Of a stretch of DNA of 32,000 nucleotides, positions 1 to 32,000 are shown piece after piece. Made by a program: the position numbers and the translations under genes. Position 1 is the stretch's first letter. Each line of letters starts with the position of its first letter. Below the pieces are notes generated by a model. That model was not told where the DNA came from and made no database searches. It saw only the letters and a program-made list of their open reading frames with translations. This stretch comes from Geobacter sulfurreducens PCA (lineage in GTDB: Bacteria > Desulfobacterota > Desulfuromonadia > Geobacterales > Geobacteraceae). The DNA lies in assembly GCF_000007985.2 (NCBI RefSeq), contig NC_002939.5, positions 2,820,001 to 2,852,000 of the forward strand, read 5' to 3'.

Positions 1-1
1 C

Positions 2-607
2 GGCTGGGACCACGTAAAGTGGCACGACCTTCTTCCCTGGATTCCGAAAAAGATGATCGCCCTGGAACTGGGCCGCGCCTGCGCCCTCTTCGAGGAGGTG
101 ATGGGACGACGGGCCCGGACCGCCGCGGCGCCCGGCTGGACCGTGAGCGCCGACTCCCTTGAAATCCAGGACTCCATGCTCCTGTCCTTCTGCAGCGATT
201 GCCGGGGACGGACCCCCTTCTACCCGGTTGTGGACGGACGGCGGTTCGGCACCCTCCAGGTGCCCACCACCCTGCCGACCCTGGACGAACTGCTGGGCGG
301 GGGGATCGCCACGGAGCGGGAGGCCGTGGACCGGCTGATGGGCCTGGTGGGGCCGGGACTCAACGTCCACACGGTGCAGGCCGAAATCGAAGGGAAACGC
401 TATGCGCCGCACCTGGCGTCGCTGCTGGACCGGCTCACGGGAACCGGCGCCCGCTTCGTCACTCTGGGCGAAGCCGCGGACGAGGCCAAGCGGGCAACCG
501 TGCCCGTCTGCCGGCTCACCATGGAGGAGATCCCGGGCCGTCCCGGGCGGGTGGCGGTTCAGGGCGAGGAATGGAGCGAACCGGGGCCGGCGGCCGGAGA
601 ACCGTGA
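2..607 (+). CDS. polysaccharide deacetylase-family protein (ArnD/deformylase-like), C-terminal part; 5' end outside window
   Basis: Frame 2 is open from base 2 (GWDHVKWHDLLPWIPKK precedes the tracked Met at 53). The overall pattern and the HTVQAEIEG segment resemble carbohydrate-esterase-4/ArnD-type proteins. Stop at 605-607. Confidence 0.5.
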   Translation, partial: GWDHVKWHDLLPWIPKKMIALELGRACALFEEVMGRRARTAAAPGWTVSADSLEIQDSMLLSFCSDCRGRTPFYPVVDGRRFGTLQVPTTLPTLDELLGGGIATEREAVDRLMGLVGPGLNVHTVQAEIEGKRYAPHLASLLDRLTGTGARFVTLGEAADEAKRATVPVCRLTMEEIPGRPGRVAVQGEEWSEPGPAAGEP

Positions 608-648
608 TTCCAGGCGTTGATCACCAGAGGAGCATTGGGGAGGGAGCC

Positions 649-1464
649 ATGACGTCATTCACCGCCTTCGCCCTGCCGGGCGAACTTGACCTGAACCGGC
701 TGGCCGCCGATCTGGGCTTCCCCCGGCGCTACCGGTGGGAAGAGCCCATGGTGCTCGACCAGGCGAGCCTCAAGCCCCTGTCGGGGGACCAGGGCACGAC
801 CAAGAGGGTCTACCTCTATTTCTTCGGCGGGGTGGTCTTCGTCAACTGCACGGAGGAGGAGGCAAGGGCCTTTTTCTGGAGCATGGCGCACTACGCGGAG
901 CCGTTCAAGAGCGTGCCGGACGAAAAGTACCGGGATGACTACGCCCTGGCCCTGGGGGAGAGCAGCGGCCCCGCCGTGACCAACGATCTGGCGACCATGC
1001 CCGTGTATGATCCGGCCTACGTGGATACCATCTGCTTCGTCATCGCCAAATCAGTGGCCCTGGAGCGGATCGAGGAACGGGTCGACCAGGTCCTGGATGA
1101 AATGGAAACCGTCATCGGCATGCTCGACCGGGGCAAGCTGGGAATCTCGGACCGGCGTCTGGCAAAGCTGGCGGCCAACGTCCTGACCTACAAGTACCAG
1201 TCCATCGCCCACGTCATGGTCCTGGAAAAGCCGGAATTCACCTGGGAGAACCCCGAGGCGGACCGCCTCTACCTGACCATGGCCAACGTCTTCGAGCTGA
1301 ACCAGCGCTACAACGAGATCAAGCACAAGGGGGAAACGCTCCTGGACATCACGGAGGTTTTCACGAGCCTCGCCCACGCCCGCCGCGCCTCCCGCCTTGA
1401 ATGGACCATCATCATCCTGATCTTCATCGAGATCGTCATCTACCTCTTCGAGCTGGCCCGCTAA
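649..1464 (+). CDS. RMD1/DUF155 family protein with C-terminal transmembrane helix
   Basis: ATG at 649 (MTSFTAFALPGE...) lies inside the longer tracked ORF 199..1464, whose first 150 aa are Arg/Gly/Pro-rich junk overlapping the previous gene. VYLYFFGGVVFVNCTEEE and the C-terminal hydrophobic tail (WTIIILIFIEIVIYLF) are typical of DUF155. Confidence 0.75.
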   Translation: MTSFTAFALPGELDLNRLAADLGFPRRYRWEEPMVLDQASLKPLSGDQGTTKRVYLYFFGGVVFVNCTEEEARAFFWSMAHYAEPFKSVPDEKYRDDYALALGESSGPAVTNDLATMPVYDPAYVDTICFVIAKSVALERIEERVDQVLDEMETVIGMLDRGKLGISDRRLAKLAANVLTYKYQSIAHVMVLEKPEFTWENPEADRLYLTMANVFELNQRYNEIKHKGETLLDITEVFTSLAHARRASRLEWTIIILIFIEIVIYLFELAR

Positions 1465-1646
1465 AAGCCGCCCGACAGGGCATACCGCTCCGTCGGGCAC
1501 CCAGCCGCGGCCGGCAGGGAAAACGGCTTGTGGCATGCCCCGCAGGTGACGGTGCCCGCCGTGAATTTCTGCTGGAGCGTCTGGTTCCTGGTGTCGCACC
1601 AGTCACAGTACCAAGCGTAGTAGTCGCCGAGTGGAATAATATTCAT
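1461..1646 (-). CDS. small zinc-ribbon-like protein (61 aa)
   Basis: Two CxxC pairs (CDWC ... CGAC). Strong AGGAGG Shine-Dalgarno 7 nt upstream of the ATG (reverse complement of 1654-1659). AT-richer promoter-like region at 1647-1745. Confidence 0.5.
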   Translation of the reverse strand: MNIIPLGDYYAWYCDWCDTRNQTLQQKFTAGTVTCGACHKPFSLPAAAGCPTERYALSGGF

Positions 1647-1745
1647 CGTTGAACCTCCTGACGTGTCATGATCCCACTTTAGACGTTCAACACTTCGATT
1701 TCGTTACGGTACGCACACAATTACGAAAATACGGAGGGGACAGGC

Positions 1746-3287
1746 TCAGGCGAGGGCGCTTTCGGCCACCAGCAGGAGGCGCTTACTGAAGGCCTCCTCG
1801 AAGAGATCTCCCTTGATCTTGCCGCCGAAGAGCTCCACGGAGATTTCTCCGCGACTGGCAAGGGTAAGGATGAAGGTGCCGTCGGAAAGGGAACAGGTAA
1901 GGCCGGAGACCAGGCTGTTGCGGCGACGGTCGAGGCCGTCGGCGAGCCGCAGGATGCCGCCCAGGCGCGCCACCAGGAGCCGGTCCGGCTCCGCCAGACG
2001 CATGTACGACTCGTGCTTCTTCTTGGGAAGGGCCTTGCGGTGGTAGCGGGCCGCTGAGGCGATCAGCTCCCGCTCCCGGGGGGTGAAGCCGAAGAGGTCC
2101 GCGTGGCGGATCAAATGGTATGAATGCTTGTGGTGGCTTGAATAGTTGATGAAGTAGCCCACGTCGTGGAGGATGGCCGCCGCCTCCAGTATCCGGCGGG
2201 CTCCCTCGCCCATGCCATAGACCGGCTCCAGGGAATCGAATATCTCCAGGGAAAGCCGCGCCACCTGGAGGGCATGCTCTTCGTCCGCATGGCATGAACG
2301 GGCGAACTCCAGCACCGACTCGCGCCAGGTGAGGGGAGTTTCCATGCCGGGAATCAGGCCGTGGGTCCGCAGGGCCTTGATGATGAGCCCTTCCCGGATT
2401 CCCCGCTCATTGACCCGCAAGAGGTTCACGTCGAAGAACCTCATGAGCTCGTCCACCACAGTGACACCGGCAGTGATGATGTCGGCCCGGTCCGGGTTGA
2501 GCCCCGGCACCTCCCGGCGGGCCTTGAGGTCCTTGCGGGAGAGCATGGCCAGCAGATGCACCACCTCCGACCGGAGCACCTCGTAACGGTGGACCGATCC
2601 GTACCCCTCCCCCCGCATGGCCATGACCATGGCGGCGATAGACGTGATGGTGCCGCCGGAGCCCACCAGGCTCTGGAGGTGTCCCCACTCGGCGCCCAGT
2701 GACTCCTTCAGCGACGCGCGCACGTGTTTGCGCAGCCTGTCCAGGTCAGCCTGGCGCGGGGGATCGCTCCGGACGAAGCGTTCGGTCAGGACCACGGCCC
2801 CGAGCTCCAGGGAGTGGATATCCTCGATATGGGTCCCGAGCGCCGTGACGATTTCAAGGCTGCCGCCGCCGATGTCCACCATGGCGTAGCGGACCCCCTC
2901 CATGTCGAAATGGTTCCGCACCGAGAGGGCGGCCAGTTCCGCCTCCTCCTCGCCGCTGATCACCGCCACCCTGACCCCGACCGTCTCCTCCACGGTCCGG
3001 ATGAACTCCTCGCCGTTTGCGGCACGGCGCACGGCGCTGGTGGCAACCGCCTCCACCACCTTGACCCCGTAGCCGTCCACGATCTTCTTCATCCGGCCAA
3101 GCGCCGTAACGGCACGCTCCCAGGCCGCCGGCGAGATGGTGCCGCTGGCGGCCATCCCTTCGCCCAGGCGCACGGTGGCCTTCTCGTCGTCCAGAACGCG
3201 AAATTTGCCGTTCCTGGTCACCTCCACCACGATGCAGCGGATGGAGTTGGTCCCGATATCGATGGCGGCCAGCCGGTTGTGGGTCAC
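1746..3287 (-). CDS. ppx: exopolyphosphatase Ppx/GppA family with C-terminal HD domain
   Basis: LAAIDIGTNSIRC and DIGGGS actin-like ATPase motifs; HDVGYFINYSSHHKHSYHLI HD region. Start assigned to the GTG at 3287, which overlaps the TGA of the upstream CHAD gene (GTGA) and follows GAGGAG. The tracked Met at 3401 would overlap CHAD by 118 nt. Confidence 0.9.
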   Translation of the reverse strand: MTHNRLAAIDIGTNSIRCIVVEVTRNGKFRVLDDEKATVRLGEGMAASGTISPAAWERAVTALGRMKKIVDGYGVKVVEAVATSAVRRAANGEEFIRTVEETVGVRVAVISGEEEAELAALSVRNHFDMEGVRYAMVDIGGGSLEIVTALGTHIEDIHSLELGAVVLTERFVRSDPPRQADLDRLRKHVRASLKESLGAEWGHLQSLVGSGGTITSIAAMVMAMRGEGYGSVHRYEVLRSEVVHLLAMLSRKDLKARREVPGLNPDRADIITAGVTVVDELMRFFDVNLLRVNERGIREGLIIKALRTHGLIPGMETPLTWRESVLEFARSCHADEEHALQVARLSLEIFDSLEPVYGMGEGARRILEAAAILHDVGYFINYSSHHKHSYHLIRHADLFGFTPRERELIASAARYHRKALPKKKHESYMRLAEPDRLLVARLGGILRLADGLDRRRNSLVSGLTCSLSDGTFILTLASRGEISVELFGGKIKGDLFEEAFSKRLLLVAESALA

Positions 3288-4174
3288 AGCGCTCTCCTCA
3301 CCTGTTCGCCGATGGCTTCGAAGGGGGTCTCGGCCAGGAGCCCGGCAAACAGCGCGAACTGCCGGTGCCGCTCCCCCGCGATGTGGTTCAGGATGACACA
3401 CTCATCCGCCGATGGCAATCCCTCGTGCCGGACGATGCCGGCAAAAACGTCCAGGTCGTGCATGGTGCCAAGAACGTCCTGGTAGGCCTTGATCGCGGCA
3501 TGGAGGGAGTCGAAGTCGTTTCCCGGGAGAAAAGAGAGAATTTCCAGGCGGTAGCGGTAGTGCTTCACCGCAATCCTCAAGCGGTGCTGGGCCTCCACGT
3601 CAGCCTCGCGGCAGGCATCGGGCACCAGGGCGAGCACGTCGTCCAGGCGCTCCCGAAGGCGCTCGGCGGCAAAAACGGCAATGGTCGTGAAGGGGTCGAT
3701 GCCCGAAGGGGGCGGCGAGAAGAGAGTCGGACATGCCACGATGCGGGCCAGGGCCTCGCGGGTGCGGCGGGGGTCCAGCTCCCGGAGCCTCAGCCGGAGC
3801 TGCCGCCGTTGCTCCCGGCGCAGGTCCTCGTGCCGCGCGATGATCCGCGCCAGGTGGCGGCCGGCGCTCCCGTCGGCCGTCTCCGCCATGTGCCGGAAAA
3901 AGACAAGGGCCTCGTCGGTATTGCGCAGGGCACCCAGGAGCCGGGTAACGCTCCTGACGCCCCGGGCCGCGCGCCGGACGGATTCGGGGAGATAGGCGGC
4001 GGCGAACAGGAGGAATCCCTCCCGGAGCCGCCGCGAGGAGACCCGAAGATCATGGATGTCCTCCGGGTCGAACGTTTCAGCCGCCCTGCGCCACCGGTCG
4101 AAGAAATCGTCCACCCGGCCGGCCAGAAGCGCCCGGGCCGCTATCCAGAGTGGTGTATGCCCGCTGATCCGCAT
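3284..4174 (-). CDS. CHAD domain-containing protein
   Basis: Repeated conserved-histidine helical motifs (IHDLRVSSRRLRE, HRLRIAVKHYRYRLEIL) are typical of CHAD. Translationally coupled to ppx. Confidence 0.85.
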   Translation of the reverse strand: MRISGHTPLWIAARALLAGRVDDFFDRWRRAAETFDPEDIHDLRVSSRRLREGFLLFAAAYLPESVRRAARGVRSVTRLLGALRNTDEALVFFRHMAETADGSAGRHLARIIARHEDLRREQRRQLRLRLRELDPRRTREALARIVACPTLFSPPPSGIDPFTTIAVFAAERLRERLDDVLALVPDACREADVEAQHRLRIAVKHYRYRLEILSFLPGNDFDSLHAAIKAYQDVLGTMHDLDVFAGIVRHEGLPSADECVILNHIAGERHRQFALFAGLLAETPFEAIGEQVRRAL

Positions 4175-4222
4175 GAGGGGCCCCGTTTCACCTTCGGACG
4201 CACCGACGGAGCAACGACGCCG

Positions 4223-4747
4223 TCAGGCAAGCACCCGCTTGAGGGCCTTGCGCGTCCGCCGCAGTCCCTGTTCGACCTCTTTGAGCCCCGTATCGGCCAG
4301 ACCAGCCAGGCGTTTTTCGGCCTTGGCGAGCCCCTTGCCGGCCCGCTTCACCCGGCGGCCGATCTTCCCTTCCACCTTTTCCAGGGTCGTCACCACCTTG
4401 AGTAACTCCTTCTCCACCCGGCGGGCCGTCTTCTTTTCCAGTTCATCGGCAAAGCGCTCGCGTACCGTGCGGGCGATCCCCTCCACCTGCTCCCGCAGGG
4501 TCAGGGCGGCGGCCTTCAGCTCTTCCACGCGCCGGGCCCGGTCCTCAGCCTTCCCCTTAGCCAGTTCGGCGGCCTGGGCAACAATTGAGACAACCGAACG
4601 GGGATTCATCCCCTTGATGGCCCTGAGCCCCTCTTCGCCGGCCGCGGCGATCTTCTCGAAAGTGTCGTGCCCCGCCTCGGCCAGCCGCTTGGCCAGCACC
4701 TCGCCGATGCCGCGAATTTTCTGCAGTTCCTTCTGGACGTCCGTCAT
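4223..4747 (-). CDS. helix-hairpin-helix protein with long charged coiled-coil tail
   Basis: IRGIGEVLAKRLAEAG HhH motif followed by about 120 aa of K/R/E/A-rich heptad-like sequence. ATG at 4747 follows GGAAGGAGAGAGG; the tracked start at 4765 is a TTG inside that RBS. Confidence 0.7.
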   Translation of the reverse strand: MTDVQKELQKIRGIGEVLAKRLAEAGHDTFEKIAAAGEEGLRAIKGMNPRSVVSIVAQAAELAKGKAEDRARRVEELKAAALTLREQVEGIARTVRERFADELEKKTARRVEKELLKVVTTLEKVEGKIGRRVKRAGKGLAKAEKRLAGLADTGLKEVEQGLRRTRKALKRVLA

Positions 4748-4774
4748 TCCTCTCTCCTTCCCCAAGACATGCTG

Positions 4775-5260
4775 TCAGGGCAGCGTGCGCGTCTTCTCTC
4801 CCCTGTGGACTACCCAGCGCAGCCGAGCGGTCCCCGTGGCCGGATCCAGCTCCAGGGCCACGGCCATTCCCTTGCGCAGCGGCACAGCCTCCGGCCTTCC
4901 CAGCAGATCGGCCACCACCCGGCCCACGTCGGGCTCGTGCCCCACGATGGCCACATGGCTGGCTCCGGGCCGACCGGCCAGCAGCCGGGCAAGCCCCTCC
5001 CGGTCGAAACCGGGGGCAAGTTCCCGGGAGACCGCCAGCTCCCCGTCGTAGTCCAGGCCGGCGGCGAGTAGTTCCGCCGTCTGCACGGCACGGACCAGGG
5101 GGCTGGTGACGATCAGATCGAGAGACATGCGCCGTCGGGCAATGACCCGGACGCTGGTGGCAAAGGAAGCCCGCCCCCGCGGCGTAAGCCAGCGGTCCTC
5201 CTCGGCGATCGCCGGAGCGCGTTCCACCGCCTCGGCGTGGCGCACCACGAGCAATTTCAT
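4775..5260 (-). CDS. sixA: phosphohistidine phosphatase SixA-like (histidine phosphatase superfamily)
   Basis: MKLLVVRHAEA (RH motif) and IVGHEPDVG second His motif; about 160 aa. ATG at 5260 is preceded by GGAGGTGAT. Confidence 0.8.
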   Translation of the reverse strand: MKLLVVRHAEAVERAPAIAEEDRWLTPRGRASFATSVRVIARRRMSLDLIVTSPLVRAVQTAELLAAGLDYDGELAVSRELAPGFDREGLARLLAGRPGASHVAIVGHEPDVGRVVADLLGRPEAVPLRKGMAVALELDPATGTARLRWVVHRGEKTRTLP

Positions 5261-5412
5261 ATCACCTCCGGCACAGCGTGCAGTCCGGCTCCGCAAAAGA
5301 GTAAAGCACAGCATGCAGCGTTTTCAATGAGAATTCCCGCACAAAGCCACGGACAGGCAAAGATTTTACGCGGTTGTAACAATCAAGGGAGCCGGGCCGG
5401 CAGCCTTGATCA

Positions 5413-5441
5413 TTGACACACCTCTCGCCGATAGGTATCCT
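5413..5441 (+). promoter_or_regulatory. sigma-70-type promoter TTGACA-17-TATCCT placed for a leaderless ykgJ-like transcript
   Basis: TTGACA at 5413-5418, a 17-nt spacer, and TATCCT at 5436-5441. The ATG at 5448 lies 7 nt after the -10 box and has no SD. Confidence 0.4.
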
Positions 5442-5447
5442 CATGCC

Positions 5448-5765
5448 ATGAAAAATCAGGACGAATCCGGCGATGGGTGGGAATCCCTCTGTGAGCGGTG
5501 CGGCCTCTGCTGCTTCGAGAAGATCGAAGACGAGAACGGCACCGTCTTCTTCACCGCAACCCCCTGCCGCTATCTGGACGTGACCACCCGCCAGTGCGTC
5601 ATCTATGACAAACGGTTCGACATCAATCCCGAGTGCGTCAAGCTGACCGAGGAACTGGTGAGAACGCTCCCCTGGCTTCATGACGACTGCGCCTACCGCA
5701 AGGCGCTGGGGGTACGGCTGTCAAAGGTCAGAATGAACGGACGCAACAAGGGGAAAAGGGGCTGA
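5448..5765 (+). CDS. YkgJ/UPF0153-type CxxCxxCC zinc/iron-chelating domain protein
   Basis: CERCGLCC motif plus downstream Cys residues (TPCRYL, RQCVIY, PECV). ATG at 5448. Confidence 0.7.
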   Translation: MKNQDESGDGWESLCERCGLCCFEKIEDENGTVFFTATPCRYLDVTTRQCVIYDKRFDINPECVKLTEELVRTLPWLHDDCAYRKALGVRLSKVRMNGRNKGKRG

Positions 5766-5824
5766 GCCGGAGACGCGCCCGCACATCGCACGTTGCAACG
5801 AACAGGGAAGGGAGTTTTCAGGAA

Positions 5825-7102
5825 ATGGGACGTGATGGCAGCAAGGTAGTCAGTCTGGAGGAGGAGCGCACCCGCCGCGCCATGGTCGGTAAAGCGACGG
5901 GCCCCGATGCGGAGGCGGCGTCTGCAGTCCCCGGCGGGGCCACCGCCTGGAAGCAGATGAACGCCCTCCTCGCCGACCCTCGCGCCCGGGAGGTGGTGCG
6001 CGCGCTGCCGGAGCAGCAGTTTTACTGGATACTGACCGAGGTGGGAATGACCGACGCCGTGGAGTTCTGGGAACTGGCGTCGCCGCGGCAGCGGATGTTC
6101 ATTCTGGACATGGAGCTCTGGGACTCGTGGAATTTTTCCGAAGCGAAATCACACCAGTGGCTCAACCACCTGCTGGAGGCGGGCGAAGAGGCCGTGCTGG
6201 AGCAGCTGCCCCACATGGACGCGGAACTTCTCATTCTAATGTTCAAGAAGGAGATCATCGTCGGCGGCGGTATCGGCGACCTGGTCTCCGACGAAGAGCG
6301 GGTGGCCGACTGGGACCACAGCTTCGACAACGTCTACTTCTTAACCTTCCGCAACGCCGAACGGGCCCGCGCCGTGGGGACCTTCATCGATATCATCTTC
6401 CGCAACGACCGGGAGCTCTACCTGGGGCTCATGGAGGGGATCAAAGTGGAGCTGGAGAGCGAGCTGGAAGAGCTCGCCTACCGCTTCCGCTCGGGCCGGC
6501 TCGCCGACCTGGGGTTCCCCGAGCTGGAGGATGCCCTTACCATCTATGCCCGGCTCTCTCCCGACAGCTTCATCCCCTCAGCCGAAAAGCGACTAGACCT
6601 GGCCTCGGGTATAACCGGCCTCCCCATGCCGGCGGGATACGAGGAGTCATTCCTCAACCGTGCCCTGGCCCGGGTGGAGGGTCCGGTGGATCAGGAGCTC
6701 ACCGCCCTCGTCAACAGCGCCCTGGTGGCCGACGGCGCCGCCCTCCGCTCCCGCGAAGGAATGGAGGCGATCTTCCGGCGGGTCCACGGTTACCTCTCCA
6801 TCGCCCTTGAACACCTGTCAGACGGCGACGTGGAACGGGCCGCCGCGATCATCGGCCGGGAATACCTCTCCCGCCTCTTCCGGCTCGGCTTCGGCATGGT
6901 CATGGAACTGCGCAAGCACCACGAATCGCTGGTGATCGACGATTACGCCACCGGCAGGGTGATCGAGGGGCTGCGGGCCACGCCGCCCCGCTTCTACCGG
7001 GCTCTGGACCCGGACGGCATCGACGGCTTCCGGGAGTTCCGGGAACTCGCCGACATCCGCCGGATCAACGAACTGCTGGACCGTCATGGGGACCCGGCAT
7101 GA
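5825..7102 (+). CDS. conserved hypothetical helical protein (425 aa), family not confidently recognised
   Basis: Long ORF with normal codon and amino-acid usage. GGGAAGGGAG RBS upstream. Stop overlaps the start of the next gene (ATGA at 7099-7102). Confidence 0.7.
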   Translation: MGRDGSKVVSLEEERTRRAMVGKATGPDAEAASAVPGGATAWKQMNALLADPRAREVVRALPEQQFYWILTEVGMTDAVEFWELASPRQRMFILDMELWDSWNFSEAKSHQWLNHLLEAGEEAVLEQLPHMDAELLILMFKKEIIVGGGIGDLVSDEERVADWDHSFDNVYFLTFRNAERARAVGTFIDIIFRNDRELYLGLMEGIKVELESELEELAYRFRSGRLADLGFPELEDALTIYARLSPDSFIPSAEKRLDLASGITGLPMPAGYEESFLNRALARVEGPVDQELTALVNSALVADGAALRSREGMEAIFRRVHGYLSIALEHLSDGDVERAAAIIGREYLSRLFRLGFGMVMELRKHHESLVIDDYATGRVIEGLRATPPRFYRALDPDGIDGFREFRELADIRRINELLDRHGDPA

Positions 7103-7866
7103 ATGACCGGAGCCACACCGGCGAAGAGGAACTGCGCTGCCGCGTGCAGGAGCTGGAGCACCGGGTTACCGAGCTCACCGAGGCCCTTGACGCCTCAAAC
7201 CGCGAATTGCAGACCTTCAGTTACTCGGTTTCCCACGACCTGCGCGCCCCCCTGACCATCATCGACGGATTCGCTCGGGCCCTCATGGAAGACTGCGTCG
7301 AACAACTCGACGCCCAGGGGCAGGACTACCTCAAGCGGATCAGGATCGCCAGCCAGCGGATGGGCAACCTCATCAACGGGCTGCTGAACCTCTCCCGCAT
7401 CGCCCGCGAGCCGCTCTGCTCCGGTACCGCCAACCTGAGCGAGATGGTGCGAACCATCGAGATGGAGCTCAGGTATCTGCACCCGGAGCGCAGCGTACTG
7501 TTCACCATCGAGGACGGTGTTACGGCGCAGGGAGACCGCCGGATGCTCCGTACGGTGATGGACAACCTGCTGCGCAATGCCTGGAAGTTCACGGTGGCCC
7601 GCGATCCCGCCCACATTTCCTTCGGTGTCTGCGTACAGGAGGGGAAAACGGCATATTTCGTGAAAGACGATGGTGCCGGGTTCGACATGGCCTTTGCCGA
7701 CCGTCTGTTCATCCCCTTCCAGCGCATGCATCAGGGCAGCGAGTTCGAGGGGGTGGGCATCGGCCTTGCTACGGCCCACCGGATCATCCAACGCCACGGC
7801 GGCAGAATATGGGCCGAGGCGGCGCCCGATGCGGGAGCGACGTTTTATTTCACTCTGACCGGGTAA
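7099..7866 (+). CDS. cytoplasmic histidine kinase (coiled coil + HisKA + HATPase_c, no sensor domain)
   Basis: H-box FSYSVSHDLRAPL; N-box LLRNAWKF; G-boxes DDGAGFD and GVGIGL. No TM segment or sensor domain in the 255 aa. Confidence 0.85.
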   Translation: MNDRSHTGEEELRCRVQELEHRVTELTEALDASNRELQTFSYSVSHDLRAPLTIIDGFARALMEDCVEQLDAQGQDYLKRIRIASQRMGNLINGLLNLSRIAREPLCSGTANLSEMVRTIEMELRYLHPERSVLFTIEDGVTAQGDRRMLRTVMDNLLRNAWKFTVARDPAHISFGVCVQEGKTAYFVKDDGAGFDMAFADRLFIPFQRMHQGSEFEGVGIGLATAHRIIQRHGGRIWAEAAPDAGATFYFTLTG

Positions 7867-7908
7867 ATCCCGACAGCTCTCCAGGACGCATCAGCGGGAG
7901 GCAGCCCC

Positions 7909-9720
7909 ATGACTCTTCCCTTCCTGACCATCAGGATCAAGCTTATCTCCATCATCGGGTTCTTCCTGGTGCCGATGGCCGTCCTTTCCATCTACAACCA
8001 CTACGAAATACTCAAGCGGGAAATCGACGACCTGAAAGGCCGCAATTTCTCGGCGGCCACGCACGTGGCTGTGGAAGTGGACCGGTTGATCACCGAGACC
8101 ACCGGCGTTCTGCGGGTCCTGTCGCGCCATCCCACGGTCGTCGCCTGCGAACCGGCGGCCATGGACCGGCTATTCGCGAAACTGCTCCCCTCCTATCCCA
8201 TGCGGCTCAACATCCTGGCGGCCGATATGGCCGGAAACAATGTGGGCTCCGGCGTCTCCTCCCCCACCGTGCACACCCTGAACTACAACGACAAGGAGTG
8301 GTACCAGCGGGCGCGCAGGGGCGCCTACATCATCGGCGATCTCCACGTATCCAAACTCTTCAAGCGCCCTGCCGTCATGATCGCAGGACCGGTCATGGAC
8401 GATCATTCCCGCCAGGTGGGGGTTGTGGGCATCCCCATCGACCTGAACGCCATCTCCAAACACCTGGCCGTATCCACCAACCGCCTTGCCAACAATACCG
8501 ACATTCTGGTGCTGGACCGCAAGGGGGGCATCATGATGGACACCCGCTCACCGGAACGGATCGGGCGCAATATCACCGACACCGCCCTCAAGTGCCCCGG
8601 AGAGGTGATCACCCCCGGCTTCACCACGGTCTGCCGGGGAAGCGACGGGGTTGAGCGGATCATCAGCGTGGCCAAAGTGGGAAACCACGGCTGGCACGCC
8701 CTGGTCTCCATGCCCCTGTCCGAGGCCCGCAGCTTTGCGCTCCTGGTGAGCCGCAAGGCCCTGTCCGCGGCCCTGATCGCAGGGCTCATCGCCATGTTCC
8801 CGGCCGTCAGGCTCGTCAGGTCCATCCTCGGCAGCCTGCAGGAACTGGTCGCCGCCATGGGTGAGGTCGAACGGGGCAACCTGACCTACAAGCTCCATTT
8901 CTCGGCCCGGGACGAGCTGGAAACCATCGCCTCCTCGTTCAACGCCATGGCCCAGCGGCTGAGGGCCAGCGAAGAGACCCTCACGGCACTCAACGCCGAG
9001 CTGGAAGAACGGGTCCTCCAGCGCACCGCCGATCTCGAGGCCATGAACCGGGAACTGGAATCGTTCAGCTACTCGGTTTCCCACGACCTGCGGGCCCCCC
9101 TGCGCCACCTGGAGGGATTCAGCGAAGCCCTGCTCGAGGACTACGCCGACCACCTCGACGAGAACGGCCGGCACTGCCTGGAGCGGATCAACGGGGCCAG
9201 CCGGCGCCTCTCGCAGATGATCGACGCCATGCTGGAGCTGTCGCGTCTCAGCAGGAGCGACCTGCAGCGCGAACGGATCGACCTGGGCGCCATGGCCCGC
9301 GACATCCTTGACGAGTTGCACGGCACCGAACCGGAGCGGCGGGTGTCGGTAAAAATCAGTGATGCCATGGAGGCAGAGGGGGATGCACGGCTGGTGCGGG
9401 TGGTGATGGAAAACCTGGTGGGCAACGCCTGGAAGTACAGCCGCACCCGGCAAGAGGCGGCAATCGAGATCGGCACCCGACAGGACGGGGCAACGACCAT
9501 CTACTACGTGCGCGACAACGGCGTCGGTTTCGACATGGCCTACGCGGACCGGCTCTTCGCCCCCTTCCAAAGGCTGCACCGGGAGGATGAATTCGAGGGA
9601 ACCGGCGTGGGGCTCGCCACGGTCCAGCGGATCGTTCACCGGCACGGCGGCCGGCTGTGGGCCGAGGCAGCCCCCGACAACGGAGCAACGTTCTTCTTTA
9701 CCTTGGGAACCTGTTCGTAA
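7909..9720 (+). CDS. membrane sensor histidine kinase (periplasmic Cache-like domain, HAMP, HisKA, HATPase_c)
   Basis: Two TM helices flank a roughly 270-aa extracytoplasmic region, followed by a HAMP-like segment. H-box FSYSVSHDLRAPL; DNGVGFD and GTGVGL. GGGAGG RBS 9 nt upstream. Confidence 0.9.
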   Translation: MTLPFLTIRIKLISIIGFFLVPMAVLSIYNHYEILKREIDDLKGRNFSAATHVAVEVDRLITETTGVLRVLSRHPTVVACEPAAMDRLFAKLLPSYPMRLNILAADMAGNNVGSGVSSPTVHTLNYNDKEWYQRARRGAYIIGDLHVSKLFKRPAVMIAGPVMDDHSRQVGVVGIPIDLNAISKHLAVSTNRLANNTDILVLDRKGGIMMDTRSPERIGRNITDTALKCPGEVITPGFTTVCRGSDGVERIISVAKVGNHGWHALVSMPLSEARSFALLVSRKALSAALIAGLIAMFPAVRLVRSILGSLQELVAAMGEVERGNLTYKLHFSARDELETIASSFNAMAQRLRASEETLTALNAELEERVLQRTADLEAMNRELESFSYSVSHDLRAPLRHLEGFSEALLEDYADHLDENGRHCLERINGASRRLSQMIDAMLELSRLSRSDLQRERIDLGAMARDILDELHGTEPERRVSVKISDAMEAEGDARLVRVVMENLVGNAWKYSRTRQEAAIEIGTRQDGATTIYYVRDNGVGFDMAYADRLFAPFQRLHREDEFEGTGVGLATVQRIVHRHGGRLWAEAAPDNGATFFFTLGTCS

Positions 9721-9869
9721 CTGCTGTTTCAGCAGATCGTGCCCGGATTTATGACGGATTTGGCCGGATCGATTGAGTAGCGCCGCAGGCGTAGCAGGGC
9801 TTCGTCGAGGACGGTACGATTGAAGGCCGGCCCAAAACGGCATGAAGACGGAATGCGAAACCGGAGTGA

Positions 9870-11177
9870 TTACTTACGGACAGGTTCTGAGATAATGCCC
9901 CGCACCCCGTCGGCCTCCACGCCGGTTATCCGGACCATGACCTCACCCTCGGGGGGCGGCGTCACCGCCTCGATCCGCACCGTAATGTAGTTGCGCGACA
10001 GCCCCGTCACCTCTTTTCCCCGGCCGTTCAACACCAGCACCGGCAGATCCCGTCCCATGAAGCGCCGGTGAAAGGTCTCCCGCTTCCGGTCGGACAGCGC
10101 CCGCAGGACCTCGGCACGCTCCCGCACAATTTTGCCGTCCACCTGGCCGGGCATGCGAGCCGCGGGTGTTCCCTCGCGCCGCGAAAAGGGAAAGACGTGG
10201 AGGTGGGCGATGGGGAGCCCCTCCAGCAGGGCCAGGGTGGCGGCAAACTCCTCGTCCGTCTCGCCGGGGAAGCCGGCGATCACGTCGCAGCCGATGCAGA
10301 TGTCCGGCACCGCCGCAGCCAGCCGTTCCACCCGCTCCCGGAAAAACGCGGCCGTGTACCGGCGGTTCATCCGCTCCAGCACGCTGTCAGAGCCGCTTTG
10401 GAGAGGGATGTGCAGATGGGGACAGATGACGGGCGACCGGGCCATCAGGGCGATGAGACCGTCGGAGATCTCGTGGGGCTCCACCGACCCGACGCGCAGA
10501 CGCGGCACCAGCGCCTCGGCGTCGGCAGCCTCCAGCAGATCGAGAAGGCTCGCGGGGGGCTCCAGGTCGGCGCCGTAGGCCCCCAGATGGATGCCGGTCA
10601 GCACCACCTCCCGGAATCCCTGGTAGGCAAAGGTGCCGATCCCCTCCAGCACGTCCCGGAAGGGCACGCTGCGACTCCTCCCCCGGGCATGGGGCACGAT
10701 GCAGTAGGAGCAGAAGGCGTCGCAGCCGTTCTGCACCTGGAGGAACGCGCGGGTATGCTCCGCAAAGCTCTCCAGCCCCAGGGCCTCCACGGTCCGCTGC
10801 CGGGAGATGTCCGACACCAGGATCTTTTCCGCCGGCACCGCATCCCGCAACAGCCCGGCGATCCCCTTCTTCTCGCTGTTCCCCACCACCAGCGACACGC
10901 CGGGCAGCTCACCCACCGCGTCGGGCGCCACCTGGGCATAACAGCCGGTCACCACCACCCGGGCAGCCGGGTTCCTGCGCATGGCCCGGCGGATGAGCCG
11001 CCGCGACTCCGCGTCGGTCCGTGCCGTGACCGTGCAGGTGTTGATGACGTAGATATCCGCCTCGTCCTCGAAGGGAACCAGCCGGAACCCCTCGCGACCG
11101 AGGCTTTCGGTCATGGCAGCTGATTCGAACTGGTTGATCTTGCAGCCGAGGGTGGTGATGGCAACCCGCTGCATCAC
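9870..11177 (-). CDS. mtaB: radical-SAM methylthiotransferase, MtaB-like (ms2t6A37 tRNA modification)
   Basis: N-terminal [16 protein letters not shown]0004 domain, CDAFCSYC radical-SAM cluster motif and C-terminal TRAM-like region. Start is GTG 11177 or ATG 11174; both overlap the mnmA stop. Confidence 0.85.
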
Positions 11178-12271
11178 AGCCGCCCCTCGATCCAGCCGCC
11201 GCCCAGAACCTCGTCATCGCGGTAGAAGACCACCGCCTGCCCCGGGGTCACCGACTTCTCGGGCTGCCGGAACCGGACTTCGGCACTGCCGTCGGCACGC
11301 ACGGCAACCGTGCACGGCACCGGCTGGTGGCGGTAGCGGATCTTGCACGAGGCCTCCACGGTCTGCCCCTGGGGGGGCACGACCCAGGTCACCTCGGTTG
11401 CCGTGAGCCCCGTGGCCAGAAGCTCTTCGGCCGGGCCGACGATCACCTGCCGCCGCTCCGCATCGACCCCCACCACGTAGAGGGGAGTCGGGTGGGCGAT
11501 GCCCAGCCCCCGGCGCTGCCCCACCGTGTAGCGGTAGGTTCCCCCGTGGCGGCCCAGGACATTCCCCTTGCGGTCTACGATCTCGCCGGCCATGAGCCCC
11601 GTTCCCCGCTCCTCCTCCAGGAACCGGACGTAGTCGTCGTCCGGGACGAAGCAGATCTCCTGGCTCTCCCCCTTCTCGGCCACCCGCAGCCCCCGTTCCG
11701 CCGCCAGGCGCCGCACCTGCTCCTTGGTCATCTCTCCCAGGGGGAACAGGGTCCGGGCAAGCTGGTCCTGGGTCAGGGTAAAGAGGAAATAGCTCTGGTC
11801 CTTGGCCGGGTCCAATCCCCGCAGCAGGTGGTAGAGGCCGTCCTCTCCCCGGACCCGGCGGGCGTAGTGGCCCGTGGCCAGGAAGTCGGCGCCCAGTTCC
11901 CGGGCCTTGTGGAGCAGGAGCTCGAACTTCACCCTTTGGTTGCACCGGACGCAGGGGTTCGGCGTCCGCCCCCGGAAGTACTCGTCCACGAAGTCGTCGA
12001 TCACCAGCCGCCGGAACTCCTCCTCGAAATTCACCACGTAGAAGGGGATGCCGATCTGCTCCGCCACCCGGCGGGCATCGTGGATGTCGTCAAGGGAGCA
12101 GCAGGTGTCGAACTTCTCCCCCTCCGGTGCGGCGAAATTCGCGTAGTCCCAGACCTGCATGGAGATGCCGATGACCTCGTGCCCCTCTTCCTTCAGAAGC
12201 GCCGCCGCCACCGACGAGTCCACCCCGCCGCTCATGGCGATGACGATGCGCTGTCTATGCTTCTCTGCCAT
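11174..12271 (-). CDS. mnmA: tRNA 2-thiouridine(34) synthase MnmA
   Basis: [17 protein letters not shown]-loop, catalytic Cys regions ([15 protein letters not shown]), about 365 aa. ATG at 12271 follows GAGGTGGAG and overlaps the desulfurase 3' end by 17 nt. Confidence 0.9.
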
Positions 12272-13439
12272 CTCCACCTCGTTTCACCCGTTCGACGATC
12301 TCCGGCAGCACCGTCAGCACCCGGTCGATCTCCTGATCCGTATTTCCCAGTCCCAAGGAAAAGCGCACGGCTCCGCCGGCCTCCTGCGGGGACAGCCCCA
12401 TGGCGGCCAGCACCGGCGAATGTCGCAGGGTGCCGGAACTGCACGCGGACCCCGACGACACGGCGATCCCGGCCAGGTCCAGAGCCATGAGCAGCGTATC
12501 AGCGGTCACACCTTCAAAGCTGATATTGCTCGTATTCGGCAGCCGGAACTGCCGATGGCCGTTCACCCGCGCGCCGGGCACCCGGCCGAGGATTCCCTCC
12601 TCCAGCCGGTCCCGCAGGCGACAAACCCGCGCTGTCTCGTCGGCCAGGGATTCCCGCGCCAGTCGGCACGCTTGGCCAAAGCCCACGATGCCGGCCACGT
12701 TCTCGGTTCCGGCCCGGCGATTGCGCTCCTGGGAGCCGCCGTGCACCAGCGGGTGGCAGGTTGTGCCACGCCGGATCACCAGCGCCCCCACCCCCTTGGG
12801 ACCGTAAACCTTGTGGGCCGAGAGCGCCATGAGCGACGCGCCGGTGGCGCGGAACTCCAGGGGGACCTTGCCCAGGGCCTGGACGGCGTCGCAGTGAAAG
12901 GGCACCCGGTGCCGCCGGGCGATCTCGCCGATTTCCGCCACCGGCAGCAGCACGCCGGTCTCGTTGTTGGCATACATGGCCGTGACGAGAATGGTCCGCT
13001 CCGTGATGGCCTCTTCCACCCGCGTCGGGTCCAGGATACCGTCCCGGTCCACGTCGAGCCAGGTTACCTCGTATCCGCCGTGCTCCAGGTAGCGGCAGGA
13101 ATTGGCCACGGCCGGATGCTCCACCCGGGTGGCGATGATATGGTTGCCCCGCTTCCGGAGGGACGAGGCCACTCCTTTCACGGCCATATTGTCGGCCTCG
13201 GAGCCCGACCCGGTGAAAACCACCTCACCCGGCTCGCATCCCGCCAGTTCGGCCACCGCCTCGCGGGCCTCCTCCACGGCCCCCTTCACGGCCCGGCCGG
13301 CCCAATGGATGCTGGACGGATTGCCGAACCGCTCCCCCAGAAACGGCAACAACGCCTCCACCACCAAGGGGTGCGTCGGCGTCGTCGCGTTGTGGTCCAG
13401 ATAGATCAGCGGGACAGTGCCCGCGGGGGCTTCACTCAT
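12255..13439 (-). CDS. nifS: class I cysteine desulfurase, NifS/YrvO-like
   Basis: YLDHNATTP start, [13 protein letters not shown]-lysine motif and SSGSACSSG active-site Cys loop. ATGA overlap with the upstream Rrf2 gene. Confidence 0.9.
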
Positions 13440-13873
13440 TGATCCTCACTCTCGCCGGGCCGTCGGCGGGCGTCCCGCACCAAGTCCTCCAGGGTGATGG
13501 AATCCAGGAACGTCCTGATCCGCTCGCCGAGCATCTCCCAGACCGAATGGGTGGTGCATGCCGCAGTGCGGGTACAGCGCCCCTTCCCCTTGTCCATGCA
13601 GGAGACCGGCGTCAGCGGTTCTTCCACCGTGGCCACGATTTCGCCCACCAGGATGGCCGAGCTCTCCCGGGCCAGCAGGTAGCCCCCGCCGGGCCCGCGC
13701 ACGCTCTCCACGATGCTGCCGCGACGCAGGCGGTTGAAGAGTTGCTCCAGGTAGTTGAGCGGGATGTCCTCCCGCTGGGCGATATCCCGCAGGGCCACGG
13801 GCTTCCCCTCCGAGTGGAGCGACAGATCGACCATGGCCCGCACCGCATACTGGGCGCGCGTCGACAGTCTCAT
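13436..13873 (-). CDS. Rrf2 family transcriptional regulator with IscR-like Cys3-His ligand set
   Basis: MRLSTRAQYAVRAMVDL winged-helix N-terminus. C-x7-C-x5-C-x2-H segment (SCMDKGKGRCTRTAACTTH). Confidence 0.85.
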   Translation of the reverse strand: MRLSTRAQYAVRAMVDLSLHSEGKPVALRDIAQREDIPLNYLEQLFNRLRRGSIVESVRGPGGGYLLARESSAILVGEIVATVEEPLTPVSCMDKGKGRCTRTAACTTHSVWEMLGERIRTFLDSITLEDLVRDARRRPGESEDQ

Positions 13874-13876
13874 GGA

Positions 13877-14554
13877 CTAATTCCCCCCATCCAGGCGGCG
13901 CTTCAGCGCCTCGTGCTCGGCGGCCAGTTCGCCGTACTTGCGCTCCAGCTCCCGGATCTGTTCGAAGAGACAGGAAATGGCCTTGGCTTCCGGGTCGGGC
14001 AGCTTGCCGTGCTCGAAATCGGACTTGTCCTTCGGCTTCTCCGCGGCCATGACCACCCGGCCGGGGATGCCCACCACGGTGGCATTGGCCGGGACCTCCT
14101 TCACCACCACCGAATTGGAGCCAATCTTGGCCCCCTCGCCCACGGTGAACGGACCCAGGACCTTGGCGCCGGAACCGATGACCGCGTTGCTCTCCACGGT
14201 GGGGTGCCGCTTCTTCTTCTCCAGGCTGACCCCGCCGAGGGTCACCCCGTGGTAGATGGTCACGTCGTCGCCGATTTCGGCCGTCTCGCCGATCACTACC
14301 CCCATGCCGTGATCGATGAAAAGGCGCCGGCCGATGGTCGCTCCCGGATGGATCTCGATGCCGGTGAGAAAACGGCCCACGTGGGAAACAAGGCGGCCCA
14401 GGAAATGGAAATCGCTCCGCCAGAGCAGGTTCGCCAGCCGGTGAAACCAGATGGCGTGCAGCCCCGGGTAGCAACAGAGCACTTCCAGCGTGCTGCGGGC
14501 AGCGGGATCGCGGTCGAGCACCGATTGAATATCCTCGCGCAGTCGTGCAAACAT
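13877..14554 (-). CDS. cysE: serine O-acetyltransferase
   Basis: [28 protein letters not shown]-terminal domain and hexapeptide repeats ([31 protein letters not shown]). Confidence 0.9.
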
Positions 14555-14568
14555 CGGCAGTCCCTTCC

Positions 14569-14584
14569 GGGGATCATGATCCCC
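14569..14584. promoter_or_regulatory. perfect 16-bp palindrome GGGGATCATGATCCCC just upstream of cysE
   Basis: Self-complementary. Lies 15-30 nt upstream of the cysE ATG (14554) and overlaps a possible -10 CATGAT (14573-14578, minus strand). Confidence 0.45.
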
Positions 14585-14595
14585 ACGCGGATTGG

Positions 14596-14634
14596 AAACA
14601 AAAGGATGCCCGAGACGGCACGAGGGGCATCCTT
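14596..14634 (-). terminator. intrinsic terminator after the DUF2019 gene (or attenuator ahead of cysE)
   Basis: The minus strand reads AAGGATGCCC-(13 nt loop)-GGGCATCCTT followed by TTGTTTCC: a 10-bp GC-rich stem plus a T-tract. Confidence 0.65.
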
Positions 14635-14704
14635 ACATTAAGGATATTCGATCAGTAGCATACCCTACAATTTTTGTCAACTTCTAGCAGGTCCCTCCTC
14701 CCCG

Positions 14705-15058
14705 TCACGAAAGGGTCAACTCTCCCTTTTCCCAGCGCTCGATGGCCACGGACGCCCGGAAGCCCAGGAGCCCCGGCTCCCGGGCCAGCCGCCGCAGGAT
14801 CGCCAGGGAGCGGGGTGCATCGTGGGAAAGCGAATAGACCGCAGCCATGCCCGCCGCGGCTCCGGTGCCGCGCTCCGCGGCGTCCAGCAGTCCGGCCCGC
14901 CCCGCCGCGCCGAAGGCGGCGATCTCCCGATAGAGGCGCGCGAGCATCGTCGCATGGCGGTCAGCCCGCCCCGCGTCCATGGCCTCCAGGGCTTCCCCGT
15001 GGGCGGTGGCCGCCGCGGTAAAGCGGCCGATCAGGATTGACAGGCGCTGCTCTTCCAT
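14705..15058 (-). CDS. DUF2019-like small helical protein
   Basis: 117 aa, Ala-rich helical. The pattern ending in LLGFRASVAIERWEKGEL resembles DUF2019. AAGGGAG RBS. Last gene before the terminator. Confidence 0.55.
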   Translation of the reverse strand: MEEQRLSILIGRFTAAATAHGEALEAMDAGRADRHATMLARLYREIAAFGAAGRAGLLDAAERGTGAAAGMAAVYSLSHDAPRSLAILRRLAREPGLLGFRASVAIERWEKGELTLS

Positions 15059-15085
15059 TCCACTCCCTTCCCGTTCAGGCCGCGA

Positions 15086-16192
15086 TCATGCCAGGAACAG
15101 CACCTGCTCCAGGGCCGCCTTCTCCTCCACGGGCTGGTCCATGAGCGAGGTCCGGATCGCGACGAAGGCCTCCACGTTGGCCAGGAATATTTCCAGCAGA
15201 CGAGGGTCGAAGAACGATGCCCGCCCGTCCCCCATGACGGAGAGAACTTCGTCGAAGGGCATTGCCGGCTTGTAGGGGCGCTCCGAGCAGAGGGCGTCGA
15301 ACACATCGACGATCATGACGATGCGCCCGAAGATGTGGATATCTTCTCCGGCCAACCCGCAGGGGTAACCGGTGCCGTCCCATTTTTCGTGGTGCTGGAG
15401 GGCAACGATCCGTCCCATCTCCAGGGATGTGTACCGGTCGCCGCCGGCGAGGATCTTGCCGCCGATGACCGTGTGGAGACGCATGATCTCCATCTCCTCG
15501 TCCGTGAGCCGTCCGGGCTTGAGGAGTATCCGGTCCGGTATGCCGAGCTTGCCCACGTCGTGAAGCGGAGCCGCGTAGCGGAGCACCTCGCACTGGTCCT
15601 CGGGCAGCCCGCTCAACCGGCCGAGCTCCCGGGCCATCTCGCTGATGCGGCGCGTGTGCATGCCGGTTTCCACATCGCGGAACTCGGCGGCGCGGCCAAG
15701 GCGCAGCGTTATCTCGTACTCCGCCTCCCGGGCCATGGCCAGGGCGTTTCTGACCTCGGCGGTCTTGCGGGCCACTTCCCGCTCCAGGATGCCGTTCACG
15801 TCCTGGGACAGGTCCACCAGCTTCTTGGCGCGGACATGGTTCATCACCCGCAGGCGCAACTCCTCCGTGTCGTAGGGTTTGGCGAGAAAATCGTTGGCCC
15901 CCAGCCTCAGGGTCCGGGTCACTTCGTCCTTGCTGGCCGTGAGGACGATAACGGGGATGTCGCACCACAGAGGATGCTTCTTGAGGGTGGCGAGCGTCGC
16001 AAACCCGTTCAGCTCGGGCATCTCCAGATCGAGCAGGATGAGGTCGATGGCGGAGTTCTTATCCAGCACCCGGAGAGCTTCCAGGCCATTCTGCGCCGTG
16101 ATCGGCGTTGCCAGGCCGTCGAGCATGACCGAAAGCAACTCACGGTTCATTTCTTCATCATCTACCACAAGGACCGAGATTGAATCCAGCAT
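15086..16192 (-). CDS. response regulator with HD-GYP c-di-GMP phosphodiesterase domain (RpfG type)
   Basis: REC (VLVVDDEEMN, DLILLDLEMPELNG, KP), then HDVGKLGIPDRIL ... HHEKWDGTGYP. Confidence 0.9.
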   Translation of the reverse strand: MLDSISVLVVDDEEMNRELLSVMLDGLATPITAQNGLEALRVLDKNSAIDLILLDLEMPELNGFATLATLKKHPLWCDIPVIVLTASKDEVTRTLRLGANDFLAKPYDTEELRLRVMNHVRAKKLVDLSQDVNGILEREVARKTAEVRNALAMAREAEYEITLRLGRAAEFRDVETGMHTRRISEMARELGRLSGLPEDQCEVLRYAAPLHDVGKLGIPDRILLKPGRLTDEEMEIMRLHTVIGGKILAGGDRYTSLEMGRIVALQHHEKWDGTGYPCGLAGEDIHIFGRIVMIVDVFDALCSERPYKPAMPFDEVLSVMGDGRASFFDPRLLEIFLANVEAFVAIRTSLMDQPVEEKAALEQVLFLA

Positions 16193-16195
16193 GAT

Positions 16196-18748
16196 CTATC
16201 TCTCCGTTTCGCGTACAAACGTGTCATATTCGGCGGCAAGGGGCTGAAGCAGGGAAACCGCTTCGTCCAGCCGGCCGCTGATGGCGGCGTCCTCAATGCG
16301 CAGGGCCAAGGCGAGCACGCGTTGCGCGCCGATATTGCCGGCGGCGCCGACAATGGCGTGTGCCCCCACCCGAAGCCCCGCGACATCCCGTTTCTCCACT
16401 GCCTCCCAAAGCTTGGCAAGATTCTTTTCCGTCCCGTCCCGGAACATCCCCACGAACTTCGGAACCAGCTCGTCCTTGCCCCGGAGCCGGGCCAGCAATC
16501 CCTGCCGGTCGAAAACCGGCGGCGCCTCGTCCGCGACCGCGGGGGCGGTTTCCCGCCCGTCGCCGGCGCCGTCGAGCGAGCCATCGACCCCGCAGCAGGA
16601 GTGCACTGCCCGGACCAGTTCCTCGGCCGTAAAGGGCTTGGCCACATAGCCGTCCATGTCGGCGGACAGACACTGTTCCCGATCCTGCCGCCCGGCATAG
16701 GCGGTCAGCGCCAGGATGGGGGTCCGTCGGCCGGAACCGCGCTCCTGCTCACGAATTCGACGGGCGGTCTCGAACCCGTCCATAACCGGCATCTGCACAT
16801 CCATCAGCACCAGGTCGAAGCGGGAGTCCTCAAGGGCCTTCAGGACCTCCTCGCCGTTGGCGGCCTGGGCCACCCGGTGCCCCATCCGGCCGAGAATGGC
16901 GTTGACCAGCATCCGGTTCACCTCCACGTCGTCGGCCACCAGGATACTGAGGCCGGGGCCGCTGCCGGGCTGCGCCGACCGGGGGGGTGTTTCGGACGGT
17001 TCCCGCCCGGTCAGAGCCGAAACGATCGCCTCCCCGAGATCGCCGTGCACGAGCGGCTTGAGCAGACACCTCGCCTTGTCCGGCCAGAGGCGGCTCTCCT
17101 TTTCGACCACGTCGCCCACCTCGGTCATCAGGATCAGCCTCAACTCCGTGCCGACGCCTTCGGTCAGGCGCTGGAGCGCCTCCTGCCAGCCGGCACCCAG
17201 GGACTTCTTGTCCACCAGCGCCATCAGGGGCTCACCGGCAGCGGTCGTCATGCCGGCGGCAAGCTCCAGGGCATCGTCCACGGTGGCCGCCACCCGGGGC
17301 CGCATGCCCCAGCCGGTCAGGTAGGAGACGAGGACCCTGCGGCTGCTCGTGGGCGCCTCGACCACCAGCACGGGCCGCCCGGCAAGGCCGTGGTCCGCGA
17401 GGCTGTCGGGTTCAGGCGGCCGGAGCTGGAACCGGCAGGTGAAGTAAAACGTGCTCCCCTCCCCCGGGGCGCTCTCGACCCGGATATCGCCCCCCATGAG
17501 TTGAACGATCCTGCGGGAAATGGCCAGGCCGAGGCCGGTGCCGCCGAAACGCTTGGTGGTGGATGAATCGGCCTGCTCGAACACGTTGAAAATCCGGTCC
17601 AGCGCCTCCGGCGCGATCCCGCACCCCTGGTCCGAAACCGAAAACCGGAGAAGCACTTCGTTCCCCTCGACGGCCGCCGTTTCCACCGCCACCACGACCT
17701 CTCCGCCGTCGGAGAACTTGATGGCGTTGCCCACCAGGTTCACCAGAACCTGGCGCAGTTTCCCGCAATCGCCGATGAGCGGGTCGATCACATCTTCCCG
17801 GGGGTCGCAGACGAGTTCCACCCCCTTCTCGGCCGCCCGGGCGGACAGGGAGCGCACCGCCTGTCCCACGAACGTGCGCAGGGAAAAGGGCACCGGGTCC
17901 AACTCAACCTTCCCCGCTTCTATCTTGGAGAAATCGAGGATGTCGCCGATGACCCCCATGAGGCAGTCGGCGGACCCCTTGATCGCACCGAGGTACTGGT
18001 GCTGTTGCGTTTGGTTCAGCCCGCCGCCGAGCAGGAGGTCGGTCATCCCCATGATGCCGTTCAGGGGGGTCCTGATCTCATGGCTCATGTTGGCGAGGAA
18101 ATCGCTCTTGGCGCGGCTGGCGCTTTCCGCCTGTTCCCGGGCCGCGGCCAGGTCGCGGGTCCGCTCCTGCACCCGCTGCTCCAGCGAGGCCAGGGTATCC
18201 CGTACCATGGAGTACAGCTCCGTGCTCTCCAGAGAGTGGGCGCAGGTGTGCATGATGACCGACACGGCGTTGAGGGTTGCCGCATCGGGTGAATGGGAGC
18301 TGCCGGGGAGAATGCCCGCGAACATGCCGCGGATCCGGGAGCGGGTGGCGACCACGTGCAGCAGCAGGGACCGGTCGTCGGCCAGGGGGACGAGGATGGC
18401 CTGGTTCCGGTTCAGGGCCCAGGCAAAGGTGCCGTCCACGATCTTGGCGTCGATGATGCGCTGGATTTCGTCATGCCCCTCGTCCGGCTCCCAGGAGACA
18501 AGTTTGAAGCTGCCGTCGCTGCACGAGATGAGAAAGCCGGTCATGCGGCAGTCGAGGACCCGACGGAGCTGGGTCAGGGTGGCCCGGAAGATTTCCTGGG
18601 GGTCCTTTGCGCGGCCCAGGTCACTGTGGAACATACTGCTGGAGGCCAGCATGTCGAGGATCGACAAGTAGCGATGGTTGGCTTCTTCCAGGTAATTGAC
18701 GCGCTCCAGCAGGAAGGCGCGGGATGGTGCGGCGGCCTTCTGTCTCAT
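16196..18748 (-). CDS. hybrid sensor histidine kinase: GAF-like N-terminus, HisKA, HATPase_c, atypical receiver, canonical receiver, HPt
   Basis: [15 protein letters not shown]-box; [11 protein letters not shown]; receiver [28 protein letters not shown]; C-terminal HPt ([14 protein letters not shown]). No TM helices. Confidence 0.9.
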
Positions 18749-19612
18749 TTATCCCTCCACGAGGATGGCGAACGTTTCCTCTACCTGGGGCTCGGACTGC
18801 TTCACTATTGTCGTCAGGATCGACACCGGCACACCGAGGCGGTCCCACGCGGCGGGGTCCAGGAGGGGCACCCCCCCTTCGCCACTGGCGCCATACCCGA
18901 GGGCCTGACAGATGATGTCGGCCAGGTGGATGATCGACACCTCCAGCGAGAATTGCTCGGCCTTGCCGGGCTCGTGGTGATAGGCGACCGGCTCGTTGAT
19001 GGTGGCAGGAATCTTCCACGCGCGCAGCAGTGCGCCGCCCAGGGCGGCGTGGTCGAAGCCGAGCGCGTCCCGTTCGGTGGCATCGAGGAAGCGGGACTCC
19101 AACCGGTTCCTGGCCAGCACCTCGCTGACTTTTTCGGGAATGGCGGTGCACATGACCAACTGCCCCACGTCATGGAGAATGCCCGCCACGAAGAACCGCT
19201 CCACGTTGCTTTCGCGGAGATAGATCGCCAGGTTGCGGGCCACGATGCCGCAGGCGATGCTGTGCCGCCAGAACAGCACCATGTCCATCAGCTCGCGGGG
19301 GATATCCTTGAAGACATCCATTACCGAGGCCGCAAGGGCCAGGTCCCGCAGCTGCTGGGTGCCGATGATCGTCACCGCTTTCGAGATGGAGTCGACCTTG
19401 GAGAAAAAGCCGAACATGGGGCTGTTGGCGAGTTTCAGGATGCGCGCGGTCAACCCCTGATCGTCGATGATGATCCGGGCCACATCGTCGATGGAGCTGC
19501 GGGGATGGTTGATCGCCTCGTTGAGCCGCTCGTAGAAATAGGGGAGCGAGTAGACCGTCCGGGTCCGGTCAACGATCCACTCCATAGTCAGGGTGTGGTT
19601 ATGGGTTGCCAT
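18749..19612 (-). CDS. HDOD domain-containing protein
   Basis: VARIIIDDQGLTARILKLANSPMFGF...AVTIIGTQQLRDLALA is the HDOD signature. Its stop abuts the kinase start (TAAATG). Confidence 0.85.
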   Translation of the reverse strand: MATHNHTLTMEWIVDRTRTVYSLPYFYERLNEAINHPRSSIDDVARIIIDDQGLTARILKLANSPMFGFFSKVDSISKAVTIIGTQQLRDLALAASVMDVFKDIPRELMDMVLFWRHSIACGIVARNLAIYLRESNVERFFVAGILHDVGQLVMCTAIPEKVSEVLARNRLESRFLDATERDALGFDHAALGGALLRAWKIPATINEPVAYHHEPGKAEQFSLEVSIIHLADIICQALGYGASGEGGVPLLDPAAWDRLGVPVSILTTIVKQSEPQVEETFAILVEG

Positions 19613-19934
19613 GGATGACCTTTCTCAGGGCGGCAAGGCGCAGCAGCTCGCGCATCACCGGATGCTCCATGTCGTTTTCCCCGAACAGGGGCCTGAGCTC
19701 TGCCTCGGCAGCCTCCATCAGAGCCGGCGGGACCTCGGGGGAGAGGGGCGAGGCCGAGCCGCTGCTGTCTTCCCCCGCGATGTCGGCTTCAGTCACGCCC
19801 CAGGTCATCAGGATGACAATATGCTTGCGCTCCAGCTCCACCCCGGCCCCCAGCAGCAGCCTCCCGGTGCGGTCATGGACGTCAGCGGCAAGGACCATTC
19901 CCTCTTCGAGGTTTTCAGTCGGCACTATTCCCAC
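19599..19934 (-). CDS. hypothetical 111-aa protein
   Basis: GTG start with GGAG 8 nt upstream; overlaps the HDOD start by 14 nt. The N-terminal half (ENLEEGMVLAADVHDRTGRLLLGAGVEL) resembles the small beta-rich N-terminal modules seen ahead of some HD-GYP/HDOD proteins. This is a pattern-level match only. Confidence 0.5.
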   Translation of the reverse strand: MGIVPTENLEEGMVLAADVHDRTGRLLLGAGVELERKHIVILMTWGVTEADIAGEDSSGSASPLSPEVPPALMEAAEAELRPLFGENDMEHPVMRELLRLAALRKVIHGNP

Positions 19935-19948
19935 GGTTCAGGCTCCCC

Positions 19949-19974
19949 GGCGCCGGCATCCCTTCTCCGGCGCC
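19949..19974 (-). other. 8-bp all-GC stem-loop in the cheW / 111-aa ORF intergenic gap
   Basis: GGCGCCGG-(10 nt)-CCGGCGCC with no T-tract, ending 6 nt before the GGAG RBS of the next gene. Confidence 0.5.
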
Positions 19975-20020
19975 CACGAATTGATGCGTTCCGCCAGTAG
20001 CATACCACGGCTTGGCCGGG

Positions 20021-20527
20021 TCAGCACAGGCGTGAAGTATCGCCGAGCTGTCCCAGTTCGCGGGGCGTCAGCATCTTGTCTGGGTCCAGCATCACCAGCA
20101 GTTTCTCCCCCTGGTCGACCACGCCAACGATGTACTCCTGCTCGCCGCCGGAGCTGAGCAGCGCGGGCGACGGCTGAATCCGGTTGCCGGCGATCCGGAT
20201 CACCTCAGACACGGCATCCACCCTGAATCCCAGCAGGGCGTCCCCCACGCCCATTACCACGATCCGGGTCCGGTTGTCGCTAGCCACGTCCGCCAGGCCG
20301 AACTTGTCGCGCATGGAGATGATCGGGATCACCCTCCCCCGCAGGTTGATGATCCCGTCCACGTAAGGCGGGGCCTCGGGAACATGGGTTATGGTGCTCA
20401 TCCGGATGATCTCCCGGACCTTCAGGACGTCCACCCCATACTCTTCATGGTCGACCGTGAAGCTGACCAGCTGAATCAGTTCATCGCTCGGGCCGACCGA
20501 GACATTCGTTACCAGTGCGTGTGCCAT
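20021..20527 (-). CDS. cheW: chemotaxis coupling protein CheW
   Basis: LVSFTVDHEEYGVDVLKVREI, INLRGRVIPIISMRDKFGL; 168 aa. GGAGGGAG RBS. Confidence 0.9.
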   Translation of the reverse strand: MAHALVTNVSVGPSDELIQLVSFTVDHEEYGVDVLKVREIIRMSTITHVPEAPPYVDGIINLRGRVIPIISMRDKFGLADVASDNRTRIVVMGVGDALLGFRVDAVSEVIRIAGNRIQPSPALLSSGGEQEYIVGVVDQGEKLLVMLDPDKMLTPRELGQLGDTSRLC

Positions 20528-20558
20528 GACTCCCTCCGTATGCTCGCGACGCGAACGC

Positions 20559-22190
20559 TCAGGCCAGCCTGAAGCGGCCGATCAGGGCTTGCAGATCCTG
20601 GGCCTGACGGGCCAGCTGGGCGGCGGCATCGGCCGTCTCTTCGGCCCCCTGGGCGGTCTGGTGCACCACCTCGGTGATCTGCTGGATATTGCTGGTCACC
20701 TCGCCGGTGGTCGCGGTCTGCTCTTCGGCGGCCGTCGCGATCTGTCCCACCTGCATGCTCACCTCGTTCACCTGGTTCAGGATCTGCTGGAGCGCCGTTT
20801 CCAGCTGAGCCGCCTCGATGGCGCCCCGCTCCGTCCCGCGCACCCCCTCCTCCATGGAGACGATGGCCGTCTTGGTTTCCTGCTGGATGGCCCGGATCAT
20901 CTCACCGATCTCCTTGGTGGCCCGGGTGGTCCGCTCGGCCAGGGCCCTCACCTCGTCGGCCACCACCGCGAACCCGCGGCCCTGTTCCCCGGCCCGGGCC
21001 GCCTCGATGGCGGCGTTGAGCGCCAGCAGGTTGGTCTGGTCGGCGATGTCCTCGATGGTGCCCACGATGTCGCCGATCTGCTCGGAGCGGTCGCCGAGCG
21101 ATGCCACGATCTGGGCATTCTGGCGGGTTTTTTCGCCCCGGTCGCGAATTCCATCAACGGTGTGCCTGACCACGTCGAACCCCTGGCGGGTGGTGGCGGC
21201 CACCTGCTCGGCACTCCCGGCGGCGGCATGGCAGTTGGTCGCGATGTCCTGGCTGGTGGCCGACATCTCCTCGCTGGCGGTGGCCACGGTGCCGGCCTGG
21301 GAAGCCACTTCCTCGGTGCCGGTGGCGATCTGCTCGGACGTAGCGTGGAGCTGGGACGAGGCAGACGCAATACCGGCGGAGATGGTTGCGGTCTGGGTCA
21401 CCATCTCCCGCAGGCTCCGCACCATGTTCTGCATGGCGGTCAGCAGCCGGCCCGTCTCGTCCGTGGAGGTGGCGGCAACGACAACCGTCAGGTCGCCGTC
21501 CGCCAGGCGGTTGGCCACGTCCACCGCCCGGCTCAGCGGAGTGGTGATCATCCGGGAAATGAGCAGGCCGAGTCCGATGGCCAGGATCACGCCCACCGCC
21601 GACAGCACCGCCATCACCGTAAAGGAGGTCGAGGCAACGTGCTCGTTGCGCTCGGCGGTCAGCTTTGCCTGCGCCTGCTTGGCGTCGACCAGCTTGCTGA
21701 GCAGCTCCTGGTAATGCAGTGCCGCTTTCTTGGCGTCACCGTGGAGCAGCGCCTTTGCCTCGGTGACCTTTTTCGCGCTGTTCAGTTGCATGATGTTGTC
21801 GATGTAGCCCCCATAGACCTTGCGGGCTTCCTTATACTCGTTGAACAGCGTGCGGCCCTCGTCGGTCAGGATGGTTTTCTCGAAATTGTCCTGGTGCTCC
21901 GTGATGACCTCCCGGAGTTTCCGGATCGTATCGAGGTACAGTGCCTGCTCCGCCGGGTCGGTCGCCTCGACCGCGTCGCGCAGGTTGATCCTGACCCGCT
22001 GGAAGGCCACCGACATCTCCGCCAGATCGTGCATGGGCACGGTGATCTTTTCGTACAGCCTCCGGTCGTCGCTCTGGATTCTGCGAATCTCCACGGAGCC
22101 GATGAAACCGACCACGGCGGCGATCGCGGCGACGACGCTGAATGCGGCCACGAGCTTGATTCCCACTCTCAGGTTCCTCAACCATTGCAT
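20559..22190 (-). CDS. methyl-accepting chemotaxis protein (4-helix-bundle sensor, HAMP, MA signalling domain)
   Basis: ATG at 22190 follows GAGGAG ([13 protein letters not shown]..., TM1). The tracked upstream 45 aa are non-protein-like. Second TM, then HAMP. Highly conserved tip [20 protein letters not shown]. Confidence 0.9.
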
Positions 22191-22209
22191 GATGGTATCT
22201 CCTCTTTGT

Positions 22210-22482
22210 TCAGTCGTTGGCGGGCTGTGACAGCCGTGATTCCCGGCCGCACTCCTCCGGCTCGGCGGGGGAAAAGCGCTTGATGCTCCTGTCGAGTTGC
22301 CCCGCCAGTTGCTCAAGCAGATCAAAGTAATCCTGGTTCACTGCCCGAAGTTCTTCGCTGCTGAGCCGATACCCCTCTTCCCGGCAGGCATCGGCCAGCG
22401 AAACTATCGCCCGCTGCCGGAACCCGTCATCGGTCAACAGGCGACCAAGGAATTTTTCAACAGCTTCTTGCGTCACGGGCAT
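22210..22482 (-). CDS. small helical protein (about 90 aa), Nif11/NHLP-clan-like N-terminal pattern
   Basis: First ORF downstream of the sigma-54 promoter. GAGGAGG lies directly upstream, so the GTG at 22476 may be the real start. [19 protein letters not shown]...[12 protein letters not shown] resembles Nif11/NHLP-type leader-like domains. Confidence 0.6.
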
Positions 22483-22493
22483 CCTCCTCGTGT

Positions 22494-22510
22494 TGTCCCT
22501 TCACGGGACA
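22494..22510. promoter_or_regulatory. inverted repeat TGTCCC-N5-GGGACA in the P1 leader
   Basis: TGTCCCTTCACGGGACA, at about +15 to +31 and directly upstream of the GAGGAGG RBS. Confidence 0.4.
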
Positions 22511-22535
22511 GTTGAACAATTGTTACCCTTTATTC

Positions 22536-22551
22536 AGCAGGCAGGATGCCA
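22536..22551 (-). promoter_or_regulatory. sigma-54 (-24/-12) promoter P1 for the small-protein/MCP operon
   Basis: The minus strand reads TGGCAT-CCTGC-CTGCT (GG-N10-GC spacing). The -12 C is at 22537, so the predicted TSS is about 22525, 43 nt upstream of the ATG at 22482. Confidence 0.65.
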
Positions 22552-22569
22552 ATCTCGACAAATATGTAA

Positions 22570-22582
22570 TTTCAATATGTTA
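22570..22582 (+). promoter_or_regulatory. IHF-like site upstream of P1
   Basis: TTTCAATATGTTA versus the consensus WATCAANNNNTTR (1 mismatch). Centred about -51 relative to P1, inside an AT-rich patch with the direct repeat AATATGT at 22561-22567 and 22574-22580. Confidence 0.4.
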
Positions 22583-22605
22583 TGCCGAACAACAACAGAA
22601 GGAGC

Positions 22606-22620
22606 GTCCCCCTGAGGGAC
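22606..22620. promoter_or_regulatory. inverted repeat GTCCC-N5-GGGAC upstream of P1
   Basis: GTCCCCCTGAGGGAC, centred about -88 from the predicted P1 start site. Same arms as the leader repeat. Confidence 0.4.
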
Positions 22621-22684
22621 AGAGTGGGGCAAAATGGAACAGTGGGGGATGAGGGGGGTGCTGCAGGGGGAGCGCGGCGCGGGG

Positions 22685-24055
22685 TCAGCCCCGGTAGAAT
22701 GCCTTGCGGTCGATCCTGAGGAGCTGGGCCGCCCTGGACTTGTTGCCGCCGCAGCGCTCCAGGGTGATGGCCATGATCCGCTCGGTGAGGGCATGGAGCG
22801 ACAACTGGTCAACGGGCAGCGCCAGGGCGTACTGCACCGTGTCGGGCGCCGGTCCGGCAGATGTTTCCCGGGCAGGGGCTCCGGCCGCGCCGAACCCCAG
22901 GTGCTCGGGCCGGATCAGCTCGCCGTCGGTCAGGATCGCGGCGCGCTCCAGGCAGTTGCGCAACTCCCGCACATTGCCCGGCCAGCCGTGGGCCAGCATG
23001 GCGTCCATGGCCTTCTGGGAGATGCCGGGCAGCGGCTTGCCCAGGTGCTGCCGCAGCTGGTCGAGGACGTGCTCGCACAGGAGCGGGATGTCGTCGGTGC
23101 GCTCCCGCAGAGGCGGAATGACCAAGGGAAACACGTTGATCCGGTGATAGAGGTCTTCGCGGAAGCGGCCGGCCGCCACCATGTCGGCCAGGTTGCGGTT
23201 GGTGGCCACGATAACGCGGCAATCCGTCGAGATGGGGGTATTGCTGCCGATCTTTTCGAACACGCGCTCCTGGAGGACTCTCAGCAACTTGGCCTGGAGC
23301 GGCAGGGGCATGTCGCCGATCTCGTCCAGCAGAAGCGTGCCGCCGCGGGCCAGACTGAACTTTCCCTCCCGATCCCGGTCGGCCCCGGTGAAGGCCCCCC
23401 GCACGTGGCCGAACAGCTCGCTCTCCAGCAAGTGCTCGGGCACGGCCGCGCAGTTGACCGCCACGAATCCGGCGGGCAGCCCTTTGCCGGCAAAGTGGAT
23501 GGCCCGCGCCAGCACCTCCTTGCCCGAGCCGCTTTCGCCGTAGATGGCCACCGTGGTCTGCCGCGCCGCAGCCACCCTGGCGGCCAGCTCCAGCAGCTTC
23601 TTCATGGCCGGATTCACCGTAACGATGCTCTGGAAGGTGAACCGCTCGCGCAACAGCCCCGTGATCTGCTCGTTCTCGCGGACCACGTGGTGATAGTCCA
23701 GGGCCCGCTGGAGCGTGATCCTCAGCACCTCGGGGTTGAAGGGCTTTGCCAGGTAGTCGTAGGCGCCCCGCCGCATGGCCTCCACGGCGCTCTCCACGCT
23801 CCCCCGGGCCGTGACCACGATGACCGGCACGTTCGGGTAGCGCTCCCTGACCCGATCCAGGAGTTCCAGACCGTTCATCCCCTCCATGATCAGGTCGGAG
23901 ATGAGCAGGTCCACATGCTCCCGCTCCAACAGCGCCAGCGCCTGTGCGCCGCTGACCGCGGTCAGGGGGGCGAATCCCGCATCGGCCAGCAGGTTCTCCA
24001 GCATCAAGAGAGAAAGCTCGTCATCGTCGACGGCAAGAATCTTCGGAGCGGTCAT
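22685..24055 (-). CDS. sigma-54-dependent response regulator (REC + AAA+ sigma-54 activation + Fis-type HTH; NtrC family)
   Basis: ILAVDDDE / DLLISDLIMEGMNG receiver; GESGSGKE Walker A; GAFTGA loop; ESELFGH; C-terminal HTH (NKSRAAQLLRIDRKAFY). Confidence 0.9.
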   Translation of the reverse strand: MTAPKILAVDDDELSLLMLENLLADAGFAPLTAVSGAQALALLEREHVDLLISDLIMEGMNGLELLDRVRERYPNVPVIVVTARGSVESAVEAMRRGAYDYLAKPFNPEVLRITLQRALDYHHVVRENEQITGLLRERFTFQSIVTVNPAMKKLLELAARVAAARQTTVAIYGESGSGKEVLARAIHFAGKGLPAGFVAVNCAAVPEHLLESELFGHVRGAFTGADRDREGKFSLARGGTLLLDEIGDMPLPLQAKLLRVLQERVFEKIGSNTPISTDCRVIVATNRNLADMVAAGRFREDLYHRINVFPLVIPPLRERTDDIPLLCEHVLDQLRQHLGKPLPGISQKAMDAMLAHGWPGNVRELRNCLERAAILTDGELIRPEHLGFGAAGAPARETSAGPAPDTVQYALALPVDQLSLHALTERIMAITLERCGGNKSRAAQLLRIDRKAFYRG

Positions 24056-24220
24056 GGGATGGTGAACCTCGTCCCGGCAAAATGGACATACCAGATATTA
24101 TATCGGACAATTCCCCCCGGGACTTGAGATGATAACGGGGAACATCCCCTCATGACCGTCTACATCCGGATCCCAACTCACGCCCATGTGCCCCCGCTAC
24201 GTCCGGCTCACAATGCACAA

Positions 24221-24248
24221 AGCGGGAGGAGCCAATGCCCCTCCCGCT
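24221..24248 (-). terminator. probable intrinsic terminator after the secreted 387-aa gene
   Basis: AGCGGGAGG-(10 nt)-CCTCCCGCT 9-bp stem starting 35 nt after the stop, followed by TTGTGCATTGTG (a weak T-tract). Confidence 0.5.
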
Positions 24249-24282
24249 GTTGTGTTACTGTACCCTGCTGTTCAGGCCGTTC

Positions 24283-25446
24283 TTAGTACTTCGGATAGAA
24301 GCGGAGCACGAACTGGTTCGGGGTCGGCCAGGAGGCGTTCAGCTTGTTGACCGTGATGTAGTAGTTGACGCCCAGGTTGGCCAGGTCTTCGATGGGGCCG
24401 GTCAGGTACAGCCGGTTGGACTGCCAGGACGCCAGCACGTCGGCCGGAACCGGCTTCTTGATGCCGTCCGAGGGATAGGGAAGGCCGTTGGCGTCCAGGC
24501 CGGCCTGGCTGCGGTAGGTCACCCAGGTCCCTTCGCAGTAACCCGTTTCCGCGACCGGATCGGTTACCACGAAGTTGCCGTCGCAGTTGGCCATCAGCAG
24601 GTTGTCGGTGTTGATGTTGTCGTCGTTGTCATAGTAGTAGGCCCAGGGCACGCTGGACAGGTTGTTCCAGTCGCCGAACAGCGCATAGTAGTTGGAGGAG
24701 ATCAAGCCGGTGTCGAGCCCGTCTTCCGTGGCGTTGAGCAGGTAGCTGAAGCGATACTTCGGATCGAAGTAACCGGTGCTCGGATGATTGGCGTCGGCGG
24801 GCCCGGCCAGCCCCTGGGCGAACAGGGCCGACAGGACTTCGGCGGACTGAACGGCGGACGAGGTGGTGGTGAAGAATCTCCCTTTCTTGTCGGTGAAGCC
24901 GAGGCCGTCACCGGCCTTGGACTTGGTGAACACGCCGTTCACCATGAAGCCCAGCTCGGCCCGGAAGCCTTTCCACTTCTTCACGTCGCCGTCGGTCAGC
25001 TTCTGCATGGAGTTGTAGATGCTGGTATAGGTGTCGGTCGCCACCTTGAAATACACGTCGATGGGCTGGCCGTTGGTCCCCTTCACTTTCCAGCGCTTGC
25101 TGGACTGGAGCGGGTCCGAGCACATCTTGTCGGAGAAGTCGTAGGGGTTGTAGCCGGTGGTCATGATGCACTTGAGACCGGTCACGTCGTCCTTGTTGAC
25201 GACCTTCATGCCGGGCGCCTTGACGTCGGTCTCTTTCCAGGTGATCACGCCGTTCGTGGTAGTCTTGGCCGGGCTGGTGAAGAGGGTGCTGGTGTAGGTC
25301 ACATACTCGGTATAGGGGGCAGGCGCCACCGTCACGTTGCTCATGTCCCACCCGGTGATGGTGCCGGCCCAGGCGGCCGAAGCGGCAACAGACAACGATA
25401 CTCCCAGCAGTGCGGACAGCTTCTTTGCAGTTTTGCTTCTCGACAT
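24283..25446 (-). CDS. secreted protein of unknown function (387 aa)
   Basis: ATG at 25446 after AAGGAG. Sec signal peptide [29 protein letters not shown]. Thr/Asn/Tyr-rich mature part with no motif I recognise. The tracked 30-aa N-terminal extension lacks an RBS. Confidence 0.8.
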
Positions 25447-25663
25447 GATGTTCTCCTTTTCTTCGTGTGGTTGAGGTTGCTTCGTGCACTTCCTTGCGCG
25501 GGGGAAGCGAATATCGCGCCCCCCTGCTGCTTCCAATGAAAAACCCTTTCCAGCACCCTCCTTTCCGGTGTGCGACCGAATTCTCCAGTTCTGACAGGCG
25601 CCGGGCCGGGGCGCGACTCACGCTGCCCGGCGGCTGTAATCAGTGATCATGCTTGCACTGTTC

Positions 25664-25679
25664 AGCAATGGGCATACCA
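25664..25679 (-). promoter_or_regulatory. sigma-54 (-24/-12) promoter P2 for the secreted 387-aa protein gene
   Basis: The minus strand reads TGGTAT-GCCCA-TTGCT (GG-N10-GC). Predicted TSS is about 25653, giving a leader of roughly 205 nt. Confidence 0.55.
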
Positions 25680-25695
25680 ATCCGGCAACTATCTT

Positions 25696-25708
25696 CAACA
25701 TATTGATA
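25696..25708 (-). promoter_or_regulatory. IHF-like site upstream of P2
   Basis: The minus strand reads TATCAATATGTTG, a full match to WATCAANNNNTTR, centred about -49 relative to P2. Confidence 0.45.
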
Positions 25709-25754
25709 TGTATTGATTTTTTGAAAATTAACGGAAAATCCGGGCCTGAACCCG

Positions 25755-25770
25755 GGCAACCATGGTTGCC
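25755..25770. promoter_or_regulatory. perfect 16-bp palindrome GGCAACCATGGTTGCC (candidate enhancer/UAS for P2)
   Basis: Self-complementary 16-mer centred about -110 from the predicted P2 start site. Confidence 0.45.
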
Positions 25771-25950
25771 TCGATCTCAGGTTGTCCTGCCGATGGAGCC
25801 GTAACGGGGACAGTGGTGGAGGATGCTGCGCCGGCCAGGCATCATGCGGGCGCAATTCATATAACATCTTGTAGTTACTGGAAAAACACTAGGGGTGTGC
25901 CACATGTGCCATCCGACACGCACGCGACACGAAAAGGAACGCAACGGATA

Positions 25951-25989
25951 CCCGCAACCAGGGTTGCAGGGTGCAACCAGGGTTGCGGG
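25951..25989. repeat. two tandem copies of GCAACC-AG-GGTTGC nested in a 39-nt composite palindrome
   Basis: GCAACCAGGGTTGC occurs at 25954-25967 and 25973-25986 (19-nt period). Outer arms CCCGCAACC/GGTTGCGGG and inner arms GGTTGCA/TGCAACC. Lies 20-58 nt downstream of the isochorismatase-family stop. Confidence 0.6.
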
Positions 25990-26008
25990 GGTTTGTGCGG
26001 AGGGTTCG

Positions 26009-26641
26009 CTACTTCGTGCCCATCAGCGCAAAATAGCTGGTCATCAGGTTCCGGTAGTTCGGAATGTGGTTGGAAAACAGCCTGCCCAGGCCTTCGATGT
26101 CGTTGCGCCAATCACGGTGCAGTTCGCAGGCCATGCCGAACCAGTTCATCAGCTGCACGCCCGCGGCCTGCATCCGCAGCCATGCCGTGTGGCGGGTCAC
26201 CTCGTTGAAGGTGCCCGAGGCGTCGGTAATCACGAAGACCTCGTACCCTTCCTCAACGGCGGACAGGGCGGGGAATGCCACGCAGACCTCGGTGACCACG
26301 CCGGCGATGATCAGTTGCCGGCGCCCGGTCTTTTTCACGGCGGCCACGAACTCCTCGTTGTCCCAGGCATTGATGTTGCCGGGGCGGGCGATGTAGGGCG
26401 CGTCCGGGAACATCTCCTTCAGCTCGGGCACGAGCGGCCCGTTGGGGCCGTTTTCGAAGCTGGTGGTGAGGATGGTCGGCAGGTTGAAGTATTTGCCGCA
26501 GGCAGCGATGGCCAGCACGTTATTCTTGAACTCGCCGGGCGAAAAATCCTGGACCAGCGAGATGAGCCCCGCCTGGTGGTCCACCAGCAACAGCGCGGCA
26601 TCGTCTTTGGAAAGACGGGTGTACTTGTATGGTGCGTTCAT
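26009..26641 (-). CDS. isochorismatase-family hydrolase (YcaC-like)
   Basis: ALLLVDHQAG, IIAGVVTEVCVAFPALSAVEEGYEVFVITDASG (catalytic Cys context). GGAAAGGAGA RBS. Confidence 0.85.
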   Translation of the reverse strand: MNAPYKYTRLSKDDAALLLVDHQAGLISLVQDFSPGEFKNNVLAIAACGKYFNLPTILTTSFENGPNGPLVPELKEMFPDAPYIARPGNINAWDNEEFVAAVKKTGRRQLIIAGVVTEVCVAFPALSAVEEGYEVFVITDASGTFNEVTRHTAWLRMQAAGVQLMNWFGMACELHRDWRNDIEGLGRLFSNHIPNYRNLMTSYFALMGTK

Positions 26642-26711
26642 GATGGTCTCCTTTCCCGTGGTGAGTCAGGAGCGGTGAAGCGGATGGCGCTAACCGCCCC
26701 CACCTGCTTCA

Positions 26712-26720
26712 AGTATATCA
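26712..26720 (-). promoter_or_regulatory. extended -10 promoter element TGATATACT for the isochorismatase-family gene
   Basis: The minus strand reads TGaTATACT (consensus TGnTATAAT), 71-79 nt upstream of the ATG at 26641. Confidence 0.35.
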
Positions 26721-26779
26721 CCGGGCCGATGCGACGCTCCCGGCCCAAATCATACGGCAGGGGCCGGATCGCCTCCTTG

Positions 26780-28273
26780 TCAGCTCCCCCCGTCGGATGC
26801 CGGTCCGCAGACCTCGTCCACCAGCGCCGGGTCGATGGCCACGGGGCGCGGCTGCCAGGTGGAATCGAGCCGTTGCATGCCGCCGACGAATTCAGCCGAG
26901 CCCATCAGCAGGTACCCGGCCGCGGCGCGGAGCAGGTCCACGGTCTTGGCCGGCAGTGCGAACGACGTGGGCAGCGCCTGCAGGCAGAGGCGCAGGCGCG
27001 GGTCAGGGATATCGTCGAAGGTCAGCTCGGCAAAGGTGAACTCGGTCACGATCGGGTTCGGGATCGGCGGGGCCGACGGGCACTCCTGCCCCAGCCGCCG
27101 GTTGCAGGAATCCACCGTCCGGGCCAGCTGGCGCATCTGCTGGAAATGGCCGTCTATCATCTCCACGCTGTCAAAGGAGACGTCGTCCATGGGGCCGTTC
27201 AGGGCCACGTCGAGGACGGCGTCGATCCCCGGCGGCGCGCTCCTGGCGTCCCAGCTCCGCTGCTTGGTCGTCTTGGCATTGGCCGCAATCACCATCAGCC
27301 GCCCCAGCCGGTTCAGGTTGGCGTAGCGGAGGATGCTCCACGCGCTGTCGGTGGTGGTCACCGCCTGGAACGGCCCCCTGAGCCCCAGGTTGTCCGACAG
27401 GCCGCCGTCCAGGAGGTGGGCGTAGAGCCGGTCGGGCTCGCGGTACGACCTGCCGGCCTCGGCGTCGGCCACGCGGCGCTTCGGGTTGCTCTCCCGGTCC
27501 AGGCCCAGCCCGATCCATTCGGGAAGTGGGCCGCACGGCTCCTTGTGGATGGTCAGGGTGAGCGGGGCAAAGGCCACCGGGAAATTGGACGAGGCGGCCA
27601 CGGCCCGGGCGACCGAGACCCCGGCCAGGTCCGAGCAGAGCAGGTCGAACTGGTCCTGGGTGAACTCGAACCGGTGGGCGATGCTGATGTCCGTGGCGTT
27701 CAGCACCAGGAAGGGCGCCCTCTTCCCGGGCGCGGCGACCAGGTCGGCAAAGGTCTTGCCCCCGAAGACCGTGTCGTTGTAGTACTCCTCCGCCATGTCG
27801 ATCCGGCTGAAATCCGGCGAGGCCAGGCGCCACCAGTTGTAGGGGTTGAACAGGCGCCGCACGAGCCCGCCTTGGATGTCGCGGTAGAGGAACGTACCCG
27901 GAAAATCGTCGAAGAACCGGTCCGGGTAGAGCGCGTAGTAGGCCGAGGTGAAGCTCCCGCCGGAAACCGACGAGATGATCTCCACGTCGTCCAGGAGCCG
28001 GTGCCTGGCCCCGTCCCGACCGGCGTACTCGACCCTGTTCAGCTCCTCCATGAGGCCGAAGGAAAAGGCTGCCGCACGGGTACCGCCGCCCGAGAACGCC
28101 AGCAGAACAAAGGGCTTGTCCGCCGTGGGCCGGGGCCTGACCACGCTGTAGCGGTAGCCCGCTTCCGTTGAAACGGCCGCCAGCCGGGGATTCTCCGGGT
28201 AGTGGGCGCAGCCCCCCGCCACGAGCGCCGCGCCGGCCAGGAACAGCCTCAGCCCTCTGCCCGTCACACGCAT
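26780..28273 (-). CDS. patatin/cPLA2-like phospholipase, probable lipoprotein
   Basis: ATG at 28273 gives MRVTGRGLRLFLAGAALVAGGC (signal peptide plus lipobox-like Cys). Oxyanion FSGGGTRAAAFSFG, nucleophile elbow SVSGGS, and catalytic Asp in LLDGGLSDNLG. Confidence 0.85.
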   Translation of the reverse strand: MRVTGRGLRLFLAGAALVAGGCAHYPENPRLAAVSTEAGYRYSVVRPRPTADKPFVLLAFSGGGTRAAAFSFGLMEELNRVEYAGRDGARHRLLDDVEIISSVSGGSFTSAYYALYPDRFFDDFPGTFLYRDIQGGLVRRLFNPYNWWRLASPDFSRIDMAEEYYNDTVFGGKTFADLVAAPGKRAPFLVLNATDISIAHRFEFTQDQFDLLCSDLAGVSVARAVAASSNFPVAFAPLTLTIHKEPCGPLPEWIGLGLDRESNPKRRVADAEAGRSYREPDRLYAHLLDGGLSDNLGLRGPFQAVTTTDSAWSILRYANLNRLGRLMVIAANAKTTKQRSWDARSAPPGIDAVLDVALNGPMDDVSFDSVEMIDGHFQQMRQLARTVDSCNRRLGQECPSAPPIPNPIVTEFTFAELTFDDIPDPRLRLCLQALPTSFALPAKTVDLLRAAAGYLLMGSAEFVGGMQRLDSTWQPRPVAIDPALVDEVCGPASDGGS

Positions 28274-28500
28274 TGGAACGCCACCTCCTGGGGCGCCACC
28301 GGGTCGGTGTCTTTGATTACCACGGTCCTCTTGAGCGGGACGCAGGTCTTGCCCGCAGGGCAGCGGAGCGCCACGGTATGGCGGCCCGGGTTGCACTGCT
28401 TGGCCTGCAGCACCCCCGCGTCATCCTTGTTGGGGCCCTGGTCAACGCCGTCGAGGATCACGGTGCCGGTTTCGGGGCAGGGGCAGACGAAGAACTCCAT
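28264..28500 (-). CDS. small Cys-rich protein (78 aa), PEGA-like beta pattern, no signal peptide
   Basis: ATG at 28500 lies 6 nt after AAGGAG. Six Cys in 78 aa. The 3' end overlaps the patatin start by 10 nt. Confidence 0.5.
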   Translation of the reverse strand: MEFFVCPCPETGTVILDGVDQGPNKDDAGVLQAKQCNPGRHTVALRCPAGKTCVPLKRTVVIKDTDPVAPQEVAFQCV

Positions 28501-28693
28501 GGGCATCTCCTTTTGTGTTGCGGGAAACGGGCGGTAGAGGCGGTCGCTGCCGAACGGCGGGGTGTGCCCCGGCCGTTCCGGCGAGCCCTTGTCTTCGTTT
28601 GGTATCGGGAGGATGGGGAAGATACCGGCCCGATGCAGCCGGGATCATCACGGCGAACTCGCTGTTCTCCCCTCTGCACCCAACTCATGGCGC

Positions 28694-30442
28694 CTACTTG
28701 ATTGCAAGTCTCTCCACGGTCAGTGAGCCGCTCCGGATGGAAAGGCTCCCCTGCAGGGTTGTCCAGGCGTCCAGGGGCAGATACCAGGCGTCGCGGCCGC
28801 CGAGGAGCGTAACGGCCTTGCTGTTGCCCAAGGTGAAGTCCTCCGCAAAGGTCACGGCCCGGCCGTATATGGTGTCTACCGGTCCGGACGTGGCGTAGGC
28901 CTCGGTGAGCGAGTCGCATCGGTAACCGCTGGAATTCACTTTTGCCATGGGAGAATAGGAAAACGTGACGGTGAGGTTCCGGTCGCTGCTCATTACCACC
29001 TGGCAGCTCTGGTTTGTGCCGCAGCCGGCCGCAGTCCATGTCGCCCATGTGGAGTCGGAGTCGGGGGTCTGGTAGAGGTTGACGGTGGTCCCTGAGGAGA
29101 AATCCGCCTGACAGGTACCACTCATTCCGGAAGGACTCGATCCGTGGCCGGCGCAGGCTATGCCATTGTCGCCGTGGACGGAGCCGCCGCCCTTGTCCGG
29201 CGTGTCGCTCACCACCGTCATGCTGAGATGGTAGACAGACGGCGTGGCAATCCCCATGCTGCTCACATAGTAGGTTACCCCGTCGACTGAGGTGGAATTA
29301 TTGTAATAGGCCGCGCTTCGTTCCGGATCGATATCGAGTCCGGTGGCGGAATCCATGGCCGAAAACTGGGTCAGGTAACCGTTGTTGTCGAACCAGAGCT
29401 TGGGAAAGTAAAGGCTCGCCGGCTGCTGGGTGGCCGTAAAGGTGTAGGGACTCGTGGCAGTCCGGGTCATGGGGACATCAAAAACATTTATGGCCGTAGC
29501 CTGCAACGCCCCTGCCGGTACCCACCACCAGAGATACTGCCCATAGGGTGCCCACTGGTCAGGCGGGTAAGCGGCTGCCTGTGACATGGCTATGTGCCGC
29601 AGAATGGGGACGCTGCCGAAAAAACAGAAGTTCTCATAGGGCGGCAGAGCAGACCCCTTGTTCCCGCTGTAAGACATGGAGACCCACATCTGCACGGTCG
29701 AACCGTATCGCGACTCCACCGAGGACTGGAAGAAGAGATATCCGCTCCTGGTATCGGGCCAGGGCATCATCTGCTGCTCCAGGACCGACGACTTGAACCC
29801 GGTATGGGGCCCGTTGTCCTCGGCAAAGGCCAGCTGCGTGGCAAAATCGTAGTTGATCTCGCTCAGGAGGAAGAACACCGTCACCAGCCCGTTGGACGTT
29901 TCGTAGAGCAGCATCAGGCCGGTATCGGCGTCAAAGTAGGCAATGCCGGTACTGTACTGATTGATGTAATAGACGATCTTCACCACGTCCCGTTGGGCTT
30001 TGAGATCGAACAATGTCTTTATCGGGAGAAGGAGGTACGGAAAAGAGAATTGAGCCTTAAGGGTAGCGTAGGTATGGGATTCCCGCAGCACGGTGGCGAT
30101 CACCTGGCCTTTCCAGGTATCGCCGCTCTGCAGGGTCTGGAGCCTCTGCGGGTGGATCCAGCACGGCCCCATGTCTAGGGCGGAATAGGTGCCGATATCT
30201 ACCGGATTGGTGGTCCCCCAATGATTCAGCCCCGAATGCTTGGTCACCTGCACATCAGTGCCGTTGACGTTGCTGAGCAGATACGCCTCTTCGGCATCCG
30301 ACGCCGTTGTGCTGCCAACAGCCCCGAAATACCAGACACGCACCCCTTTCTGCATCCATCCGACATCAATGGCCCACACGCCGGCCCCATCCACACCCAA
30401 CAACAGGACCAGCACCAGACAGGAAATCGCTATCTTTTTCAT
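28694..30442 (-). CDS. secreted protein of unknown function (582 aa) with C-terminal InlB-B-repeat-like domain
   Basis: Signal peptide MKKIAISCLVLVLLLGVDGAGVWA. Trp/Tyr-rich N-terminal region of about 400 aa with no recognised motif. The C-terminal part (GGGSVHGDNGIACAGHG...CQADFSSGTTVNLYQTPDSDSTWATWTAAGCGTNQSCQVVMSSDRNLTVTF) matches the divergent InlB B-repeat pattern. GGAGG RBS. Confidence 0.8.
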   Translation of the reverse strand: MKKIAISCLVLVLLLGVDGAGVWAIDVGWMQKGVRVWYFGAVGSTTASDAEEAYLLSNVNGTDVQVTKHSGLNHWGTTNPVDIGTYSALDMGPCWIHPQRLQTLQSGDTWKGQVIATVLRESHTYATLKAQFSFPYLLLPIKTLFDLKAQRDVVKIVYYINQYSTGIAYFDADTGLMLLYETSNGLVTVFFLLSEINYDFATQLAFAEDNGPHTGFKSSVLEQQMMPWPDTRSGYLFFQSSVESRYGSTVQMWVSMSYSGNKGSALPPYENFCFFGSVPILRHIAMSQAAAYPPDQWAPYGQYLWWWVPAGALQATAINVFDVPMTRTATSPYTFTATQQPASLYFPKLWFDNNGYLTQFSAMDSATGLDIDPERSAAYYNNSTSVDGVTYYVSSMGIATPSVYHLSMTVVSDTPDKGGGSVHGDNGIACAGHGSSPSGMSGTCQADFSSGTTVNLYQTPDSDSTWATWTAAGCGTNQSCQVVMSSDRNLTVTFSYSPMAKVNSSGYRCDSLTEAYATSGPVDTIYGRAVTFAEDFTLGNSKAVTLLGGRDAWYLPLDAWTTLQGSLSIRSGSLTVERLAIK

Positions 30443-30461
30443 ATCTCATACCTCCTTCTGC

Positions 30462-30522
30462 GGGAGGGATGGAGAGAGGAAGGTAACGGAGGGGGAGGGG
30501 AAGGTATTCAGAGGGACGGGAA
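30462..30522. repeat. about 60-nt polypurine (plus strand) / polypyrimidine (minus strand) tract in the leader of the 582-aa gene
   Basis: 53 of 61 bases are purines on the plus strand, with G-runs GGG, GGG, GGGGG, GGGG, GGG, GGG. The minus-strand RNA would carry multiple CCUCC/CCCUCC motifs. Confidence 0.7.
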
Positions 30523-30818
30523 TTTACATTTACTATGCATGAACTTTACCACCAGAAACCAGTTCGTCAATGGAATTACAGGGATTATTGGTGATTGTGA
30601 TGGGGGATTGGGGTGCTGCGGCGAGGATGAGATTCTGAGCTATTTGCGGGTTCTCCCCTGTCGCCGGGTTGGGTGCGCTCCGGAACATTCGCGCCACATA
30701 AAAAAGAGCGCCCCTCAGCCTTGTGCGAGCCATGAGTCGGGGGAATCCCCTCGCCACACCGTGCCAGCAACCAATTCGTCTCATATCCGTTTGACAATGG
30801 ATAGCCAACTATGTTTAA

Positions 30819-30834
30819 GTATAGCCGGCTATAC
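30819..30834. promoter_or_regulatory. perfect 16-bp palindrome GTATAGCCGGCTATAC (candidate MarR operator)
   Basis: Self-complementary. Lies between a TTGACA -35 box (30791-30796) and the marR RBS (30850-30855). A related half-site copy ATAGCCAACTAT is at 30801-30812. Confidence 0.55.
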
Positions 30835-30861
30835 AAAGAGGACATCACCAGGAGGCCCGGA

Positions 30862-31290
30862 ATGAATGATGACCTGTGCTACAAGCTGAACTACCTGGCC
30901 CGGCTGATTCTGTCCAAGGTGAATGAAAAAATAAAACCGCACGGAGTAACGCAGGGGCAACTTCCGGTTCTTTGCTGCCTGCATGACGCGGAAGGACAGA
31001 CTCAAGCCGAACTGTGCAAGAATATTCAGGTTGAGCAACCAACCATGGCCAATACGTTGCGACGCATGGAGCGGGACGGTCTGATCTTCCGGACCGCCAG
31101 CGACAAGGACAAACGGCAGTCACGGGTGTATATAACCGAGCGGACCCGCCCGACAGTCGAAGCCTTACAGGAGAAACGGGACGAGGTTGTCGCCGCGATG
31201 GTGCGGCACATGTCGCCAGAGGACCTGGCAACGTTCACCCGACTGCTCGATGTCGCTACAAAGGCCTTGGAGAACCCGGAAACAGAGTAA
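30862..31290 (+). CDS. MarR family transcriptional regulator
   Basis: ATG at 30862 lies 6 nt after AGGAGG. Winged-helix pattern (QGQLPVLCCLHDAEGQTQAELCKNIQVEQPTMANTLRRMERDGLIFRTASDKDKR). Confidence 0.85.
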   Translation: MNDDLCYKLNYLARLILSKVNEKIKPHGVTQGQLPVLCCLHDAEGQTQAELCKNIQVEQPTMANTLRRMERDGLIFRTASDKDKRQSRVYITERTRPTVEALQEKRDEVVAAMVRHMSPEDLATFTRLLDVATKALENPETE

Positions 31291-31307
31291 TCAACAGGAG
31301 AATCTCA

Positions 31308-32000
31308 ATGCAAACGTTTGATGTTGTTGTTATCGGCGGCGGTCCCGGAGGCATGACCGCAGGGATGATGCTGAAGCAGGCTGGCAAATCGGTCGCGATC
31401 ATCCAGGAAAATCACGACAGTTTCGGCGGGGTCTGTCTCAACCGTGGCTGCATGCCGACCAAATCCATGCTAAAAGCGGCCAAGGTCTATCGCGATGCCC
31501 AAAACAGCGAGAAATACGGCCTGGACCTATCCGTGAACCCTGTCGATTTAACACGCCTGCGCGCCGTTGCCGACGCAGATCTGAACATGCTGCGTCATAT
31601 GGTCCAGGGAAAACTGACCGATGCGCGCATTGCCGTCTTCCGCGGCAAAGGCTCTTTCCTGTCCGAACATGAGCTACAGATCTGCCAAGCAGATGGCAGT
31701 TCCGAACAAATCCGCGGCGAAAAAATTATCATTGCGACCGGTTCGGTCCCCGCCGAACTTCCCTGTGCCCCCTTTGATGGGCACTCCATCCTCTCCAGTG
31801 ACCAGATTCTGAAAAACACGGATCTCCCGCACAAGCTGCTGATTATCGGCGGCGGGGCGATAGGCTGCGAGTTTGCAACCCTGTACAACACCTTCGGCAG
31901 CAGAGTTACCTTGGTTGAAGCCATGGATAGCCTGCTGCCACGGGAAGACAAGGAAGCCGGGAAAACGCTGCAGTCCACCTTTGAACAGCAGGGCATCACG
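31308..32000 (+). CDS. class I pyridine nucleotide-disulfide oxidoreductase (dihydrolipoyl dehydrogenase-like), 3' end outside window
   Basis: Not in the ORF track because there is no stop in the window. ATG at 31308 lies 7 nt after CAGGAG. DVVVIGGGPGG FAD fold, redox-active GGVCLNRGCMPTK, second Rossmann LLIIGGGAIGCEFA. Open to base 32000. Confidence 0.85.
   Translation, partial: MQTFDVVVIGGGPGGMTAGMMLKQAGKSVAIIQENHDSFGGVCLNRGCMPTKSMLKAAKVYRDAQNSEKYGLDLSVNPVDLTRLRAVADADLNMLRHMVQGKLTDARIAVFRGKGSFLSEHELQICQADGSSEQIRGEKIIIATGSVPAELPCAPFDGHSILSSDQILKNTDLPHKLLIIGGGAIGCEFATLYNTFGSRVTLVEAMDSLLPREDKEAGKTLQSTFEQQGIT

Follow-up and report, generated by a model that had tools for sequence, protein, structure and literature searches.

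A predicted RpfC/RpfG-like c-di-GMP phosphorelay and an orphan chemoreceptor/CheW pair behind one sigma-54 promoter in Geobacter sulfurreducens

Eight consecutive genes of Geobacter sulfurreducens probably combine an RpfC/RpfG-like c-di-GMP phosphorelay with an orphan chemoreceptor (MCP)/CheW pair that serves a distal CheA, the two being co-expressed under an adjacent NtrC-type activator. We hold this reading with moderate confidence. On this reading the string does not amount to a novel chemosensory pathway without CheA.

Gene layout and control region

Proteins of the window, the whole 32,000-nucleotide stretch of DNA that we analyzed, are identical to those of G. sulfurreducens PCA and KN400 and place it at GSU2573-GSU2581. 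Eight ORFs (g1 to g8), all on the minus strand and spaced by 19, 31, 86, -14, 0, 3 and 27 nt, lie at exactly the coordinates and junctions given in the first-pass annotation of this DNA. They look like one sigma-54 operon and would be read as a single transcript. The operon and its promoter are already known: Leang et al. 2009 (Additional file 4) place 'Promoter 86 TTGGCATCCTGCCTGCT' ahead of predicted operon 1149, GSU2573-GSU2580, and the annotation of the string also predates our analysis. The -24/-12 element TGGCATcctgcCTGCT (22536-22551, minus strand), published as this PromScan promoter, is the sole match to TGGCAYN5YTGCW on either strand of the 32 kb (expected number 0.15), in agreement with the sigma-54 promoter previously placed there. 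The string ends, as had been proposed, in an intrinsic-terminator-like hairpin with a U-tract (14596-14634, minus strand) formed by AAGGATGCCC...GGGCATCCTT and then UUUUGUUU, with a fold of -16.7 kcal/mol (z = -3.9), 41 nt upstream of cysE.

Pfam searches, suggested earlier as a check, returned 4HB-HAMP-MCPsignal for g2, CheW for g3, HDOD for g5, HisKA-HATPase_c-REC-Hpt for g6 and REC-HD_5 for g7. HMM searches for further REC or CheW domains in all six-frame ORFs of the window gave no hits beyond g3, g6, g7 and the upstream activator, and Pfam found no che genes among the other large ORFs, as the first-pass annotation had stated for the 32 kb. The first gene after the promoter, g1 (GSU2580; 22210-22476/22482), had been left unnamed. 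It is predicted to encode a small protein of 88-90 aa belonging to the Frankia_peptide / Os1348 NHLP-clan family (Pfam PF14407, 100.3 bits, cut-off 48; NCBIfam NF038399, 57.6 bits, cut-off 40). At the other end, g8 (GSU2573; 14705-15058) encodes a 117-aa protein matched by tblastn in the G. sulfurreducens group only (L001-L006). It has no Pfam or NCBIfam match, and its earlier assignment to DUF2019 is only a UniRef name that hmmscan does not return even at E <= 10.

Directly upstream of the string is g0 (GSU2581; 22685-24055, minus strand), a gene not stressed in the first-pass annotation. It is predicted to encode an NtrC-type enhancer-binding response regulator with REC, sigma-54 AAA+ and HTH_8 domains (Pfam Sigma54_activat 5.5e-65, Response_reg 1.2e-28, HTH_8), and the GAFTGA motif and receiver Asp are legible in the translation. 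This protein probably activates the sigma-54 promoter just downstream of its gene. The pattern TGTCCC-N3-7-GGGAC occurs only twice in the window (expected 0.32). One palindrome, TGTCCCtcaGGGGGAC (22606-22621, minus strand), lies about 55 nt upstream of the -24 element, where it is a candidate activator binding site and overlaps a weak terminator-like hairpin 3' of g0. The second, cTGTCCCgtgaaGGGACa (22494-22510, minus strand), lies between the promoter and the g1 start and could be another activator/operator site or a 5'-UTR hairpin. The related locus L065 keeps the whole arrangement, with a g0 orthologue (58%) upstream of the module, a sigma-54 site (TGGCACcattcATGCG), both palindromes and a Frankia_peptide-family gene. 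In the alignment the 22606-22621 palindrome retains its spacing from TGGCA, and the 11-nt stretch TTCAACTGTCC at the second palindrome is identical.

The 86-nt spacer between cheW and g4 (19935-20020, minus strand) contains an exact 12-mer, GGTATGCTACTG (19995-20006), with an exact second copy at 14653-14664, and a GC hairpin, GGCGCCGG-N10-CCGGCGCC (19949-19974), that lacks a U-tract and has no significant fold (z = -1.1). A search of the spacer for a terminator-like site found none. In relatives g4 is mostly the first gene of its unit. The spacer may harbor an internal promoter or act as a processing site; if a promoter is indeed present, co-regulation of the string would be only partial.

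The g4-HDOD-kinase unit and its predicted output

We compared gene order in 84 related loci (L007-L090), wherever the contig reaches far enough. Every one of the 84 retains g4, an HDOD gene that overlaps it and always lies between g4 and the kinase, and a kinase with the same N-terminal region. The same overlapping triad is found in a distant locus with a PAS-type kinase (L097). Flanking this unit in relatives are genes for REC-HD-GYP, REC-GGDEF, PilZ, EAL or single receiver proteins; among 44 genes that directly precede g4 on the same strand, 10 are PilZ, 10 GGDEF (mostly REC-GGDEF) and 2 EAL, and in 7-8 loci a REC-HD-GYP gene comes after the kinase.

The 111-aa product of g4 (GSU2577; 19599-19934) belongs to an unnamed family and is composed of a small beta domain, a linker and two helices (AlphaFold2 pLDDT 79). 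It has no Pfam family match and its fold has no significant match in the PDB; a sub-threshold similarity (8e-5) links residues 4-43 to the C-terminal tail of REC-HD-GYP proteins of the NosR family. At E <= 1e-3 the family comprises 2388 representative clusters. Of ten longer members that we scanned (212-437 aa), all six of 410-437 aa and one of 240 aa proved to be g4-HDOD fusions. By sequence, g4 is a stand-alone version of the N-terminal domain fused to HDOD elsewhere. Because of these fusions in other organisms we regard g4 as the partner of the HDOD protein and not, as had been considered, of CheW. The stand-alone HDOD protein itself, g5 (GSU2576; 18749-19612; Pfam HDOD 2.5e-66), is translationally coupled on both sides, with a 14-nt overlap with g4 and a stop codon that abuts the g6 start (gap 0 nt), as first described.

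The kinase gene g6 (GSU2575; 16196-18748) is predicted to encode a soluble unorthodox hybrid histidine kinase (Pfam HisKA, HATPase_c, REC and Hpt) with a conserved N-terminal GAF-like sensor followed by HisKA, HATPase, a receiver-like insert, REC and HPt. The first-pass description of a HisKA hybrid kinase with an HPt and two receiver-like domains stands, and the second receiver-like domain is real (hhalign probability 99.7% for the mid domain against REC); the weak GAF match (E = 0.0016-0.006) falls short of Pfam's cut-off. In the kinase family, 17 forms are long and 51 are short, the short ones being without the insert. Among NCBIfam models, BarA, TorS and ArcB score highest, none of them reaching its cut-off, and UniProt names the protein 'RpfC'.

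Following the kinase, g7 (GSU2574; 15086-16192) encodes a REC-HD-GYP response regulator (Pfam HD_5 1e-33, Response_reg 6.9e-24) of the RpfG family as defined in the Galperin preprint. HDVGK, HHEKWDGTGYP and the receiver Asp can be read in its translation, giving the HD, HHE and GYP motifs, and the protein is predicted to be a phosphorylation-activated c-di-GMP phosphodiesterase that is catalytically intact by these motifs. In L008, L048, L065, L068, L084, L088 and L090 a full-length orthologue (58-66% identity) is the next gene downstream of the kinase or is separated from it by one small receiver gene. The earlier proposal that the output of the relay is c-di-GMP hydrolysis is thus supported by an intact REC-HD-GYP protein as its natural output and by the richness of c-di-GMP components around the kinase in relatives. 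Gene neighborhood suggests that g0 is also a probable phosphorylation target of g6; in Oryzomonas (L007, L021, L036) a g0 orthologue (75-77%) lies directly downstream of g4-HDOD-kinase-REC in the same gene string.

The chemoreceptor, its CheW and their likely partner

The product of g2 (GSU2579, mcp40H-14; 20559-22190) is, as first read, a complete transmembrane chemoreceptor (Pfam 4HB_MCP_1, HAMP and MCPsignal). Determination of its heptad class, another suggested check, assigned it to 40H because arms of 140 and 141 residues flank the hairpin tip at E402, and its database name also says 'class 40H'. This is the majority class in the G. sulfurreducens genome (71% of MCPs). The protein carries methylation-type motifs, EEM and EEQ, and lacks a C-terminal pentapeptide. 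Judged by its sequence, this is an ordinary MCP.

The CheW first reported in the string is full length: g3 (GSU2578; 20021-20527; Pfam CheW 7.8e-38) encodes a single-domain protein, already named cheW64H-2 by the genome annotators, whose whole length can be aligned to E. coli CheW 2HO9 (7e-28), with gaps of just 1-2 residues. On this alignment it is a complete, canonical and ordinary CheW. Its closest relatives beyond the species group (60-64% identity) are in CheW-CheA-CheR-HDOD-CheB clusters. This Geobacteraceae 'alpha' cluster, GSU0293-0297 in G. sulfurreducens, does not include an mcp gene, and at the level of annotation its CheA64H is the most likely partner of g2-g3. The alternative partner for this 40H receptor is the 40H CheA GSU2222.

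The first-pass annotation had proposed that the MCP and CheW form a scaffold feeding the non-CheA kinase, with conservation of the neighborhood set beforehand as a test. The proposal fails this test: only the G. sulfurreducens / anodireducens / soli group has the order MCP-CheW-HDOD-kinase. Among the 84 other loci, an MCP lies just upstream of g4-HDOD-kinase in three (L065, L068, L066) and a CheW adjoins it in none; a CheX or CheY-like gene occupies the place of CheW in the MCP-bearing loci. The two Pfam-free regions of g6, compared with CheW by hhalign, gave probabilities of 0.4% (mid) and 0.1% (N-terminal), no protein of the string has a P5/CheW-like docking domain, and the CheW HMM finds g3 alone in the window, which argues against the kinase as the CheW contact. 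The canonical nature of g3 and its closeness to the CheA-bearing alpha cluster, the 40H class of g2 and the assignment of g4 to HDOD likewise speak against the proposal. Hints of some functional tie persist. An MCP immediately upstream of the unit in L065/L068, L066 and G. sulfurreducens seems more than coincidence and occurs in two distant kinase clades (L065/L068 versus G. sulfurreducens), and at least two separate clades of the kinase have MCP, CheX or CheY-like genes adjoining the module. HDOD is a constant component of the alpha cluster, so that HDOD and this type of CheW meet twice in one genome; identity between g5 and the alpha-cluster HDOD is only 26-27%. The residual interest is that HDOD recurrently adjoins chemosensory genes.

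A composite model and its parallels

We favor a composite of two signaling units behind one sigma-54 promoter, linked by co-expression and not by physical coupling. In the conserved unit A (g4-g5-g6-g7), g4 and HDOD would act together as an accessory or sensor protein in two pieces, kept in fixed ratio to the kinase through overlapping and abutting genes. This pair and the GAF-like N-terminal domain would probably set the activity of g6, which would autophosphorylate and relay the phosphoryl group from His to Asp to the His of HPt. Transfer from HPt to g7 would switch on c-di-GMP hydrolysis, and transfer to g0 is also probable. Phosphorylated g0 would bind the TGTCCC...GGGAC palindromes and fire the sigma-54 promoter, and the module would therefore induce itself together with g1, the MCP and CheW. 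In unit B (g2-g3), the orphan chemoreceptor, of class 40H, and the complete CheW that accompanies it would insert into arrays of a CheA encoded elsewhere and would not communicate with g6.

The architecture of g6 is of the BarA / RpfC kind, and the predicted g6/g7 phosphorelay resembles RpfC/RpfG. For unit B there is a precedent in the same organism, where EsnA, an unlinked 40H MCP, works with the distal CheW/CheA pair EsnB/EsnC.

The GSU2573-GSU2580 operon and its regulatory region

In the window, which has a G+C content of 64%, the minus strand between 22482 and 14705 contains eight ORFs (GSU2580 to GSU2573) that we call g1 to g8. The gaps between them, re-derived as 19, 31, 86, -14, 0, 3, and 27 nt, agree with those of the first-pass annotation. 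By Pfam, g1 (88-90 aa) is a Frankia_peptide protein, g2 (543 aa) is a methyl-accepting chemotaxis protein (MCP) with the order 4HB_MCP_1-HAMP-MCPsignal, g3 (168 aa) is a CheW, g5 (287 aa) is an HDOD protein, g6 (850 aa) is a hybrid kinase with a weak GAF match followed by HisKA, HATPase_c, REC, and Hpt, and g7 (368 aa) is a REC-HD_5 protein; g4 (111 aa) and g8 (117 aa) have no Pfam match. These eight proteins and the product of the activator gene just upstream (g0, GSU2581) are identical to the nine proteins AAR35946-AAR35954 from G. sulfurreducens PCA and KN400. The supplementary tables of a Tn-seq paper list GSU2579 (g2) as mcp40H-14 and GSU2572 as cysE, and also name GSU2578 (g3). Full-text literature searches for GSU2574-GSU2581 returned no main-text mention and no statement on phenotype or expression.

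A sigma-54 site with the -24 GG and -12 GC elements, TGGCATcctgcCTGCT (22536-22551, minus strand), is present where it had been placed from the sequence, 53 nt ahead of the earliest possible start codon of g1 (ATG at 22482). It is the sole match to TGGCAYN5YTGCW in the window (0.15 expected). Leang et al. (2009) predicted RpoN Promoter 86, TTGGCATCCTGCCTGCT, before operon 1149, which comprises GSU2573-GSU2580. At the other end of the string, the proposed intrinsic terminator was recovered as a hairpin with a U-tract at 14596-14634 (minus strand; -16.7 kcal/mol, z = -3.9). A terminator scan and folding found no terminator-like structure between cheW and g4. Based on the predicted operon and on finding no internal terminator, all eight genes are predicted to form one transcript. 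No Rfam family was found in the whole window, so the terminator and leader region are not a known riboswitch. Within 14596-14680 (minus strand), ATCCTTaatgtAAGGAT just upstream of the terminator stem could base-pair with its 5' half to form an alternative hairpin, and a TTGACA lies slightly further upstream. The terminator might also double as an attenuator in a cysE-iscR leader.

Immediately upstream of g1 is g0 (22685-24055, minus strand), which encodes an NtrC-type REC-sigma54-AAA-HTH activator (Sigma54_activat, 5.5e-65 by Pfam) with a GAFTGA motif in its translation. From its position we infer that g0 encodes the cognate activator of the operon promoter. In Oryzomonas, a g0 orthologue with 75-77% identity follows g4-HDOD-kinase-REC in the same gene string. 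In locus L065, one of those compared below, a g0 orthologue with 58% identity is followed by a Frankia_peptide gene, cheX, and g4-HDOD-kinase-REC-REC-HD-GYP. The intergenic regions of G. sulfurreducens and L065 have in common a -24/-12 element, a palindrome TGTCCC-N3-4-GGGGACGC upstream of the promoter at the same spacing, and a second palindrome, TGTCC...GGAC, downstream of it. Beyond this promoter-flanking pair, no further TGTCCC...GGGAC-type palindrome occurs in the window (0.32 expected). The kinase g6 probably phosphorylates both g7 and g0, and the operon would be positively autoregulated through g0.

There is a second good sigma-54-type site, TGGTATGCCCATTGCT (25664-25679, minus strand), upstream of ORF 24283-25536, which is labeled a "choice-of-anchor F family protein" by NCBIfam and precedes the g0 gene. 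In another G. sulfurreducens genome (CP010430, locus L003), a DDE transposase gene (DUF4372 and DDE_Tnp_1; 5249-6418) is inserted just upstream of the activator gene. A metagenome-assembled genome of the species group (L001, DNKT01000076) has no full-length MCP or kinase gene called, and the tblastn match to the MCP is in three pieces, one with 81% identity.

The first gene, g1, belongs to the Frankia_peptide/NHLP clan (PF14407, 100.3 bits against a cut-off of 48; NF038399, 57.6 against 40). We found no RiPP maturation or export enzymes among the Pfam-scanned ORFs of the window, which makes a true RiPP role for g1 doubtful. L094 has another Frankia_peptide gene (4829-5035), surrounded by two-component genes, and a truncated g2 sensor-domain homologue is encoded approximately 4 kb downstream of it. 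The family may generally be linked to signaling loci rather than to RiPP enzymes. For g8, the DUF2019 label of the first-pass annotation was not reproduced; no Pfam family matched at E <= 10 and none matched in NCBIfam, and the label is found solely in a UniRef name.

A conserved g4-HDOD-kinase unit

We examined the neighborhoods of g4 homologues in Oryzomonas, Geobacter sp. DSM 9736, one metagenome contig, and 80 genomes obtained from a g4-alignment scan, and searched the window proteins against all loci with tblastn. The 111-aa protein g4 is conserved; 47 homologues share at least 41% identity with it. Wherever the contig was long enough, g4 came first, the HDOD gene overlapped its end, and a hybrid kinase gene followed. 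In relatives, this kinase has the same N-terminal region and starts a few bases from the HDOD stop codon. Even a distant member (L097) contains the triad, there with a PAS-type kinase. This defines a widespread three-gene unit in which an unnamed domain of about 110 aa is followed by HDOD and a hybrid kinase; in some organisms the unnamed domain and HDOD are fused.

A profile search with g4 found 2388 representative clusters (50% identity, E <= 1e-3), 1073 of them at E <= 1e-10, with no Pfam name. Most members are about 110-120 aa long and either stand alone beside HDOD or are fused to it. When ten longer members (212-437 aa) were scanned with Pfam, the g4 domain preceded HDOD in all six of 410-437 aa and in one of 240 aa. 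These fusions identify g4 as an N-terminal domain split off from a two-domain HDOD protein. It had been put forward as a free partner for CheW; being fused to HDOD elsewhere, it is instead a domain belonging to HDOD itself. In the AlphaFold2 model of g4 (pLDDT 79), a disordered linker connects a small beta domain to two helices. A Foldseek comparison of this model with the PDB gave nothing below E = 0.02; what it matched were small pieces of beta-barrel from MoeA and RNA polymerase. We dropped the idea that g4 is CheW/P5-like or PilZ-like, since the fold search gave no significant match. Pfam searches of 29 g4 homologues at E <= 1 returned no consistent family. There is a weak resemblance between residues 4-43 of g4 and the tail at the C-terminus of REC-HD-GYP proteins of the NosR family, and one member of the g4 family is a fusion with DUF3391-like and cNMP-binding domains. 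Stand-alone DUF3391-like domains of a beta-plus-helix type that adjoin HDOD or HD-GYP genes have been described in a 2026 paper. A distant kinship between g4 and DUF3391-like domains is plausible.

The assignment of g5 to HDOD was confirmed (PF08668, 223.4 bits against a cut-off of 22.9). Likewise, g6 is a HisKA-type hybrid kinase with an HPt domain, as proposed (HisKA 1.6e-19, HATPase_c 1.3e-29, REC 3.8e-31, Hpt 2.6e-09), with the "unorthodox" layout of the BarA/TorS/ArcB/RpfC type. A second receiver-like domain in the kinase was supported by hhalign against REC (probability 99.7%). Among 68 kinase orthologues, 51 are short and 17 are long; the long forms, including g6, carry this extra receiver-like insert. 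In g6 the insert (16949-17431, residues ~440-600) has VVEAP in place of the N-terminal acidic pair, whereas the Asp, Thr, and Lys positions are retained, which makes it a probable pseudo-receiver. For the proposed GAF-like input domain, the N-terminus gave a weak GAF match of 17.5-19.4 bits, which is below the cut-off of 22.4. No membrane-domain model in Pfam matched this region. The REC-HD-GYP assignment of g7 was borne out by Pfam (HD_5 and REC) and by its translation, in which HD, HHE..GYP, and the receiver Asp are intact, and g7 fits the RpfG family as Galperin defines it.

Downstream of the kinase in relatives is either a single receiver or a full REC-HD-GYP protein. The latter was found at L008, L048, L065, L068, L084, L088, and L090, with 58-66% identity to g7. 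Among 44 same-strand genes directly upstream of g4, 10 encode PilZ proteins, 10 GGDEF proteins (mostly REC-GGDEF), 2 EAL proteins, and 6 further kinases. The commonest same-strand upstream neighbor in the clade with the short kinase is a PilZ protein of about 240 aa, approximately 0.7-0.9 kb upstream of g4. PilZ genes are upstream of g4 at L016, L019, L020, L023, L026, L041, L045, L051, L053, L056, L064, and L073, and REC-GGDEF takes their place at L071, L076, L077, L079, L083, L084, L088, and L090. The neighbors of the unit are c-di-GMP enzymes and receptors, and judged from these genes the unit is tied to c-di-GMP.

The reading we favor for the operon is a c-di-GMP phosphorelay resembling RpfC/RpfG, with g4 and HDOD as an accessory pair. 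Its predicted output is phosphotransfer from g6 to g7 and hydrolysis of c-di-GMP; we infer all of the mechanistic steps from gene content. HDOD is a common domain whose function is still undefined in the literature, and its fixed partnership with a kinase gives it a concrete, testable role, in which HDOD, as part of c-di-GMP control, would modulate a histidine kinase or sense on its behalf.

The chemoreceptor and CheW beside the predicted relay

The string contains a complete chemoreceptor and a full-length CheW, as the first-pass annotation stated. The signaling domain of g2 was detected by Pfam (MCPsignal, 6.3e-45), and a heptad class assignment gave class 40H, the hairpin having its tip at E402 and arm lengths of 140 and 141 residues. 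EEM and EEQ methylation-type motifs are present and the pentapeptide is absent. The genome encodes 34 MCPs, 71% of them 40H, and has four cheA and ten cheW genes. The Pfam CheW match of g3 (7.8e-38) is full-length, and g3 aligns from end to end with E. coli CheW (2HO9). The CheA-blind CheW FrzB is reported to have a deletion; given the end-to-end alignment, a deletion of this kind is absent from g3.

Identity to g3 falls from 92% in the species group to 60-64% outside it, where the matches are 164-aa CheWs of other Geobacteraceae. Two of these were inspected and each is encoded by the first gene of a CheW-CheA-CheR-HDOD-CheB cluster. This is the "alpha group" cluster of Tran et al. (2008), which has no mcp gene and includes "a protein with an HD domain". 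Lacking MCP genes, the alpha cluster needs receptors encoded elsewhere. In G. sulfurreducens it is GSU0293-0297, which contains cheB64H, HDOD, cheR64H, cheA64H (GSU0296), and cheW64H-1 (GSU0297); g3 is cheW64H-2, the second CheW of the alpha-cluster type in the genome.

The reported lack of CheA, CheY, CheR, and CheB in the 32 kb was upheld. Custom REC and CheW HMMs run against six-frame ORFs detected only g6, g7, g0, and g3, with g3 as the sole CheW-like domain. Pfam found no H-kinase_dim (CheA) domain in the window and no che gene among its other large ORFs. CheAs are encoded outside the window, at GSU0296 and GSU2222. The operon looks CheA-less because Geobacter keeps most receptors and some CheWs apart from its MCP-less che clusters. 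We favor reading g2/g3 as an orphan pair, a 40H receptor and a CheW, that would serve a CheA encoded elsewhere and be co-expressed with the relay from the sigma-54 promoter. As posed, the CheA-less finding adds little that is new; the operon GSU2573-GSU2580, its RpoN promoter, and the gene annotations were already known or predicted beforehand, and the explanation is an ordinary one.

The first-pass annotation went further and proposed that the MCP and CheW form a scaffold feeding the non-CheA kinase. Conservation of the gene order MCP-CheW-HDOD-kinase, on which this depended, was not found. CheW is beside the g4-HDOD-kinase unit only in the G. sulfurreducens group (L001-L006) and at none of 84 other loci, and an MCP gene is just upstream at three of the 84 (L065, L066, and L068). 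Most of the loci have no chemosensory neighbor at all. In a neighbor-joining tree of the kinase core, G. sulfurreducens groups with Oryzomonas, L012, and L048 (the "long" clade), and L065 and L068 fall in a distant "short" clade, which indicates that chemosensory genes came to lie beside the unit at least twice. The position of CheW in G. sulfurreducens is filled elsewhere by an MCP, CheX, or CheY-like REC. These repeated neighbors, together with HDOD in the alpha cluster, suggest a recurring link between HDOD modules and chemosensory arrays. The MCPs adjacent to the unit in the metagenome-assembled genomes L065 (50-1165) and L066 (6561-8558) end in a hemerythrin domain, C-terminal to the signaling domain, which suggests that they sense O2, iron, or redox state.

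One alternative is that the string consists of two transcription units whose juxtaposition is meaningless, with g1-MCP-cheW transcribed from the sigma-54 promoter and g4-HDOD-kinase-HD-GYP-g8 from a promoter of their own in the cheW-g4 spacer. This 86-nt spacer is the largest gap in the string, and in most relatives a non-coding region or a divergent gene is upstream of g4. It contains a 12-mer, GGTATGCTACTG (19995-20006, minus strand), which recurs exactly just once in the window, at 14653-14664 (minus strand) in the next intergenic region, between g8 and cysE; the chance of a second exact copy is about 0.004. The 12-mer might mark a -10/start region common to both spacers or be an operator. 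In the 400 nt upstream of g4 at 89 loci, we found four scattered weak sigma-54 matches and no conserved site, which argues against sigma-54 as the general driver of the core unit. Comparing k-mers ahead of g4 between the loci brought up no convincing common motif. Against two units, a consensus scan found no sigma-70 site in the 86-nt gap, and the gap has no terminator-like structure. A perfect GC hairpin, GGCGCCGG-N10-CCGGCGCC (19949-19974, minus strand), directly 5' of the ribosome-binding site of g4, lacks a U-tract, and folding the entire spacer gave z = -1.1, which is not significant. Moreover, L065 has the same activator, sigma-54 site, and Frankia_peptide gene before g4, with just cheX in between, an arrangement that argues for read-through regulation of the unit. 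We consider separate units unlikely.

Another possibility is that HDOD proteins, represented here by the split g4 and g5, are array-associated modulators that dock on 40H/64H receptor-CheW lattices and pass the state of the array or of c-di-GMP to a kinase, namely CheA in the alpha cluster and g6 in the window. Through HDOD, the MCP and CheW would in that case provide the module with a genuine input specific to this lineage. HDOD is fixed in the alpha cluster, the duplicate CheW near g4-HDOD is exactly of the alpha-cluster type, chemosensory genes (MCP, CheX, or CheY-like REC) recur beside the unit in at least two kinase clades, and the undefined function of HDOD leaves room for such a role. 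However, g5 has just 26-27% identity to the alpha-cluster HDOD, for which reason we rejected placing them in one subfamily. The alpha cluster also has no g4-like gene in the two clusters inspected, most loci with the unit have no chemosensory neighbor, and contact of HDOD with CheW or an MCP is hypothetical. This makes a docking role for HDOD decidedly unlikely, and we give little credence to the stronger claim that HDOD proteins, split in this operon, supply the connection lacking between chemoreceptor arrays and histidine kinases, so that a chemoreceptor of G. sulfurreducens would control hydrolysis of c-di-GMP without passing through a CheA. If true, such bridging would change the view of how chemosensory arrays generate their outputs.

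It is very improbable that the MCP and CheW are a CheA-free scaffold directly controlling g6, perhaps through HDOD or g4, so that a ligand of the 4HB domain sets hydrolysis by g7; the single strand, short gaps, lack of a terminator between cheW and g4, absence of che genes from the 32 kb, and MCP genes at three other loci are set against an order that is not conserved, a canonical g3 from a CheA-linked family, a g2 that retains methylation motifs and is of a common class served by CheAs elsewhere, homologues of the g2 sensor domain with 55-56% identity in unrelated contexts (two loci, from a sensor search that gave 13 proteins, mostly truncated), and the lack of a P5/CheW-like domain in the string. 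The kinase g6, named as a docking partner for CheW, has no such domain, with hhalign probabilities against the CheW profile of 0.4% for its mid region and 0.1% for its N-terminal region. By these profile comparisons, nothing in the string could stand in for the P5 domain of CheA. G. sulfurreducens, in which the HDOD-kinase partnership could be studied, is amenable to genetics, and both c-di-GMP and 40H arrays are already of importance to its colonization of electrodes.

Comparison with known systems

The alpha che cluster resembles the operon in its CheW, since g3 is 60-64% identical to the alpha-cluster CheWs of other genera, and in having a stand-alone HDOD gene near CheW in both places. By contrast, the operon and window have no CheA, CheR, or CheB, and g5 is of another HDOD subfamily (26-27% identity) that is tied to g4 and a HisKA kinase.

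The Esn system of G. sulfurreducens comprises EsnA (the 40H MCP GSU1704), EsnB (CheW), EsnC (CheA), and EsnD (REC-GGDEF) (Chan et al., 2017). Its 40H receptor is encoded apart from its CheW and CheA and its proposed output is a c-di-GMP enzyme. EsnA with distal EsnB and EsnC is a precedent for unlinked 40H MCPs using distal CheAs in this species. However, Esn has a genuine CheA and a cyclase as its output, whereas the c-di-GMP enzyme in the window is a predicted HD-GYP hydrolase paired with a non-CheA kinase.

In Myxococcus xanthus, the chemosensory system Che3 has an NtrC-like activator as its output and, with CrdS/CrdA, likewise brings a chemosensory module together with a conventional histidine kinase and a sigma-54 activator on one output (PMC3147164). 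The Che3 cluster contains CheA, CheB, and CheR, the system is not known to involve a c-di-GMP enzyme or HDOD, and its coupling has been shown experimentally, whereas a coupling in the operon would be hypothetical.

Wsp consists of an MCP, CheW, a CheA/Y hybrid, and REC-GGDEF, and its receptor WspA is 40H. Like the operon, it encodes a 40H receptor and CheW together with a receiver-bearing c-di-GMP enzyme. Wsp differs in signaling through a CheA hybrid kinase, which is absent from the window, and in having synthesis rather than hydrolysis as its output.

The RpfC of Xanthomonas is a membrane-embedded DSF sensor with a linked rpfF synthase gene. By its sequence, g6 is instead predicted to be soluble with a GAF-like N-terminus, and Pfam found no rpfF/enoyl-CoA hydratase-type gene among the ORFs of the window. 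The window adds an obligatory g4 and HDOD, the receiver-like insert, and a linked sigma-54 activator. RpfC/RpfG shares with the operon the order HisKA-HATPase-REC-HPt in g6, which UniProt labels "RpfC", and an adjacent REC and HD-GYP protein (g7) with intact HD/HHE/GYP motifs, for which the predicted output is c-di-GMP turnover.
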